This document shows, one piece after another, positions 1 to 64,000 of a stretch of 64,000 nt of DNA. This DNA is from Betaproteobacteria bacterium (GTDB lineage: Bacteria; Pseudomonadota; Gammaproteobacteria; Burkholderiales; SG8-39), in assembly GCA_025356085.1 (NCBI GenBank), contig JANXUV010000015.1, positions 449-64,448 of the forward strand, read 5' to 3'. The translations under genes were made by a program, and so were the position numbers. The notes under the pieces were generated by a model. It did not search any database and was not told where the DNA came from. It was given only the letters and a program-made list of their open reading frames with translations. Every line of letters begins with the position of its first letter. Positions within the stretch are counted from its first letter, which is position 1.

Positions 1-1
1 G

Positions 2-229
2 TTGTACGAGGAGCCGCAGGTCAAGGCGCGCGGCGTGAAAGTCGAGTTGGATCACGCCGTGGCGGGCAAGCTCCCCACGGTGGCGAGCCCGATGCGATTC
101 TCGGGGACGCCACTGGAATACCGCCAGGCGCCGCCGCTGCTGGGCGAGCACACCGATGAAGTACTGCGCGGAATCCTGGGCAAGAGCGATGCGCAGATCG
201 CGCAGCTGCGTGCCGAGGGTGTTTTGTAG
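2..229 (+). CDS. CoA-transferase family III (CaiB/BaiF-like), C-terminal fragment; 5' end is off-window
   Basis: ORF 2..229. The tail ...PMRFSGTPLEYRQAPPLLGEHTDEVLRGILG... resembles C-termini of type III CoA-transferases. No true start lies in the window. Confidence 0.75.
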   Translation: MYEEPQVKARGVKVELDHAVAGKLPTVASPMRFSGTPLEYRQAPPLLGEHTDEVLRGILGKSDAQIAQLRAEGVL

Positions 230-231
230 AT

Positions 232-1197
232 CTAGTTGTCGATCTTCGCGCCGGCGTCTTTCACGACCTTCGCCCACTTCGCGATTTCGGAGTTGATCAT
301 AACGGCGAACTTCTCCGGCGTTTCGCCGCCCGCGGTTGCACCCTGCGCTTCCCAGATGACTTTCATCTCCGGCGACTGCAGCGCCTTCAGAGTTTTCTGG
401 TACATGCGATCGAGCGCTTCCTTAGACGTTCCCTTGACGGCCCAGAGCGCGTACCAGGTGGTGACTTCGTAACCCGGCAGCCCGGCTTCCTGCATCGTCG
501 GTACGTTGGGCACGGCAAAAGAGCGGGTCGAGGTGGTTACCGCCAGCGCTTTAAGCCTGCCGCTTTTGATCTGCGGCGCCGAAGTGCTCATACCGTCGAA
601 AGCCATGTCGACCTGGCCCGCCAGCAGGTCCTGCATCATCGGTCCTGCGCCCTTGTAGGGAACGTGCGTCAGGTCGAGGCCGGTCATGGTTTTGAACAGT
701 TCTCCGGCCAGGTGATGGATTGTACCGCTGCCCGCAGAGCCGAAATTCAGCTTGCCCGGATTCGCTTTCGCGTACGCCATGAGGTCCGCGAGCGTATTGA
801 TGCTGGTGTACTTCGGATGGATCACGACCACGTTCGGCACATACGCGAGCACGGTGATAGGGACGAAATCCCTGGTCAGCGAATAGGTCATCTTGGTGTA
901 CAGGCTCTCGGCGATGGTGTGATGCACCGCGCCAAGGAAAAACGTGTAGCCGTCTCCGGGCCGCCTGGCCGCACTCGCCGCGCCGACGGTGCCGCCGGCG
1001 CCGCCGATGTTCTCGACGATGAACTGCTGGCCGATCGATTTGCTGAGGTAAGCCGACAGCGGGCGCCCGAACGCATCGACGCCGCCGCCGGGGGCGAAGG
1101 GGTTGACCATGGTGACCGGCTTTGCCGGCCAGGAAGGCTGCGCGTGGGAAAACGTACCCGCCGCCGCAAGCGCGGCGAATAAAAACGTTTTCAGCAT
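232..1197 (-). CDS. Tripartite tricarboxylate transporter (TTT) substrate-binding receptor, Bug/TctC family
   Basis: ORF 232..1311 trimmed to ATG 1197, which starts the signal peptide MLKTFLFAALAAAGTFSHA. GGAGGAGG lies just upstream on the minus strand. Family-typical PGGGVD and VPYKGAGP segments are present. Confidence 0.9.
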   Translation of the reverse strand: MLKTFLFAALAAAGTFSHAQPSWPAKPVTMVNPFAPGGGVDAFGRPLSAYLSKSIGQQFIVENIGGAGGTVGAASAARRPGDGYTFFLGAVHHTIAESLYTKMTYSLTRDFVPITVLAYVPNVVVIHPKYTSINTLADLMAYAKANPGKLNFGSAGSGTIHHLAGELFKTMTGLDLTHVPYKGAGPMMQDLLAGQVDMAFDGMSTSAPQIKSGRLKALAVTTSTRSFAVPNVPTMQEAGLPGYEVTTWYALWAVKGTSKEALDRMYQKTLKALQSPEMKVIWEAQGATAGGETPEKFAVMINSEIAKWAKVVKDAGAKIDN

Positions 1198-1353
1198 GCC
1201 TCCTCCAGAGGTACTTTTTTTGTGCGGAGGATCATAGCATCGGGTCCGCTCCGGGCAGGCTGCGGCCACATTGCAAAGCAGCATTCGTCCAGCGGGTTTG
1301 TTGCGCGGCAAAGTCTAGAATACGGACCCATTCTCTAGGAGGAGGATCCCGCC

Positions 1354-2379
1354 ATGACCATCAGCAGACGCGCCGTATTGAAGGGCCTTGCCGCCGCGCC
1401 CGCGGCGTTCGCTGTCTCGCGATACGCCGGAGCCGCCGACGCCCGGGTAATCAAGATCTCCCACCAGTTCCCCGGAGGCACGATTGACAGCGGCGATTTT
1501 CGTGACCGGCTCACGCGCAAATTTGCGGCCGAGGTCGAAAAGCGCACCAACGGCTCTTTGAAATTCGAGGTCTATCCGGGTTCGTCGCTGATGAAGACCG
1601 TGGCGCAATTTTCGGCGCTGCGCAAGGGGGCACTCGACATGAGTCTCTATCCGCTCGCCTACGCTGGCGGCGAAGTGGCGGAACTCAATATCGGTCTTAT
1701 GCCCTGCATGGTGACCTCCTACGAGCAGGGCTTCGCCTGGAAAAAGGCGGAAATCGGCCGAGAGTTGACGAAGCTGCTGGAAGCCAAGGGCGTCAAGTTG
1801 ATTACGTGGATTTGGCAGGCCGGGGGCACTGCGTCACGCGCCGCGCCGGTCGTTGAGCCGAATGATGTCAAAGGACTCAAGATCCGCGGCGGCAGTCGTG
1901 AGATGGATCTGATGCTCAAGGAAGCCGGCGGCATTATTTCGAGCGTTCCCTCCAACGAGATCTATCCTGCCATGCAGACGGGATCACTTGATGCGGCCGT
2001 AACGTCTTCGACCAGTTTGATTTCGTTCCGGCTGGAGGAGATTTCCAAGTCCCTTACCTCGGGGCGCGGCAAGAGCTTCTGGTACATGCTGGAGCCGCTG
2101 ATCATGTCCAAGAGCACCTACGACTCCCTCGATCCGGCGCAGCAGAAGGCCGTCACCGAAGTCGGACAGGAGCTGGAGACCTTCGCGACTTCGTCAGCTC
2201 GTGTCGACGACGAAGCGGTCGTCGCGGTCTACAAGAGGGCCGGCGCCAAAGTCACCGACATGGATCAGAATACGGTCAACCGCTGGCGCAAGATCGCGGA
2301 GACCGCCGCCTGGACCGATTTCAGCAAACGCAACGCTGAATGTGAGCGCTATCTGAAAATGGCCAAGGCTGTGGCGTGA
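1354..2379 (+). CDS. TRAP transporter solute receptor, DctP family
   Basis: 341-aa ORF with signal sequence SRRAVLKGLAAAPAAFA and an AGGAGGAGGA SD upstream. It is followed by small and large TRAP permease genes. Confidence 0.9.
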   Translation: MTISRRAVLKGLAAAPAAFAVSRYAGAADARVIKISHQFPGGTIDSGDFRDRLTRKFAAEVEKRTNGSLKFEVYPGSSLMKTVAQFSALRKGALDMSLYPLAYAGGEVAELNIGLMPCMVTSYEQGFAWKKAEIGRELTKLLEAKGVKLITWIWQAGGTASRAAPVVEPNDVKGLKIRGGSREMDLMLKEAGGIISSVPSNEIYPAMQTGSLDAAVTSSTSLISFRLEEISKSLTSGRGKSFWYMLEPLIMSKSTYDSLDPAQQKAVTEVGQELETFATSSARVDDEAVVAVYKRAGAKVTDMDQNTVNRWRKIAETAAWTDFSKRNAECERYLKMAKAVA

Positions 2380-2912
2380 ACGAGCCGGCGCGGGCGGCGG
2401 GCCCGGGCCGCCGCGGCGTGCTGGGTGCGGCGACGCTGCTGCTGCATTGGGTCAACGGCGCGGCGGCCGTCGCTAGCGCAATCGCCGTCGGCGTCGCCGG
2501 TTGCGTGTTGACCTGGGAAGCGACGGCGCGATACCTGTTCAAGATCCCTAGTGAATGGCAGGACGAGCTGTCGATCTTCCTCCTGGTTGGGGCCACGTTC
2601 CTTTCCGCAGCTTGGGTCCAGGAGTGGCGGGGTCACGTCGGCATTCAGGCGCTGAGCGCGATCCTGCCGCCGCGCGCGGACCGGGTCCGGCGTTTTCTCA
2701 GCGATGTCGTGTCGCTCGTCTTCTGCACGTTTTTCAGTTGGAAGTCGTGGTCCTTGCTCATCGAGGCGGTGCATGACGGTCAAATCAGCAATTCGGCCTG
2801 GGGTGCGCCGCTCTGGATCCCTTACGGCTGCATGGCGCTTGGCATGAGCCTGGTCGCGCTGCAACTCCTCTTGCAGGTGCTCTCCCGCGAATCTCTGCGG
2901 CGCGCCACTTAG
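2376..2912 (+). CDS. TRAP transporter small permease, DctQ family
   Basis: 178-aa hydrophobic protein between the DctP- and DctM-type genes. GTG start overlaps the upstream stop (GTGA). Confidence 0.85.
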   Translation: MNEPARAAGPGRRGVLGAATLLLHWVNGAAAVASAIAVGVAGCVLTWEATARYLFKIPSEWQDELSIFLLVGATFLSAAWVQEWRGHVGIQALSAILPPRADRVRRFLSDVVSLVFCTFFSWKSWSLLIEAVHDGQISNSAWGAPLWIPYGCMALGMSLVALQLLLQVLSRESLRRAT

Positions 2913-2914
2913 AC

Positions 2915-4273
2915 ATGACCACGCTCCAACTCGGCCTGCTCTACGGCGGCGCGACGCTCCTGATCCTTTTTTCAGGAATGCCCATCGCCTTTGCGCTCGG
3001 CACGGTGGCAACGCTATTCATGCTCGCGTTCATGCCGCATGCGTCGCTGGACAGCATCACGCAGAACGTCTTCGAAGAGATGGCAAGCATCACGCTGCTC
3101 ACCATTCCGCTGTTTATCCTGAAAGGCGCTGCGATCGGCAAGTCGCGCGCGGGCCGCGACCTGTATTCGGCACTGCATGTCTGGCTGCACAGGATACCCG
3201 GCGGACTCGGCATCGCCGTGACGCTCGCCTGCGGCCTGTTCGCCGCGATGGCGGGCTCGAGCGCCGCGACCTGCTCGGCGATCGGCAGCTCTGCGATCCC
3301 GGAGATGCGCGAGCGCGGCTACTCGGCGCGGCTCTCGGCGGGGCTCGTCGCAGCGGGCGGGACTCTCGGCATCCTTCTGCCGCCTTCCATCACCCTGATT
3401 CTTTATGCGGTCGCCGCCGAGCAATCGCTCGGTCGCTTGTTCCTTGCCGGCATCTGGCCCGGAATCATGCTGGTGGTGCTATTCGCGACCTACGGGATGT
3501 TTCGCTACAACTACGAGCACCGCAGGGCGCTCGCGCATGCCGACGCGGGCGGCGAGCGCGCGCGCATCCTGCAGGTCGACAGCTACACACTGCGCGAAAG
3601 GTTGCTGGCGATTCCTCGTGTGCTGCCCTTTCTCATACTGCTCATCGGCGTGATGCTGGCCCTGTATGGCGGTTTTGCCACGCCCTCCGAGACTGCGGGG
3701 CTTGGCGCCGTGCTTGCGCTGATCCTCATTGCCGTGATCTACGGCGCATGGGGCATATCGGATCTGAAGCCGATCTTTGCCAGTACCTTGTCGGAATCGA
3801 CCATGCTTATGGTGATTGTCGGCATGTCGCTCCTTTACTCATATGTGATGAGCTACCTGCACATCAGCCAGGGCGCTGCCGAATGGATCGTCTCGCTGCA
3901 TCTCTCCCGCTGGGTTCTCTTTGCCGCGATCGTGCTGCTGGTAGTGGTGCTCGGGTTTTTCTTGCCCCCGGTGAGCATCATCCTGATGACGGCCCCGATC
4001 ATCCTGCCGCCGCTCAGGTCCGAGGGCTTCGACCTGATCTGGTTCGGCGTGGTGATGTCCGTTGTAATGGAAATGGGCCTCATCCATCCACCCGTCGGTC
4101 TCAACATCTTTGTCATCAACAAGATCGCGCCCGACATCCGGCTCGGCGACATCATCTGGGGTACCCTGCCGTTCGTTTTCCTGATCATGCTGGCAGTCGT
4201 ACTTCTTTGCGTGTTCCCCGAGATTGCGACCGGCCTGCCTGATCACGTGATGGGCAAGGCGATCGCCCGCTGA
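2915..4273 (+). CDS. TRAP transporter large permease, DctM family
   Basis: 452-aa polytopic membrane protein 2 nt after the small permease, with typical DctM length and composition. Confidence 0.92.
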   Translation: MTTLQLGLLYGGATLLILFSGMPIAFALGTVATLFMLAFMPHASLDSITQNVFEEMASITLLTIPLFILKGAAIGKSRAGRDLYSALHVWLHRIPGGLGIAVTLACGLFAAMAGSSAATCSAIGSSAIPEMRERGYSARLSAGLVAAGGTLGILLPPSITLILYAVAAEQSLGRLFLAGIWPGIMLVVLFATYGMFRYNYEHRRALAHADAGGERARILQVDSYTLRERLLAIPRVLPFLILLIGVMLALYGGFATPSETAGLGAVLALILIAVIYGAWGISDLKPIFASTLSESTMLMVIVGMSLLYSYVMSYLHISQGAAEWIVSLHLSRWVLFAAIVLLVVVLGFFLPPVSIILMTAPIILPPLRSEGFDLIWFGVVMSVVMEMGLIHPPVGLNIFVINKIAPDIRLGDIIWGTLPFVFLIMLAVVLLCVFPEIATGLPDHVMGKAIAR

Positions 4274-4289
4274 AGCCAGACCGCCGGGG

Positions 4290-5072
4290 TCAGCGGCCTT
4301 TGAAATCGGGTTTTTTCTTGGCCAGGAATGCCGCGACGCCCGTCTTGAAATCCTCGGTGTCGAAACAGGCATAGCCTTCGTCGCGTTCTTCCTGCGCCAG
4401 CGGGCGCGGGTCGAGCAGGCGGCGGATGAATTTCTTGTGCCAGCGCGCGACCAGCGGTGCGCCATCGGCGATCCGGCGCGCGGCCGCGTAGGCTTCCTCG
4501 ATCACGCCGGCATCGGCAACCACCCGGCTGACGAGACCCTTCTCATAGGCTTCACTCGAGCCCCAGATGCGGCCTTCGAGCAGGATTTCCAGCGACGCCG
4601 CGGGGCCGATGACGCGCATCATCGCCTGCAGCTCATCGTACGATTCCGTGAGCCCCAGATTCTTCACCGGCACCCCGAAGCGCGCCGATTCATTGCAGAT
4701 CCGCAAATCGCATTGCGAGGCGATCAGTAGGCCGCCGCCCACGCAGGCGCCCTGGATCAATGCCACTGTCGGGTGGCGACAGTCGGTGACCGAATGCATC
4801 CAGCCGATACCGCCCAGGCTGTAGGCTTTCGCCTGTTGCGCATTGGCTCGCTCGTTCTTGAACTCCGCGATATCCGCGCCCGCGGCAAAAGCCTTGTCGC
4901 CCGCGCCCCGCAGCACGATGCATCGCAGGCTGTCATCGGCGCCGAGATCGCGCATCGCGGCGCCCAGCTGTGCCCACATCGTCTTGTCGAGCGCGTTCAT
5001 GCGCCCCGGGCTGGACAGCGTGACGGTGGCGATGGCGCCGTCACGCTCGACGAGTACGCTGCCGCCGGCCAT
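4290..5072 (-). CDS. Enoyl-CoA hydratase/isomerase (crotonase) family protein
   Basis: The 802-aa ORF 4290..6698 is trimmed to ATG 5072 (MAGGSVLVERDGAIATVTLSSPGRMNAL..., 260 aa by my count). Crotonase segments GAGDKAFAAGADI and ACVGGG are present. TAATG junction with the upstream Bug gene. Confidence 0.9.
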   Translation of the reverse strand: MAGGSVLVERDGAIATVTLSSPGRMNALDKTMWAQLGAAMRDLGADDSLRCIVLRGAGDKAFAAGADIAEFKNERANAQQAKAYSLGGIGWMHSVTDCRHPTVALIQGACVGGGLLIASQCDLRICNESARFGVPVKNLGLTESYDELQAMMRVIGPAASLEILLEGRIWGSSEAYEKGLVSRVVADAGVIEEAYAAARRIADGAPLVARWHKKFIRRLLDPRPLAQEERDEGYACFDTEDFKTGVAAFLAKKKPDFKGR

Positions 5073-6034
5073 TATTCGATCTTGACTCCGGTGTCTTTGA
5101 TGATCTTCGCGTACTTGGCGACTTCCGCCTTCATGAATGCATCGAACTCGGCGACGCTCATTTCGCGCAACTGCGTGCCGACGTTCTCCAGCCGCGCACG
5201 CACTTCGGGCACCTGCATCGCCTTGTTGATGTCGGCGTTGAGCTTGGTGACGATATCGCGCGACGTACCGGCCGGCGCCATCACCCCATACCAATTGGTG
5301 ACGTCGAAGCCGGTGATGCCTTCTTCGGCGAAGGTCGGCACGTCGGGCAGCTGCGCGAGGCGCTTGGGCGTTGAGATCGCCAGGCCGCGCAGCTTGCCGG
5401 CCTGGATGTGCGGCATCACCGGCGGCATGGTGTCGAAATTCATCGACACCACGCCGGCCAACAGGTCCTTGATGGCGTCGCCGCTGCCCTTGTAGGGCAC
5501 GTGCACGATGCTGGTCCCGGTGAGCTGCTTGAACACCTCGCCCGCGATGTGCTGCGTGCTGCCGTTGCCGGACGACGCGTAGTTGTACTTGTCCGGATTC
5601 GCCTTGAGCAGCGCCACGAGTTCCTTCACGGATTTGGCGGGAATCGACGGATGCACCGCCAGCACGTTCGGCACGTAGCCGACGTAGGCAACCGCGGCGA
5701 AATCCTTGATCGGATCGTAGGGCAGCTTGGGGAAAAGGTTCGGCGCGAGACCCGTCGAATTCACATGGCCCATCAGCAGCGTGTAGCCGTCGGCCGGGCT
5801 CTTGGCGACATAGTCGGCGCCGATCGTGCCTGTGGCGCCGGGGCGGTTCTCCACTGTCACCGGCTGGCCCCACCATTCCTGCACCTTGGCGCTGATGACC
5901 CGCGCCACCACGTCGGTGCCGCCACCCGGCGGGAAACCGACGATCATCTTGATCGGCTTGCTGGGAAAGGCCTGCGCAAAAGCGCCGCCGGCGACGAGCG
6001 CGCAGGCGGTGGCGATGAGCAATTTCTTCAACAT
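5072..6034 (-). CDS. TTT substrate-binding receptor, Bug/TctC family (second copy)
   Basis: 320 aa with signal peptide MLKKLLIATACALVAGGAFAQA. PPGGGTD and VPYKGSGD motifs are present. GAGAGGAGA SD lies upstream on the minus strand. Confidence 0.92.
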   Translation of the reverse strand: MLKKLLIATACALVAGGAFAQAFPSKPIKMIVGFPPGGGTDVVARVISAKVQEWWGQPVTVENRPGATGTIGADYVAKSPADGYTLLMGHVNSTGLAPNLFPKLPYDPIKDFAAVAYVGYVPNVLAVHPSIPAKSVKELVALLKANPDKYNYASSGNGSTQHIAGEVFKQLTGTSIVHVPYKGSGDAIKDLLAGVVSMNFDTMPPVMPHIQAGKLRGLAISTPKRLAQLPDVPTFAEEGITGFDVTNWYGVMAPAGTSRDIVTKLNADINKAMQVPEVRARLENVGTQLREMSVAEFDAFMKAEVAKYAKIIKDTGVKIE

Positions 6035-6058
6035 GGCGTCTCCTCTCTCTTTTTATGT

Positions 6059-7255
6059 TCAGGCTGCTACGCGTGCCGGGCTGGCGTGACATTCGGCAAG
6101 GTAAGCCATCGCCGCTTGTACACCTTCTCTTTTCACCGGAACACCGGCAAGCTGCAATCCCATCTCGCAGCCCGCCAGCGTGCCCATCAGCGTCAAATCG
6201 TTGAAATCGCCCAGATGGCCGATGCGGAAAACCTTGCCGGCGAGCTTGCCGAGGCCGGTGCCCAGCGACATGTCGAATTTCTCCAGGATGATCTTCCTCA
6301 CCCGGTCGGCGTCGTGGCCGGCCGGCAGCAGCACCGCGGTAAGCGAGCCCGAGTACTCGGCGGGATTTTTCGCCAGCACTTCCACTCCCCATGCGCGCAC
6401 CGCGCGTCGCGTCGCCTCCGCGTGGCGCTGGTGGCGGGCGAATACGTTGTCCAAGCCTTCTTCCTCGAGCAGCATCTTGAGCGACTCGCGCAGGCCGTAG
6501 AGCAGGTTGGTTGCCGGCGTGTAGGGGAAGTAGCCGTCCTTGTTGCTGGCGATCATTTCGCCCCAGTCCCAGAAGCTGCGCGGCAGCTTCGCGGTTTTCG
6601 ACGCAACCAGCGCTTTCGCCGATACGGCGTTGAAGGAAAGCCCCGGCGGCAGCATCAATCCCTTCTGCGAGCCGCCGACGGTGACGTCCACGCCCCATTC
6701 GTCATGGCGGTAGTCGATCGAGCCGAGCGAGGAGATGGTGTCGACGAGGAACAACGCCGGGTGTTTGGCGGCGTCGATCGCGCGCCGTACTTCGGCGATG
6801 CGCGACACCGCACCGGTGGCGGTCTCGTTGTGCACCACGCAAACCGCCTTGATGGCGTGTGCCTTGTCCTCGCGCAGCCGTGCCTCGATCGCCTGCGGAT
6901 CGGCGCCGGTACGCCAGTCGCCGGCGATGAACTCGGGTTCCAGTCCCAGTTTCTTCGCCATCTTCTGCCACAGCGTCGCGAAATGGCCAGTCTCATACAT
7001 GAGGACCTTGTCGCCAGGCGAGAGCGTATTCACCAGCGCCGCTTCCCAGGCGCCGGTCCCCGAGGCCGGGTAGATCACGACGTGGCTGGCGGTCTTGAAG
7101 ACCCGCTTCATGCCGTCCAGAACCTCTTTGCCGAGCACGCCGAAAGCCGGGCTGCGATGGTCCATGGTCGGGAAGTCGATGGCACGCAGCACCCGGTCGG
7201 GGACGTTCGTCGGTCCGGGAATCTGCAGAAAATGGCGGCCGGCAGCTCGGGTCAT
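6059..7255 (-). CDS. Class V aminotransferase (serine-glyoxylate / alanine-glyoxylate aminotransferase-like)
   Basis: ORF 6059..7324 trimmed to ATG 7255 (MTRAAGRHFLQIPGPTNVPDRVL...) behind CAGGAGG. PLP-lysine context GGSQKGLM is present. Confidence 0.88.
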   Translation of the reverse strand: MTRAAGRHFLQIPGPTNVPDRVLRAIDFPTMDHRSPAFGVLGKEVLDGMKRVFKTASHVVIYPASGTGAWEAALVNTLSPGDKVLMYETGHFATLWQKMAKKLGLEPEFIAGDWRTGADPQAIEARLREDKAHAIKAVCVVHNETATGAVSRIAEVRRAIDAAKHPALFLVDTISSLGSIDYRHDEWGVDVTVGGSQKGLMLPPGLSFNAVSAKALVASKTAKLPRSFWDWGEMIASNKDGYFPYTPATNLLYGLRESLKMLLEEEGLDNVFARHQRHAEATRRAVRAWGVEVLAKNPAEYSGSLTAVLLPAGHDADRVRKIILEKFDMSLGTGLGKLAGKVFRIGHLGDFNDLTLMGTLAGCEMGLQLAGVPVKREGVQAAMAYLAECHASPARVAA

Positions 7256-7332
7256 ACGTTCCTCCTGAAATTGCATGCAAACAAATCTATTGTGCGCAAC
7301 ATACGGGCTGGGTATTGCGTTCACTCCTCAAT

Positions 7333-7353
7333 TTTTGTATTCTGCATACAAAA
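7333..7353. promoter_or_regulatory. Candidate GntR-family operator (inverted repeat TTTTGTAT-N5-ATACAAAA)
   Basis: Perfect 8-bp arms at 7333-7340 and 7346-7353 in the divergent aminotransferase/GntR intergenic region, abutting the regulator start codon. Contains the GT...AC core typical of GntR operators. Confidence 0.4.
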
Positions 7354-8033
7354 TGGACAACTCGCAAGAGCCAGCCCCTATCCTTCGGCGCCCCCTCCAC
7401 GAGGAGGCGACCGATCGTTTGCGCGATCTGATCGTACAGGGACGGCTGGTTGCGGGTGCGCGGCTGAACGAGCGCGTGCTGGCCGCCCAGCTCGGCGTGT
7501 CCCGCACGCCCCTGCGCGAAGCATTCAAGGTACTCGCCACGGAAGGCCTGGTCGAGTTACTGCCCAACCGTGGCGCCATCGTTTCGCAAATGGACCCGGT
7601 ACGCCTGTCGGAAACCCTGGCCGTGATGGGCGCGCTCGATGCGCTCGCCGGAGAACTCGCCTGCGTGCATGCGACCGACGCCCAGATCAATGAAATTCGC
7701 GCTCTGCACTACGAGATGCTCGCTTACCATGCGCGTGGCGATCTCGCGGGTTATTTCAAATTCAACCAGGCGATCCATCTGAAGATCGTGAAGTATTCCG
7801 GCAACGCCGTGCTCTACAACAGCTATCGTCAGATGAACGGCGCCATGCAGCGCGCCCGATACATGGCCAACCTGTCGAAAGACCGCTGGGATTCCGCCGT
7901 GCACGAGCATGAGGAAATCCTCGCCGCGCTGAGCGCCAGGGATGTGAAGCGCATCCGGGCGCTGCTTTCGGACCACTTGGCGCACAAGTTGTCGAGCGTG
8001 CTCGCTGCATTGCCGGCGCGCCAAGCGGCGTGA
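7353..8033 (+). CDS. GntR family transcriptional regulator (FCD-type C-terminal domain)
   Basis: ORF 7275..8033 trimmed to ATG 7353 (MDNSQEPAPILRRPLHEEATDRLRDLI...). The wHTH segment ERVLAAQLGVSRTPLREAFKVLATEGLV is present. Confidence 0.88.
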   Translation: MDNSQEPAPILRRPLHEEATDRLRDLIVQGRLVAGARLNERVLAAQLGVSRTPLREAFKVLATEGLVELLPNRGAIVSQMDPVRLSETLAVMGALDALAGELACVHATDAQINEIRALHYEMLAYHARGDLAGYFKFNQAIHLKIVKYSGNAVLYNSYRQMNGAMQRARYMANLSKDRWDSAVHEHEEILAALSARDVKRIRALLSDHLAHKLSSVLAALPARQAA

Positions 8034-10906
8034 ACGCACCGGCATTCCCGGTCAAGGTCGTCGCGGCGAAACCCGGCGATTCGGCGCTCGCCGCGCGCTT
8101 GCGCCGTGAAGTCGACGGCGAAGTTCTATTCGACGCCGCTTCGCGCGGCCGCTATTCGACCGATGCCTCGATCTACCAGATCGAACCGGTTGGCATCGTG
8201 GTGCCGCGCACAGCGGAAGCGGCGCGCATCGCGATGGCCATCGCCGCTGAGCAGGGCGTGCCGATCCTGCCGCGGGGCGCGGGCAGTTCGCAGTGTGGCC
8301 AGGCGGTGGGCGCCGCGCTGATCATCGACGACTCGAAATACCTCAACCGCCTGGTCGAAGTCGATCCCGCCGCGCGCACCGCGCTCGTCCAGCCGGGCAT
8401 CGTGCTCGATGCACTGAACGCCAAATTGCGCGCACACGGATTGTGGTTCCCGGTGGACGTGTCGACCAGCGCGCAGGCGACCCTGGGCGGCATGGCGGGC
8501 AACAACTCCTGCGGCTCGCGCTCGATCGCCTACGGCAACATGGTGCACAACGTGCTCGCGATCGATGCGGTTACCTCCGAGGGCGATCGCTGGCGGTTTG
8601 GGCCTTTGCAGGAAGTTTCTTCCGATAAAAAATTCAAAGAACTGCAGGAAAAGCTGAAGGCGCTGTACGAACGGGAAAAGAGCGAAATCGAGGCACGCTT
8701 TCCCAAGCTGCTGCGCAAGGTCGCCGGCTACAACCTGGATCACCTTGGCCCGCCGCACGCCAATGCCGCGCACTTGCTGGTGGGTTCCGAGGGCACGCTC
8801 GCCTGGTCGGAGCAACTGCTGGTGAAGCTCTCGCCGCTGCCCGCGGCGCGCGCGCTGGGAGTGGTGCACTTTCCGAAGTTCTACACGGCGATGAGCCTGA
8901 CCCAGCACATCGTCAAGCTCGGCCCGTCGGCGGTGGAGCTGGTCGACCGGACCATGATCGGCCTTGCGCGCGAGATCGGCGCATTCCGCAAGACGGTGGA
9001 CGCCTTCATCAGAGGCGAGCCTGATGCGATTCTTCTCGTCGAATTTTCGGGAGAAGACTCTTCCCTGCAACAATCGAGGCTGAAGCAATTGGTCCAATTG
9101 ATGGCGGATCTCGGCCTGCCCGGAAGCGTGGTCGAGATTACCGACGCGCAGCAGCAGAAGGCGTTGTGGGAGGTCCGGAAAGCTGGCCTCAACATCATGA
9201 TGTCGATGAAAGGCGATGGCAAGCCGGTGTCGTTCATCGAGGATTGCGCGGTGCCGCTCGAGCACCTCGCCGAATACACTGACCGGCTCACGCGTGTATT
9301 CGAAAAGCACGGCACGCGCGGCACCTGGTATGCGCACGCGTCGGTCGGTACGCTTCACGTGCGCCCGATACTGGACATGCGGCGCGACGGCGCGGAGAAA
9401 ATGCGCGCCATCGCCGAAGAAGCCTGCGCGATGGTCAAGCAATACAAGGGCGCCTATTCGGGCGAGCATGGCGACGGCCTGGTGCGCTCGGAGTGGATCG
9501 CGCCGTTTTTCGGCCCGCGCCTGATTGCCGCGCTGGGCGAGATCAAATCCTGGATCGATCCGCGCGGCCTGATGAATCCGGGCAAGATCGTCGCGCCGTC
9601 GAAGATGGATGACAAATCCCTGTTCCGCTTCAAGCCCGGATACGCGGCGACGCCGCCAGCGCCGCCGGCGCTCGACTGGTCGGAATGGGGCGGGCTGGAT
9701 AGGGCGGTGGAAATGTGCAACAACAACGGCCACTGCCGCAAGTTCGACGCCGGCACCATGTGCCCGTCCTACCGCGTCACGCAAGACGAGATGCACCTGA
9801 CCCGCGGCCGCGCCAATACGCTGCGCCTTGCGCTCTCGGGACAGCTGGGCGCCGATGCCGATGCTCAGGTGAAGGAGGCGCTGGATCTGTGTGTGTCCTG
9901 CAAGGGTTGCAAGCGCGAATGCCCCACCGGCGTCGACATGGCGCGCATGAAGATCGAGTTCCTTGCGCACTACCGCAAAAGCCACGCCCTGACGCTGCGC
10001 GATCGCGCGATCGCCTGGCTGCCGCGCTATGCGCCGCTCGCCGCCGCCGCCGCGCCGCTGGCGAACCTGGCGATGCGATGGTTCAGCGGGTTCGCCGGCT
10101 TCACCGGCCGCCGGCCGCTGCCGCTGTGGCAGCGCAACCACTTCATCGACCGACCTTGGCCGAAGAGCGGCGAAAGGGAGGTGGTGCTGATGGTGGATAC
10201 CTTCAACCGCTACTTCGAGCCGGAGAACGCGCGCGCGGCGATCCGCGTGCTGCAGTCCGCCGGCTACCGGGTGCACGCGGCGCAGCCGTCGAGGGACGGC
10301 GGCCGGCCGCTATGCTGCGGCCGCACTTTCCTGTCGGCTGGCCTGGTCGAGGAGGCGAAAGCCGAAGCGCGCCGCATGCTGGAGGCGCTTGCGCCCTGGG
10401 TTGCGCACGGCATTCCGGTGATCGGACTCGAGCCTTCATGCCTCTACACGCTGCGCGACGAATACAGCGTGCTGCTCCCGGGAACCGAAGCTTTGGCCAA
10501 ACATGCCGTCCTGTTCGAAGAGTTCCTCTCTGCGGAATCGGACGCGGGGCGCCTGAACCTGAAGCTGAAATCCATCGGCGCACAAGCGCTGCTGCACGGA
10601 CATTGCCACCAGAAGGCCTTCGGCGCGATGTCCGCAGTGGAGAAGACGCTGAAGCTGGTACCGGGCCTTCAGGTACAGACGGTCGAATCCAGTTGCTGCG
10701 GCATGGCGGGCAGCTTCGGCTACGAAGCCGAGCACTACGAGGTGTCGATGAAGATGGGCGAGGCGAGCCTGCTGCCCGCGGTGCGCGGCGCTGCAGCCGA
10801 AACCCTGATTGTCGCCGATGGCACCAGTTGCCGGCACCAGATCGAGCATGGCGCCCAACGCCAGGCCATGCACGTTGCGCGGGTGCTGGAGCGGGCGCTC
10901 GGCTAG
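8030..10906 (+). CDS. FAD-linked oxidase fused to 4Fe-4S and CCG (cysteine-rich) domains, YdiJ / GlcD-GlcF fusion type 2-hydroxyacid dehydrogenase
   Basis: 958 aa with an N-terminal FAD_binding_4-like region. Fe-S motif CVSCKGCKRECP and two CCG motifs (PLCCGRTF, SSCCGMAGSFG) are present. GTGA overlap with the GntR gene. Confidence 0.85.
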   Translation: MNAPAFPVKVVAAKPGDSALAARLRREVDGEVLFDAASRGRYSTDASIYQIEPVGIVVPRTAEAARIAMAIAAEQGVPILPRGAGSSQCGQAVGAALIIDDSKYLNRLVEVDPAARTALVQPGIVLDALNAKLRAHGLWFPVDVSTSAQATLGGMAGNNSCGSRSIAYGNMVHNVLAIDAVTSEGDRWRFGPLQEVSSDKKFKELQEKLKALYEREKSEIEARFPKLLRKVAGYNLDHLGPPHANAAHLLVGSEGTLAWSEQLLVKLSPLPAARALGVVHFPKFYTAMSLTQHIVKLGPSAVELVDRTMIGLAREIGAFRKTVDAFIRGEPDAILLVEFSGEDSSLQQSRLKQLVQLMADLGLPGSVVEITDAQQQKALWEVRKAGLNIMMSMKGDGKPVSFIEDCAVPLEHLAEYTDRLTRVFEKHGTRGTWYAHASVGTLHVRPILDMRRDGAEKMRAIAEEACAMVKQYKGAYSGEHGDGLVRSEWIAPFFGPRLIAALGEIKSWIDPRGLMNPGKIVAPSKMDDKSLFRFKPGYAATPPAPPALDWSEWGGLDRAVEMCNNNGHCRKFDAGTMCPSYRVTQDEMHLTRGRANTLRLALSGQLGADADAQVKEALDLCVSCKGCKRECPTGVDMARMKIEFLAHYRKSHALTLRDRAIAWLPRYAPLAAAAAPLANLAMRWFSGFAGFTGRRPLPLWQRNHFIDRPWPKSGEREVVLMVDTFNRYFEPENARAAIRVLQSAGYRVHAAQPSRDGGRPLCCGRTFLSAGLVEEAKAEARRMLEALAPWVAHGIPVIGLEPSCLYTLRDEYSVLLPGTEALAKHAVLFEEFLSAESDAGRLNLKLKSIGAQALLHGHCHQKAFGAMSAVEKTLKLVPGLQVQTVESSCCGMAGSFGYEAEHYEVSMKMGEASLLPAVRGAAAETLIVADGTSCRHQIEHGAQRQAMHVARVLERALG

Positions 10907-10922
10907 CGTCGCGCGAGCAGCA

Positions 10923-11699
10923 TCACGCGCGCCTCGTGCTCCACCAGAAAAGCGCGATGCCGGCGGCGATCATCGGCACGCTCAGCCATTGGCCCAAGCT
11001 GAGACCGAACGCCAGCAAGCCGAGGAACGCGTCCGGTTCGCGCGCGAACTCGCCGATGAAGCGGGCAACACCATAGCCGATGAGGAACAGAGCGGAAATC
11101 TGCGCCCGCGGCCGCGGCGTAGAGGAGAACCACCATAGCAGCGCAAATAGCGCGAATCCTTCCAGTGCCATCTGGTAGAGCTGCGACGGATGGCGTGGCA
11201 GGTCGCCGGCGCCGCGGAACACCATACCCCAGGGCGCGTCGGTGACGCGCCCCCAGAGTTCGCCGTTGATGAAGTTGCCCAGGCGTCCGGCGGCCAGCCC
11301 GATCGGCACCAGCGGCGCGACGAAATCCATCAGGCTCCACCAGTTGACGCGTTGCCGGTACGCGACGAAAGCCATCGCCGCCAGCACGCCGAGGAAGCCG
11401 CCATGGAACGACATACCACCCTGCCAGACTGCGAAGATTTCGAGCGGGTGGGAAAAGTAGTAGCCCGGCTTGTAGAACAGCACGTAGCCCAGCCGCCCGC
11501 CGAGGATGACTCCGACGATGCCGCCGAACAGCAGGTCGTCCAGCTGCTCCCGCGACACCGGAGCCAGCCCCGCCCGGATGCGGCGCGTGCCGAGCCACCA
11601 GAACGCGGCAAAGGCGAGCAAGTACATCAGGCCGTACCAGCGTACCGCCAGCGGGCCGACCGAGAACACGATCGGGTCGAAATTTGGATGGGTCAGCAT
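10923..11699 (-). CDS. lgt: Phosphatidylglycerol-prolipoprotein diacylglyceryl transferase
   Basis: 258 aa, starting [30 protein letters not shown]..., with GGRLGN and HPSQLY segments typical of Lgt. Confidence 0.95.
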
Positions 11700-11714
11700 G
11701 ATTGCGGCAGCAGA

Positions 11715-12608
11715 TTAGCGTGCAATTCGGCGCGCGTGCTGAACGAATTCGCTGGCAGCGACACCCAATGCGCCGCGCCGCCAGGCGAGCCACAGGTCCA
11801 GGCGGGGATGGGCATCGGCGAGTTCGCGATAGACCACGCCGCGCCGGCCAAGATTGGCGACTGAAGCGGGAACGATGGCGATGCCGAGGCCACTGGATAC
11901 CAGGCTCACCACGGTCTGCATCTGGATCGCCTCCTGCGCGACGCGAGGCGAAAATCCGGCCCGCGCCGCCAGCCGCGCGACGATGTCGTGCAGGCCGGGA
12001 GCGATCGCGCGCGGCGCCATGACGAAGGCTTCGCCTGCCAGGTCGCGCATCGCGACGCGTCCGCGCGATCGGGCCAGGCGATGGCGCGCGGGCAACGCGG
12101 CGACGAAGCGTTCGCGCTGCACCACAATGTGTTCGAGGTAGGCGCCCGGCACCGGCGGCAGCAGCAGTCCGAAATCGAGTTCTCCCGCGGACAGCGCCGC
12201 CGCCTGGTCCGGCGACAGCATTTCGCGCAGCGCCAGATCGACGCCGGGACGCGCCAACTTGTAGGCTTTCAGCAGGCCCGGCAGCACGCCATAGTCGGCC
12301 AGTGAGACGAAGCCGAGGCGCAGCCGCCCGCCGTCGCCCGCAGCCATGCTGCCGACCTCCAGCACCGCGCGCTCGAGCTGCGCCAGCAGCCGCTTGGCTT
12401 TCTCGAGGAAATGCGCACCCTCGGGGGTCAGCTCGACGCGGCGGCGTGTACGCGCGAGCAGTGTCGCGCCGACGCGCGCTTCCAGGTCGCGTATCGAGCG
12501 CGACAGCGGCGGTTGCGAAATGTGCAGCGCCGTCGCAGCGCGGCCGAAGTGCAGCTGCTCGGCGACGGCGATGAAGTGACGCAGCTGGCGCAAGTCGGGA
12601 GTATTCAT
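11715..12608 (-). CDS. LysR family transcriptional regulator
   Basis: HTH segment [38 protein letters not shown] start 12614 is TTG, so ATG 12608 (MNTPDL...) is preferred. Divergent from ilvD. Confidence 0.88.
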
Positions 12609-12621
12609 ACCCAAAAGGTAT
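12607..12621. promoter_or_regulatory. Candidate LysR box (ATACC-N5-GGTAT, fits T-N11-A)
   Basis: Perfect 5-bp inverted repeat overlapping the LysR start codon, in the LysR/ilvD divergent region. Confidence 0.35.
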
Positions 12622-12695
12622 CAATCGAGGACTTTCATTGTATTGGATTGCAACACATGCGGCGGCTTAGACTCGCCGAACCTCAGGAGGAACCC

Positions 12696-14384
12696 ATGAC
12701 CACCCCCAGCAACCGGCGCTCCAAACTCATCACGCACGGCCCGGCGCGATCGCCCAACCGCGCCATGCTGCGCGCGGTCGGCTTCGGTGACGGCGATTTC
12801 GAGAAACCCATCGTCGGCGTCGCCAACGGCCACTCCACCATGAACCCCTGCAATGCCGGCATCCAGCCGCTGGTCGATAGCGCCATGGCCGCCCTGGAGG
12901 CGGCAGGCGCCAAGCCGCAGGTGTTCGGCGTGCCGACCGTTACCGACGGCATCGGCATGGGCACCGAGGCGATGAAGTATTCGCTGGTCTCGCGCGAAGT
13001 CATTGCGGACGCCATCGAGACCTCGGTCAACGGCCAGGCCATGGACGGCGCACTCGTCGTGGGCGGCTGCGACAAGAACATGCCGGGCGGCATGATGGCG
13101 CTCGCGCGCATGAACGTGCCGGGTATCTACGTCTACGGCGGCACCATCAAGCCGGGCAAATGGAAGGGCGTGGACCTCACCATCGTCTCGGCGTTCGAGG
13201 CGGTGGGCGCCTTCAGCGCGGGCAAGATGAGCCAGGAAGACTTCCTCGGCATCGAGAAGAACGCCTGCCCGTCGGTCGGTGCCTGCGGCGGCATGTACAC
13301 CGCCAACACCATGTCGTCGTCGTTCGAGGCGCTCGGCATGAGCCTGCTCGGCTCGTCGCAAATGGCGGCGCCGGATCGCGAAAAGGCGGACTCGGCTGCG
13401 GAATCCGCCAAGGTCCTCGTCGAAGCGATCCGCAGGAATCTCAAGCCGCGCGACATCATCACCCGCAAATCGATCGAGAACGCGATTGCGCTGGTGATGG
13501 CGACGGGAGGCTCGACCAACGCAGTACTGCACTTCCTCGCCATCGCTTCCGCCGCGGAAGTGAAGTGGACCATCGATGATTTCGAGCGGGTGCGCCGCAA
13601 AGTGCCAGTGCTGTGCGACCTGAAGCCCTCAGGAAAATACGTCGCGGTGGACTTCCACCGTGCCGGCGGCGTGCCGCAGGTTCTCAAGATCCTGCTGGCG
13701 AACAGCGTGCTGCACGGCGAGTGCATGACCATCCACGGCAAGACCATGGCCGAGATGCTGAAGGACGTGCCGGCCGAACCGCGCAAGGATCAGGACGTGA
13801 TCCGGCCCTGGTCCAATCCCATCTACAAGCAGGGACACCTCGCAATCCTCAAGGGCAACCTCGCCCCGGAAGGCTGCGTGGCAAAGATCACCGGACTGAA
13901 GAAGATTTCGATTACGGGTCCGGCCCGCGTCTTCGATTCGGAGCCGGCAGCAATGAAGGCGATCCTTGCCAGGAAGATCAAGCCGGGCGACGTGCTCGTC
14001 ATCCGCTACGAAGGTCCCAAGGGCGGACCGGGGATGCAGGAGATGCTTGCGCCGACTTCCGCACTGATCGGGCAGGGCCTGGGCGCATCTGTGGGGCTGC
14101 TGACCGACGGACGTTTCTCCGGCGGCACCTGGGGCATGGTGGTGGGGCATGTCGCGCCCGAAGCCTATGTGGGCGGCACCATCGCGCTGGTGAAAGAAGG
14201 CGATTCCATCACCATCGATGCAAAAAAACTGGTGCTGCAACTGAATGTGCCGGCGAAGGAACTCGCGGCGCGGCGGAAAAAATGGAGGGCGCCGAAGCCA
14301 CGCTACACACGCGGCCTGCTGGCGAAGTACATGCGCCTGGTAAGCACCGCATCGAAAGGAGCGATCACGGATTCGGAAACCTGA
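12696..14384 (+). CDS. ilvD: Dihydroxy-acid dehydratase
   Basis: ORF 12411..14384 trimmed to ATG 12696 ([30 protein letters not shown]...) behind AGGAGG. The GGCDKNMPG motif is present. Confidence 0.95.
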
Positions 14385-14472
14385 GGCGGCCGGCGGCGGT
14401 CAACGGATGGCTATCCGGGGCGTTAATTGCCGGACTGAGGTAGCATTTGCACATCCAATGGACGGGAAACCC

Positions 14473-14784
14473 ATGAAATCACTGATTCTTTCCGCCGCCA
14501 GCCTGGCCCTGAGCCTGGCGCTGCCGGCCCAGGCGAACGAAGAACTCGCCAAGAAGCACCTGTGCACCACCTGCCATGTCGTCAAAGGCACCAAGACCAT
14601 CGGCCCGACCTACGCTGATGTGGCGAAGAAGTACGCCGGCCAGAAGGACGCCGAAGCCAAGCTCGTCGAGAAGGTGAAGAAGGGCGGTACCGGTGTGTGG
14701 GGTCAGGTGCCGATGCCGCCGAATGCTGCGGTGCCCGACGCCGACGTCAAAACGCTGGTCAAGTGGGTGCTGTCGATCAAGTAA
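14473..14784 (+). CDS. Cytochrome c551/c552 (class I, c8 family)
   Basis: Signal peptide MKSLILSAASLALSLALPAQA, heme motif CTTCH, and GVWGQVPMPPN...LVKWVLS as in Pseudomonas c551. The start could also be ATG 14458. Confidence 0.88.
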   Translation: MKSLILSAASLALSLALPAQANEELAKKHLCTTCHVVKGTKTIGPTYADVAKKYAGQKDAEAKLVEKVKKGGTGVWGQVPMPPNAAVPDADVKTLVKWVLSIK

Positions 14785-14812
14785 CCGAGCGCACTTACGA
14801 GGTGCACGAAGA

Positions 14813-14836
14813 GGGCCGGGAAACCGGCCCTTTTTT
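14813..14836 (+). terminator. Rho-independent terminator after cytochrome c551
   Basis: GGGCCGG-GAAA-CCGGCCC followed by TTTTTT. Confidence 0.85.
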
Positions 14837-14879
14837 CGTCCTGCGGTATCATTGGTGCGTTGTTTTCCCGGGAGATTCC

Positions 14880-16199
14880 ATGAGCAAAACGAAGATCGCA
14901 TTGAGCGTGCTTGCCGCCGCTATTGGCCTGATCGGCTGCGGCGAAGAGAAAAAGCCCGCCCCCAAACAGGAAGCCAAGGTCGAGGCGCCGCCGCCTCCGC
15001 CCTCGATCGAAATCAAGATCGGCCATGTCGGACCGCTCACCGGCGGCATTGCCCACCTGGGCAAGGACAACGAGAACGGCGCGCGCCTCGCGATCGACCA
15101 AGCGAACGCGGCCAAGATCAAGATCGGCGGCAAGGACGCGAAATTCGTCCTGGTAGCCGAAGACGACCAGGCAGACCCGAAGGTCGGCACCACGGTCGCG
15201 CAGAAGCTGGTCGATGCCAAGGTCGCGGGCGTGGTCGGTCACTTGAATTCCGGCACCTCGATCCCGGCATCCGACATCTACAACAAGGCCGGCCTGCCGG
15301 TGATTTCCGGCTCGGCGACCAACCCCAAGCTTACCGAGCAGGGCTTTAAAGGCCAGTTCCGTGTAGTCGCGCGCGACGACCAGCAGGGCCCGGCGGTGGC
15401 GAGCTACCTGGCCGCGACCAAGAGCCCGAAGTTGGTCGCGATCATCGACGATGCCACTGCCTACGGCGAAGGCCTCGCCGACGAAGTGGAGAAATCGCTC
15501 AAAGCCGCCAAAGTCAAGGTGCTACCGCGGGAGAAAGGCACCGACAAGACTACTGACTGGAAAGCCATCCTCACCAAGGTGAAGGGCAAGAAAGCCGACG
15601 CGGTGTTCTACGGTGGCATGGACGCCACCGGCGGGCCGCTGCTCAAGCAGGGCCGCGAACTGGGCGTGAAGGCGGTGTTCTCGTTCGGCGATGGCGCTTG
15701 CACCGACGAGATGGTCAAGCTGGCCGGCGCCGCGGCCGAAGGGCTGCTGTGCTCGCAGGCCGGCATCCCGCCGCAGGCCGCGGACAAGAAATTCCTCGAC
15801 GCCTACAAGAAGCAGTTCAACGCCGATCCGATCATCTACGCGCCGTTTACCTACGATGCCGCAAACCTGTTGATCGAGGCGATGAAGAAGGCCAACTCGC
15901 CCGATCCGGCGAAGTACCTGCCGGAGCTGGCGAAGATCGACTACAAGGGCGCCACCGGGAAGATCGCCTTCGACGATAAGGGCGACCGCAAGGATGCGGA
16001 GATCACCATCTTCACCATGAAGGACGGCAAGCTCGCGCCGATCGCCATCATCAAGGGCGGTCAGACGATCTCCTACGAGGATTTTGTCAAGGCATCGGCG
16101 CCGGCCCCGGCGCCCGCTGCGGCTCCGGCTGCCGCGCCCGCCGCTGCGCCTGTCGCGGAACCGGCGAAGGACGCGCCCAAGGAAGAAGCCAAGAAGTAA
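14880..16199 (+). CDS. Branched-chain amino acid ABC transporter substrate-binding lipoprotein (LivK/LivJ family) with Pro/Ala-rich tails
   Basis: ORF 14697..16199 trimmed to ATG 14880. Lipobox LIGC, Leu/Ile/Val-binding-protein-like core (IGHVGPLTGGIAHLGKD...), and C-terminal tail APAPAPAAAPAAAPAAAPVAEPAKDAPKEEAKK. Confidence 0.88.
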   Translation: MSKTKIALSVLAAAIGLIGCGEEKKPAPKQEAKVEAPPPPPSIEIKIGHVGPLTGGIAHLGKDNENGARLAIDQANAAKIKIGGKDAKFVLVAEDDQADPKVGTTVAQKLVDAKVAGVVGHLNSGTSIPASDIYNKAGLPVISGSATNPKLTEQGFKGQFRVVARDDQQGPAVASYLAATKSPKLVAIIDDATAYGEGLADEVEKSLKAAKVKVLPREKGTDKTTDWKAILTKVKGKKADAVFYGGMDATGGPLLKQGRELGVKAVFSFGDGACTDEMVKLAGAAAEGLLCSQAGIPPQAADKKFLDAYKKQFNADPIIYAPFTYDAANLLIEAMKKANSPDPAKYLPELAKIDYKGATGKIAFDDKGDRKDAEITIFTMKDGKLAPIAIIKGGQTISYEDFVKASAPAPAPAAAPAAAPAAAPVAEPAKDAPKEEAKK

Positions 16200-16222
16200 G
16201 CCTGCGCTACCGGCGGGAGAAG

Positions 16223-16249
16223 ACGGCGCCTTCGGGTGCCGTTTTTTTT
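16223..16249 (+). terminator. Rho-independent terminator/attenuator between livK-like and livH
   Basis: ACGGCGCC-TTCG-GGTGCCGT (one G-U pair) followed by a run of eight T. Confidence 0.75.
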
Positions 16250-16266
16250 GCTAGTCTCGGACCGCC

Positions 16267-17244
16267 GTGGACATTTTCGTTCAGCAGCTGGTGAACGGCC
16301 TGACGCTCGGGGCCGTGTACGCCATCGTGGCGCTGGGCTACACCATGGTCTACGGCATCATCCAGCTGATCAATTTCGCGCACGGCGAAGTGGTGATGAT
16401 CGGCGCGATGGTCGCGTTCACGGTGATCAACGCGCTCGCCGCCGGTGGAATGCCGCCGCTGGTGGTGGTGCTGATCGGCACCGGCTGCGCCATCCCGGTC
16501 TGCATGCTGGCCGGCTATGCGATGGAACGGCTGGCCTACCGGCCGCTGCGCAACGCGCCGCGGCTTGCGCCGCTGATTACCGCGATCGGCGTGTCGATCA
16601 TCTTGCAGCACCTGGCGATGCTGGTCTGGAGCCGGAATGTGATGGCTTTTCCGCAGATCATTCCGCTCACCACCTACAACTTCCTCGGCGCGACCATCAC
16701 CGGCGTGCAGATCGCGATTCTCAGCCTGTGTTTTGCGATGATGACCGGACTCGCGCTGCTCGTGTACCGCACGCGGCTCGGCACCGCGATGCGTGCCACC
16801 GCGCAGAATCCCCAGGTCGCGCGGCTGATGGGCGTCGACGTGAATCGCGTCATCGCCGCCACCTTCGTCATTGGAGCGGCCTTGGGCGCGGTCGCGGGCG
16901 TGATGGTCGGCACCTACTATGGCGTCGCGCAATACACCATGGGCTCGGTGCTGGGCATGAAGGCCTTCGCCGCCGCGGTGCTGGGCGGCATTGGCAACAT
17001 CCCGGGCGCCATGATCGGCGGCCTGCTGCTCGGCGTGGTCGAAGCCCTCGGCGCGGGCTACATCGGCGACCTGACCGACTTGTGCCGCTGGGGGATCGGA
17101 CCTGAGGCGAGTTGCGCCGACGGCGGGCATTTCATCCTTTTCGGCTCCAACTACCAGGACGTATTCGCCTTCGTGGTGCTGATCCTGGTGCTGGTGTTTC
17201 GACCGTCGGGACTGCTGGGCGAGCGCGTGGGCGACCGGGCATGA
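16267..17244 (+). CDS. livH: Branched-chain amino acid ABC transporter permease
   Basis: MDIFVQQLVNGLTLGAVYAIVALGYTMVYG... with GTG start. Carries an extra Cys-containing segment near the C-terminus (see findings). Confidence 0.92.
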   Translation: MDIFVQQLVNGLTLGAVYAIVALGYTMVYGIIQLINFAHGEVVMIGAMVAFTVINALAAGGMPPLVVVLIGTGCAIPVCMLAGYAMERLAYRPLRNAPRLAPLITAIGVSIILQHLAMLVWSRNVMAFPQIIPLTTYNFLGATITGVQIAILSLCFAMMTGLALLVYRTRLGTAMRATAQNPQVARLMGVDVNRVIAATFVIGAALGAVAGVMVGTYYGVAQYTMGSVLGMKAFAAAVLGGIGNIPGAMIGGLLLGVVEALGAGYIGDLTDLCRWGIGPEASCADGGHFILFGSNYQDVFAFVVLILVLVFRPSGLLGERVGDRA

Positions 17245-18302
17245 AAGAAGGCGGGCGCAAGGTCTGGATCGGCATCGCGCTGATCGCTGTCGCGCTGCTG
17301 CTGTTGCCGTTCGCGCTCTCGCTGGCCGGCACCGCGTGGGTGCGCATCGCCAACCTCGCGTTGTTATATGTATTGCTCGCGCTCGGGCTGAACATCGTCG
17401 TCGGTTTCGCGGGGCTGCTGGACCTGGGCTATATCGCGTTCTACGCCGTCGGCGCCTACGTCTACGCGCTGCTGGCCAGTCCGCACTTCGGCCTGCATCT
17501 GCCGTTCTGGGTGATCCTGCCCATCGGCGCCGCCGTGGCCGCGCTGTTCGGCGTGATGCTGGGCGCGCCCACGCTCAAGCTGCGCGGCGACTATCTCGCC
17601 ATCGTTACGCTTGGCTTCGGCGAGATCGTGCGGATCTTCCTGAACAACCTGTCGCAGCCGGTGAACATCACGCGCGGACCGCAGGGCATCGCCGGCATCG
17701 ATCCGGTGCGTATCGGCGGGATCGACTTCTCAAAAAGCGACAGCCTGCTCGGCGCGGTCATTAGCGGACCGATGAAGTACTACTACCTGCTGCTCGTCTT
17801 GATGCTGGCCATCGTGCTGATCAACGTTCGCCTGCAGAACTCCCGTATCGGGCGCGCCTGGGAAGCGATCCGCGAAGACGAAACCGCGGCGCGCGCCATG
17901 GGCATCGACACTACCGCGCTGAAACTGCTGGCATTCGCGATGGGCGCGAGCTTCGGCGGCGTCGCGGGCGGCATGTTCTCCGCCATCCAGGGGTTTATCT
18001 CGCCGGAGAGTTTCGTGCTGGTCGAGTCGGTGATGGTGGTCTCGATGGTGGTGCTGGGCGGCATGGGAAACATCGCCGGCGTGATCCTCGGCGCGCTGCT
18101 GCTGTCTTTCGTGCCGGAGGTGCTGCGCTGGACGGTGGAACCGGCGCAGCGCGCGCTGTTCGGCAAGATGCTGATCGAACCCGAAGTGATCCGCATGCTG
18201 ATTTTCGGCCTCGCGCTGGTGCTGGTGATGCTGTTTCGGCCGGCCGGCCTGCTGCCCTCGGCGGTGCGCCGGCGCGAATTGACGGACGACCGTGCTGCTT
18301 GA
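17241..18302 (+). CDS. livM: Branched-chain amino acid ABC transporter permease
   Basis: ORF 17112..18302 trimmed to ATG 17241 (ATGA overlap with livH). Polytopic, with the LDLGYIAFYAVGAY segment. Confidence 0.9.
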   Translation: MKEGGRKVWIGIALIAVALLLLPFALSLAGTAWVRIANLALLYVLLALGLNIVVGFAGLLDLGYIAFYAVGAYVYALLASPHFGLHLPFWVILPIGAAVAALFGVMLGAPTLKLRGDYLAIVTLGFGEIVRIFLNNLSQPVNITRGPQGIAGIDPVRIGGIDFSKSDSLLGAVISGPMKYYYLLLVLMLAIVLINVRLQNSRIGRAWEAIREDETAARAMGIDTTALKLLAFAMGASFGGVAGGMFSAIQGFISPESFVLVESVMVVSMVVLGGMGNIAGVILGALLLSFVPEVLRWTVEPAQRALFGKMLIEPEVIRMLIFGLALVLVMLFRPAGLLPSAVRRRELTDDRAA

Positions 18303-19045
18303 GGCAAAGGACATCGGCAAGCGCTTCGGCGGCGTGCAGGCGCTCTCGGGGGTGTCGTTCGGCATTTCGAAGGGCGAGATCTACGGCCTGATCGGCCCGA
18401 ACGGCGCGGGCAAGACGACGTTGTTCAACGTGCTGACAGGCATACACGCGCCGGACAATGGTTTTTTTCATTTGAATAAAAAAAATATCACCGGCTTAAA
18501 ACCCAATCAGATTGCCGTTGCAGGCATTGCGCGCACTTTCCAGAATATCCGCCTGTTCGCAAATCTTTCCGCGCTTGAGAACGTGATGATCGGCCGCCAT
18601 GTGCGCACACGCGCGGGCGTTATTGGCGCGATCCTGCGCAATCGGGGTACCGTCACTGAGGAGCGCGCGATCGAGCGGCGCGCAATCGAGCTGCTGGACT
18701 ACGTCGGCATCCGCGAGCGCGCCGACGAAGCGGCCGGCAGCCTGCCATACGGCGACCAGCGCCGCCTCGAGATCGCGCGCGCACTGGCCACGGAACCCGC
18801 CTTGCTCGCGCTGGACGAACCCGCGGCGGGCATGAACGCCTCGGAGACAGTCGCGCTGCGCAAGCTGTTGCAAGACATTCGTAAAGACGGGACCACGATC
18901 CTGCTCATCGAGCATGACATGCGCCTGGTAATGAACGTCTGCGACCGCGTGCTGGTGCTGGATTACGGCCAGAAGATAGCCGAGGGCGCACCGGCCGAGG
19001 TGCAGAGCGATCCGAAAGTGATCGAGGCCTATCTTGGGGTTTCCA

Positions 19046-19056
<11 letters not shown>
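18292..19056 (+). CDS. livG: Branched-chain amino acid ABC transporter ATP-binding protein
   Basis: Walker A GPNGAGKTT, signature LPYGDQRRLEIARAL, Walker B LLALDEPAAG. GTG start sits in GTGCTGCTTGA, overlapping the livM stop. Confidence 0.93.
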
Positions 19057-19734
<678 letters not shown>

Positions 19735-19756
<22 letters not shown>

Positions 19757-20778
19757 GACGGTGCGAGGTCGGCCTGGGTGGTGAAGCTGTCGGCGTAGAA
19801 CTCATCTTCCGGCAGCCTGCATGAGGCGATGAAATCCTTCTTTGCCGAGTCCACCATGATCGGCACGCCGCAGGCGTACACCTGGTGGGTGGACAGGTCA
19901 GGAAAATCCTCCATGACCGCTCGGTGCACGAAGCCAGTGCGTCCGTGCCAGCCGTCTTCAGGTTGCGCGTTGGAGATCACCGGCACGTACTTGAAGCCCG
20001 CATGCTCGGCGGCCCATTTCTCTGCCAGCGCGTTCATGTACAGGTCCTTCGGCCGCCGGCCGCCCCAGTAGAGCGTCGCCGGGCGCGCGATGCCCTTGTG
20101 GAACATGTGCTCGAGCACCGCCTTGATCGGCGCGAAGCCGGTTCCCGAGGCGACGAACACCACCGGCTTGTCGGAGTCCTCGCGCAGGAAGAAGGTGCCG
20201 AAAGGGCCCTCGAAGCGCAGGATGTCGCGCTCCTTCATCTTGTTGAAGACGTGGTCGGTGAACTGGCCGCCGGCGACATGACGGACGTGCAATTCGATGA
20301 ACTCCGCATCATGCGGCGCGGTTGCCATGGAAAAGCTGCGTCGGCTGCCGTCCTTCAGCAGGAACTCGATATACTGCCCGGCAAGGAACACCAGCTTTTC
20401 ATTGGCCGGCAGTTTGATCTGCAGCAGCATCGCGTCGTCCGAAAGCCGTTCAAGCTTCTGCACGCGGCAGGGCAGCTTCTTGATCTGGATGTCCTTGGCG
20501 GCGCCGATGGTGCGCGCCTCCAGCACCAGATCCGAGAGCGGCCTGGCCTGGCAGAACAGCGCCTTGCCCTGGGCCTTCTCTTCATCGGTGAGCGCTTTGG
20601 GCTGGTAGACGCCGTAGTCCACGCTGCCGGAAACAATTGTGCCCTTGCAGCTGCCGCAGGCGCCGTTCTTGCAGCCGTAGGGCAGCACGAAACCCTGGCG
20701 CAGCGCCGCGGCGAGCACGGCTTCGCCTTCCTCGACCTGGAACTGGTGACCGCTGGGCTGAAGGGTGACTGTATGCAT
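19735..20778 (-). CDS. 2Fe-2S ferredoxin-NAD(P)H oxidoreductase (AscD / CDP-6-deoxy-delta-3,4-glucoseen reductase-like, FNR fold)
   Basis: N-terminal plant-type ferredoxin motif CKNGACGSCKG, FAD site RSFSMA, NAD site ASGTGFAP. The 3' end overlaps livF by 22 nt (convergent). Confidence 0.85.
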
Positions 20779-20796
20779 GTCGTTACAATGATGCCG

Positions 20797-21642
20797 ATGA
20801 AATGCCTGTTGATCGCCGGTTTCGGCGACATCGCGCGCCGCACCCTGCCGCTGCTCGGATCCCTATTCGAGGTCCGCGTGCTTTCGCGTGCGCAGGGCAT
20901 GGACCTCGACCGCCCCGATACTCTCGCCGCGCTTGAATCCGCTGATGCGGTGCTGCACTGCGCACCGCCACCTGCGTCCGGCGCCACCGATACCCGCACC
21001 GCCAACCTGCTCAATTCGCTCGAAAGCAGGCGGATTCTACCAACCCGCCTTGTCTATATCAGTACCAGCGGCGTCTATGGCGACTGCGGCGGCGCCCTGG
21101 TAGATGAATCGCGCGCGCTGAATCCGCAAAGCCCACGCGCCAGACGCCGCGCGAATGCCGAGACGCAGCTTGCACTATGGTGCAATTTGCACGGCGTTGC
21201 GTTAGTGATCCTGCGAGCGCCCGGCATTTACGCGGCCGATCGCCTGCCGCTGGAGCGGTTGCACGCGGGCACGCCGGTACTGCGCGATGCCGACGACGTC
21301 TACACCAACCACATCCACGCGGAGGATCTCGCCGCAATCTGCGCCCGCTCGCTGGAAGATGACGCGCCGGCCGGGATCTACAATGCCTCGGACGATTCCC
21401 GGCTCAAGATGGGCGAATGGTTCGACCTGGTTGCGGACCATGCAGGCCTGCCGCGCCCGCCGCGCATCTCGCGCGCCGAAGCGGCAGGCCGCATACCGCC
21501 GGAGCTGCTTTCTTTCATGAACGAATCCCGGCGACTGGCTAACACCCGTCTGAAGCATGCGCTGGGCGTACGGCTGCGTTACCCGACGGTGCGGGAGGGA
21601 TTGGGGCATGCACATGCTGCTGGTGTTCACCAACCTGCCTGA
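20797..21642 (+). CDS. NAD(P)-binding SDR/epimerase-like protein (atypical)
   Basis: Coding part of ORF 19885..21642. Start is uncertain (ATG 20773, 20788, 20791 or 20797). MKCLLIAGFGDIARR... gives a Rossmann-like N-terminus, and the YISTSGVYG segment is present. Confidence 0.7.
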   Translation: MKCLLIAGFGDIARRTLPLLGSLFEVRVLSRAQGMDLDRPDTLAALESADAVLHCAPPPASGATDTRTANLLNSLESRRILPTRLVYISTSGVYGDCGGALVDESRALNPQSPRARRRANAETQLALWCNLHGVALVILRAPGIYAADRLPLERLHAGTPVLRDADDVYTNHIHAEDLAAICARSLEDDAPAGIYNASDDSRLKMGEWFDLVADHAGLPRPPRISRAEAAGRIPPELLSFMNESRRLANTRLKHALGVRLRYPTVREGLGHAHAAGVHQPA

Positions 21643-21853
21643 CCGCGCGGCGTACCGCTGGAAGGGCGCGGTGCGGCACGACGAAGAGCACCCGCTGCTG
21701 ATCAAGACCACCGCGGAGCGGTATGCGGAGCTCGAGGCGGCGATTCGCGCCGGGCACCCCTACGAACTTCCGGAAATCATCGCGGTCAGAGTCGAGCGGG
21801 GACTGCCGGCGTACCTGGATTGGGTCTCCGCGGAAACTACCGGCGGAAAATGA
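21608..21853 (+). CDS. cutA: Divalent-cation tolerance protein CutA, internally deleted (81 aa)
   Basis: GGGAGGGA SD precedes ATG 21608. MLLVFTNLPD... and ...YRWKGAV..LLIKTT...HPYELPEII..YLDWV match CutA, but the ~25-aa helix/strand segment between PD and YRW is missing. ATGA coupling to dsbD. Confidence 0.7.
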   Translation: MHMLLVFTNLPDRAAYRWKGAVRHDEEHPLLIKTTAERYAELEAAIRAGHPYELPEIIAVRVERGLPAYLDWVSAETTGGK

Positions 21854-23402
21854 TCAGGATCCTCGCACTCCTCCTTTGCCTGTTCGGCGCCGCCCACGCG
21901 GCGGGCCCGGGCGACCTGCTGGAGCCGGGAAAGGCTTTTCGCATCTCCACGCGCGCTCTCGACGCAAATACCGTGGAAGTGAGTTTCGCGATTGCCGAGG
22001 GCTACTACATGTACCGCGAGCGATTTCGCTTCGCCGCGGGGCCGGGTTCGAAAGCGAAGCTCGGCGCGCCCCAGTTTCCCCCGGGCCTGCGCAAGAAGGA
22101 CGAATTTTTCGGCGAAGTGGAAACCTACCGTAAGCAGGTCGTCATCCGGCTGCCCGTGGAAAACGCCGAGGGGGTGCTGCACCTTACGGTGACCTCACAA
22201 GGCTGCGCGGACGTTGGCGTGTGCTACATCCCGATGGACAGCAGGGCGACAATCCGCCTTGCCGGATTGTCTGCACAATCCGCGCCGCCTGCGGGCGCGC
22301 CGGCGGCCCCGGCGCCGGGATTCTCGCTGCAGGCGAGCGATTTCGAAGTTGCCCGCCTTTTCGAATCGGGCGGGCCACTGCTGGTGCTCGCGAGCTTCCT
22401 CGGCTTTGGCCTGCTGCTCGCATTCACGCCTTGCGTGTTGCCGATGGTGCCGATCCTCTCCGGAATCATCGCGGGCGAGGGCAGGGATCTTGGCAAGCTG
22501 CGCGCATTGCTGCTGTCATCGGCCTACGTGCTCGGCATGGCGGTGGCCTACGCGGCGGCGGGCGTGACGGCCGCCTGGTCCGGCACGCTGCTGGCATCGG
22601 CGCTGCAAAACGCCTGGGTGCTGGGTGCGTTCGCCCTGGTATTCGTCGCGCTCGCCTTGTCGATGTTCGGCCTCTACGAACTCCAGTTGCCCGGCTTCCT
22701 GCACCACCGGCTGCACGCGGCTCACGGGCGCTTGCGGGGCGGCCGCGTCGCTTCCGTCGCCGCCATGGGCGCGCTTTCGGCGATCATCGTGAGTCCCTGC
22801 GTGGCGGCGCCGCTTGCCGGGGCGCTTCTCTACATCAGCCAGACGCGGGATGTTGTGCTTGGCGGTTCGGCGCTTTTCGCAATGGCAATCGGGATGGGCA
22901 TCCCGCTGCTGGTCGTCGGCGTTTCCGAAGGCGCCCTGCTGCCGAAATCGGGACCCTGGATGGTGCGCGTGAAGCATGTGTTCGGCGTCCTGCTGCTTGC
23001 GGTGGCGCTATGGATCGTGTGGCCGGTGCTGCTGCCTTCGGGAGGCAATACGCAATTCGTCCGCATCCAGTCGATCGCCGGGCTGGAGCAGAATCTGAAG
23101 TCGCCGGGCAAGCCGGTGATGCTCGATTTCTATGCCGACTGGTGCGTGTCCTGCAAAGAGATGGAGGCGCTCACCTTCAGCGATGCGCGCGTCAAGCCGA
23201 AGATGGATGGCATGCTGCTATTGCAGGTTGATGTCACCGCCAATACAGCGGAACACAAGGCGCTGCTCAAGCGCTTCCGCCTGTTCGGACCGCCGGGGAT
23301 CATTTTCTTCGACGCGCAGGGCCGCGAGTTGCAGGGCCTGCGGGTGATCGGCTACCAGAACGCCGAACGCTTCCTGAAGACGCTCGAGCTCGCGGGCGCG
23401 CC

Positions 23403-23406
<4 letters not shown>
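21850..23406 (+). CDS. dsbD: Thiol:disulfide interchange protein DsbD
   Basis: ORF trimmed to ATG 21850 with signal peptide MIRILALLLCLFGAAHA. Alpha-domain CADVGVC, TM cysteines FTPCVLPM and SPCVAAP, C-terminal thioredoxin WCVSC. Confidence 0.93.
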
Positions 23407-25192
<1,786 letters not shown>

Positions 25193-25194
25193 TT

Positions 25195-25307
25195 ACCTTC
25201 AGACGATGCAAGTCGTCTCCCGCTTCACCTCCCTGAGCGGGTTGCCCCGACCCCAAGTCGGGGTGTTTTCCGCCCCCGGTTTAGTTCCCCTTTTCCGGGG
25301 GCTTTTT
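25195..25307 (+). ncRNA. Candidate small RNA (unclassified): three stacked hairpins plus an intrinsic terminator; the 5' boundary is a guess
   Basis: Perfect stems at 25201-25218, 25219-25241 (loop TCACCTCCCTG) and 25245-25263. GCCCCCGG/CCGGGGGC at 25272-25302 is followed by TTTTT. The terminator works only on the plus strand, and no plus-strand gene lies upstream. Confidence 0.4.
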
Positions 25308-25322
25308 ATTCCGGCTCCGGGA

Positions 25323-25931
25323 TCAAGTCTGATCCCGGAGCCAGTTGTCCAGTTGTTGGCGCGCTTCTTCGACCCCCTCGCCGCTGCTGCTCGAAAACAG
25401 CTGCACCAGCGATGTCAGCGCGGCCTTGTCGAGAGCGTCTCGGGTGGTCGCGAGCGTTTTTGCCTGCTCGGCGCGCGACAGTTTGTCCGACTTGGACAGC
25501 AGCATTAGCCGCGGCGCAGGCACCGGGCGCAGCCATTCAAGGAATTCGCGGTCGTTCCTGGTGAGTGGATGGCGCGCATCCATCAGCACCACCACTCCGG
25601 CCAGCGTGCCCCGGCCGGTGAGATAGCCCCCTATCAGCGCGTCCCAGCTCGCGCGCAGGGCTTGCGGCACGCTTGCATAGCCGTAGCCCGGCAGATCAGC
25701 CAGCCTACCCACATCCCCGAGGTCGAAGAAATTGATGGTCTGGGTCCGGCCGGGTGTTTTACTGGAAAACGCCAGCCGTTTGCGGCCGGCAAGCGCATTG
25801 ATGGCGCTCGATTTGCCGACATTGGAGCGTCCAGCGAAGGCGAGCTCCGGCCCGGTCTCGGGAGGAAAGTCCCCGACCGCTGCGGCGGACAGAAGGAAAC
25901 GCGCTTGCTGGATCGGGGACAACGGACGCAA
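25323..25931 (-). CDS. engB: Ribosome-biogenesis GTP-binding protein EngB/YihA
   Basis: G1 motif GRSNVGKSS, with DLPGYGY and LSKSDK motifs. The ORF has no ATG. The maximal TTG start is 25982; TTG 25931 is chosen because it gives an N-terminal length like E. coli YihA. Start is uncertain. Confidence 0.85.
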   Translation of the reverse strand: MRPLSPIQQARFLLSAAAVGDFPPETGPELAFAGRSNVGKSSAINALAGRKRLAFSSKTPGRTQTINFFDLGDVGRLADLPGYGYASVPQALRASWDALIGGYLTGRGTLAGVVVLMDARHPLTRNDREFLEWLRPVPAPRLMLLSKSDKLSRAEQAKTLATTRDALDKAALTSLVQLFSSSSGEGVEEARQQLDNWLRDQT

Positions 25932-26000
25932 GCCTATACTGAAAGGTGGAAATTCTAATAAAATCGCGGCTTTCCACGGCAATATTCAGGGAGCTGCCGC

Positions 26001-26648
26001 ATGATCCGACAGTTGGCGTACTTTGCCAGCGCCGCGTGTTTCTGGGTTGCATTTTGGCCTGCTGGCGCGCTCGCTCAAGCCCCTGCCAAGCCCGATGCCG
26101 CGAAGGGTCAGCTCATCGCGAGCCAGACCTGCGCTGCCTGTCATGCGGCCGACGGCAACAGCCAGATTTCGGCGAACCCGAAACTCGCGGGCCAATTCTA
26201 CGAATACCTGCACAAGCAGCTGCTTAACTTCAAGCCCCAGGGAAGCAAGAAGCCCGAACGCGACAATGCGGTGATGATGGGCATGATTGGAAGCCTGTCG
26301 CCTGCCGACCTGAAGGATGTCGCCGCGTATTACGCGTCGCAGAAGCTCAAGCCGGCGGCGGCGAAAGACAAGGACCTCGCCGCGCTCGGACAGAAAATCT
26401 ACCGTGGCGGCAACATCGCCACCGGCGTCGCGGCTTGCGCGGGTTGCCATGGGCCGGCCGGGGCGGGCATGCCGGCGCAGTTTCCGCGCATAGCCGGGCA
26501 ATTTCCGGAATATGTCGAGGCGCAACTCAAGGCTTTCCGTGCCGGCGCGCGCGCGAACGACCCGAACGGCATGATGCGCGGCGTGGTCACGCGCATGAGC
26601 GACCGCGAGATCCAGGCGGTCGCCGAATACGTCGCCGGCCTGAGGTAG
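26001..26648 (+). CDS. Cytochrome c4 (diheme)
   Basis: Signal peptide plus two heme motifs, CAACH and CAGCH. Divergent from engB, as in many proteobacteria. Confidence 0.92.
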   Translation: MIRQLAYFASAACFWVAFWPAGALAQAPAKPDAAKGQLIASQTCAACHAADGNSQISANPKLAGQFYEYLHKQLLNFKPQGSKKPERDNAVMMGMIGSLSPADLKDVAAYYASQKLKPAAAKDKDLAALGQKIYRGGNIATGVAACAGCHGPAGAGMPAQFPRIAGQFPEYVEAQLKAFRAGARANDPNGMMRGVVTRMSDREIQAVAEYVAGLR

Positions 26649-26684
26649 CTGGCAGGGGAATAAACCCAACCTGCGGCTGTTAGG

Positions 26685-27374
26685 ATGGGATGCATGGGAG
26701 CCGGGGAAACGCAGGTCAAGGTCTGGGATGTGCCGGTGCGGCTGTTTCACTGGCTGCTGGTGCTGCTGTTCGCTTTCATGTTCTTCAGCGGCAAGTCCGG
26801 CAGCGAGTGGATCGAGTGGCACATGCGCGCGGGCTACGCGGTCCTCGCGCTGGTGCTGTTCCGCATCCTTTGGGGATTCGCCGGCAGCACCCACGCGCGC
26901 TTTACCAGCTTTCTCGCCGCGCCCTCTGCCTGCATCGAATGCATGAAGCACCTGCTCGCGCGCAAGCCCTCGCCGTACCCGGGACACAATCCGCTGGGTG
27001 GCTGGATGGTGCTGGTGCTGCTGCTCGCGCTGCTGGTGCAAACGGGCACCGGCCTGTTCGCCAACGACGACCTGCTCAGCAATGGGCCGCTCTACGACTT
27101 GATAAGCAAGGCGACCTCCGACCAGTTGACGATGATCCATATCTGGAATTTCAACCTGCTGCTGTTGCTGGCCGGCGCGCACCTAATCGCGGTGCTGTAT
27201 CACGCAGCCTTCATGAAAGAGAATCTCATCGGCGCAATGTTCACCGGCGTGAAACGGTTGCCGGCGGACGCGGCCGGAGGTGTGGTGGCGCGTTTTGCCA
27301 GTCCGTGGCTCGCGCTAGTTCTGCTAGCCGTGACGGCGCTCGCCGTCTATCTGATCGTAAAACGACCTTTCTGA
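26685..27374 (+). CDS. Cytochrome b561 family (Ni/Fe-hydrogenase b-type cytochrome-like) membrane protein
   Basis: VWDVPVRLFHWLLVLLFAFMFFSG and HMRAGY segments, four TM helices with conserved His. Alternative start at ATG 26694. Confidence 0.85.
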   Translation: MGCMGAGETQVKVWDVPVRLFHWLLVLLFAFMFFSGKSGSEWIEWHMRAGYAVLALVLFRILWGFAGSTHARFTSFLAAPSACIECMKHLLARKPSPYPGHNPLGGWMVLVLLLALLVQTGTGLFANDDLLSNGPLYDLISKATSDQLTMIHIWNFNLLLLLAGAHLIAVLYHAAFMKENLIGAMFTGVKRLPADAAGGVVARFASPWLALVLLAVTALAVYLIVKRPF

Positions 27375-27384
27375 GGAGAAGCGG

Positions 27385-27840
27385 ATGAGAACCAAACTGT
27401 TGGCTGCCGCGGTGGCGGTTGCCGCTCTGGGCGGGGCCTCGCTTGAGGCGCTCGCGCAGACCAAGCCGGACGTCATGGTGGCGCAGCGTCAAGCGGTGAT
27501 GAAACTGCAGGGCAAGTACCTCGGTCCGATCGGCGCCATGATGAAGGGCGCAGCGCCCTACAACGCCGACGTCGTCGCGCTGAATGCGACCTTCCTGGAA
27601 AATCTGGCGCGCATGCCTTGGGACGGCTTCGACCCGAGCACCAAGGGCGAGAAGAGCAAGGCTAAACCCGAAGTGTTCACCGACACGGCCAAATTCAAGG
27701 CCGCGGCCGATACGCTGGAGGCGGAGACTGCCAAGCTGGGCGCGGCGGCGCGCGCGAAGAACGAGGCCGGCGTGCGGGCCGCGTTCGGCGGCGTTGCCAA
27801 GGCCTGCGGCAGCTGCCACGACGGGTTCCGCGAGAAATAG
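27385..27840 (+). CDS. Cytochrome c-prime (class II c-type cytochrome)
   Basis: Signal peptide, four-helix-bundle-like sequence, C-terminal heme site CGSCHDGFREK. GAGGAGAAG SD upstream. Confidence 0.9.
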   Translation: MRTKLLAAAVAVAALGGASLEALAQTKPDVMVAQRQAVMKLQGKYLGPIGAMMKGAAPYNADVVALNATFLENLARMPWDGFDPSTKGEKSKAKPEVFTDTAKFKAAADTLEAETAKLGAAARAKNEAGVRAAFGGVAKACGSCHDGFREK

Positions 27841-27861
27841 CCGATTCGCGTTGCATCCGGA

Positions 27862-27893
27862 GCCCCGCGCTCTGGCGCGGGGCTTTTGTTTTT
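27862..27893 (+). terminator. Rho-independent terminator after cytochrome c-prime
   Basis: GCCCCGCGC-TCTG-GCGCGGGGC followed by TTTTGTTTTT. Confidence 0.88.
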
Positions 27894-27943
27894 GAAAGAG
27901 TGTCAGCAACGGGAATAGCCGCGCGGGTAGACTGTTATTCACT

Positions 27944-28450
27944 GTGAACGACGCTGACAGCATCGTCGAATTGATCCCGCGCCTGCGGCGCTATGCACGG
28001 GCGCTTGCCGGTGACCGCGGCGCGGCCGACGATCTGGTGCAAGACACGCTCGAGCGCGCCTTGTCGAAGTTCCATCTCTATCGGCGAGGCACGGATCTGC
28101 GGGCGTGGCTGTTTACGGTGATGCATAACGTCTACGTCAATCAGCTGCGAGCGTCGCGGCCAGCCGCGACGCTCGACGACGACATGCCGGAACTCGCGCA
28201 GCCGGCGCGTGAGACCGATGCGTTGGTGCTGCGCGACCTGGACGCGGCGATCCGGCGCTTGCCGCCGGATCAGCGCGAAGTGTTGTTGCTGGTGGCATTG
28301 GAAGAGATGAGTTACGACGAGGCGGCGGGCACGCTCGGCATTCCGATCGGCACTGTGATGTCGCGGCTAGCGCGCGCCAGGGAGAAGCTGCGGGCGATGC
28401 TCTCGGGACTGCCGCCCGGCGGCGGCAAGCAACTGAAGGTCGTGAAATGA
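27944..28450 (+). CDS. ECF-type RNA polymerase sigma factor
   Basis: 168 aa. Region 2 is DDLVQDTLERALSKFHLYRRGTDLRAWLFTVMHNVYVNQLR and region 4 is YDEAAGTLGIPIGTVMSRLARAREKL. GTG start. Confidence 0.92.
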   Translation: MNDADSIVELIPRLRRYARALAGDRGAADDLVQDTLERALSKFHLYRRGTDLRAWLFTVMHNVYVNQLRASRPAATLDDDMPELAQPARETDALVLRDLDAAIRRLPPDQREVLLLVALEEMSYDEAAGTLGIPIGTVMSRLARAREKLRAMLSGLPPGGGKQLKVVK

Positions 28451-28453
28451 AGG

Positions 28454-29152
28454 ATGGATAAGGACAACGCACCTCAGGAGGACGCCGAGTTGAAAGCGCT
28501 ATCGCAGGCGCTGCACCAGCTCTACGACCCGGTTCTTGAAGAGCCGGTGCCGGAGCGCCTGCGCGCGCGCCTCGTGCAGCCTGGACGATGGCGGCTGGCT
28601 GCGCTCGCGGCGGGCTGGATCGCGCTCGGACTCGGCGTCGGCATAGTTGCCGGCTGGCAGTTGCATGGCTGGCGCGCGATGACGCAGAACGGGCCCAACG
28701 CTTCGTCCCAGGCCGAGGTGCCGGGCTTCGTCAAGCGCGCCGCCGTCGCGCACGCGGTCTACTCGCCGGAGGTGCGGCATCCGGTCGAAGTCGGCGCCGA
28801 CCAGGAGGAGCATCTCGTCGCTTGGCTGTCCAAGCGCCTCGGTTCGCCCTTGCGTGCCCCCAAGCTCGAAGATGTCGGTTACCACCTGGTCGGCGGCCGC
28901 TTGCTGCCCGGGGAAAGCGGACCGGTGGCGCATTTTATGTACCAGAGCAAGCAGGGCACGCGCATCACCTTGTACGTGCGCACCTATCCGGCCGGCAATA
29001 ACGAGACGGCATTCCGCTACGCGGCCGAGGGCAACGTGAAAGTGTTCTACTGGATCGACCGCAAGCTCGGTTATGCACTGTCCTCGGCCGACGTCGGTAC
29101 CGACGATTTGCTGAAAGTCGCGAATACCGTTTACCAGCAGCTCAATCCCTAG
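28454..29152 (+). CDS. Single-pass membrane anti-sigma factor (short cytoplasmic N-terminus)
   Basis: Sits 3 nt after the ECF sigma gene. One TM helix (WRLAALAAGWIALGLGVGIVAGW). The periplasmic part HAVYSPEVRHPVEV...LVAWLSKRLG...GYHLVGGRLL resembles cognate anti-sigma proteins. Confidence 0.75.
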   Translation: MDKDNAPQEDAELKALSQALHQLYDPVLEEPVPERLRARLVQPGRWRLAALAAGWIALGLGVGIVAGWQLHGWRAMTQNGPNASSQAEVPGFVKRAAVAHAVYSPEVRHPVEVGADQEEHLVAWLSKRLGSPLRAPKLEDVGYHLVGGRLLPGESGPVAHFMYQSKQGTRITLYVRTYPAGNNETAFRYAAEGNVKVFYWIDRKLGYALSSADVGTDDLLKVANTVYQQLNP

Positions 29153-29153
29153 G

Positions 29154-30017
29154 CTAGCCGCGGAATGCTTCGACGCGGATGTCGAAGCCGCCGACCCGCT
29201 CGATCTCCGCGCTGATCGTGTCGCCCGGCTTGACCGGGCCGACGCCCTCGGGCGTTCCGCTGAAGATCAGGTCGCCCGGGTAGAGGGTGTACATGCTTGT
29301 CGCGTACGCGATCAGCTGGTGCACGTTGTAGACCATCTTCGCCGTCGTGCTGTCCTGGCGCGTCTCGCCGTTCACCTTGAGCGACAGGCGCAGATTGTTC
29401 GGGTCAGTCACCTCGTCCTTCGTCGTCAGCCAGGGTCCGCACACCGCATAGGTATCCACCGATTTGCGCCACGACGGCATCTCCGGCCCGCGAATCGTCA
29501 TGTCGAGCCCGATGGCGTAGCCGGCGACAAAATCGAGCGCGTTCTCTACTGTCGCCTCGCGGCACTCGCGGCCGATCACCACTGCGAGTTCCACCTCATG
29601 GTCGTTTCGCCGTTCCGGCATGCGCAGCCTTATCGGCTCGCCCGGCCCGATTAGAGCGCTTGTCGCCTTAAGGAACAGGCCCCAGTCGGTAATGTGATCA
29701 AGCTTGCGGCCGCCGCCGAGCTTCGGGTCGGCCTTCGCTTCGTCAATATGCTTCTGGTAATTGATCGGCGCATTGACGATCTTGGTCGGATTGGCGACCG
29801 GCGATTTCAGCGTTACCGACGAGAGCTTGCGCCGCGGCGCAGTCTTCGCAAGCGTCCGGGCGCGTCCGGCGACGCTTTCGAGGTTCAGGACCAGCGGATC
29901 GCCGGGCGCGAGCGGCCAGCGCTGCACAGGAATCGCATCGAGCGCAGCCGAGACATCCAGCACGTCGTCGCCTTCGACCAGCCCGAGCCGGTCGTTATCG
30001 AACCTGCAGAGTTTCAT
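29154..30017 (-). CDS. Fumarylacetoacetate hydrolase (FAH) family protein
   Basis: 287 aa. The C-terminal catalytic domain segments EVELAVVIG, ...GYAIGLDMT... and PGDLIFSGTPEGVGPVKPGD are typical of the FAH family. Confidence 0.88.
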   Translation of the reverse strand: MKLCRFDNDRLGLVEGDDVLDVSAALDAIPVQRWPLAPGDPLVLNLESVAGRARTLAKTAPRRKLSSVTLKSPVANPTKIVNAPINYQKHIDEAKADPKLGGGRKLDHITDWGLFLKATSALIGPGEPIRLRMPERRNDHEVELAVVIGRECREATVENALDFVAGYAIGLDMTIRGPEMPSWRKSVDTYAVCGPWLTTKDEVTDPNNLRLSLKVNGETRQDSTTAKMVYNVHQLIAYATSMYTLYPGDLIFSGTPEGVGPVKPGDTISAEIERVGGFDIRVEAFRG

Positions 30018-30811
30018 GCCCGGGCAGCGGGCCGGATCAGATAGCCACCGGATTTTTCGTCGTGCTCGAGCGTAATGAGCTTGCGCTTTTCGGCTTCCTC
30101 GAGCAGATCGGAGAATGCCTTGAAGCCGTAGTAGGACTCGTTGAAGCCCGGATTGCGGCGCTTGAGCGCCTGCTTGATCATTGAGCCCCAGATACGCTCG
30201 CCCGTGCCGCGCTCGGCGATCAGCGCCTGCAGCGTTTCGGTGATCAGGTCAAAGGCTTCCTGCTGCTTGGCACTGCCAGTGGCGGCAGGGGCGGATTCCT
30301 TTCGCTTCTTCGCCGCCCGGCGCTTGCTGTCCTCTTCGCGAACCAGATCGTCATAGAAGATGAACTCGTCGCAGTTGGCGATCAGCAGGTCGGAAGTGGA
30401 GTTCTTCACGCCCACGCCGATCACCACCTTGGCGTTCTCGCGCAGCTTCGACACCAGCGGCGAGAAGTCCGAATCCCCGCTGATGATCACGAAAGTGTCG
30501 ACGTGGCCCTTGGTGTAGCAGAGGTCGAGGGCGTCCACCACCATGCGGATATCGGCGGAATTCTTGCCCGACTGGCGCACGTGCGGGATCTCGATCAGCT
30601 CGAACGACGCGCCGTGCATCCCGACCTTGAACTCCTTGTAGCGCTGCCAGTCGCAGTAGGCCTTCTTGACGACGATAGAGCCCTTTAGCAGCAGCCGCTC
30701 GAGCACGCGGTTGATGTCGAATTTCTCGTACTTCGCGTCCTGCACGCCGAGCGCGACGTTTTCAAAATCGCAGAACAGCGCCATGTTGCGCGTTTCGTGG
30801 CTAGCGGCCAT
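30014..30811 (-). CDS. NYN (PIN-like RNase) domain protein with C-terminal OST-HTH/LOTUS domain
   Basis: MALFCDFENV...KAYCDW...GKNSADIRMVVDA...FVIISGDSDFSPLV gives the NYN/LabA core. The C-terminal WGSMIKQALKRRNPGFNESYYGFKAFSDLLEEAE is LOTUS-like. AGGAGA SD precedes ATG 30811. Confidence 0.82.
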   Translation of the reverse strand: MAASHETRNMALFCDFENVALGVQDAKYEKFDINRVLERLLLKGSIVVKKAYCDWQRYKEFKVGMHGASFELIEIPHVRQSGKNSADIRMVVDALDLCYTKGHVDTFVIISGDSDFSPLVSKLRENAKVVIGVGVKNSTSDLLIANCDEFIFYDDLVREEDSKRRAAKKRKESAPAATGSAKQQEAFDLITETLQALIAERGTGERIWGSMIKQALKRRNPGFNESYYGFKAFSDLLEEAEKRKLITLEHDEKSGGYLIRPAARA

Positions 30812-30864
30812 GTTTCGATTCTCCTGCTTCTTCCAGAGGGACCGGCGATGCTAGCATTCCATCC

Positions 30865-32406
30865 ATGAACGGCGCGGAATGCCTTGCCCGCACGCTGGTC
30901 GCGAGCGGCGTCGATACCTGCTTCGCCAATCCCGGCACTTCCGAGATGCATTTCGTCTCGGCGCTCGACCGCGTGGCGGGTTTGCGTTGCGTGCTGGGGC
31001 TCGCCGAAACGGTGGTCGCGGGTTGCGCCGACGGCTATGCGCGCATGGCAGGCAAGCCGGCGGCGACCCTGTTTCACTGCGGCCCGGGCCTGGGCAACGC
31101 GATCGCCAACCTGCACAACGCGAAGCGCGCCCATACGCCAATCGTGAATATCGTCGGCGATCACGCCACCTACCACCTTCAGTACGACGCGCCGCTTACC
31201 TCAGACACCGAGGGGCTGGCGCACACCGTGTCGTCCTGGGTGCGCACCTGCACCAATGCACGCTCGGTCGGAACGGACGCCGCTGCCGCGGTGCAGGCTG
31301 CGCGCACGCCGCCAGGTGGCACCGCTACGCTGATCCTGCCTGCGGACTGTGCCTGGGACGAAGGCGCCGAGCTCGGTACGCCGCTTGACCCACCGGTACG
31401 CGCCGCGGTGGCGGCAGAGTCCATCACGGCAATTGCCCGCGCGCTTCGGTCCGGGCAATCCTCGATGCTGGTCCTCTCGGGAGCTGCGCTGGACGAAGCT
31501 GGCCTGCGCGCCGCGAACCGAATCGCGCATGCCACAGGCGCGAAGCTGCGGACGCCGACGCAGATCCCGCGCATGTCCCGCGGTCGCGGTCGGGTGCCAG
31601 TGGACCGCATTCCCTATGTTGTGGATGCCGCGCTGAAGGTGCTGGAGGGGACAAAGCATCTGGTGCTCGCGGGAGCAAAGCCGCCGGTCGGTTTTTTCGC
31701 CTATCCGGGCAAGCCCTCGACCCTTTGGCCGAAGGACTGCGAACTGCATACGCTCGCAGGCGTGGACGAAGACATCGTGGGCGCACTTCAGGCGCTGGCC
31801 GACGAGTTGTCCGCGCCGCGCGATGCGCCGGTGCGCGACGACGTTGCACAACCGGAACTGCACGGCGGGCCCTTCAAGCCGGAAGCCTTCGGGCTGACGC
31901 TGGCCGCATTGCTGCCGGAGAACGCGATCGTTGCGGAGGACGCGGTGACCTCGGGCCGCGCCCTGTTTCCACTTACCTGGGGCGCTGCGCCGCACGACTG
32001 GATCCAGATCACCGGCGGCGCCATCGGGCACGCGTTTCCCGCGGCAACCGGCGCCGCGATCGCCTGTCCGGATCGCAAGGTCGTCTGCCTGCAGGCCGAT
32101 GGCGCTGGCATGTATTCGCTGCAAGCGCTTTGGACCCAGGCGCGTGAGAAGCTGGACGTGGTGAACGTGGTTTTCGCCAACCGTCGCTACGCCATCCTGC
32201 AGGGCGAGCTGGCCGCGGTCGGCGCGCAGCCGGGGCCCGCATCGAAGGAACTGTTCGACCTCGCGCGGCCGGAAATCCGCTGGACCAAGCTCGCCGAAGG
32301 CATGGGCGTGGAAGCCGTGCGGGTGGAAACGCTGGAAGGTTTCGCCGACGCGTTTACCTCGGCGCGCGCGCGGCGCGGGCCCTTCCTGATCGAGTTCTCG
32401 ATCTAG
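30865..32406 (+). CDS. Thiamine pyrophosphate-dependent enzyme (acetolactate synthase large subunit-like)
   Basis: MNGAECLARTLVASGVDTCFANPGTSEMHF... is a TPP N-terminal pyrimidine-binding domain. The C-terminal segment LQADGAGMYSLQALWT is a TPP-binding motif. Confidence 0.85.
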   Translation: MNGAECLARTLVASGVDTCFANPGTSEMHFVSALDRVAGLRCVLGLAETVVAGCADGYARMAGKPAATLFHCGPGLGNAIANLHNAKRAHTPIVNIVGDHATYHLQYDAPLTSDTEGLAHTVSSWVRTCTNARSVGTDAAAAVQAARTPPGGTATLILPADCAWDEGAELGTPLDPPVRAAVAAESITAIARALRSGQSSMLVLSGAALDEAGLRAANRIAHATGAKLRTPTQIPRMSRGRGRVPVDRIPYVVDAALKVLEGTKHLVLAGAKPPVGFFAYPGKPSTLWPKDCELHTLAGVDEDIVGALQALADELSAPRDAPVRDDVAQPELHGGPFKPEAFGLTLAALLPENAIVAEDAVTSGRALFPLTWGAAPHDWIQITGGAIGHAFPAATGAAIACPDRKVVCLQADGAGMYSLQALWTQAREKLDVVNVVFANRRYAILQGELAAVGAQPGPASKELFDLARPEIRWTKLAEGMGVEAVRVETLEGFADAFTSARARRGPFLIEFSI

Positions 32407-35400
32407 CTAGGAAGACTTGCTGGGCGCCTGCGGGCCGACCGGCACAGGCGCGCCGCCGCCAAGCGCCGCGTGCGGCGCTCCTTCAAGCATCGGCTCGGAC
32501 TTCGCCTTGCGGCGCTCCGCAATCCAATTCTGCAGGCGTTCGAAATACAGGTAGACCACCGGCGTGATGTAGAGCGTCAGGACCTGCGACAGCAGCAGGC
32601 CGCCGACGACGGCAAGGCCGAGCGGTGCGCGCGCCGAACCGCCGGCGCCGAAGCCGATGGCGATGGGCAGGCTGCCCATCAGTGCGGCCGCGGTGGTCAT
32701 CATGATCGGCCTGAATCGAGTGATGCCGGCCTCGTAGATCGCCTTCTCAGGCGCCATGCCCTGGTTGCGCTGCGCCTCGATCGCGAAGTCGATCATCATG
32801 ATGGCGTTCTTCTTGACGATGCCCACCAGCATGATGATGCCGACGAAGGCATACATGTTGAGTTCTATGCCGAAGGCCATCAGCGTCACCAGCGCTCCCA
32901 GCCCAGCAGTGGGCAGACCGGAAAGAATCGTCAGCGGGTGGATGAAGCTCTCGTAGAGGACGCCGAGCACGAGATAAATCACGAATACCGCGAACAGCAG
33001 CAGCAGCCCCATGCCCTGGAGCGACGCCTGGAACGCCTGCGCCGTGCCCTGGAAGGAGCCGTTGATGGTGGCGGGGATTTGCATCGTCGCCGTCTCGCGG
33101 TTCACCTGCTCGATCGCCTGCGACAGCGACACGCCTGGCCGCAAGTCGAACGAGATGGTGACCGAGGGCAGCTGGCCCTGGTGCGTGATCGACAGCGGCC
33201 CGACGCTGTAGGACAGCCGCGCGACCGAGTCGAGAGGCACCAGCGCGCCGGTGCTGGAGCGCACATAGAGCAAACCGAGTGCGGAAGGATCGCGCTGGTA
33301 GCGCGGTTCCAGCTCGAGGATTACCCAGTACTGGTTGGTCGCGGTGTAGATGGTGGACACTTGTTGCGCGCCGAACGCGTAGCCCAGCGTGCTCTCGATC
33401 GCCTGCGGCGACACGCCGACCGATGCTGCCTTCTCGCGGTCGATCTCGACGTTGACCTGCGGTCGCGCGATCTGCAGGTCGCTGGAGACGTCGACGATGC
33501 CGGACAACGAGCGCAGCTTCTGCTCGATGCGCGGCGCCCAGGTGTAGAGCTGTTCGGTGTTTGCGCCCTGCAGCACGTACTGGTACGGGCTCTTGGTGAG
33601 CGCGCCGATGCGGATGGTCGGCACGTTCTGCGCGAAGGTCTTCATGCCGACCACTTTCGCGAGCTTCGGGCGCAGGCCGCGCACCACTTCGTCCGCGGGC
33701 TTGCGTTCGGCGTAGGGCTTCAGCGCGATGGTGATGCGGCCGCTGTTCATCGCCGGGTTGTTGTTGCTCGCGCCGACGAACGACATGATCGCCTCGACGT
33801 TGGGGTCCTGCCGCACGATCTCGGCGACCTGGCGCTGCAGTTCGACCATGCCCTCGAAGGACACATCCTGCGGGCCTTCAGTGAAGATGAACAGCTGGCC
33901 AGAATCCTCGCTCGGCAGGAAGCCCTTCGGATGGCGCGCAAAAAGCACGCCGGTCGCCACGCAGATCGCCAGGAACACCAGCATAGCGATGCGCTGGTGG
34001 CTGATGACCCAGCGCAGCGTGCTGCCGTAAAGATCGCGCCAGGCATCGAAGCCGCGTTCGAAGGCCATGTAGAGGCGGCCGTGGCGCTGGTTCGGATCGT
34101 GCGGCTTGAGGATGCGCGCGCACATCATCGGCGTCAGCGTGAGCGAGACGAAGCCCGAGATCAGCACCGCAACGATGATTACCACGGCGAACTCGTGCAG
34201 CAGCCGCCCGAGGATGCCGCCCATGAAGAACACCGGGATGAATACCGCGGCGAGAGAGATGGTCATCGACACGATGGTGAAAGCGATTTCCTTGGAACCG
34301 TCCAGCGTCGCCTGCATTGGGCTCTTGCCCATGTCCATGTGCCGGCTGATGTTTTCCAGCATCACGATGGCGTCGTCGACGACGAAGCCGACGCAGAGCG
34401 TGAGCGCCATCAGCGAGACGTTGTCCAGGCTGTAGCCGAGCACGTACATCAGCGAGAAGGTGCCGACGATGGACATCGGCAGCGCGACGCTCGGGATAAT
34501 CGTCGCCGGGATGTTGCGCAGGAAGATGAAGATCACCATCACCACCAGAGCCAGCGCTATCAGCAGCGTGAACTCCACCTCGGCGATATTCGCGCGGATC
34601 ATGGTGGTGCGGTCGTAGAGGATCTCGATGCCGATGCTGGGCGGCACTTCGGCGCGGAAAGTAGGCAGCAGCTTCTTGACCGCGTCCACCACCTCGATGG
34701 TGTTGGTGCCGGGCTGGCGCTGGATCGCGAGCACGATGCCGCGCTTGTCCTTGAACCAGGCTGCCACCTTGTCGGTCTGCACGCTGTCGATGACGCGGCC
34801 GACTTCGCCCAGCCGAACCGGGTTGCCGTTGCGGTAGGTCACGATCACCGACTGGAAGGCCTTGGCGTCGTAGAGCTGGCCGGTGGCCTGCACCGCGAAC
34901 ATCCGGTCCTTGCCGTACAGGGTACCGGTGGGCAGGTTGACGTTGGCGCCGGCGATCGCCTGTTGCACCTCGTTCATGCTGACGCCGCGCGCGGCGAGCG
35001 CGCTCGGATCGACCTGCACGCGCACGGCGTATTTCTGCTGGCCGAACACCTGCACCTGCGCCACGCCGCTGATGGTCGAGATGCGCTGCGCAAGGTAAGT
35101 CTCGGCGTACTCGTTGACCGTCGAGATCGGCAGCACTTCCGAGGTGAGCGCGAGGAAGAATACCGGGAAATCCGCCGGATTTACCTTGCGGAAGGAAGGC
35201 GGCGTCGGCATCGCCGGCGGCAGCAGGCGGGCGGTGGCTGCGATCGCCGAATTCACGTCCTGCGCGGCCGCGTCGATGTCGCGGTCGAGCGCGAACTGGA
35301 TGGTGATCGAGGTCGTGCCCTGGCCGCTCACCGAGGTCATCGAGTCGATGCCGGCGATGGTCGAGAACTGCTTCTCCAGCACCGTGGCCACCGCCGAGGC

Positions 35401-35577
35401 CATCGTATCGGGCGCGGCGCCCGGCAGTTCGGCGGAGACCTGGATCGTCGGGTAATCGATGTTTGGGAGCTGGCTGACCGGCAGCAGCCGGAAGGCGACG
35501 ATGCCGAAAATCAGGATCCCGGCCATCACCAGGATGGTCATGACCGGCCGCCGGATGAAGATTTCCGAAAGGTTCAC
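32407..35577 (-). CDS. RND efflux transporter permease (HAE1, MdtB/MdtC/AcrB-like)
   Basis: ORF 32407..35721 trimmed to GTG 35577 ([14 protein letters not shown]...), the canonical RND N-terminus. About 1056 aa with 12-TM architecture. Confidence 0.92.
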
Positions 35578-35584
35578 GTGCAGT

Positions 35585-36730
35585 TCACGATGATGGCGCG
35601 CCCTCGTTGATTGTGACCTTCGCGCCGGGCGCAAGGCGCAACGCGCCGCGCACCACCACCTGATCGCCCTTGGCAATGCTGCCCTCGGCAAGCACGGCAG
35701 TATCGCCTTCGCTGCGGTCAACGACTACCTTGCGGATTTCCACGGTCATGTCCGCATTGACCACGTACACGAACTGTCCGCTGGGCCCGGTCTGCAGCGC
35801 GCGCGAGGGGACCAGAATGGCGTTCTCCTGGTCGTAGAGCTTGACGCGGACGGTGTAGAACTGCCCCGGCCAGAGCGCCGCATCGACGTTGTCGAACAGC
35901 GCGCGTACCTTGATCGTGCCGGTGGTCTGATCCACCGCATTGTCGAGGAACGCGATGTGCCCCGTGGCGAGCGGCTTGTCATCGCCCGGCTTCGTGACGT
36001 CCACCACCAGCGGATTCTTGCGCATCAGCTCGCGTATCGTCGACAGCCGGTGCTCGGGGATCGCGAAGCTCACGTACACCGGCTTCACCTGGTTGATGAC
36101 CACCAGCGAAATGGTGTCGTTCGCTTTCACCATGTTGCCCGCTTGTAGCAGCGCGCGGCCGACGTAGCCGTCGATCGGAGAGCGGATTACCGTGTATTCA
36201 AGGTTCAGCTTCGCGTTTTCGAGCGCCGCCTCGGTCGCCTTCGCGCTGGCCTGGGCAGTTTGCGCATTGGTCCGGTACTGCGCGTAGGCGTCCTTGGAGA
36301 CGAAATTCTTGTCCAGCAGCTCCTGGTACCGCCTTTCCTGCGAGGCCGCCTGGTCGCGGTTCGCCGCATCACGCAGCGCCTGCGCTTCGGCCTGCTTAAA
36401 CGCGGCATCGAAGGGACGCGGGTCGATCCGGAAAAGCACTTCGCCTTTTTTCACTTCCTGGCCTTCGCGGAATTGGACGTCGAGGATCTGGCCGTCGACT
36501 CTCGATTTCACCGCCACCGAGGTGTAGGCCTCGACGTTGCCGATTGCCTGCAGGCGCACCGGGATGGTTTGCTGCATTGCAGCCACCACCGCTACCGGGA
36601 TCGCACCCTGACCCTTTGCAGCTGGTTTTTCTTTCGCGCGCGAGTCGGCGCTGAAATAGGCGATCAGCCCCCCGGCTGCCAGAGCCACCGCAACACCAGC
36701 GAGGACCGCATAACGTTTTCCGTGACTCAT
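35585..36730 (-). CDS. RND efflux periplasmic adaptor (membrane fusion protein, MdtA-like)
   Basis: ORF trimmed to ATG 36730 ([26 protein letters not shown]). Lipoyl/hairpin/beta-barrel MFP pattern. Lies 7 nt upstream of the RND gene. Confidence 0.9.
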
Positions 36731-36743
36731 TTGCGCAAATACC

Positions 36744-37991
36744 CTAGGGCAACAGCCGCTCAGCGGCAAAAAGCTGATCCACGGTCTCCCGCTCGCGGAC
36801 CAGCAACGCAGCGCCGGCCGAAACCATCACCTCGGCAGGGCGCGGGCGCGTATTGTAATTTGAACTCATGACCATGCCGTAGGCTCCGGCTGACATAACC
36901 GCAAGCAGGCTGCCCGGCCGAACCGCCAGGCTCCGCTCCCGGGCGAGGAAGTCAGCGCTTTCGCAGACTGGCCCGACCACATCGTAAACACCTGCCACGG
37001 CATCCGATTCCATCTCGCGTACCTGGCGAACCTCGTGCCAGGCGCCGTACAGCGCCGGCCGGACCAGATCGTTCATCGCGGCATCTACCACCACAAAATT
37101 TTTCGATTCACCCGGTTTGAGGTACTCGACGCGCGTCAGCAACACGCCGGCATCGCCCACGATCGAGCGGCCTGGGTCCACCATCAGCATCTCCTTTCGG
37201 CCCGCCAGCATCCCGAGCGCCCCGTCGAGAAATTCAGCGATCGGCGCCTGCCTCTCGTTTTGGTAGCGGATGCCGAAGCCGCCGCCGAGATCGATGTGCG
37301 ACAGTTCAATGCCCGCGCGCGCCAGGCGCTCGGCCAGCGCCAGGATGCGCGCCGCCGCGTCGATGAATGGCGCCGCGCTCGCGAGTTGCGAGCCGATATG
37401 GCAGCCGATTCCAGTGAGCGTGATGTTCTCTCGCAGCGCGGCATCGCGGTAGAGGCGCTCGGCATCGTCGTAGGCGATGCCGAATTTGTTGTCCTTCAGC
37501 CCGGTTGAGATGTAAGGGTGGGTTTTCGCATCGACATCCGGGTTGACGCGGAAGGCCACTGGCGCGCGCACGCCCAGTCGCGCAGCGACTGCGTCCACGC
37601 GGCCGAGCTCGGCCTCCGATTCGAGGTTCAGGCAAAGGACCTTGGCGCGCAGCGCCTGCTCAATTTCCGCTTCGCTCTTTCCGACGCCGGAGAACACCAC
37701 CTTGCGCGGATTGCCCCCAGCGGCGAGAACACGCGCGAGTTCGCCGCCCGAGACGATGTCGAAGCCGGCACCCAGCCGCGCCATCACACCGAGCACCGCA
37801 AGATTCGAGTTCGCCTTTACCGAGTACGCGATCAGCGATGTGCGACCGGCAAGCGCGGCGGCGAAGCGCGCAAAATTGGTTTCGATCGCGGCCCGCGAAT
37901 AGACGTAGCAGGGTGTGCCGAACTGCCGCGCGATATCCTCGAGCGAAATCTGTTCTGCGCAGAGCACTCCGCTGCGGTAGTCGAATCCCAT
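36744..37991 (-). CDS. lysA: Diaminopimelate decarboxylase
   Basis: 415 aa. FGTPCYVYS, YSVKANSN (PLP lysine) and CESAD motifs are present. Confidence 0.95.
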   Translation of the reverse strand: MGFDYRSGVLCAEQISLEDIARQFGTPCYVYSRAAIETNFARFAAALAGRTSLIAYSVKANSNLAVLGVMARLGAGFDIVSGGELARVLAAGGNPRKVVFSGVGKSEAEIEQALRAKVLCLNLESEAELGRVDAVAARLGVRAPVAFRVNPDVDAKTHPYISTGLKDNKFGIAYDDAERLYRDAALRENITLTGIGCHIGSQLASAAPFIDAAARILALAERLARAGIELSHIDLGGGFGIRYQNERQAPIAEFLDGALGMLAGRKEMLMVDPGRSIVGDAGVLLTRVEYLKPGESKNFVVVDAAMNDLVRPALYGAWHEVRQVREMESDAVAGVYDVVGPVCESADFLARERSLAVRPGSLLAVMSAGAYGMVMSSNYNTRPRPAEVMVSAGAALLVRERETVDQLFAAERLLP

Positions 37992-37997
37992 TCAGGG

Positions 37998-38186
37998 CTA
38001 CTTTTTCGTGCCGCCCGCGCTATCGTCCTCGCCGGCCTCTTTCGGATAGGGCACAGGTTTGTAGGCTTCGGGCTTGGGCGGCTTCACCCCGGCCGGCGGA
38101 TTTTCGCGGAAGTACAGCGGCCCCTTCTGGCCGCAGCCAGCGGTCAGCAGGGAAACCAGCACAATGAGAAACGCGGAGCGCATCAA
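37998..38186 (-). CDS. lptM: Small lipoprotein LptM (YifL family)
   Basis: 62 aa. Lipobox LTAGC followed by GQKGPLY, the YifL/LptM signature. Conserved position between cyaY and the dap/lys gene. Confidence 0.8.
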   Translation of the reverse strand: MMRSAFLIVLVSLLTAGCGQKGPLYFRENPPAGVKPPKPEAYKPVPYPKEAGEDDSAGGTKK

Positions 38187-38234
38187 GACGCTGAAACGGC
38201 GGCTAAAATGAAGATGTTAGCAGGATAAAGCGGC

Positions 38235-38558
38235 ATGACTGAGAGCGAATTCGAGACCCTTGCAGGCGTGGCGCTGGCGGCGCTGGAGAGCGCGTTCGAA
38301 GCGGGCGCGCCGGATGCTGACGTGCAGGCCATGGGTTCCGGCATGCTCGAGGTGGAGTTCGAGAATGGTTCCAAAATGATCATCAACCGGCACGGTGCGG
38401 CGCGCGAAATCTGGGTCGCCGCAAAATTGGGCGGATTCCACTTCAGGCATGACGGGACCGCGTGGCGGGATACCCGCGATGGCACGGAGCTGTTTGCCGC
38501 AGTATCCAGGCTCGCTTCGCAGCAAGGCGGCACGCCGGTCGTGTTGAACGCGACCTAG
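38235..38558 (+). CDS. cyaY: Iron-sulfur cluster assembly protein CyaY (frataxin homologue)
   Basis: 107 aa. ...GMLEVEFENGSKMIINRHGAAREIWVAAKLGGFHF... is typical of CyaY. Confidence 0.92.
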   Translation: MTESEFETLAGVALAALESAFEAGAPDADVQAMGSGMLEVEFENGSKMIINRHGAAREIWVAAKLGGFHFRHDGTAWRDTRDGTELFAAVSRLASQQGGTPVVLNAT

Positions 38559-40936
38559 AATGTCGGCCGGTCGTTCGGCGATAGCGTTGGCGCTGACATT
38601 GGTTTCGGAACGGTTGCCGGCGCTTCTTCCCTGGCCGGCGCAAATTCACGATAGAAGAATTCCGATCCCCCTCCCTTAGTATCGGGTGAGGCCGGATCGG
38701 CATCTGACCGCACCGTCACCACGCCTTCCGGCACGCTGCGCGGCATCTCGGGAACCCCTTTCAACGCCTTTGCCATGTACTCGATCCACATAGGCAGCGC
38801 GATCCGGCCGCCGGTCTGGTTCTTGCCAAGCGTTTTGGGCTGGTCGAATCCAACCCAGGCGATGCCGACCAGTTCGGGCTGGTAGCCGCAGAACCAGCCG
38901 TCCACGAAATCGTTGGTGGTGCCGGTCTTGCCGGCCAGGTCATGTCGGCCGAGCTTGGCGGCGCTCGCGCCGGTGCCGTAGCGCATGACGCCCTGCATCA
39001 TCGAATCCATGATGAATGCGTTGCGCGCGTCAATCACGCGCAGCGATTCATCGCCCGCTTGCGGCGGGTGCGCGACGCCGAGCTGATTGCCGCGATCATC
39101 GACGATCTTCTGGATGAAGTGCGGCTGGATCAGATAGCCGCCGTTTGCGAAGACCGAATAGCCGCGCGCCATCTGCAGCGGCGTCACCGAGCCCGCGCCC
39201 AGCGCCATCGTGAGATAGGGCGGATGCTTGTCGGCGTCGAAGCCGAAGCGGGTGACGTAATCCTGCGCGTATTTCGGGTCTATGCTCTGCAGGATCCGGA
39301 TCGACACCATGTTTTTGGATTTCGCCAGCGCGGTGCGCAAGCGCATCGGGCCCTCGAATTTGCCGTCGTAGTTCTTCGGTTCCCAGCGCTGGCTGCCGGT
39401 GACTTCCGCTTCGATCACGATCGGCTCGTCTGCGATCACGGTCGCTGGCGTGAAGCCTTTTTCCAGCGCCGCCGAATAGATGAACGGCTTGAATGACGAG
39501 CCCGGCTGACGCCAAGCCTGCGTGATGTGGTTGAACTTGTTGCGGTGGAAATCGAAACCACCGACCAGCGCACGGATCGCGCCGTTGCCCGGATCGAGCG
39601 AAACGAAAGCGGCTTCCGCCTCGGGCAGTTGCGCAAACTGCCAGTTCTTCTTCTCGTCTTTATGCAGGCGGACGATGGCGCCGCGGCGAATACGCCGCTG
39701 CTGCGCCGCCTTGTCTTCCAGTGCGCGTGCCGCGAAGCGCAATGCGTCGCCCGAAAGCGTGAGAGTTTCGCCGCTTCTGAGAACGAGCTTCACTTCCCGC
39801 GAACTCGCCGCCAGTACCAGCGCTACCTTCAAGTCGTCGACGTCACCGTAGTCTGCGAGCGCTTCGTCGAAGTCGTCCTCGGACGCATTCGCTGCCAGTT
39901 CCACAAAAGCCTCCGGCCCCCGGTAGCCCTGGCTTCGGTCGTAGGCGAGAAGACCGCGGCGGACAGCCTCGTAAGCAGCTTCTTGGTCCGCCTTCCGGAT
40001 GGTGGTGTAGACGCGAAAGCCCTTTGTGTAGGCCTCTTCAGGGTACTGTTCATACACCGCCTGGCGCACCATTTCGGCGAGAAATTCACCATGAATTCCT
40101 GCAAAATCATCAATTTCCCGGCGAACATGCAATGGGGCCTTCATAGCGTCCGCGAACTGCTGCTCGGTGATATGCCCCAGTTCTTTCATGCGCCGCAGCA
40201 CGTATTGCTGCCGCTGTCGCGCCCGTTGCGGATTTGCAACAGGGTTGTACGAAGAAGGGGCTTTGGGCAGGCCTGCCAGAATCGCGGCCTCAGGCAGACT
40301 CAATTTGTCGAGCGATTTGCCAAAGTAGATCTGCGAGGCTGAGGCGAAACCATAGGCGCGTTGGCCCAGGTAGATCTGGTTGATGTACAGCTCGAGGATC
40401 TGGTCCTTTCCGAGGTTGTTCTCGATCTTGAAGGCGAGCAGTGCTTCGTAAAGTTTGCGCGTGAGCGTCTTCTCGGACGAAAGGAAAAAATTACGCGCGA
40501 CCTGCATGGTGATGGTGCTCGCACCCTGCCGTTTTCCCCCCTGGGTGAGGTTGGCGTAAGCGGCGCGCAGCACGCCCAGATAGTCGATGCCGGTGTGCTG
40601 GTAGAAGCGCTCGTCCTCGGCCGCAAGAATCGCCTGCTTGAGTACTTCCGGGACCTCGCGCATCGACACCAGCAAGCGCCGTTCCTCGCCGAATTCGCCG
40701 ATCAGCGCCCCCTCCGCGGTATAGATCCGCAAAGGGATTTTGGGCTGGTAATCGGTCAGCGATTCCAGCGAGGGCAGGTTAGGGTACGCGAGCGCAACGA
40801 CCAGCCCTACCATACAGGCGCCAGCCACCACTAGTCCCGCCAGCAGGACCAGCGGAAATGCCAAAAAACGTAGCCACTTCAAGGTAGTTACGCCAACTCT
40901 AGGGAGAGGTTGCAAGCGGGCCGGGACACGGCGCAT
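38555..40936 (-). CDS. mrcA: Penicillin-binding protein 1A (bifunctional transglycosylase/transpeptidase)
   Basis: ATG 40936 sits behind a strong GGGGGAGG SD; the ORF's GTG 40966 is rejected. Transglycosylase motif EDERFYQHTGID; transpeptidase motifs SSFKP and KTGTTND. Confidence 0.93.
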   Translation of the reverse strand: MRRVPARLQPLPRVGVTTLKWLRFLAFPLVLLAGLVVAGACMVGLVVALAYPNLPSLESLTDYQPKIPLRIYTAEGALIGEFGEERRLLVSMREVPEVLKQAILAAEDERFYQHTGIDYLGVLRAAYANLTQGGKRQGASTITMQVARNFFLSSEKTLTRKLYEALLAFKIENNLGKDQILELYINQIYLGQRAYGFASASQIYFGKSLDKLSLPEAAILAGLPKAPSSYNPVANPQRARQRQQYVLRRMKELGHITEQQFADAMKAPLHVRREIDDFAGIHGEFLAEMVRQAVYEQYPEEAYTKGFRVYTTIRKADQEAAYEAVRRGLLAYDRSQGYRGPEAFVELAANASEDDFDEALADYGDVDDLKVALVLAASSREVKLVLRSGETLTLSGDALRFAARALEDKAAQQRRIRRGAIVRLHKDEKKNWQFAQLPEAEAAFVSLDPGNGAIRALVGGFDFHRNKFNHITQAWRQPGSSFKPFIYSAALEKGFTPATVIADEPIVIEAEVTGSQRWEPKNYDGKFEGPMRLRTALAKSKNMVSIRILQSIDPKYAQDYVTRFGFDADKHPPYLTMALGAGSVTPLQMARGYSVFANGGYLIQPHFIQKIVDDRGNQLGVAHPPQAGDESLRVIDARNAFIMDSMMQGVMRYGTGASAAKLGRHDLAGKTGTTNDFVDGWFCGYQPELVGIAWVGFDQPKTLGKNQTGGRIALPMWIEYMAKALKGVPEMPRSVPEGVVTVRSDADPASPDTKGGGSEFFYREFAPAREEAPATVPKPMSAPTLSPNDRPTF

Positions 40937-41060
40937 TATAAGCCTCCCCCTGTGTGGAAGATTCACTAGACACTTGGGGGAGTTGTTGTTAGGATCTAAC
41001 GCAAATTCTACGTATCGCGCCTAACAGGCGATGCGCAAAGGGAAAAAGGGTTAACCAGGT

Positions 41061-42137
41061 ATGAATTTCGACTTCTTCAAGCCGAAGGCGCCGCCCTTGT
41101 TCGGGCTGGATATCAGCTCCTCGTCGGTCAAGATGCTGGAGATCGTGGAAGCCGGCAAAGGCGCCTACCGGGTCGAGCGCTACGTCATCGAGGCGCTGCC
41201 CAAGGATGCCGTGGTGGACGGCAATATCAACATCCTAGAGGCCGTGGCCGACGCGGTCGGGCGTGGCTACAAGCGGCTCGCCACCCGCACCAAACATGTT
41301 GCCATGGCGGTGCCTTCAGGTGCTGTGATCACCAAGAAAATCATCGTCGCCGCGGGATTGCGTGATGAGGAACTGGAAACCCAGGTCGAGAGCGAGGCCA
41401 ACCAATACATTCCGTTCGCACTGGAAGAGGTCAACCTCGACTTCCAGGTGGTCGGGCCCTCGCCCACCAACCCGGAAGAGCAGGAAGTCCTGATCGCCGC
41501 GACACGCAAGGAAAAGGTTTCCGACCGGTACGCGGTGGCGGAAAACGCGGGCCTCAAACCACTGGTGATGGACGTTGAATCGTTCGCGCAAATGTCCGCG
41601 CTGCAACTGGTGATCAAGCAGCTTCCCGGTGGCGGCCACGAGCAGAACGTCGCGATCGTGGATGTCGGCGCCAACGTGATGCAGGTCAGCGTGGTGCGCA
41701 ATGAGCAATCGGTCTACAACCGGGAACAGGCGTTCGGCGGCAATCAACTTACCGCCGACATCGTATCGCGCTACGGCATGAGTCCCGAAGAGGCGGAGAA
41801 TGCCAAGCGCTCGGGCGGCTTGCCGGACGATTTCGAAGCCGAAGTGTTGCGACCGTTCATGGAAAACCTGTCGCAGGAAGTGCAGCGCGCGCTGCAGTTC
41901 TTCTTCACCTCCACCTCCTACAACACCGTTGACCACATTCTGCTCGCCGGCGGCTCCGCGGTGATCCCGGGTCTGGACGAAGTCGTGCACACGCGCACCC
42001 AGGTGCCAACGGTGGTCGCCAATCCTTTCGGCGCGATGCAGACCTCGTCGCGGATCCAGCTCAAGCGTCTGATGCAGGACGCGCCCTCGCTGATCGTGGC
42101 CTGCGGCCTGGCGATGCGGAGGTTCGACCCGGTATGA
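41061..42137 (+). CDS. pilM: Type IV pilus assembly protein PilM
   Basis: 358 aa, actin-like ATPase fold, starting FGLDISSSSVKMLEI... First gene of the pilMNOPQ cluster, divergent from mrcA. Confidence 0.93.
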   Translation: MNFDFFKPKAPPLFGLDISSSSVKMLEIVEAGKGAYRVERYVIEALPKDAVVDGNINILEAVADAVGRGYKRLATRTKHVAMAVPSGAVITKKIIVAAGLRDEELETQVESEANQYIPFALEEVNLDFQVVGPSPTNPEEQEVLIAATRKEKVSDRYAVAENAGLKPLVMDVESFAQMSALQLVIKQLPGGGHEQNVAIVDVGANVMQVSVVRNEQSVYNREQAFGGNQLTADIVSRYGMSPEEAENAKRSGGLPDDFEAEVLRPFMENLSQEVQRALQFFFTSTSYNTVDHILLAGGSAVIPGLDEVVHTRTQVPTVVANPFGAMQTSSRIQLKRLMQDAPSLIVACGLAMRRFDPV

Positions 42138-42739
42138 GCGGCAAAATCAACCTGCTGCCGCACCGCGAGGAGCGGCGCAAACGTGCGCGTACCCATTTCG
42201 CGGTTCTCGGCGCGATGACGGCGGCAATCGGTATTGTGATTGTCGGCGCCGGGTGGATCTTCTATCAGGGGCGCATCGGCATTCAGGATGACCGAAACAA
42301 GTACCTGAAGGTCGAGATCGCCAAGCTCGACAAGGAGATCGACGAGATCAAAGACGTCAAGGATAAGATCGCGGCATTGCTCGCGCGCAAGCAGGTCATC
42401 GAAACCCTGCAGACCGACCGTGTGCAGACCGTATACCTGCTCGACGAGCTGGTGCGGCAAATGCCCGAGGGCGTGTTTCTCAAGTCCGTCAAGCAGAAGG
42501 GTGCGGGCATCGATCTGGTCGGCTACGCACAGTCGAACGCGCGCGTCTCGACACTGATGCGCAACATCGAATCCTCGCCCTGGCTCGCCAACCCGAACCT
42601 GGTCGAGATCAAGGCAACCAATCTGGGCAAGATGCGGATTTCCGAGTTCAACCTGAAGCTCCAGCTCAAGCGTCCGGCGGCTGCCGATGCGAAAGACGGT
42701 GCCAAGGACGCGGCCAAAACGGCTGCGAAAAAGGGCTAG
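42134..42739 (+). CDS. pilN: Type IV pilus assembly protein PilN
   Basis: INLLPHREERRK N-terminus, single TM helix, ATGA overlap with pilM. Confidence 0.9.
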   Translation: MSGKINLLPHREERRKRARTHFAVLGAMTAAIGIVIVGAGWIFYQGRIGIQDDRNKYLKVEIAKLDKEIDEIKDVKDKIAALLARKQVIETLQTDRVQTVYLLDELVRQMPEGVFLKSVKQKGAGIDLVGYAQSNARVSTLMRNIESSPWLANPNLVEIKATNLGKMRISEFNLKLQLKRPAAADAKDGAKDAAKTAAKKG

Positions 42740-42742
42740 CCC

Positions 42743-43438
42743 ATGGCGATCAATTTCAACCGGATTGCAGACGATTTCAAGCGCACCAACTGGAAGGATC
42801 CGGGCACCTGGTCGTTCGCGCCAAAGCTGCTGGTGCTGGTGATGATCCTGGTGGCGATTCCTGTGGCCGGCTATTTCGGCATTTGGCAGGGCCAGATCGA
42901 GGAGTTGGAAAAGGGGATCGCGCAGGAAGATACGCTGAAGAAGGACTATCTGGCGAAGAAGACGCAGGCCATCAATCTCGACCTGCACAAGCAGCAGCTC
43001 CGGGAGATCGATACGCAATTCGGTGCGCTGCTCAAGCAGTTGCCGAACAAGGCGCAGATGGACGCGCTGCTGGTCGACATCAACCAGGCGGGCCTGTCGC
43101 GCGGACTGCAGTTCGAGTTGTTCAGGCCGGCGGCCTCCGAATCGGCGAAGGAGTTCTATTCCGAGCTGCCGATCACGCTCAAATTGATCGGGAGCTACCA
43201 CGACATGGGCGGTTTCGCCGCCGATGTCGGTCAGTTGCCGCGCATCGTCACGCTGAACGATGTTGAGATCGCGGCAGGCAAGGATGGCAATTTGACGATG
43301 GACGTCACGGCTCGCACGTTCCGCTATCTGGACGACGAAGAGGTCACGGCACAGCGCAAGGCCGCCGCGTCCAAGAAAGGGCCGGCGCCGGCCGCGCCGG
43401 CGAAGGCAGCGGGTGGACATGGAGCGCCGGGGGGATAA
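42743..43438 (+). CDS. pilO: Type IV pilus assembly protein PilO
   Basis: Position in the cluster, TM helix plus coiled coil, and the segment RIVTLNDVEI. Ala/Pro-rich C-terminal tail. Confidence 0.88.
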   Translation: MAINFNRIADDFKRTNWKDPGTWSFAPKLLVLVMILVAIPVAGYFGIWQGQIEELEKGIAQEDTLKKDYLAKKTQAINLDLHKQQLREIDTQFGALLKQLPNKAQMDALLVDINQAGLSRGLQFELFRPAASESAKEFYSELPITLKLIGSYHDMGGFAADVGQLPRIVTLNDVEIAAGKDGNLTMDVTARTFRYLDDEEVTAQRKAAASKKGPAPAAPAKAAGGHGAPGG

Positions 43439-44002
43439 ATGAAACTGGCGACCGCATACGGGATGGCTGCCGGCGCGAGGACTGCATTCGCGGTGGCAGG
43501 AATCGCGCTGCTCGCCGCCTGCGGCGGCGAGGAGCAGGGCGAGTTGCGGCAGGAACTCATTGCAATGACCAAAGACCTGCGCGGCCGGGTTGATCCGCTG
43601 CCGCAGGTGCGTTCCTACGAGCCGGTGCCCTACAAGGGCGAGAGCATGCTCGATCCGTTCGTGCCCGGCAGGATTGTGGTGGCGCAGACCGCGGGCAGTT
43701 CCGGTACTGGCGGCGGCGGCATGCAGCCCGATATGAACCGTCCGAAAGAGCCGCTGGAGGCATTCCCGCTGGATGCGATCCAGATGGTCGGCACGCTTTC
43801 CCAGAACAAAGACAACTACGCGCTGGTGCGCGCAGGCACCAACCTGTTTCGCGTGAAGAAGGGCAATTACATGGGCCAGAACTTCGGCGTTATTACCGCC
43901 GTCGAAGATTCGCAGATCAGTCTGAAGGAAGTGGTCCAGGACAGCGGCGGCGATTGGGTCGAGCGCAGCACCACGTTGCAAATGTCGGAGGGCAAAAAAT
44001 GA
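43439..44002 (+). CDS. pilP: Type IV pilus assembly lipoprotein PilP
   Basis: Lipobox LLAACGG, the segment DPF...PLE..PLD...VGTL, TAAATG junction with pilO. Confidence 0.88.
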   Translation: MKLATAYGMAAGARTAFAVAGIALLAACGGEEQGELRQELIAMTKDLRGRVDPLPQVRSYEPVPYKGESMLDPFVPGRIVVAQTAGSSGTGGGGMQPDMNRPKEPLEAFPLDAIQMVGTLSQNKDNYALVRAGTNLFRVKKGNYMGQNFGVITAVEDSQISLKEVVQDSGGDWVERSTTLQMSEGKK

Positions 44003-46134
44003 TGACCACGTTAAAAAAAATCAAGCATCTGGGCGCCATGCTCGCGGTCTGGCTGTTCGGGACCGGACTCGCCTTCGCTCAGGCGAATAGCATCGAGGCT
44101 TTCGACGTTGGCCAACAGGGCGGCAACATCGTGATCCGCATCACAACCAAGGACCCGGTCAAGAGCGTCCCACCCAGCTTCACGGTAGCTAATCCCGCGC
44201 GCATTGTGTTTGATTTCGCAGACACCACCAACGCGCTCGGGCGCAACTCGCAGGACGTCAGTCAGGGCGAATTGCGCAGCATGAACGTAGTCCAGGGCGC
44301 CGACCGCACGCGCTTGGTGCTCAACCTGCGCCGGTCCGTGGCGCACGAGGTTTCTCTCGACGGCAAGAACATCGTTGTCACCCTGAGCGCGGCCGCTGCC
44401 GCGCCGACGGGGCCGGCAGCGGCGCAGGCGGCGCATTTCGCCGAAGGCAAGGCCGACGGCAGGCATGCGATTCGCGAAGTCGATTTCCGCCGCGGCAACG
44501 CCGGCGAAGGCCGCATCATGGTGGACCTGGCCGATTCCTCCACCGGCATCGACATCCGGCAGCAGGGCCAGAACATCGTGATCGAATTCATCAAGACTGC
44601 TCTGCCCGAGAACCTGCGGCGCCGGCTGGACGTCGTCGATTTCGCCACGCCGGTGCAGACCGTGAGCACTTTCCAGCAGGGCGAAAACGTACGCATGGTG
44701 ATCGAGGCCAAGGGGCAGTGGGAACACAATGCCTACCAATCCGACACTCAGTTCGTGGTCGAAGTAAAAGCTGCGGCGCAGGACCCGTCCAAGCTGTCGC
44801 AGCGCGGCCGCTACACGGGCGAGAAGCTGTCGCTCAATTTCCAGAGCGTCGAAGTGCGCGCGGTGCTGAACGTGATCGCCGATTTCACCGACCTGAACAT
44901 CATCACCAGCGACACGGTGGCCGGCAGCATCACGTTGCGCCTGAAGGACGTGCCCTGGGACCAGGCGCTCGACATCATCCTGCAGACGCGCGGCCTCGAC
45001 ATGCGCAAATCCGGCAACGTGATCTGGATCGCGCCGCGCGACGAACTCGCGACACGCGAGAAGCTCGCGCTCGAGTCGCAATCACAGATCAATGAACTGG
45101 AGCAAACGCGCACCGAGGCGTTCCAGATGAACTACCAGAAAGCGGCGGATGTGCAGAAGCTGCTTTCCGATCCCGCTCAGCGCATGCTCTCCAAGCGAGG
45201 CAGCGCCGTCGTGGACGCGCGCACGAATACGCTGTTCGTGCAGGATGTGCCCTCGCGCCTCGAGGAAGTGCGCAAGCTGATCGCGCGCATCGACGTGGCG
45301 GTGCGCCAGGTGATGATCGAGGCGCGCATCGTCGAGGCCTCCGAACTCTTCAACCGCAACATTGGCGCGCGGCTGGGCTACAACGAGGTCGGTCTGACTC
45401 AGGGTCACCGGGTGCCGATTCCGAGCGGCAACACCGGCCCGGGCAGCCTGCGTTTTGGCGCCGGCAGTGCGCTGGGCAACGTGGACACGGGCTCCGTCGG
45501 TGGCGTGCAGGGATTGACCACTACTGCGGTGGATGGCCTGAGCGTCAATTTGCCTGCGGCGGGCTTGAACTCGTTCAACGCCGGCACCTTTGCCTTCACG
45601 CTGTTCAACAGGGCGTTGACGCAGTTCCTGAATCTTGAGATCTCGGCGCTGGAAGCGGACGGCAAGGGCAAGACCATATCCAGTCCGCGCGTGCTGACCG
45701 CAGATCAGGTCGAAGCGGTGATCGAGCAGGGTACGGAAATCCCGTACCAGCAGGCAACCTCCTCTGGCGCGACCAGCGTGTCCTTCCGCAAGGCGAACCT
45801 GTCGCTCAAGGTGAAGCCGCAGATCACGCCGGATGGAAACATCATCATGACCCTGGACGTAAACAAGGATGAACCGGGCGCCACCACGCCCGCCGGTATT
45901 TCTATCAGCACCAAGCACGTCAAGACGGAAGTGCTGGTGGAAAACGGCGGCACCGTGGTGATCGGCGGCATCTACGACCAGCGAGATCGGACCGACAACA
46001 CGCGTGTGCCTTTCTTCGGCGATCTGCCTTACATCGGCATCCTGTTCCGCAACCAGGTGAACTCTTCTAGCAAGACCGAGTTGCTGGTGTTCATCACGCC
46101 CCGGATCGTGACAGAGCGCATGACCGTTCGCTGA
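43999..46134 (+). CDS. pilQ: Type IV pilus secretin PilQ
   Basis: ORF trimmed to ATG 43999 (ATGA overlap; GGAGGG SD). Two AMIN-like N-terminal repeats and a C-terminal secretin domain (VPFFGDLPYIGILFR...ELLVFITPRIV). Confidence 0.94.
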   Translation: MMTTLKKIKHLGAMLAVWLFGTGLAFAQANSIEAFDVGQQGGNIVIRITTKDPVKSVPPSFTVANPARIVFDFADTTNALGRNSQDVSQGELRSMNVVQGADRTRLVLNLRRSVAHEVSLDGKNIVVTLSAAAAAPTGPAAAQAAHFAEGKADGRHAIREVDFRRGNAGEGRIMVDLADSSTGIDIRQQGQNIVIEFIKTALPENLRRRLDVVDFATPVQTVSTFQQGENVRMVIEAKGQWEHNAYQSDTQFVVEVKAAAQDPSKLSQRGRYTGEKLSLNFQSVEVRAVLNVIADFTDLNIITSDTVAGSITLRLKDVPWDQALDIILQTRGLDMRKSGNVIWIAPRDELATREKLALESQSQINELEQTRTEAFQMNYQKAADVQKLLSDPAQRMLSKRGSAVVDARTNTLFVQDVPSRLEEVRKLIARIDVAVRQVMIEARIVEASELFNRNIGARLGYNEVGLTQGHRVPIPSGNTGPGSLRFGAGSALGNVDTGSVGGVQGLTTTAVDGLSVNLPAAGLNSFNAGTFAFTLFNRALTQFLNLEISALEADGKGKTISSPRVLTADQVEAVIEQGTEIPYQQATSSGATSVSFRKANLSLKVKPQITPDGNIIMTLDVNKDEPGATTPAGISISTKHVKTEVLVENGGTVVIGGIYDQRDRTDNTRVPFFGDLPYIGILFRNQVNSSSKTELLVFITPRIVTERMTVR

Positions 46135-46156
46135 GCGGCACTTCAAGAGCGATCGA

Positions 46157-46186
46157 ACGGCCGGGCTCTCCCGGCCGTTTTGTTTT
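46157..46186 (+). terminator. Rho-independent terminator after pilQ
   Basis: ACGGCCGGG-CTCT-CCCGGCCGT followed by TTTGTTTT. Confidence 0.85.
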
Positions 46187-46223
46187 CAGAGTGCACATTT
46201 TTTCATCTGCGTAGAATGACGTC

Positions 46224-46760
46224 GTGAAAGCCGAGCGCAACAACCTCGTCCTAGTTGGCATGATGGGTGCCGGCAAGACTACTGTCGGCCGCCTGCTTGC
46301 CAGGCGCCTGAAGCGGTCGTTCTACGATTCGGACGAGGAAATCGAGCGCCGCTGCGGTGTGCGCATCCCGGTGATCTTCGATATCGAGGGCGAGGCCGGC
46401 TTCCGGGCGCGCGAAACGCAGGCCATCGCTGAACTTTGCGCGCTCGACGGCGTAGTGCTCGCTACCGGCGGCGGCGCCGTGCTGGCCGAAGAGAATCGCC
46501 GCCAGCTGGCAGCGAACGGTACAGTGGTCTATCTGCATGCTCGCCCGGGGCATTTGTGGCAGCGCGTGCGGCACGATCGGAACCGTCCTCTGCTCGCGAC
46601 GCCGGACCCGCAGAAGAAGTTGGAAGACCTGTATGCCGAACGTGATCCGCTATACCGCGAGGTCGCCGACATCGTAATGGACACCGGCAGGCAGAGCGTG
46701 CAGACCCTTGCCAGGGATCTGCTTGCGCGCCTGAACCCGCTTTGCAAACTATCAGCGTAA
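46224..46760 (+). CDS. aroK: Shikimate kinase
   Basis: GTG start and P-loop [19 protein letters not shown] lies 6 nt upstream as a possible -10. Confidence 0.93.
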
Positions 46761-47821
46761 GCCTGGGCGCGCGGTCGTATCCGATCCACATCGGCGCCGG
46801 CCTGCTGGGCGATGCGCGCCTCTACGCGCCATTCGCAAAGGGAAAGCGAGTTGCGGTGGTGACCAATCCGGTAGTTGCGCCGCTGCATTTAGAAAACCTC
46901 CAGCGAGCGCTTGAGGAAGCTGGCGCGCAGTCGGTGCCGGTGCTGATCGAAGATGGCGAGCAGGCAAAGAGCTGGGCCTCGCTCGATCGCGTGATCGAGG
47001 CGCTGCTGGCCGCCCGGCTGGGCCGCGACGCGCTTTTGGTCGCGCTCGGCGGCGGCGTGGTTGGCGATCTCGCGGGATTCGCGGCCGCCGTCTATCAGCG
47101 CGGCATCCCGTTCATACAGGTGCCGACGACACTGCTTGCGCAGGTCGATTCCTCGGTTGGCGGCAAGACCGCGATCAACCACCCGCGCGGCAAGAACATG
47201 GTGGGCGCGTTCCACCAGCCGCTCGCAGTAATCGCCGACGTCGCTACGCTGGATACGCTGCCTGACCGCGAATTGCGCGCTGGCATCGCCGAAGTCATCA
47301 AGCACGGCTTCATCCTCGACCTGCCATTCGTCGCCTGGCTGGAAGCGAATATCGAAAAATTGCTGGCGCGCGACCGCGCGGCGCTCGAATATGCAGTGCA
47401 GCGCTCCTGCGAACTGAAAGCGCAGGTGGTTGCCGCCGATGAACGCGAGGGAGGCCGGCGCGCGATCCTGAATTTTGGCCACACCTTCGGCCACGCGATC
47501 GAGGCCGGCGCCGGCTACGGCGAGTGGCTGCACGGCGAGGCAGTCGGCACCGGCATGTTGATGGCGGCGGAGTTGTCCGCGCGCGCGGGAACCCTGCGCC
47601 GCGACGATGCGGAGCGCGTGAAGGCGCTGATCGCGCGCGCGGGCCTGCCCCTGCGGGGGCCCAAGCTTGCGATCGAGCGCTACCTTGAGTTGATGCAGGT
47701 GGACAAGAAGACGGAGGCGGGGAAAGTTCGTTTCATCCTGCTGGACGGCCTCGGCCGCGCGACGCTGCGGGGCGATCTGGACGAGCGTCTGGTCCGGGAA
47801 AGCATCGCCGCAGTGCAGTAA
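46742..47821 (+). CDS. aroB: 3-dehydroquinate synthase
   Basis: TTG start overlapping the aroK 3' end. The N-terminus [17 protein letters not shown] is typical of AroB, and [14 protein letters not shown] is present. Confidence 0.93.
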
Positions 47822-47850
47822 GGGTCACTGTACCGCCGAAGTCTTGTAAG

Positions 47851-47874
47851 CCCGTGGTTCCACGGGTATATTTC
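47851..47874 (+). terminator. Weak candidate terminator after aroB
   Basis: CCCGTG-GTTC-CACGGG followed by TATATTT (interrupted U-tract). Confidence 0.35.
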
Positions 47875-47945
47875 GAACTTCGCCCTCAATTTTTGTGCGG
47901 CGCGGCGAAATTCGCCGAATTTCTTTTTTGATCAGGTGCTTAGGC

Positions 47946-52607
<4,662 letters not shown>

Positions 52608-52612
52608 CCGGC

Positions 52613-54076
52613 ATGGGCAAAATCACCGGGTTTCTGGAATATGAACGTCTTGAAGAGCCGCACGAAGACAAAAATTCGCGCAAGAAGCATTACCGCGAGT
52701 TCTACCTGCGGCTCCCGGACGCGGATGCCAAGGTCCAGGGCGCCCGCTGCATGGATTGCGGCATCCCGTTCTGCATGCAGGGTTGCCCGGTCAATAACGT
52801 CATACCCGACTTCAACGACCTGATCTACCGCGAGGATTGGCAGCGGGCGCTCGACACGCTGCACTCCACCAATAACTTCCCGGAATTTACCGGGCGCATC
52901 TGCCCGGCGCCCTGCGAGGAAGCCTGCGTGTTGCGCATCAACGAAGATCCGGTCGGCATAAAGTCGATCGAGCACGCGATCATCGACAAGGCCTGGGAAT
53001 CGGGTTGGGTGAAACCGCAGCCCGCGGCGTACAAAACCGGCAAGAAGGTCGCGGTAGTGGGCTCGGGTCCCGCCGGTCTGGCTTGCGCACAGCAGTTGGC
53101 GCGCGCGGGCCACGCAGTCACCGTGATAGAAAAGAACGATCGCATCGGCGGGCTGCTGCGCTATGGCATTCCCGATTTCAAGCTTGAAAAACGGATCATC
53201 GACCGGCGGATGGAGCAGATGCGCGCGGAAGGCATCGAGTTCCGCGGCGGTGTCTGCGTCGGCAAGGCGCGTACGGGCAAGGGCGTGCCCAACGACGCGA
53301 AGAGCTACCTCGCCCCGGAAGCGCTGCTGACCGAATTTGATGCCGTGGTCCTATCCGGCGGGGCTGAAGTGCCGCGCGACCTGCCGATCGCGGGACGCGA
53401 ACTCGCGGGCGTGTACTACGCGATGGAATTCCTGCCGCTGCAAAACAAGCGTGTTGCGGGCGACGGCGGCGTGCCCGACCTCTGGGCAAGCGGCAAGCAC
53501 GTGATCGTGATTGGCGGCGGTGACACGGGATCCGACTGCGTCGGCACCTCCAACCGCCACGGCGCCGCATCGGTGACCCAGTTCGAGCTGTTGCCGATGC
53601 CGCCCGACGTGGAGCGCAATCCGGTCTGGCCGTATTGGCCGACGCGGCTGCGCACTTCCTCATCGCACGAGGAGGGCGTGGAGCGCGACTGGTCGATTGC
53701 CACCAAGGCGCTTGTCGGCGCGAACGGCAAGGTGACGACGCTGAAGGCCGTGCGCCTGGCGTGGAAAGACGGCAAGCCGAACGAGATTCCAGGTTCTGAA
53801 TTCGACCTGCCGGCCGACCTGGTGCTGCTGGCGATGGGCTTCGTTTCGCCGGTGCAGTCGCTGCTGGAGGAATTCGGCGTTCAGAAAGACGCTCGCGGAA
53901 ACGCGCGCGCGGACACCGAGGGTGCCCAGGCCTACGCCACCTCGGTCAAGAAAGTGTTCGCAGCGGGCGATATGCGCCGCGGCCAATCGCTGGTGGTCTG
54001 GGCGATCCGCGAAGGCCGGCAATGCGCCCGCGCGGTGGACGAATTCCTGATGGGGGTTTCGGAACTGCCGCGCTAA
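52613..54076 (+). CDS. gltD: Glutamate synthase small subunit (NADPH)
   Basis: 487 aa. Fe-S cysteines CMDCGIPFC and CPAPCE; dinucleotide fold [12 protein letters not shown]. Confidence 0.95.
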
Positions 54077-54768
54077 TCCCCGGCGGGGACGATGCGGAAT
54101 TCCGTTACCGACGGCTCTGCGGCAAGGCGAGCCGAAAGTTTCTGCGTGTTGGAGGCATGCAGGGTTCTCAGGACCATCTGATATTCGAAATCCCGCCCCT
54201 CGCCGGCAATGCGGTAGCTTAGATTGGCCACGTCGAAGCCGTGATCCGCGATCAGACCGCGCAATTCTGCCTCGGGCATGGCTTTCTCCCGCGGAAACCG
54301 CACCAGAAAGTTGGCGTAGTACTCCGAGGGCATTTTGCCTTCGATCCAGCGGAACACCGATAGCGTGCCCAGCGTGAGGACGGTCGCGATCCCTGCGGGA
54401 AAATAGAATCCGATGCCGATGAGGATGCCGATCGAGGCGGTCATCCAGATGGAAGCCGCGGTGGTGAGCCCGCGCACAGAGAGACCCTCCTTCACGATCA
54501 CCCCGGCGCCTAGAAAGCCGATGCCGGTCATGATCCCCTGCGACATGCGTGTCGGATCGAGCACCGTGCGCGCGCTGCCGCCGGAAAACCAGAGATGCTC
54601 GTACACCGTCACCAGCATCAGCAGACTGGAGGCGGTGCAGACGAGAGCATGAGTGCGGAAACCGGCCGGCCGGCCGCGGTAGCTGCGCTCCAAGCCGATC
54701 AGCGCGCCCGCGGCGAGCGCCACGACCAGCCTGAAGGACATCTCGGTGTAGTCGCCGCTGAGTGTCAT
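54073..54768 (-). CDS. mgtC: MgtC/SapB family membrane protein
   Basis: ORF trimmed to ATG 54768. The segment [26 protein letters not shown] is the MgtC signature. C-terminal soluble ACT-like domain. Confidence 0.85.
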
Positions 54769-54814
54769 GGTTTTGTCACAATCAGTGTAAGCTAAAATCC
54801 AGAGCCCGATCTCG

Positions 54815-56191
54815 ATGCCTCTTCTCCACGTCGTTATCCTCGCCGCAGGCCAGGGCAAGCGCATGCATTCTGCGTTGCCCAAGGTGCTGCATCGCATTGC
54901 CGGTCGTCCGCTGCTTGCGCACACGATCCACGCGGCGCGCTCGCTCAAACCCGATTGCATTCACGTCGTTTACGGGCATGGCGGCGCCGAGGTACGCGCC
55001 GCCTTCGAAGGCGCAGACGTGGAATGGGTGGAGCAGAAGCGCAGGCTTGGCACCGGGCATGCGCTGATGCAGGCGCTGCCGAGAATTCCGCGTGCCGCGA
55101 CCGTGCTGGTACTGAACGGCGACGTGCCGCTGGTGCGCAGCGAGATGCTTCGCAAGCTCGTGCGCTCCGCCGGCAAGGGCATCGCCATCGCCACCAGCGA
55201 CCTGTCGGATGCAACCGGCTGCGGGCGTGTACTTCGCGATGCGAAGGGGCGGGTGCAGCGCATCGTCGAACAAAAGGATGCGACCCGGGCCGAGCTCGCG
55301 ATTCGCGAATGGTACGCGGGCTTTCTCGCCGGCAACGCATCGCGCCTCGCCGGCTGGCTCGCCAAGGTCGCCAATCGCAACGCGCAGAAGGAGTATTACC
55401 TGACCGATCTGATCCGAATCGCGGCCGCCTCGGCTGCGCCGGTAGTCGCCGTGAAGGCAACGGAGCGGATGGAGGTCGCGGGCGTGAACTCGCGCGAAGA
55501 ACTGGCGATCCTGGAGCGCGCCTATCAGAACGGGCAGGCGAAAAAGCTGCTCGCAGCGGGCGTGGCGCTGGCGGATCTGTGGCGGGTGGACGTGCGCGGC
55601 GAACTTGCCTGCGGGCAGGATGTCTCAATTGACTTGAACTGCGTTTTTGAAGGCAAAGTCAGGCTCGGCGACCGCGTGAAGATCGGCCCCAATTGCGTGC
55701 TGCGCAACGTCACCATCGCCGCCGATTCGGAAGTGCTCGCCTTCTCGCTGCTGGAGGAGGCCGAGGTCGGACCCGGCTGCCGTGTCGGTCCTTACGCGCG
55801 CCTGCGCCCTGGAGCGAAGCTGGCGAAGGGCGTGCACATCGGCAACTTCGTCGAAGTGAAAGCGAGCCGAATCGGCGCGGGCTCCAAGGCGAACCACCTC
55901 TCTTACATCGGCGATGCCGAAGTGGGCAACGGGGTCAACATCGGCGCCGGTACCATCACCTGCAACTACGACGGCGTCGCCAAGCACCGCACCGTGATCG
56001 AAGACGGCAGCTTCATCGGCTCGGATGCGACGCTGGTCGCGCCGGTACGCATCGGCAAGGGTTCCTACATCGGCGCCGGATCGACGATCAGCAGGGACAC
56101 GCCCGCGGGGCAGCTCACGCTGGCGCGCGCCCGGCAGCTGTCGATCCCGCGCTGGACACCGCCGAAAAGGAAACCGGCGGGAGGGAAGTAG
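54815..56191 (+). CDS. glmU: Bifunctional UDP-N-acetylglucosamine pyrophosphorylase / glucosamine-1-phosphate N-acetyltransferase
   Basis: VILAAGQGKRMHSALPKVLH N-terminus and C-terminal left-handed beta-helix hexapeptide repeats. Confidence 0.95.
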   Translation: MPLLHVVILAAGQGKRMHSALPKVLHRIAGRPLLAHTIHAARSLKPDCIHVVYGHGGAEVRAAFEGADVEWVEQKRRLGTGHALMQALPRIPRAATVLVLNGDVPLVRSEMLRKLVRSAGKGIAIATSDLSDATGCGRVLRDAKGRVQRIVEQKDATRAELAIREWYAGFLAGNASRLAGWLAKVANRNAQKEYYLTDLIRIAAASAAPVVAVKATERMEVAGVNSREELAILERAYQNGQAKKLLAAGVALADLWRVDVRGELACGQDVSIDLNCVFEGKVRLGDRVKIGPNCVLRNVTIAADSEVLAFSLLEEAEVGPGCRVGPYARLRPGAKLAKGVHIGNFVEVKASRIGAGSKANHLSYIGDAEVGNGVNIGAGTITCNYDGVAKHRTVIEDGSFIGSDATLVAPVRIGKGSYIGAGSTISRDTPAGQLTLARARQLSIPRWTPPKRKPAGGK

Positions 56192-56194
56192 GCC

Positions 56195-58021
56195 ATGTGC
56201 GGAATCGTGGGGGCGGCGGCGAAGCGGGACATCGTGCCAATCCTGATCGAAGGCCTGAGGCGGCTCGAATACCGCGGCTACGATTCGGCCGGCGTTGCCG
56301 TCAGCGACCAGGGCCTGAAGCGCGTACGCTCGCAAGGTCGGGTAGCGGCGCTCTCCGAGCAGATCGAGAAGGAGCATCTCAGCGGCCGGACAGGTATTGC
56401 CCATACGCGCTGGGCGACGCATGGCGCGCCATCCGAGGCCAACGCGCATCCGCACATTTCCGGCGGCCTGGCGGTGGTCCATAACGGCATCATCGAGAAC
56501 TATGAGGCCATCCGCACGCGCCTGAAGACGGCGGGCTACAAGTTCACCTCGGAAACAGATACTGAGGTGATTGCGCACTTGATTGCGCACTACCGCAAGG
56601 AAAGCAAGGACCTGCTCGGCGCCGCAGTGCGGGCGGTCAGCGAACTCGAAGGCGCATTCGGAATTGCCGTGGTCTCGGGCGATGCGCCAGACACCGTGGT
56701 ACTGGCAAAAAAAGGCGCGCCAATCCTGCTCGGGCTGGGCGAAGGCGAGAATTTCGCGGCATCCGACGTATCCGCGCTGCTGCAGGTCACCCGCCGCGTG
56801 ATCTACCTGGATGACGGCGATTGCGCGGAGATCACACCCGCGGGCTACCGCATCGTGGACGCGGACGGCCACCCGGTGGAACGCAAGATCCACGTCTCGG
56901 AACAGTCCGCGCAGGCGGCCGAACTCGGGCTTTACCAGCATTTCATGCAGAAGGAGATCTTCGAGCAGCCGGTGGCGATCGCCAATACGCTGGAAACGGT
57001 GCTCGGCGCGAGCTCGCTGCAGGCAGGCCTGTTTGGCACGGAAGCGGGCGACCTGTTGAAGAACGCGACGTCCGTGCACATCGTCGCGTGCGGCACGAGT
57101 TATAACGCGGCGCTGATCGCGGGCTACTGGCTGGAAGCCATCGCCGGTATTCCGGCGCGCGCCGAGATCGCCAGTGAGTACCGCTACCGTCAGTCCGTTC
57201 CCGATCCCAAGGGCCTGTTCATCACCCTCTCGCAGTCGGGCGAAACCGCCGACACGCTGGCGGCACTGGAGCATGCCAAGGCGCTGGGTTATCAGGCGAC
57301 GCTTTCCATCTGCAACGTGCCAGAGAGTTCGCTGGTGCGCGCCTCCAAGCTGCGCTTCCTCACGCGCGCCGGCCCTGAGATTGGCGTCGCATCGACCAAG
57401 GCCTTCACCACGCAACTTGCCGCTCTCTTCCTGCTCGCACTGGTCACCGCGCGCGCGCGTGGCCGCCTTGATTCGGCAACGGAGCGCGCCTACCTGAAGG
57501 CGCTGCGGCACCTGCCGGCCGCCATGCAAGGGATCCTGAGCGTCGAAGAGGAGGTTCGCGTCTGGGCGAAGCGCTTCAGCACCAAGGAACACGCGCTGTT
57601 CCTCGGTCGCGGCATCCACTGGCCCATCGCCATGGAGGGCGCGCTTAAACTCAAGGAGATCACCTACATCCACGCCGAGGCATACGCAGCGGGCGAGCTC
57701 AAGCACGGTCCGCTAGCGCTCGTGGACGAGAACATGCCGGTGATTGTGGTTGCGCCCAGCGACACTTTGATCGAGAAGGTGAAATCCAACATGCAGGAAG
57801 TACGCGCGCGCGGCGGCGAGCTGTTTGTATTTGCGGACGTAGGCAGTCGCATCGAGCGAAGCGAAGGCGTACATATCATCAAGCTCGCCGAGCACGCAGG
57901 TCCGCTGTCGCCGATCCTGCACGTAGTCCCGCTGCAACTGCTCGCGTACCACACCGCGCTGGCGCGCGGCACAGACGTGGACAAGCCGCGCAACCTGGCG
58001 AAGTCGGTCACCGTAGAGTAG
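56195..58021 (+). CDS. glmS: Glutamine-fructose-6-phosphate aminotransferase
   Basis: MCGIVG N-terminal nucleophile, two SIS domains, C-terminal ...NLAKSVTVE. Confidence 0.97.
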
Positions 58022-58024
58022 TCG

Positions 58025-59587
58025 GTGAGCCTGGACGCCGTCGTCGTTGGCGCCGGCCACAATGGCCTGGTCTGCGCCTGCTACCTGGCGCGCGCGGGTC
58101 TCAAAGTGAAAGTGCTCGAGCGACGTGGCGTCGTCGGCGGCGCCGCGGTCACGGAAGAATTTCATCCCGGATTCCGCAATTCGGTCGCCGCCTACACCGT
58201 CAGCCTGCTGCAGGCGAAGGTGATCCGTGAACTGCGCCTGGCGGAGCACGGCTTGCGCATCGTCGAGCGGCCGCTGGCGAATTTCCTGCCGCTCGACAAT
58301 GGCTATCTGAAGGTCGGCGGCGGCCTGGAGGCGACGCAGAAGGAATTTTCGAAGTTTTTCGCGCGCGACGCGAAGCGCCTCCCGCACTACTGGGCCAAGC
58401 TCGAGCGCGTCGCCAACGTGCTGCGCGACGAGGTCCTCGAAACGCCCCCCAACGCCGGGGGAGGGGTTAGGGATCTCCTGGGTCTTTTTCGTTCCGGACT
58501 GAGAATCAAGAAGCTATCCGTTGATGCGCAACGTGACCTGGTCGGGCTCTTTACCCGGAGTGCGGCGGAGTGGCTGGAGGACTGGTTCGAGTCCGAGCCG
58601 GTGAAAGCGGTGTTCGGCTTCGATGCGGTGGTCGGCAATTACGCCAGCCCCTACCACCCGGGCACCGCCTACGTGCTGCTGCACCACTGCTTCGGCGAAG
58701 TGAACGGCAGGCGCGGCCAGTGGGGCCATGCCATCGGCGGCATGGGCGCGATCAGCGAAGCGCTGGCCGCGGAAGCCCGCCGTCTCGGCGTCGAGATCGC
58801 GTGCGACGCGCCGGTGGCGCGCGTACAGCCGGGTGCGGTGACGCTTGCCGACGGCCGCGAGTTCGCGGCGCGCGCGATCGTCGCCAACGTCAATCCGAAG
58901 ATGCTGTTCCTGCAGATGGTCGATGCCTCGCTGCTCGAATCTGATTTCCGCGAACACATGCAGCGCTACAAGTGCGCGTCCGCCACCTTCCGGATGAATG
59001 TCGCCCTGTCCGCGCTGCCGAAATTCTCTTGCCTGCCCGAGGACGGGCCGCACCATGGCGCGGGCATCATCCTCGCGCCTTCGCTCGGCTACATGGATCG
59101 CGCCTACCTGGACGCGCGCGCCTCGGGCATCGCCCGCCAGCCGATTGTGGAAATGGTCATCCCGAGCACGCTGGACGACAGCCTCGCGCCCAAGGGCGCG
59201 CATGTGGCGAGCCTGTTCTGCCAGCACTTTGCGCCCGACGCGGACTGGGGCGGCCGCAAGCAGGAAGCCATCGACCGTATCTTCGACGTGGTCGAGTCGC
59301 ATGCACCGGGTTTCCGGCGCAATGTGATCGCGCACAGCGCGCTCTCGCCGGCCGACCTGGAGCAGGTGTTCGGACTTACGGGCGGCGACATCTTTCACGG
59401 CCAGCTCTCGCTCGACCAGCTCTGGTCGGCGCGTCCGATGCTCGGCCACGCCGACTACCGCTCGCCGGTGAAGGGGCTCTATCTCTGCGGCTCCGGCGCC
59501 CACCCGGGCGGCGGCGTCACCGGCGCGCCCGGGCACAACTGCGCGCGCGAAGTGCTGCGGGATTTCGGCAAACGCATGCCGGCTTGA
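58025..59587 (+). CDS. FAD/NAD(P)-dependent oxidoreductase, phytoene desaturase (CrtI)-like family
   Basis: DAVVVGAGHNGLVCACYLARAGLKVKVLE dinucleotide-binding N-terminus, 520 aa. GTG start 3 nt after the glmS stop. Confidence 0.8.
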   Translation: MSLDAVVVGAGHNGLVCACYLARAGLKVKVLERRGVVGGAAVTEEFHPGFRNSVAAYTVSLLQAKVIRELRLAEHGLRIVERPLANFLPLDNGYLKVGGGLEATQKEFSKFFARDAKRLPHYWAKLERVANVLRDEVLETPPNAGGGVRDLLGLFRSGLRIKKLSVDAQRDLVGLFTRSAAEWLEDWFESEPVKAVFGFDAVVGNYASPYHPGTAYVLLHHCFGEVNGRRGQWGHAIGGMGAISEALAAEARRLGVEIACDAPVARVQPGAVTLADGREFAARAIVANVNPKMLFLQMVDASLLESDFREHMQRYKCASATFRMNVALSALPKFSCLPEDGPHHGAGIILAPSLGYMDRAYLDARASGIARQPIVEMVIPSTLDDSLAPKGAHVASLFCQHFAPDADWGGRKQEAIDRIFDVVESHAPGFRRNVIAHSALSPADLEQVFGLTGGDIFHGQLSLDQLWSARPMLGHADYRSPVKGLYLCGSGAHPGGGVTGAPGHNCAREVLRDFGKRMPA

Positions 59588-59614
59588 CCTTCCTATGATG
59601 GGAGGGTCCAATGT
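59584..59614 (+). promoter_or_regulatory. MerR/CueR-type promoter-operator of copA (TTGACC - 19 bp - CAATGT)
   Basis: 19-bp spacer carrying the imperfect dyad GACCTTCC-N6-GGGAGGGTC (7 of 8 arm positions complementary). It closely resembles the E. coli PcopA CueR box TTGACCTTCC...GGAAGGT. Confidence 0.6.
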
Positions 59615-59623
59615 GGCGCCACC

Positions 59624-61909
<2,286 letters not shown>

Positions 61910-61911
61910 CG

Positions 61912-62358
61912 ATGAGAAAACGCCAACTGCCGCTCGAACATGCCGATGCGCTCGTGCGGGGCCTGCTCGACATCGGGCGCACCTCGAAGGAAAGCGGTGT
62001 CTCGGTGAAGATGATCCGCCACTACGAGGCCATCGGGCTGCTGAAGAACGTCGCCCGCACCTACGCCAACTACCGCGTCTACTCGGACAAGGACGTGCAC
62101 ACGCTGCGTTTCATCAAGCGCGCTCGTACGCTCGGTTTCTCGATGGACGACGTTCGCGAACTGCTGGCGCTGTGGGAGAACAAGTCGCGCCCGAGCGCCT
62201 CGGTGAAGAAGATCGCCGGCGGTCACATGCAGGACCTGAAGCGGCGCATCGTCGAAATGCAGTCCATGGTGGCGACGCTGGAGCACCTGACCCACAACTG
62301 CCACGGCGACGGCCGGCCCGACTGCCCAATCCTGGACGACCTGGCGCATGCCGCTTGA
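61912..62358 (+). CDS. cueR: MerR family Cu(I)-responsive regulator (CueR/HmrR-like)
   Basis: SGVSVKMIRHYEAIGLL...YRVYSDKDVHTLRFIKRARTLGFSMDDVRELL and the C-terminal metal loop CHGDGRPDCPI. A GTG at 61954 would give the more usual length. Confidence 0.88.
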   Translation: MRKRQLPLEHADALVRGLLDIGRTSKESGVSVKMIRHYEAIGLLKNVARTYANYRVYSDKDVHTLRFIKRARTLGFSMDDVRELLALWENKSRPSASVKKIAGGHMQDLKRRIVEMQSMVATLEHLTHNCHGDGRPDCPILDDLAHAA

Positions 62359-62385
62359 CTCTCCCACCATGTCAAGGTCGATACT
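62355..62385 (+). promoter_or_regulatory. Second MerR/CueR-type promoter (TTGACT - 19 bp - GATACT)
   Basis: Same architecture as the copA promoter, with about 29 of 43 ungapped positions identical by hand alignment. The -35 overlaps the cueR stop codon, and the right half-site AAGGTC is present. Confidence 0.55.
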
Positions 62386-62394
62386 GGCTGCACC

Positions 62395-62505
62395 ATGAAA
62401 ACTTGCTGCGAACTTGCTTCCTGTGCTTGCTCGCGGTGGGCCCTCAAGTCCGTCTGGAGCCGCTTAGCCTGCCTGTGGCGCCATGACCTGAGCCGCCTCG
62501 GCTGA
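62395..62505 (+). CDS. Hypothetical Cys-rich 36-aa small ORF (MKTCCELASCACSRWALKSVWSRLACLWRHDLSRLG)
   Basis: Its ATG lies 9 nt after the -10 of the second CueR-type promoter, the same geometry and the same CACCATGA context as copA. It ends 11 nt before the SD-less cupredoxin gene. Below the ORF-track size cutoff. Codon third positions are less GC-rich than the neighbouring genes. Confidence 0.25.
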   Translation: MKTCCELASCACSRWALKSVWSRLACLWRHDLSRLG

Positions 62506-62516
62506 CGCGAAACACC

Positions 62517-62951
62517 ATGTCGAGAATCGCGATCCTGGTTCTGACGCTGGCGCTGGCTGGCGGTGCCTGGGCGCGCGAGGACTTCGGCCGTCCGGGCGAC
62601 CCTGGCGAGGCGACGCGCACCGTCCGCATCGGTATGGCTGACACCATGCGCTATTCACCCTCGGAACTAACGGTCCAGCGCGGCGAGACGGTGAAATTCG
62701 CCGTCGTCAACAATGGCAAGCAGAAGCACGAGATGGTGATCGGCACGATGAAAGAGCTGAAAGCGCACGCTGAGATGATGAAGAAGCATCCCGGCATGGA
62801 GCACGACGAACCCCACATGGTGCACGTCGCGCCGGGCAAGAACGAGACCCTGGTCTGGCAGTTCACGAAGGCGGGTACCTTCTATTTCGGCTGCCTCGAA
62901 CCGGGACATTTCGAGGCCGGCATGATTGGAAAGGTGAAGGTCGTCAAATGA
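62517..62951 (+). CDS. Periplasmic cupredoxin-fold copper protein (CopI-like)
   Basis: Signal peptide MSRIAILVLTLALAGGAWA. Type-1 Cu ligand pattern H...C-x4-H-x4-M (FGCLEPGHFEAGM). His/Met-rich stretch KAHAEMMKKHPGMEHDEPHMVH. Confidence 0.8.
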   Translation: MSRIAILVLTLALAGGAWAREDFGRPGDPGEATRTVRIGMADTMRYSPSELTVQRGETVKFAVVNNGKQKHEMVIGTMKELKAHAEMMKKHPGMEHDEPHMVHVAPGKNETLVWQFTKAGTFYFGCLEPGHFEAGMIGKVKVVK

Positions 62952-63226
62952 GAGCCGTATTCAGCGCCGTTCTCCTTGCGCTCACGTTACCGTCCCTCGC
63001 GCAGGCGCTGGCCGACGGCGAGGTCCGCAAGATCGACAAGGCGGCCAGGAAGATCACGCTGAAACACGGCAATATCCAGAGCATCGACATGCCGCCGATG
63101 ACCATGGTGTTTCAGGTGAAGGACCTGGCCTTGCTCGACAAGGTGAAACCAGGCCAGAAGGTGAAGTTTCAGGCGGAGATGATCGGCGGAGCGGCGACCG
63201 TGACGCAGATCGAGCCGGCCAAATAG
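62948..63226 (+). CDS. cusF: Periplasmic Cu(I)/Ag(I)-binding protein, CusF family
   Basis: Signal peptide, the segment KITLKHGNIQSIDMPPMTMVFQV (compare E. coli CusF ...WPEMTMRF...), ATGA overlap with the upstream gene. Confidence 0.82.
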   Translation: MRAVFSAVLLALTLPSLAQALADGEVRKIDKAARKITLKHGNIQSIDMPPMTMVFQVKDLALLDKVKPGQKVKFQAEMIGGAATVTQIEPAK

Positions 63227-63241
63227 GCATAGAATCGCTGC

Positions 63242-63616
63242 ATGCTGTCGCGCTCGACTATTCGCAGAATCACGCGGTCACTGCTGGCGACGATGCTGTT
63301 CGCGCAAGGCGCACTCGCTGCGAGCGTGTGTGACATGCCGGAGCGTTCTGCGGCAAAGGCGATCGCGTCTGGAGCCATGCCCTGTCATCAGACGGCGCCC
63401 GCGGAGCGCAACGCGAATCTATGCCTTGCCGATTGCCTGAGCTTCGACCAGAGCACGGATACGCCGCAGCTTCCCGCGCTGGCGCCTTATCCGGCGCCGA
63501 TGCTGGTGGTGGAGATCGCGGCCCCCGCGCTGCCGCGATCCGAGTTTGCGGGCCACTGGCTCGCCGCCAGCACGGCTCCACCGCCCCGAATACTGTTCCA
63601 GTCCCTCCTGATCTGA
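63242..63616 (+). CDS. Hypothetical secreted Cys/His-containing protein (possible CzcI/CusD-type metal-efflux accessory protein)
   Basis: 124 aa with predicted signal peptide ...LLATMLFAQGALAASV and four Cys (CDM, MPCHQ, CLADC). Lies directly upstream of the outer-membrane factor gene. Family could not be assigned. Confidence 0.55.
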   Translation: MLSRSTIRRITRSLLATMLFAQGALAASVCDMPERSAAKAIASGAMPCHQTAPAERNANLCLADCLSFDQSTDTPQLPALAPYPAPMLVVEIAAPALPRSEFAGHWLAASTAPPPRILFQSLLI

Positions 63617-63684
63617 TTCTCCGCGCGCTGTAATACGGTGCCGGCATCCGCCGGCATTGGAACGCTTCACGCCCGGAGAATGTC

Positions 63685-64000
63685 ATGCGACTACTGCTGT
63701 GTTTACTGGCTGCGCTAGCCGCCGCCACAAGCGCGCCGCTTGGCGCACAGATCCGCAACATGGAGTCAGCGCTCGATCAGCAATTGCAGGAACTCGTTGC
63801 CGAGGCTGCGCGCAATAGCCCTGAAGTCCGGGCGGCAGGCAATGAGCGCCTTGCCGCACAGCATCGGGTGTCGCCCGCAGGGGCGCTCGACGATCCGATG
63901 CTCGAGGCCGGCGTGCTCAATGCACCGCTGAAAGGATCGGACACCTTCAGGCGCGAAGACATGACCATGAAGATGCTCGGTCTGTCGCAGAAAATCCCGT
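63685..64000 (+). CDS. Outer-membrane efflux protein (TolC/CusC/CzcC family), N-terminal fragment running off-window
   Basis: ATG 63685 behind GGAGA. MRLLLCLLAALAAATSAPLGAQ...VAEAARNSPEVRAA...DDPMLEAGVLNAPL...REDMTMKMLGLSQKIP is typical of the CzcC/CusC N-terminus. Open frame to the window end, so absent from the ORF track. Confidence 0.8.
   Translation, partial: MRLLLCLLAALAAATSAPLGAQIRNMESALDQQLQELVAEAARNSPEVRAAGNERLAAQHRVSPAGALDDPMLEAGVLNAPLKGSDTFRREDMTMKMLGLSQKIP

Follow-up and report, generated by a model that had tools for sequence, protein, structure and literature searches.

Between hemB and engB, both read from the minus strand, four hairpins abut one another on the plus strand, and the last of them has the form of an intrinsic terminator. 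This locus lies in a 64-kb window (the whole stretch of DNA analysed, 64,000 nucleotides) and raises the question of what the plus strand encodes in such a spacer. The initial annotation had proposed an independent plus-strand small RNA (sRNA) of about 110 nt with C/U-rich loops.

Identity of the hairpin array

The whole 64-kb window was scanned against the Rfam covariance models, with the gathering scores as the threshold; the initial annotation had suggested such a scan for 25130-25322. The sole match at this level was RF02837 (anti-hemB) at 25216-25310 on the plus strand, which scored 65.6 bits (gathering score, 49.5) and covered positions 1-81 of the 81 in the model. The region is an anti-hemB sRNA gene (RF02837), the ortholog of ncS04, in an uncultured Burkholderiales lineage. 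The element is already known, as a published family and not a new sRNA. The complete explanation favored here, which joins this identity to a ~107-nt Hfq-bound transcript, an anti-Shine-Dalgarno seed, an effect on hemB in cis and a sigma-E-type promoter, is very probably correct. The features of the locus are as follows.

24131-25129, minus strand: hemB (porphobilinogen synthase; NF006762, 490 bits)
25168-25176, plus strand: -35-like element GGAACTTTT of a predicted RpoE (sigma-E, ECF02)-type promoter
25191-25195, plus strand: -10-like element TCTTA, 16 nt past GAACTT and 5 nt before SL1
25200/25201, plus strand: predicted transcription start, by homology to the ncS04 start, 5-6 nt past the -10 element
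25201-25218, plus strand: SL1, the 5' hairpin (AGACGA/TCGTCT), 7 bp with a GCAA loop, outside the Rfam model
25219-25241, plus strand: SL2 (CCCGCT/AGCGGG), 6-bp stem and 11-nt loop, the presumed anti-Shine-Dalgarno seed
25228-25236, plus strand: CCTCCCTGA in SL2, the last 8 loop nucleotides and the first stem base
25244-25264, plus strand: SL3, 8 bp including a G-U closing pair, loop CCCAA
25272-25310, plus strand: intrinsic terminator, 8-bp G+C stem and 15-nt loop, then UUUUUAUU
25286-25293, plus strand: UCCCCUUU in the terminator loop, a second C-rich motif
25313-25342, no strand: 13-bp perfect palindrome over the engB stop codon, 3 nt past the sRNA U-tract
25323-25982, minus strand: engB/yihA (YihA/YsxC EngB GTPase; TIGR03598, 214 bits), convergent with the sRNA
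26001-26648: di-haem cytochrome c4 gene, the next gene beyond engB

The order around the sRNA (25201-25310, plus strand) is hemB, with its start at 25129, the sRNA and then engB, whose stop codon follows the U-tract after a gap of 13 nt. The matches to NF006762 and TIGR03598 bear out the earlier naming of both neighbors and their placement on the minus strand. The four abutting inverted repeats were also found exactly where they had been described, and the description of the hairpins was correct in every detail. The core repeat of SL3, CCCCGAC/GTCGGGG, lies at 25245-25263, and the terminator arms GCCCCCGG/CCGGGGGC at 25272-25302 are followed by TTTTTATT at 25303-25310. In the minus-strand reading, GGAAAAC and not a U-tract comes after the terminator hairpin, so termination is expected on the plus strand only, as had been claimed. 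The plus strand folded into exactly four hairpins with a minimum free energy of -53.6 kcal/mol (z = -6.0), and none of 200 dinucleotide shuffles was as stable. The minus strand folded at -53.0 kcal/mol (z = -4.5).

G+C-rich hairpins abutting in an intergenic spacer might also represent a REP-type multicopy palindrome, or a stack of terminator or RNA-stability hairpins that serves the flanking genes and gives no RNA of its own. A fifth palindrome stands next to the array, at 25313-25342, and might be taken in the same sense. However, the anti-hemB element has one copy in the 64-kb window (loop pattern, up to 3 mismatches), and a four-helix covariance model found exactly one match in the window and one per orthologous locus. 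The multicopy element that the initial annotation had named as its possible refutation therefore did not appear. Moreover, an invariant loop with covarying stems is the opposite of REP behavior, neither flanking gene lies on the strand served by the terminator, and the ortholog ncS04 is a detected RNA. We give this explanation almost no probability. The palindrome itself also occurs once in the window, and four close relatives (L001, L002, L003 and L009) have an equally strong hairpin of other sequence at its site. It is a possible part of the sRNA unit.

The family was reported by Weinberg et al. in 2007 as the hemB/anti-hemB motif of Betaproteobacteria, especially Burkholderia. They noted the terminator and proposed a non-coding RNA, the strand being undecidable by covariation at that time. 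The B. cenocepacia J2315 copy of the element is known as ncS04, an RNA of 105 nt between BCAL0264 (hemB) and BCAL0265 (engB) in the arrangement <- -> <-, which is the same as in the window. The evidence for ncS04 comprises a start site from dRNA-seq (TSS 292949), 3' RACE clones with ends within the U-tract, a Northern signal and co-purification with Hfq. The independent sRNA proposed for the present locus thus matches what has been demonstrated for its homolog. The mapped ncS04 start precedes the first paired base of the 5' hairpin by 1 nt. On this basis the RNA in the window would start at about 25200/25201 and measure ~107 nt. We expect a plus-strand transcript running from there to the terminator at 25272-25310, folded into four stem-loops and bound by Hfq; this prediction is by homology, the transcript evidence all coming from B. 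cenocepacia J2315.

The two RNAs are alike in position and orientation between hemB and engB, in the SL2 loop, in SL3, in the terminator and in having a 5' hairpin, and their lengths are close (~107 nt against 105 nt). They differ in SL1, which has 7 bp in the window and is a longer bipartite hairpin in ncS04, and in the terminator loop, where the window has the extra UCCCCUUU motif. The host HemB is only ~72% identical to that of Paraburkholderia. Its closest relatives are from uncultured Burkholderiales MAGs (82-86% identity), while named genera reach ~70-75%, which indicates that the window is not from Burkholderia proper.

Conservation, covariation and the strand read

We fetched 80 loci encoding HemB relatives, a selection made through hemB that biases any linkage to it. 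RF02837 matched at the gathering level in 53 of these hemB loci, always antisense to hemB. The four-helix model matched 56 of the 80, and in all 56 the sRNA was upstream of hemB and antisense to it, directly adjacent in 55 and ~1.5 kb off in the other (L068). The conservation check suggested with the original proposal thus came out positive. engB adjoins the sRNA only in the lineages with a GGAAC-type promoter. The Comamonadaceae and the Rubrivivax group have engB at another location while the sRNA remains beside hemB, and engB was accordingly rejected as a constant partner.

The compensatory changes that the initial annotation had suggested looking for were abundant. In the covariation alignment (A3), 90.2% of the cells were paired, compared with 37-49% when the partners were slid, and 26 of the 29 pairs changed on both sides; none of 500 shuffles reached the observed values, although the pairing counts are somewhat inflated by the fitting of the alignment to the model structure, and the sequences are mutually related. 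All 7 pairs of SL1 changed on both sides, with 93% of cells paired. A hairpin abuts SL2 in nearly all orthologs, with differing sequence and length. SL1 is a covarying helix beyond the 81-position Rfam model and is also present in the published ncS04 sequence. In the SL2 stem, 4 of 6 pairs covaried (99% paired). SL3 varies widely in sequence between lineages, and 7 of its 8 pairs changed on both sides (80% of cells paired). All 8 pairs of the terminator stem covaried.

The strand was judged from the non-Watson-Crick pairs. G-U is tolerated only on the strand that is read, and over all helices G-U outnumbered A-C by 122:36, indicating that the selected structure is on the sRNA (plus) strand. 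The individual ratios were 60:5, 6:1, 19:24 and 37:6 for helices 1 to 4, helix 3 being without strand asymmetry. Selection acts on all four helices, on the sRNA strand.

These ratios bear directly on the reading that Weinberg et al. left undecided, in which the functional RNA lies on the minus strand and the hemB motif is a structured cis-regulatory leader, riboswitch-like or protein-binding, in the hemB 5' UTR or between engB and hemB. The minus strand does fold well, as its energy and z-score above indicate. The hemB leader of B. cenocepacia is transcribed across the element, and read-through from engB would meet no minus-strand terminator in its way. Helix 3, with A-C slightly ahead of G-U (24:19), also leans in this direction. 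Against it, helices 1, 2 and 4 favor the plus strand, and the U-tract terminator and the positionally conserved promoter exist on the plus strand only. The ortholog RNA detected in B. cenocepacia is a plus-strand RNA with defined ends that binds Hfq. Furthermore, on the minus strand the CCUCCCUGA loop would read like a Shine-Dalgarno (SD) sequence with no start codon after it. We consider a functional minus-strand RNA quite unlikely.

A predicted sigma-E-type promoter

A consensus scan of 24900-25600 found no sigma-70-like promoter, in agreement with the earlier failure to see one; a sigma-E-type motif is present instead. The pattern GGAACTT-N15-17-TCTNA occurred once in 64 kb, at 25168-25195, against 0.03 occurrences expected. 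The consensus for sigma-E has GGAACTTTT at -35 and GTCAAA at -10 (PMC1804206), and in Bordetella, a genus of the Burkholderiales, SigE uses rpoH P3, a sigma-E promoter of E. coli (PMC3490749). Aligned on its transcription start, E. coli rybB reads GAACTTTT-N16-TCTTA-6 nt-+1, and the window reads GGAACTTTT-N16-TCTTA-5 nt-SL1. The corresponding elements of E. coli micA are GAACTCTT...TCTGA. For these two genes the printed alignment is the control, as the strict pattern G[GA]AAC... misses both, which have A or T before GAAC.

For comparison among orthologs, 57 sequences were anchored on the start of SL1. A GGAAC(T) block, followed 17-19 nt later by TC(T/A)NA, 5-6 nt before SL1, was found in 23 of the 57, compared with 0.012 expected from the background rate. 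These 23 make up most of the 32 occurrences of the pattern in 1.04 Mb. GGAAC-type blocks were present in the clade of the window and in Gallionellaceae, Sideroxydans, Nitrosomonadales, Dechloromonas, Paucimonas, Paraburkholderia and Pandoraea. The spacers between the two blocks are unrelated in sequence in the 23 orthologs, while positions that the pattern leaves free were also kept, namely a T after AAC in 22 of the 23 and then a T-rich run. A sigma-54 reading of TGGCGACAATCTT was rejected, with the GG/GC spacing wrong and the spacer not kept between lineages.

Other lineages differ at this position. The Comamonadaceae and the Rubrivivax group (16 orthologs) carry TTGAAA-N17-TGnTAAATT, a sigma-70 promoter of the extended -10 type, which would drive the same RNA there. 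The Burkholderia-group version, GGAAAC...TATCATA, is ambiguous between sigma-E and sigma-70, the -10 being also readable as sigma-70 (TATCAT), in contrast to the unambiguous GGAACTTTT-N16-TCTTA of the window. The level of ncS04 was unchanged in biofilm, in stationary phase and under starvation, osmotic stress, low pH and low iron, which counts against a strongly stress-induced sigma-E promoter; envelope stress and heat were not among the stresses tried. A literature search gave no sigma-E consensus derived from Burkholderia. In B. cenocepacia, rpoE has a sigma-70-like sequence (TACAAT) at its mapped primary promoter and is thus uninformative, and no motif is given in the paper on the sigma-E transcriptome of B. 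pseudomallei. Among reports that mention the anti-hemB family, none was found that links it to RpoE/sigma-E. From the sequence pattern we infer that the anti-hemB promoter in this lineage is of the RpoE/sigma-E type, which is the fresh point of this analysis. Transcription from GGAACTTTT-N16-TCTTA would make the sRNA an output of envelope stress.

The invariant loop, the hemB leader and related sRNAs

Although the stems drift, every lineage keeps the SL2 loop CCUCCCUGA unchanged. The motif CCTCCCTGA was exact in 53 loci and in the window, and was invariant in alignments A1 and A2. Such invariance is the signature of a trans-acting seed, and we infer that the loop probably serves as an anti-Shine-Dalgarno seed. 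By pairing with purine-rich (UCAGGGAGG-like) ribosome-binding sites it may block the translation of target mRNAs. There are precedents in other sRNAs: the C-rich loops of sX13 pair at G-rich ribosome-binding regions (PMC3771888), and the C/U-rich sites of S17 and the toxic sRNAs pair at ribosome-binding sites (PMC11722255). The initial annotation had assigned this role to both C/U-rich loops. As a proposal it has good grounds in the invariant SL2 loop but fewer in the terminator loop, whose UCCCCUUU is kept in the GGAAC-promoter lineages and absent from the Comamonadaceae. This second C-rich motif may assist in part of the family only.

Within the window, only 2 ribosome-binding sites had complementarity of at least 8 nt to the SL2 loop. 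One belongs to the cytochrome c4 gene (26001-26648), with UCAGGGAG 7 nt before its ATG. The same site was found in two other lineages (L061 and L072), with partial matches in several more, while many orthologs have only an ordinary SD at this gene, so that conservation is patchy. We therefore regard cytochrome c4 as a putative target of anti-hemB, as a lead only.

The position of the sRNA also suggests an action on hemB itself. In B. cenocepacia the primary transcription start of hemB precedes its start codon by 248 nt, at a point 5 nt beyond the engB stop, which makes the hemB leader antisense to all of ncS04, with both strands transcribed. In the window, no minus-strand terminator was found between engB and hemB. 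Given this and the 13-nt gap to the engB stop, transcription of hemB necessarily passes over the sRNA gene, both from a start within the 3' end of engB and by read-through from engB. No convincing match to a minus-strand sigma-70 promoter for hemB was found near the engB stop, so engB and hemB may share a transcript at this locus. Physically, a cis-antisense effect on hemB is plausible. The sRNA and the hemB leader would form a perfect duplex, and hemB expression would be modulated in cis.

This effect might even be the whole function. The sRNA would then be a purely cis-antisense regulator of hemB, acting by transcriptional interference or through an RNase III-sensitive duplex; the C-rich loop would initiate a kissing interaction, and there would be no targets in trans. 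In favor of this explanation, all 56 loci have the sRNA antisense to hemB on its upstream side, including those in which engB is not a neighbor, and the sRNA is fully complementary to the hemB leader, for which transcription is known in B. cenocepacia. A 2026 preprint likewise favors antisense control of haem synthesis by anti-hemB. However, the loci were chosen through hemB, which biases the linkage, and the same preprint describes anti-hemB copies uncoupled from hemB, along with an association with low-salinity isolates. A cis pair also stays complementary under mutation, which leaves 9 invariant loop nucleotides across orders unexplained, and Hfq binding together with an anti-SD sequence is a hallmark of trans-acting sRNAs. 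The invariant loop and the Hfq binding indicate that cis action is not the whole story. We therefore prefer a seed acting in trans alongside an effect on hemB in cis, and judge the exclusively cis-acting form unlikely.

The initial annotation had also thought a relationship to the Betaproteobacteria toxic sRNA family conceivable (RF02278; bdhR1/ncS27; Bordetella pertussis S17). The match to RF02278, at 25214-25270, was sub-threshold (23.8 bits, E = 0.014), less than half of the gathering score of 50, and does not support membership. The two families share a GUCUCC followed by a hairpin with the same single-stranded C/U-rich CUCCUCC(C)UGA loop, Hfq association, a betaproteobacterial range and likely action of C/U-rich sites at ribosome-binding sites. 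They differ in architecture, with four hairpins in anti-hemB and two in the toxic sRNAs, and the fixed linkage of anti-hemB to hemB is foreign to RF02278. In B. cenocepacia the toxic sRNAs ncS03/05/27 and ncS04 are separate genes. That anti-hemB is a member of RF02278 is, in our view, very improbable. Bordetella S17, described as a "highly conserved betaproteobacterial sRNA", was considered as an anti-hemB candidate and belongs with the toxic sRNA family instead. MtvR, an Hfq-binding sRNA of 136 nt restricted to the B. cepacia complex, is unrelated to anti-hemB.

Several stem-loops with C-rich apical motifs are also found in sX13, alphaproteobacterial ar7 and E. coli Spot 42. Schmidtke et al. 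grouped sX13 and ar7 as polA-locus sRNAs with apical C-rich loops (PMC3771888). In the window, sX13 (RF02232) scored 19.1 bits against a gathering score of 50 (E = 0.23) and ar7 was likewise sub-threshold at 17.7 bits, while no Spot 42-type family was among the Rfam matches up to E = 1. In contrast to anti-hemB, sX13 is Hfq-independent, and the sRNA in the window has engB (13-nt gap) and hemB as its neighbors, with polA not adjacent.

The position relative to engB nonetheless recalls Spot 42. The order in E. coli is polA> spf> <yihA(engB), and the sRNA in the window is likewise convergent with the engB 3' end. ErsA of Pseudomonas aeruginosa, which is sigma-22-dependent, lies in the polA-engB spacer. 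Judging by the positions of Spot 42 and ErsA, sRNAs that converge on the engB 3' end appear to be a recurring arrangement, and a common origin of these sRNAs is a speculative idea. This lead is limited by the Comamonadaceae and the Rubrivivax group, which keep the sRNA with hemB and not with engB.

The closest parallels in promoter architecture are MicA and RybB of Enterobacteria and ErsA, the core of the rybB promoter (GAACTTTT-N16-TCTTA) being identical. Like anti-hemB, these are Hfq-binding sRNAs of ~80-130 nt that end in a terminator. They have no sequence or covariance-model similarity to anti-hemB, their seeds are different, and their targets are omp, algC and oprD mRNAs; the sigma-E dependence of anti-hemB, by comparison, is predicted only.

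These comparisons suggest a wider possibility, which we put forward tentatively and think may well prove wrong. In most Betaproteobacteria, anti-hemB would be the sRNA that responds to envelope stress through RpoE/sigma-E, functionally equivalent to RybB, MicA and ErsA and tying stress to the production of haem and periplasmic cytochrome c; the Comamonadaceae and the Rubrivivax group would have exchanged its promoter for a sigma-70 type. A more speculative extension would have it occupy, in Betaproteobacteria, an ancient sRNA slot at the engB 3' end, which Spot 42 fills in enterobacteria and ErsA in Pseudomonas. Envelope stress would be linked to haem and cytochrome c by the invariant anti-SD loop and by the overlap of the sRNA, in antisense, with the hemB leader.

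The main value of the present result is that a reading of raw sequence recovered a genuine sRNA gene, in a family that has been in Rfam for years. The remaining interest lies in the predicted sigma-E-type promoter and its replacement by sigma-70 in one clade; this apparent lineage-specific swap would be a clean case of regulatory rewiring of a conserved sRNA. Taken together, the sigma-E-type promoter, the invariant anti-SD loop and the antisense hemB leader lead to a specific and cheaply testable hypothesis of function, in which anti-hemB would be a widespread betaproteobacterial envelope-stress sRNA acting on haem and cytochrome synthesis.

Promoter and distribution of the sRNA across lineages

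Among 80 fetched loci encoding HemB relatives (L001-L080), the anti-hemB sRNA of Comamonadaceae and the Rubrivivax group is preceded by TTGAAA-N17-TGnTAAATT in place of the predicted sigma-E-type motif GGAAC...TCTxA. This element, found in L006, L018, L020-L023, L026, L027, L032, L033, L036, L038, L049 and L055-L057, is by its sequence a predicted sigma-70 promoter with an extended -10. At these loci engB is not adjacent to the sRNA. The promoter of this conserved sRNA appears to have been replaced in the two groups.

Within the same set of hemB loci, the sRNA was missing from L008, L017, L034, L035, L041 and L078 despite the adjacency of engB and hemB. The engB-hemB spacer, checked in L017, was only ~50 nt long. 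These absences suggest that the sRNA was lost in particular lineages, e.g. Pigmentiphaga and Polynucleobacter. A separate observation concerned the gammaproteobacterium Aliivibrio finisterrensis (L080), in which two CsrB-family RNA genes (1-233 and 996-1312) lie upstream of hemB. Like anti-hemB, they are regulatory RNA genes beside hemB, but the sequences are unrelated.

Elements adjoining or overlapping the sRNA

Two further features adjoin or overlap the sRNA in the window.

25313-25342: perfect palindrome of 13 bp, GGCTCCGGGATCA-agtc-TGATCCCGGAGCC
25206-25508, plus strand: 100-aa ATG ORF, starting within SL1 (the 5' hairpin of the sRNA) and running antisense through engB

The palindrome begins 3 nt past the U-tract of the sRNA, contains the engB stop codon and occurs once in the 64-kb window. 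An equally strong hairpin of differing sequence (-27 to -35 kcal/mol) occupies the same position in the close relatives L001, L002, L003 and L009, and none was present there in more distant lineages when orthologous loci were compared. The palindrome could serve as the 3' stem of the engB mRNA, a block to read-through from the sRNA, or an operator at a hemB promoter. The ORF is a mechanical one, without support; its counterpart is an entry in the B. cenocepacia supplement, equally unsupported.

Possible processing, gene neighbourhood and a candidate target

A secondary 5' end of ncS04, the B. cenocepacia J2315 ortholog, was mapped to 292987 (+), 38 nt into the RNA and within the loop of the second hairpin, SL2 (Sass 2015). 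This position corresponds to window ~25228-25231. One ncS04 RACE clone begins at CCTCCCTGAGCGGG. A processed ncS04 with the seed at its extreme 5' end would be similar to the RNase E-processed S17S of Bordetella.

The gene order across window 21820-27374 is dsbD, glyoxalase-like, hemB, sRNA, engB, cytochrome c4 and cytochrome b561. A similar order is seen in B. cenocepacia, where dsbD, hemB, ncS04, engB and cytochrome c4 are followed by a gene for a cytochrome c biogenesis protein. The sRNA is thus set among genes for periplasmic redox proteins and cytochromes, and this gene context is conserved.

25986-25993: ribosome-binding site UCAGGGAG of the di-haem cytochrome c4 gene
26001-26648, plus strand: di-haem cytochrome c4 gene

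This ribosome-binding site is complementary to the invariant CUCCCUGA in the sRNA loop; the site is the same in L061 and L072, and partial in L009, L029 and L037. The cytochrome c4 gene is a candidate trans target. If it is a target, the sRNA would be tied to cytochrome c besides haem synthesis.

Follow-up and report, generated by a model that had tools for sequence, protein, structure and literature searches.

A predicted CueR-activated promoter at the cueR stop codon of a betaproteobacterial copper locus, ahead of a small Cys-rich ORF and periplasmic copper genes

The CueR promoters PcopA and PcueO of Escherichia coli belong to the MerR class, and CueR–DNA and CueR–RNAP structures are available (1Q05, 4WLW, 6LDI, 6XH7); the E. 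coli CueR box is ACCTTCC. In the copA-copR-copI-copJ locus of Rubrivivax gelatinosus, the induction of CopI is CopR-dependent, and full copper induction needs CopR (PMC4600104, PMC11591864). A copA mutant of R. gelatinosus still expresses CopI, and the gel shifts of these papers concern PcopA only, no copI promoter being mapped in them (PMC4600104, PMC11591864). These two papers are the sole source of the link that we draw to this system. In Vibrio parahaemolyticus, CueR controls cusFABC (PMC12341060). Copper-sensing upstream ORFs have been described as well, i.e., CruR/DUF2946 of Bordetella pertussis (PMC9426467) and CutF of Rhodobacter capsulatus (PMC9973294).

The locus described here lies in a 64-kb window, i.e., the whole stretch of 64,000 nucleotides of betaproteobacterial DNA that was analysed, and all of its genes and promoters discussed below are on the plus strand. 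The gene copA (59624–61909) encodes a copper-exporting P1B-type ATPase with N-terminal YHS and HMBD domains, which scores 570 bits with TIGR01511 and 629 bits with TIGR01525, both above the cut-offs. It is followed by cueR (61912–62358), which encodes a Cu(I)-responsive MerR-family regulator. The cueR product scores 154.8 bits with the CueR equivalog model TIGR02044 (cut-off 147.4) and keeps the residues aligned with Ser77, Cys112 and Cys120 of E. coli CueR, which are the Cu(I) ligands there. Behind cueR and a small ORF, to which we return below, lies the gene of a periplasmic cupredoxin with a signal peptide (62517–62951; Pfam Copper-bind and Cupredoxin_1), 11 nt past the stop of the small ORF and without an evident Shine–Dalgarno sequence. 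The best NCBIfam models for this protein are those of CopI (NF047895 and NF051440), and its scores of 84.6 bits (cut-off 200) and 107.7 bits (cut-off 280) are below both cut-offs; it is therefore labelled CopI-like only. Among the 120 homologues listed of 3911 matches (E ≤ 1e-10), none carries the name CopI.

The ATG of the next gene, which encodes a cusF-like periplasmic copper-binding protein (62948–63226; Pfam CusF_Ec, 96.7 bits), overlaps the cupredoxin stop codon (ATGA). Next come TAGAAT (63230–63235) and, after 6 nt, a 124-aa ORF with its ATG at 63242 that could be assigned to no family (63230–63616 including TAGAAT). Relatives show TGTCATAAT and, after 6 nt (or 7), the ATG (GTG in L082) of a homologue of this gene; TAGAAT is thus probably a separate near-leaderless promoter, while the ORF also lies downstream of the promoter P2 described below. 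The last gene, of which only the start (63685–64000) is present before the window end, encodes a CusC/OEP-like outer-membrane efflux protein, whose match to Pfam OEP is weak (18.2 bits, below the cut-off of 22). In two related loci (L081, L082), the same gene order runs into a 466-aa OEP gene.

No consensus sigma-70 promoter was found between 59000 and 64000, and a terminator scan of the same region gave two overlapping candidates only, both inside copA, with none from cueR to the window end. Behind cueR, there is therefore neither an ordinary alternative promoter nor a barrier to read-through by these scans. That read-through from PcopA is also likely, since no terminator-like site follows cueR, had been overlooked in the original prediction. 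An Rfam scan of 59300–64000 gave no match at E ≤ 1, and a structured RNA leader at 62392–62530 was ruled out by its folding z-score of −0.31 relative to shuffled sequences.

Two CueR-type promoters were considered in this locus. PcopA (59584–59614) consists of TTGACC (59584–59589), a 19-bp spacer with the dyad GACCTTCCTAT-G-ATGGGAGGGTC, and CAATGT (59609–59614). The second one, P2 (62355–62385), has the −35 hexamer TTGACT (62355–62360), a 19-bp spacer (62361–62379) and the −10 hexamer GATACT (62380–62385), just where the original prediction had placed them, and is followed by GGCTGCACC and an ATG at 62395. As also claimed, an ATG lies 9 nt past the −10 hexamer in both promoters (62395 for P2, the copA start at 59624 for PcopA), and the TGA that ends the preceding ORF falls within the −35 hexamer in each case, the ORF being cueR for P2 (62356–62358) and an FAD-oxidoreductase ORF for PcopA (59585–59587).

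The predicted CueR operator of P2 is an imperfect dyad, GACTCTCCCAC-C-ATGTCAAGGTC, at 62357–62379 (no strand assigned). Relative to the clade consensus half-site GACCCTCCCAT, its left half matches at 9/11 positions and its right half at 8/11; the self-complementarity of the dyad is 12/23, versus 18/23 for that of PcopA. The right half of P2 is weak, with TCAAGG in place of GGGAGG, which comparison with related loci shows to be typical of the P2 class. This weak half-site and the self-complementarity of 12/23 mean that the affinity for CueR may be low. Reading the dyad on the minus strand as a divergent promoter gives 15.9 bits with CAAGCG as the −10, a candidate that was ruled out since A2 and T6 of a −10 hexamer are absent. 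By the established rule for the spacing between −10 and transcription start in sigma-70 promoters, transcription from P2 would start at the A at 62392, 7 nt past the −10, leaving a 3-nt leader (ACC) ahead of the AUG. A leader of 3 nt suits neither leaderless nor Shine–Dalgarno-dependent initiation, so the real start may differ from 62392.

For a position weight matrix, 48 distinct CueR-type promoters that precede copA or cueR in other genomes were used, with cueR-stop sites left out. On this matrix, PcopA and P2 score 38.0 and 36.2 bits, respectively, and no unrelated position in the window exceeds 8.6 bits; when the positions that the search pattern had fixed are masked, PcopA and P2 are the only ones among ~128,000 positions to attain the score of P2. 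A comparison of the promoters across related genomes, which the original prediction had proposed as a check, revealed that about 18 related loci have a promoter of this design at the cueR stop, all P2-bearing loci being metagenome-assembled. The promoter overlaps the cueR stop in L001, L002, L003, L010, L018, L019, L037, L081, L082, L083, L088, L163 and L164, and it lies 4–9 nt past this stop in L009, L011, L012 and L015. Over 17 loci, the 31-bp promoter is conserved at 1.50 bits per column, versus 0.53 for the 3′ end of cueR and 0.62 for the downstream sequence, with peaks at TTGAC, CTCCCA and positions A2 and T6 of the −10, and the 19-bp spacing is invariant. The sequence features by which a MerR/CueR-class promoter is recognized are thus found at P2, i.e., −35 and −10 hexamers with an over-long 19-bp spacer, a spacer dyad (though an imperfect one) matching the CueR box, a genome-encoded cognate CueR of the Cu(I) type, and conservation beyond the flanks in orthologous loci.

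The conservation of P2 has its limits. In L084, L085 and L086, P2 is absent and the ATG that comes next shares bases with the cueR stop (ATGA), so that co-transcription is kept by other means, and these loci would depend on read-through. Degenerate versions with 6.8–17.5 bits occur in L089, L090 and L092, and P2 is therefore dispensable. In L007, it is a second copA and not cueR that precedes this box and small ORF. The genes behind the cueR-stop promoter are always copper-related, yet they vary by locus: a small ORF comes first except in L018, where a Shine–Dalgarno sequence and a CopI-like gene follow the P2-type promoter directly, and in L009, L011, L012 and L015, where a Shine–Dalgarno sequence and a DUF4396 protein follow it. 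Near copI, no CueR box above 18 bits was found in most metagenome CopI-CusF loci; CueR control is therefore confined to the loci linked to cueR rather than a trait of the cupredoxin family.

The ATG at 62395 opens a conserved small Cys-rich ORF of 36 codons (62395–62505), MKTCCELASCACSRWALKSVWSRLACLWRHDLSRLG, which the original prediction had missed and which is the first cistron of the predicted P2 transcript. Orthologues are present in L083 and L084/85, and a related family of 41–47 aa is found elsewhere. The members of the whole family (36–47 aa, unannotated) follow the pattern M-x-C-x-x-C-L ... R-x-W-R ... L-x-Q-L-G, stop, and their stop codon and their Gly and Leu codons vary synonymously. 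The small ORF lies directly behind a CueR-type promoter, with its ATG 6–9 nt past the −10, in 12/13 of the intact members examined, the thirteenth being the P2-deleted contig pair L084/L085, and it is followed in relatives by copI, cusF and cusC-like genes. Six small ORFs gave no Pfam or NCBIfam match at E ≤ 1, and a signal-peptide-like segment is absent from the peptide, which was modelled as one helix behind a flexible CxxC tip.

Translation of the small ORF is a prediction, and a regulatory role for its peptide is no more than a hypothesis. One tentative idea, to which we give well under even odds, is that the cueR-stop promoter mainly launches a leaderless, copper-induced micropeptide of an undescribed family, characterized by an N-terminal CxxC or Cys cluster, an amphipathic helix and a conserved R-x-W-R ... 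Q-L-G-stop. Such a micropeptide could be a copper-sensing leader controlling whether the copI, cusF and cus genes behind it are translated or transcribed; alternatively, it could serve as a minimal Cu(I) carrier in the cytoplasm or modulate CueR.

We propose, with a probability of roughly 0.78, that the CueR encoded just upstream activates P2 as a promoter of the MerR class; CueR binding, copper dependence and the start site are inferred. A CueR dimer would sit on the imperfect 23-bp dyad between TTGACT and GATACT. The −35 hexamer is good and the −10 hexamer usable, yet at 19 bp they would be too far apart for unaided sigma-70 RNA polymerase, and Cu(I)-loaded CueR would distort the spacer such that both are aligned. 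Transcription would then begin near 62392 and yield an almost leaderless mRNA with the 36-codon Cys-rich peptide as its first cistron, a layout in which the ATG lies 9 nt past the −10 of P2 (6–9 nt in relatives) and the transcription start is a predicted one. Ribosomes would pass from the small ORF to the CopI-like cupredoxin, probably by termination–reinitiation across the 11-nt gap, which lacks a Shine–Dalgarno sequence, and from there into the cusF-like gene via the ATGA overlap. Transcription probably runs on through the 124-aa gene and reaches the cusC-like efflux gene, because no terminator was seen past the cusF-like gene. Read-through from PcopA would reach the same genes, to which P2 would add expression, partly uncoupling the periplasmic branch from copA-cueR. 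The suggestion that the downstream copper genes share the regulon of copA thus stands for the CopI-like cupredoxin and the cusF-like genes, which P2 very likely serves under CueR/Cu(I), given its matrix score, the intact CueR and the conserved site; for the efflux gene, it goes only as far as the probable onward transcription.

However, PcopA read-through alone could account for copper induction of the downstream genes. P2 would then be inactive here, and the small ORF, the cupredoxin and the cusF-like genes would be expressed only as part of one long operon starting with copA-cueR. Such an operon would fit the lack of a terminator-like site behind cueR, the weak right half-site of P2, and the P2-less loci L084, L085 and L086, where the next gene overlaps the cueR stop and read-through suffices. 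We nevertheless consider it improbable that P2 is silent, since P2 scores nearly as high as PcopA on a matrix derived from other genomes and outconserves its flanks over the 17 loci, and since an ATG 6–9 nt past the −10 in 12/13 intact small-ORF loci is sensible only with a start there. The main user of P2 could also be another MerR-family metal sensor encoded elsewhere (CadR, PbrR or ZntR-like) rather than CueR. The CadR of R. gelatinosus also binds PcopA and contributes to inducing both CopA and CopI (PMC11591864), and the cadA promoter of R. gelatinosus given in that paper, TTGACTCTAAACC, looks similar to the left half of P2, TTGACTCTC. However, the half-site CTCTCCCA is a common variant in bona fide copA promoters of the clade (e.g., L020, L028 and L029), the site is physically linked to cueR in more than 15 genomes, and tblastn with CueR detected no second MerR paralogue in the 64-kb window; we regard such a sensor as slightly less probable than an inactive P2. 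Less credible by a further step is that the box is no promoter at all, i.e., a CueR site at which transcription arriving through copA-cueR meets a roadblock, or an autoregulatory brake, as cueR ends. The overlap of the box with the cueR stop codon and its conserved position relative to cueR would suit a brake of this kind, whereas a pure binding site needs neither the −35 nor A2 and T6 of the −10, both of which are conserved together with the dyad at the exact 19-bp spacing. In addition, the box of L007 follows a second copA, not cueR, and in L087 no cueR was detected within the 195 nt available upstream of the box.

The similarity between P2 and PcopA was originally attributed to a duplicated, paralogous module. 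The ungapped identity on which this was based, about 29/43, was recomputed as exactly 29/43, and when the 43-mer of PcopA was compared with every position on either strand of the 64-kb window, P2 was the best non-self match with 29 identities, the runner-up having 24 and the distribution a mode of ~11. The match is far above chance. This identity, including the post −10 string and the ATGA, is what one would expect if the PcopA module had recently been copied within the genome to give P2, such that the similarity reflected common descent and not function. In that case, however, the two copies in one genome should be most alike and their flanks similar. P2 shares 19/31 positions with its own PcopA, versus a mean of 22.3/31 with orthologous P2s, and it is no closer to its own PcopA than to the PcopAs of other genomes (mean 21.1/31), while PcopA and its close orthologues are identical at 26–29/31. 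Outside the functional elements, no similarity of P2 and PcopA was found, the flanks being unrelated, and sister genomes do carry P2 at the cueR-stop position. Moreover, each class keeps its own signature across genomes (CCCAC and GAGACT for P2; CCCAT, GGGAGGGT and CAATCT for PcopA), so that any duplication would be older than the clade. The claim of a duplicated module is thus not borne out, and a recent copy is the reading that we consider least probable of all. The post −10 string common to P2 and PcopA, GCnnnCACCATGAAA, also occurs in the copA promoters of other genomes, and an ORF-opening ATG lies 6–9 nt past the −10 in 33/117 CueR-type promoters of the fetched loci; this ATG spacing appears to be a design feature giving near-leaderless mRNAs rather than a trace of duplication. 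Only in this genome does the PcopA −35 overlap a stop codon; in L001, L004, L013 and L036, it lies ~10–25 nt past the stop.

As a CueR-activated promoter, P2 would itself be an extension of the textbook mechanism. In an uncultured soil betaproteobacterial clade, it would bring a periplasmic module of cupredoxin and CusF under the cytoplasmic Cu(I) sensor CueR, probably along with a Cus-type efflux pump, and the conserved operator may be used for regulon prediction there. Two aspects are less ordinary. The CueR promoters of this clade, including those of copA, often appear to give mRNAs that have practically no leader, and the cueR-stop promoter is tightly coupled to a Cys-rich micropeptide, which is mostly missed by gene callers and has no database description. 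If this micropeptide senses or carries copper, it would be a very small new player in copper homeostasis and another case of nascent-peptide regulation.

In comparison with the known systems, the small ORF resembles CruR and CutF in layout only, i.e., a short first cistron of a copper-homeostasis operon, in which a CXXC or CxxxC Cys motif is joined by a conserved C-terminal motif next to the stop codon. It has neither the DUF2946 domain nor the Sec signal with a RAPP or proline-rich arrest motif by which membership in these families would be recognized: the peptide is much shorter (36–47 aa), lacks a Pfam match and a signal-peptide-like segment, ends in Q-L-G rather than RAPP or a proline-rich motif, and is encoded by a predicted leaderless cistron behind a CueR promoter. 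As in V. parahaemolyticus, CueR and not a CusRS two-component system would drive a cusF-headed efflux operon besides copA, whereas the genomic arrangement differs, and neither the cueR overlap nor a micropeptide is reported there (PMC12341060). The R. gelatinosus locus shares the order of ATPase, CueR-type regulator and periplasmic cupredoxin; in contrast, the second downstream gene is cusF-like here and copJ with a CxxC motif there, the cupredoxin here scores under both NCBIfam CopI cut-offs, and a small ORF is not described there (PMC4600104, PMC11591864).

While similar to PcopA and PcueO of E. coli in the 19 bp between −35 and −10, in the dyad operator within this spacer, in the cognate CueR with its Cu(I) site of Ser77, Cys112 and Cys120, and in the use of a single regulator for several copper-defence promoters, we note three differences of P2 from its E. 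coli relatives. The half-site consensus of the clade is GACCCTCCCAT, the predicted P2 transcript is nearly leaderless and opens with a micropeptide ORF, and the −35 of P2 is built on the stop codon of its own regulator, a placement that is conserved across the betaproteobacterial clade.

The second CueR-type promoter of the window, P2 (62355–62385, forward strand), sits at the stop codon of cueR and is made up of TTGACT (62355–62360), a 19-bp spacer and GATACT (62380–62385), followed by GGCTGCACC and an ATG at 62395. The promoter of copA, PcopA (59584–59614, forward strand), comprises TTGACC (59584–59589), a 19-bp spacer and CAATGT (59609–59614), followed by GGCGCCACC and the copA ATG at 59624, i.e., 9 nt past the −10, a spacing from which a leader of ~3 nt without a Shine–Dalgarno sequence would be predicted for the copA mRNA. 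The original prediction had put the ungapped identity of the two promoters at about 29 of 43 positions, and it is exactly 29 over 43; the claim that both −35 hexamers overlap the preceding stop codon also holds, with the TGA of an FAD-oxidoreductase gene (59585–59587) at PcopA and that of cueR (62356–62358) at P2. When the PcopA 43-mer was compared with both strands of the window, P2 was the top non-self match at 29 identities, the runner-up reaching 24 and the mode lying at ~11; the observation of P2 is therefore correct and beyond chance.

Family profiles identify a copper P1B-ATPase gene (copA, 59624–61909) ahead of cueR (61912–62358), a MerR-family regulator gene whose product scores above the NCBIfam CueR equivalog cut-off (154.8 vs. 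147.4 bits) and, aligned to E. coli CueR, possesses the equivalents of Ser77, Cys112 and Cys120. No further MerR paralogue was seen within the 64-kb window. Behind P2 follow a 36-codon Cys-rich small ORF (62395–62505, forward strand), and then, by family profiles or scans, a cupredoxin gene with a signal peptide (62517–62951), a cusF-like gene (62948–63226) overlapping it in ATGA, a 124-aa ORF without a family (63242–63616) and the start of an outer-membrane efflux protein gene (63685 onward). The top NCBIfam matches of the cupredoxin are CopI models, both below cut-off, and it is therefore named CopI-like only. The N-terminus of CopA (59624–59900) carries YHS and HMBD domains in place of a classical HMA domain (MxCxxC), and no copZ-like gene was seen near copA, a combination that would allow for a further Cu(I) donor in the cytoplasm.

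A CueR matrix was derived from 80 fetched loci encoding relatives of the window CueR, using 48 distinct TTGACy–19 bp–(−10) promoters upstream of copA or cueR (consensus TTGACCCTCCCATCATGGGAGGGTTCAAACT) and purposely excluding sites at cueR stops. In the window, PcopA scores 38.0 bits, P2 36.2 bits and the top unrelated site 8.6 bits, and when the positions fixed by the search pattern are masked, only PcopA and P2 attain the score of P2. The P2 dyad, i.e., the predicted CueR operator within the spacer, is imperfect, its left half GACTCTCCCAC agreeing with the consensus half-site at 9/11 positions and its right half, read as GACCTTGACAT, at 8/11, with a self-complementarity of 12/23 vs. 18/23 for PcopA.

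The same promoter design, with TTGAC on the cueR TGA, recurs in related loci from other genomes (L001, L002, L003, L010, L018, L019, L037, L081, L082, L083, L088, L163 and L164), while the P2-type promoter lies 4–9 nt past the cueR stop in L009, L011, L012 and L015, behind a second copA in L007, and after only 195 nt of contig in L087. When 17 loci were aligned at their TTGAC, the information content was 1.50 bits per column over the 31 bp of the promoter, against 0.53 in the preceding 25 nt of cueR coding sequence and 0.62 in the following 25 nt; conservation peaks at TTGAC, at CTCCCA, at the right half-site AG and at −10 positions 2 and 6, and the 19-bp spacing is invariant. This pattern is the phylogenetic footprint of a promoter, beyond that of a mere binding site. 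P2 is real and conserved, we put the probability that it is a CueR-dependent promoter at roughly 0.78, and the proposal that it places the downstream copper genes in the copA regulon is sound, given the matrix score, the intact cueR and the conserved position.

The likeness of P2 to PcopA had been taken as the mark of a duplicated module, a reading favored by the post −10 string GCnnnCACCATGAAA that both indeed share. However, this string also occurs in the copA promoters of L004, L024, L026 and L037, as well as in one CueR-type promoter from L028, so it does not serve as a sign of duplication. P2 matches its own PcopA at 19/31 positions, less well than PcopAs (mean 21.1/31) or P2s (mean 22.3/31) of other genomes, whereas PcopA matches its close orthologues at 26–29/31. 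Distinct signatures of the two classes persist from genome to genome, P2 being marked by CCCAC, a right half that is degenerate, and GAGACT or GATACT, and PcopA by CCCAT, GGGAGGGT and CAATCT, and the −35/stop overlap of PcopA is not conserved, the box lying ~10–25 nt past the stop in L001, L004, L013 and L036. Among 117 distinct CueR-type promoters of at least 25 bits from all fetched loci, an ORF-opening ATG lies 6–9 nt past the −10 in 33 (mode 6), forming a sharp peak apart from a broad 22–50 nt group; CueR regulons of this clade seem habitually to produce near-leaderless transcripts. The identities, the signatures, the recurring string and this spacing argue that the likeness reflects common function, i.e., one regulator, one polymerase and a near-leaderless design, and no recent copy.

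Expression of the downstream genes by read-through from PcopA has to be weighed alongside P2, since neither a terminator-like site nor an ordinary sigma-70 promoter was found between cueR and the window end, leaving both routes open. In the near-identical contigs L084 (1545–1740) and L085 (2324–2520), with cueR 87–88% identical, a deletion of ~43 nt removes P2, and the TGA of cueR overlaps the ATG of the small ORF; L086 (2450–2520) has neither P2 nor the small ORF, and there cueR directly overlaps the copI-like ATG; and L089, L090 and L092 retain decayed boxes (6.8–17.5 bits) without the small ORF. Loss of P2 goes with closure of the gap, and co-transcription from PcopA probably takes its place, as would be expected if P2 and read-through served the same purpose. 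These losses also show P2 to be dispensable, and L084, L085 and L086 are natural deletion variants that could be used as ready-made controls.

The cargo of P2-type promoters varies by locus and is copper-related in every case. In twelve loci, the window included, an ATG 6–9 nt past the −10 opens the small ORF; L018 has a Shine–Dalgarno sequence and a CopI-like gene directly behind the −10, and L009, L011, L012 and L015 have a Shine–Dalgarno sequence followed by a gene for a His-rich DUF4396 membrane protein. The CueR box of these four loci (at 4449 in L009, L011 and L012 and at 4430 in L015) is a near-perfect palindrome, CTCTCCCATCATGGGAGAG, with a normal Shine–Dalgarno leader, the position after cueR being kept and the cargo exchanged. 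The cupredoxin–cusF pair is itself very widespread in metagenomes (481 relatives confirmed), and most of the 80 loci kept (L083–L162) lack any CueR box scoring above 18 bits ahead of the cupredoxin gene; in most lineages, regulation of the module by other means may be presumed. Back-to-back CueR-type promoters, with −35 hexamers a few nt apart on opposite strands, occur with another copA type (~45% identity) in L007 (1759/1764), L016, L020, L022–L025, L029 and L033 and would form a divergent CueR-controlled pair.

The small ORF of the window encodes MKTCCELASCACSRWALKSVWSRLACLWRHDLSRLG. Its closest relatives are MNTCCETKLCTCSISSLRALWNRLTCLWRNTLSQMG (L083) and MKTCCEILPCACSISSFRALWNRLACLWRNTLSQLG (L084 and L085), and more distant loci have a 41–47 aa version, mostly exactly 42 aa, e.g., MNCEQCLGTGPFLCGPAHALRGILAGLSRAWRGLLASLAQLG. 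When 1.84 billion representative proteins were searched exhaustively with a profile, only 13 matched at E ≤ 0.001; 12 of them are 41–47 aa long, and all eleven sequences fetched of these 12 fit M-x-C-x-x-C-L ... R-x-W-R ... L-x-Q-L-G. Small ORFs scanned, or returned with precomputed Pfam domains, have no Pfam or NCBIfam match. The conserved length, the terminal Q-L-G-stop written with varied Leu and Gly codons and all three stop codons, and the excess of third-position substitutions (66/45/112 in four close members, 463/384/596 in eight) are evidence that the family is coding. Divergence is greatest for the window copy, which differs from L083 at 17 codons non-synonymously and at 4 synonymously, making its own coding case weaker than that of the family. 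In the AlphaFold model, a flexible CxxC tip of ten residues is followed by one helix (residues 11–41; mean pLDDT 72), and the mRNA region showed no unusual structure and no Rfam match. The ATG has become ATA in L002 (731–790) and L037 (4456–4515), and the ORF is shortened to 17 codons in L003 (1897–1950), all three with P2 intact, which shows that the promoter can do without the peptide. The cupredoxin ATG of the window lies 11 nt past the small-ORF stop without a Shine–Dalgarno sequence, unlike L083 and L084, which have one, making translation by reinitiation a reasonable guess.

Further downstream in the window, TAGAAT precedes the ATG of the 124-aa ORF by 6 nt (63230–63244). In L010, L007, L019, L081 and L082, an extended −10, TGTCATAAT, follows the small ORF and lies 6 or 7 nt ahead of the start codon (ATG, but GTG in L082) of a homologous gene of ~125 aa; this site has the look of an additional promoter within the operon, leaderless and independent of CueR. 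The 124-aa protein, which has no Pfam or NCBIfam match, is hydrophobic at the N-terminus, contains several Cys residues and carries APPPR close to the C-terminus, a layout reminiscent of the copper sensor CruR.

E. coli CueR is a MerR-class switch, in which the regulator sits on a dyad in an over-long spacer and Cu(I) reshapes the DNA for sigma-70 polymerase. By analogy, the window CueR would occupy the P2 dyad in its over-long spacer of 19 bp and, on binding Cu(I), reshape the DNA so that both hexamers become usable by sigma-70 polymerase, with transcription predicted to start at the A at 62392 and to leave a 3-nt leader; P2 is most likely a standard MerR-class switch. One CueR serves several promoters in E. 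coli, as it would here. In the copA-copR-copI-copJ cluster of R. gelatinosus, CopI induction is CopR-dependent and a copA mutant continues to produce CopI (PMC4600104; PMC11591864), which parallels a regulator-dependent cupredoxin behind a copA–regulator pair, and cusFABC of V. parahaemolyticus is under CueR control (PMC12341060), a parallel for CueR control of cus-type genes.

By itself, P2 is an ordinary added member of a well-known promoter class. In the literature, we found no description of a −35 conserved on the regulator's stop codon, of the near-leaderless design or of the micropeptide, and the conserved coupling of the promoter to a leaderless, unannotated Cys-rich micropeptide is the modestly new aspect. 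Two copper-sensing upstream ORFs offer a comparison, i.e., CruR, with CXXC and a C-terminal RAPP motif (PMC9426467), and the exported CutF, with a Cu-binding motif and a C-terminal stalling-like motif (PMC9973294). The peptide here shows no sequence relationship to either, is much shorter and is not exported, so we offer a regulatory role as a hypothesis only; what it has in common with both is the layout, in which a copper operon begins with an ORF that has a Cys motif and a conserved C-terminus.

Follow-up and report, generated by a model that had tools for sequence, protein, structure and literature searches.

A conserved small open reading frame at the head of predicted CueR-dependent copper efflux operons in uncultured betaproteobacteria

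On comparative sequence evidence, a 36-codon frame lying between cueR and a cupredoxin gene of an uncultured betaproteobacterium is a conserved, unannotated protein-coding gene under purifying selection. The frame (the sORF from here on) is part of the window, by which we mean the whole 64,000-nucleotide stretch of contig JANXUV010000015.1 that was analysed. It is very probably a genuine, translated and CueR-dependent gene. Our preferred reading, to which we give a probability of about 0.5, is that it encodes a CueR-induced small Cu(I)-binding protein that acts in trans, any local coupling to the cupredoxin gene, which has no Shine-Dalgarno (SD) sequence, being a by-product. The features of the window on which the argument draws are as follows.

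59584..59614, + strand: predicted CueR-type (MerR-type) promoter of copA, with −35 TTGACC at 59584-59589, a 19-bp spacer and −10 CAATGT at 59609-59614
59624..61909, + strand: copA, Cu(I) P1B-type ATPase with N-terminal YHS and HMBD domains, HMA domain absent
61912..62358, + strand: cueR, Cu(I)-responsive MerR-family activator (TIGR02044, 154.8 bits against a cutoff of 147.4)
62355..62385, + strand: second, duplicated predicted CueR-type promoter, with −35 TTGACT at 62355-62360, a 19-bp spacer at 62361-62379 and −10 GATACT at 62380-62385
62395..62505, + strand: sORF, 36 aa, member of the small-protein family described here, with a Cys cluster in residues 1-14 (C4, C5, C10 and C12)
sORF residues 15-35: predicted amphipathic helix containing W21, C26 and W28-R29, the C-terminus being R-L-G
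62517..62951, + strand: CopI-like periplasmic cupredoxin, with a signal peptide and without an SD
62948..63226, + strand: cusF-like periplasmic Cu(I) chaperone, its start overlapping the copI stop (ATGA)
63242..63616, + strand: CutF/CusD/CruR-like exported protein of 124 aa, with a signal-like N-terminus, CLADC, and PPP in the last 15 residues (criteria of PMC9973294)
63685..64000, + strand: 5' part of an outer-membrane efflux protein gene (cusC-like, OEP), which continues beyond the window end

The sORF runs from an ATG at 62395 to a TGA at 62503-62505, and its 36 codons (MKTCCELASCACSRWALKSVWSRLACLWRHDLSRLG) include five Cys and one His; the cupredoxin ATG at 62517 follows 11 nt past its stop. 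In these coordinates, in composition and in spacing the initial annotation was correct, as it was in reporting that the cupredoxin gene has no purine-rich SD (the sequence upstream reads cgcgaaacaccATG), that the start context CACCATG is common to the cupredoxin gene, copA and the sORF, and that the sORF ATG occupies the position equivalent to the copA start behind a duplicated promoter. Positions 59584-59614 align with 62355-62385, and in both cases the ATG lies 9 nt past the −10. One argument raised there against a real protein, a notably low GC content at third codon positions, does not hold: the value for the sORF is 0.75, 36-codon windows taken from neighbouring genes give 0.82 +/- 0.07, and 19% of them are equally low. 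The sORF is not called as a gene in the NCBI copy of this metagenome-assembled genome (MAG), and an exact-protein look-up of the peptide returned no record.

The stop codon of the gene upstream of copA (59585-59587) falls within the −35 box of the copA promoter, whose spacer contains the dyad GACCTTCC...GGAGGGTC, and the stop codon of cueR (TGA, 62356-62358) forms part of the −35 hexamer of the sORF promoter. The features that define a MerR/CueR promoter by sequence, namely TTGAC(C/T), a 19-bp spacer with an imperfect dyad, a weak −10 and an adjacent cueR, are all found at 62355-62385, which we take to be a CueR-dependent promoter; copper induction of the sORF is the natural inference. A generic sigma-70 scan found no promoter here, which is no argument against a MerR-type promoter with a 19-bp spacer, as the scan allows spacers of 16-18 bp only. 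An origin of the peptide from the 5' coding region of copA was considered and rejected, as the nucleotide similarity ends just after the ATG(A), and only the promoter and start context are duplicated.

Homologue searching enabled the identification of around 30 distinct sORF relatives of 36-45 aa in metagenomes. The first came from metagenome contigs with cupredoxins 66-80% identical to that of the window, of which L086, L087/L088, L090 and L091 carry a homologous short frame at the equivalent place; five contigs whose cupredoxin is identical do not differ from the window anywhere in this region (100% identity) and are thus uninformative. A profile search of 5.8 billion proteins returned matches of 36-45 aa only, with E values from 6e-19 to 6e-7, and an exhaustive HMMER scan of 1.84 billion representatives gave 13 short clusters. 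Long profile matches (P0129, P0134 and P0137) were rejected as RCC1-type or repetitive sequences in which “W...GQLG” is a chance match; the four long matches of the HMMER scan are all repetitive, three of them matching W...GQLG by chance. No sORF was found in 80 GTDB species-representative loci with a cupredoxin homologue, a set that is uninformative for the frame, as most of these cupredoxins follow a multicopper oxidase gene. A tblastn search of a plasmid collection gave no real match, and sequence searches of Pfam, NCBIfam and PDB gave no match for any family member. The sORF relatives are metagenome or MAG sequences throughout. The family appears to be rare, with its approximately 30 sequences all on uncultured betaproteobacterial-type contigs, although short ORFs are under-called. 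Most cupredoxin homologues carry betaproteobacterial or Burkholderiales labels.

The family falls into two subgroups. The first, of 36-37 aa, includes the window peptide and follows the pattern M(K/N)(T/S)CC(E/D)....(C/A).C(S/T)...LWNRLACLWRN.LSQLG, and the second, of 41-45 aa, follows MxCxxCL..AP....LPHAAKALW..FARAWR.AL..LGQLG. Positions kept invariant or nearly so across the family are M1, the two N-terminal Cys, adjacent Trp and Arg residues of the helix (the Trp invariant, the Arg near-invariant) and the terminal Gly of a Q-L-G C-terminus. The Cys pair takes the form MxCxxC in most members and CC in the window type (CCxxxxCxC); in one member, P0131, the second Cys of the pair has been lost. 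The Cys pair at one end and W-R/Q-L-G at the other are the most conserved parts and the middle varies, the distance from the Cys pair to the C-terminus ranging from 31 to 39 residues and that from W-R to the C-terminus differing by 3 between subgroups. The description of the peptide as thiol-rich in the initial annotation is apt for the window subgroup (5 Cys in 36 residues in the window) but does not extend to the family, which keeps only the N-terminal pair, the 42-aa members having 2-3 Cys.

Comparison of 14 distinct nucleotide sequences shows how the frame has been maintained. Stop codons number 0 in frame +0, 34 in frame +1 and 8 in frame +2, and pN/pS is lowest in frame +0 (0.46 and 0.51 for the two subgroups, as compared with 0.70-1.64 in the other five frames). 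Pairwise corrected omega is 0.14-0.34 for most pairs, with dS up to about 1.5, and start and stop positions are kept across this whole range. The minimum numbers of changes at codon positions 1/2/3 are 30/15/31 (p=0.04) and 45/39/68 (p=0.01), with enrichment at position 3, and all differences in length (36, 37, 41, 42 and 45 aa) are in frame. Conservation of the frame in relatives had been named beforehand as a test of the sORF; neither frameshifts nor stops were found, and the sORF survives. An antisense gene in frame −1 was rejected as the true gene: this frame is open in all members, but its pN/pS of 0.70-0.72 is at the level of a shadow frame and its ends are not conserved. An explanation by RNA structure was also rejected, with the window fold at z = −0.97 relative to shuffles, and the alignment fold having an unfavourable covariation term and many broken pairs.

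Fourteen distinct related loci were read as DNA (15 with L173, a near-duplicate of L172), and one further contig was available as a gene table only. In 13 of the 14, a predicted CueR-type promoter, CTTGACC(Y)TCCC...N...GAGACT, lies directly upstream of the sORF. In 11 of the 14, and likewise in the contig available as a gene table, cueR is the immediate upstream neighbour of the sORF; L090 and L174 have sORF and promoter together downstream of a different gene. L087/L088 have lost the promoter by deletion but kept the sORF, whose ATG overlaps the cueR stop (ATGA) and whose frame and peptide are conserved. Retention of the ORF without its promoter would be difficult to account for if the product were of no importance. 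The otherwise similar loci L089, L092, L093 and L019 have no sORF, and on this distribution it is an accessory gene, dispensable in close relatives.

The promoter and start of the family follow the pattern CTTGACCYTCCC-N-GAGACT-N6/9-ATG, the ATG being placed, in 13 of the 14 loci, exactly 6 nt past the −10 (the 42-aa subgroup and the first ATG of L167) or 9 nt past it (the 36-aa subgroup). The usual gap from −10 to +1 is 6 nt. In the 6-nt class, +1 would thus be the A of the AUG, and these mRNAs are by prediction truly leaderless; the 9-nt class, to which the window belongs, has a predicted leader of 3 nt, with the predicted transcription start of the window mRNA at A62392. L167 reads ATGATG and covers both start positions, which suggests a shift of the start by one codon between the subgroups. 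From promoter geometry we infer that the sORF mRNA is leaderless or carries a 3-nt leader. Leaderless mRNAs (5' UTRs under 5 nt) of metal genes are documented in Cupriavidus metallidurans, likewise of the Burkholderiales, where the transcription starts of merP, copJ and czcI2 were mapped experimentally (PMC7563307), whereas the sORF start is predicted; none of those genes belongs to the sORF family. The 9-nt arrangement is also found at copA of this lineage (in the window, L088 and L167), where in the window it predicts a 3-nt leader, ACC-AUG. In L166 and L171, gene callers have shortened CopA, and a near-leaderless ATG in frame adds a Cys-bearing extension.

The sORF heads an operon of periplasmic copper proteins followed, where the contig reaches, by a CusCBA-type pump. 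The next gene encodes CopI in the window, L086, L087, L167, L169, L090 and L091, CusF in L166 and L171, a DUF4396 protein in L170, and in L168 and L172-L176 a CxxC protein of 110-130 aa ending in RPPLxx. The link to a cupredoxin drawn in the initial annotation thus applies to the window and some other loci; elsewhere CusF, DUF4396 or a CutF/CruR-like gene takes the next place. Around half of the next genes have strong SDs (GGAG or GAGGAG in L086, L087, L166, L167, L169, L170 and L171), and the next gene of L090 has none and starts 9 nt past the sORF stop. The distance from the sORF stop to the next start is 9-13 nt in 7 of 14 distinct loci and about 90 nt in L172-L175. Every contig that is long enough, including L081, the identical copy of the window, runs on into an OEP/RND-type pump. 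The OEP of L081 is 428 aa long, and the contig ends inside the gene after it; in L082, which is nearly identical, that gene has CusB/CzcB-type adaptor domains.

AlphaFold2 models the window peptide with residues 1-14 disordered or of low confidence and a helix at residues 15-35 (mean pLDDT 62), and a 42-aa member as essentially a single helix at residues 11-41, with pLDDT of 79-85 over residues 21-40. Hydrophobic moments are 0.39-0.60 at a mean hydrophobicity of about 0, net charges of the peptides are mostly +2 to +6, and the amphipathic periodicity is conserved along the whole helix. No signal peptide or transmembrane (TM) segment was found in the family peptides, in which the Cys lie at residues 3-6 without a hydrophobic N-terminal stretch.

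The preferred reading makes the sORF the first cistron of a putative CueR-activated operon, sORF-copI-cusF-cutF-like-cusCBA. With a rise in cytoplasmic Cu(I), CueR would remodel the 19-bp-spacer promoter whose −35 overlaps the cueR stop, and transcription would begin 0-3 nt 5' of the ATG, giving ACC-AUG in the window and the AUG itself in the 42-aa subgroup. The resulting leaderless or near-leaderless mRNA would presumably be initiated by 70S ribosomes without an SD, and its predicted product is a cytoplasmic peptide of 36-45 aa that joins a flexible Cys-pair N-terminus to a cationic amphipathic helix. The Cys thiolates would bind Cu(I), the helix may dock the peptide on the inner membrane face or on a partner (CopA, the RND pump or CueR), and the peptide would work in trans as a small copper buffer, chaperone or modulator that is co-produced with the efflux machinery. 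In the window only, the terminating ribosome would likely also feed the SD-less copI start 11 nt on, as a secondary and lineage-specific effect. Coupling of this kind cannot be the cause of the amino-acid conservation, because about half of the relatives have good SDs and some have spacers of about 90 nt.

Several points weigh against this reading. The M of the MxCxxC motif is the start codon, and any likeness to an HMA motif may go no deeper than the surface. As a buffer, a 42-aa peptide with a single CxxC site is costly; only two Cys are conserved, P0131 lacks one of these, and close relatives do without the gene. L170 already carries both a canonical CopZ and a CopA of the HMA type. Standing first in the operon, with 9-13-nt spacers in half of the distinct loci, is also compatible with a cis-acting role, and a 3-nt leader may be poorly translated if the host behaves like Escherichia coli. 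As a bolder variant, which we put forward tentatively and hold with low confidence, the sORF may represent a kind of minimal Cu(I)-handling protein, a single helix, that has so far gone unrecognised. It would be made from a truly leaderless CueR transcript, would work at the cytoplasmic face of the membrane and would be neither a buffer nor a leader; it may either hand Cu(I) to, or gate, CopA or a CusA-type RND pump, or feed back on CueR.

Among the closest described counterparts are the copper-sensing upstream ORFs (uORFs) of the CruR (DUF2946)/CutF-like type, including CopL, CusD and SilD, which precede copper genes (PMC9426467, PMC9973294). Both they and the sORF are short ORFs with a Cys motif on the same strand upstream of copper-homeostasis genes, and in both cases translation of the ORF matters, or for the sORF may matter, downstream. 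However, CruR/CutF-like proteins are of 100-150 aa, are exported (signal peptide or TM segment) and have a proline-rich/RAPP arrest motif at a fixed spacing from the CxxC, whereas the sORF products are of 36-45 aa, cytoplasmic by sequence and variable in spacing, and the sORF differs further in being, by prediction, the leaderless first codon-run of a CueR transcript. The window operon also holds a CutF-like gene of its own (63242-63616), directly upstream of the outer-membrane factor gene, besides the sORF. Among the features by which CutF-like/CruR proteins are recognised, the Cys motif and the same-strand position upstream of CopI, CusF or OEP genes are present in the sORF family, and the signal peptide, the PP motif and the profile match are not: none of 26 aligned members has PP near the C-terminus (P0133 has a single Pro in its last 15 residues), and none of 24 members scanned matches the Pfam DUF2946 profile even at E<=10.

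The 42-aa subgroup opens with a literal M-x-C-x-x-C, which reads like the Cu(I)-binding motif of copper chaperones of the CopZ/Atx1/HMA type (PF00403), although the M is here the initiator; the window peptide, which begins MKTCC, has CC in place of CxxC. The sORF is also placed alongside a Cu(I) ATPase gene under what is predicted to be control by a Cu(I) sensor. The HMA/CopZ fold is ferredoxin-like (beta-alpha-beta-beta-alpha-beta) and takes about 65-70 aa, whereas the sORF peptide is half that size, is predicted to form a single helix, is basic rather than acidic and has no HMM match.

MymT of mycobacteria is a small, copper-inducible, Cys-rich peptide. Peptides of this type resemble the sORF product in being small, cytoplasmic and linked to a copper sensor, and the window motif CCxxxxCxC is reminiscent of polythiolate Cu(I)-cluster motifs such as CxCxxxxCxC of CopY. 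Metallothioneins are distinguished by a high content of conserved Cys; the window peptide does have 5 among its 36 residues, but only two are family-wide, and most of the conserved length is an amphipathic helix with Trp and Arg, a feature foreign to metallothioneins. Sequence homology to such peptides was not found. The 42-aa MntS of E. coli is a member of a metal-sensor regulon and probably targets a metal exporter in trans. The sORF is similar in size and in belonging, by prediction, to a metal-sensor regulon; metal, direction of regulation and sequence differ, and the sORF is predicted to be leaderless. By these comparisons the sORF appears to fall outside the CutF/CruR, HMA/CopZ and metallothionein groups and to belong to a family that is undescribed in Pfam, NCBIfam, PDB and the literature searched, where no CueR-regulated leaderless small protein of this kind was found. 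In its mode of action it would come closest to a small protein of the copper regulon or to a copper uORF.

The main rival to a protein acting in trans is a cis-acting, copper-sensing leader peptide, in which the nascent Cys pair would sense Cu(I) with the C-terminal W-R...Q-L-G-stop in the tunnel, and pausing or slow termination would tune the downstream efflux genes, as in CruR and CutF. Copper-sensing uORFs with CxxC motifs are established (PMC9426467, PMC9973294), and a leader role fits the place of the sORF as first in its operon with the next start often close by, the conservation of both ends around a variable middle, and a length of 36-45 aa, which is about one tunnel length. We nevertheless consider it unlikely. 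The sORF lacks a signal peptide and an arrest motif of the PP/RAPP type, and the distance between Cys pair and C-terminus varies over 31-39 residues, with W-R shifted by 3 relative to the C-terminus, where the spacing in CruR is fixed within 1-2 residues. An indel of three residues keeps the helical phase, whereas an arrest motif would shift relative to the peptidyl-transferase centre, and conservation of the amphipathic periodicity over the entire helix also speaks against a leader. At the RNA level no conserved hairpin or terminator was found downstream (z = −0.97, with the unfavourable covariation term), and an attenuator would not fit into the short intergenic spacers. Furthermore, the downstream gene varies between loci, and a separate CutF/CruR-like gene already stands before cusC in these operons.

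A second rival, that the frame is purely a means of ribosome delivery, takes up a proposal of the initial annotation, that termination-reinitiation delivers ribosomes to the cupredoxin gene. In this stricter form any short leaderless frame would serve to bring 70S ribosomes to the SD-less start, and the peptide would be functionless. The next genes of the window and L090 do lack an SD and start 11 or 9 nt after the sORF stop, on an mRNA without room for a conventional ribosome-binding site. However, strong SDs precede half of the downstream genes, the next start is as far as about 90 nt away in L172-L175, L092 and L093, which have no sORF, would express copI straight from the same promoter, and purifying selection on amino acids, with near-invariant residues, extends along the frame. 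Delivery to the cupredoxin gene may stand as at most a local by-product in the window, and as the whole explanation we judge it improbable, being disfavoured by the selection tests. The same tests disfavour the idea that there is no gene here at all, the frame having arisen by chance in a GC-rich 5' UTR, belonging to a structured RNA leader or shadowing a gene on the opposite strand. We judge this very improbable: ORFs of this size are frequent, as the initial annotation cautioned, and we counted 67 of at least 30 aa within 6 kb, antisense frame −1 is stop-free in all members and the sORF goes uncalled in the NCBI copy, but size by itself is uninformative and it is conservation in relatives that lifts the sORF above chance level, with start and stop kept at dS up to 1.5, pN/pS lowest in frame +0, homologues recovered by protein profile at E values down to 6e-19, no match of the region in Rfam, and a fold that neither improves on shuffles nor is backed by covariation.

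Copper homeostasis of Gram-negative bacteria is considered well mapped, with CueR, CopA, CopZ, CueO, CusCFBA and, recently, the CutF/CruR sensor uORFs. If the trans-acting protein is real, a conserved 4-kDa protein that is the first product of a CueR promoter has been missed by gene callers and family databases and would be a new component of this scheme, and its message would be a clean natural case of a metal-regulated leaderless mRNA outside actinobacteria and archaea. The single-helix Cu(I)-handling variant, if true, would add a new part to the Gram-negative copper-efflux pathway. The general importance is limited for now, as the family appears to be rare and has a predicted function. The analysis also illustrates that comparative sequence evidence can lift a 36-codon ORF out of the background of chance frames in a GC-rich genome. 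Apart from the copper genes, a Burkholderia-type anti-hemB sRNA was found in the window.

The 36-codon Cys-bearing frame is absent from the close relatives L089, L092 and L093 (metagenome contigs) and L019 (a GTDB representative), and from the arrangements found in its place we conclude that it is an accessory gene that is cleanly gained or lost. The cupredoxin ATG overlaps the cueR stop codon in L089, and follows it within about 2 nt in L019. L093 retains a slightly degenerate CueR promoter, with the cupredoxin ATG 18 nt past the -10 box and no Shine-Dalgarno sequence at that start either; by look, L092 has a similar arrangement with a more degenerate promoter.

Nor is the small ORF merely a replacement for CopZ, since the metagenome contig L170 carries it together with both of the following:

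L170:771-968, - strand, canonical 65-aa HMA (CopZ-like) gene
L170:1062-3299, + strand, HMA-type CopA

CopA of the window has YHS and HMBD domains and lacks HMA. Two further metagenome contigs carry an extra gene of 163-170 aa between copA and cueR (L166:3025-3537; L171:3040-3531), which overlaps the cueR start and has no confident match in Pfam (DUF4079 is weak, E=0.04).

In the two promoter copies of the window, the duplication already starts 5' of the -35 box (GCATGCC(G)GCTTGAC, at 59570-59589 and 62341-62360). In each copy the preceding gene terminates at the TGA within TTGAC; this gene encodes a 520-aa oxidoreductase (C-terminus ...MPA*) in the first and is cueR (...HAA*) in the second. 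The overlap of the cueR stop with the -35 box recurs in most relatives. Like the small ORF, copA is predicted to be near-leaderless, its ATG lying 9 nt past the -10 box (ACC-AUG, window 59609-59626), and a start of this kind is seen in other metagenome contigs:

L088, 42-85
L167, 803-846
L166 and L171, around 482-630

In L166 and L171 the annotated CopA start is ~100 nt too far 3'; the near-leaderless ATG is in frame with CopA, adding the N-terminal extension MK(S/P)T...GSGCGCASLKGTS(K/Q)C.

Unannotated genes of 110-124 aa look, from their sequences, like copper-sensing exported uORFs of the CutF/CusD/CruR type. They lie just 5' of the outer-membrane factor gene:

Window 63242-63616, + strand
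L166, 4608-4982
L171, 4536-4871
L170, 4486-4848
L175, 868-1224
L176, 937-1269
L168, 1504-1869

Their N-termini are signal-like, and their Cys motif is CxxxC (CLADC) or CxxC (CSVCASCC). In the window type, PPP falls inside the final 15 residues (...APPPRILFQSLLI), and the other type ends in RPPLxx-stop, with weak matches to DUF2946 (E=0.0055 and 0.096). Given this resemblance, the operon may hold a nascent-chain copper sensor ahead of cusCBA, besides the small ORF.

No tRNA genes were found in the window, and its sole Rfam match is to the Burkholderia anti-hemB sRNA (25216-25310, + strand; RF02837, 65.6 bits, above the gathering score of 49.5), which is consistent with a Burkholderiales-type host.
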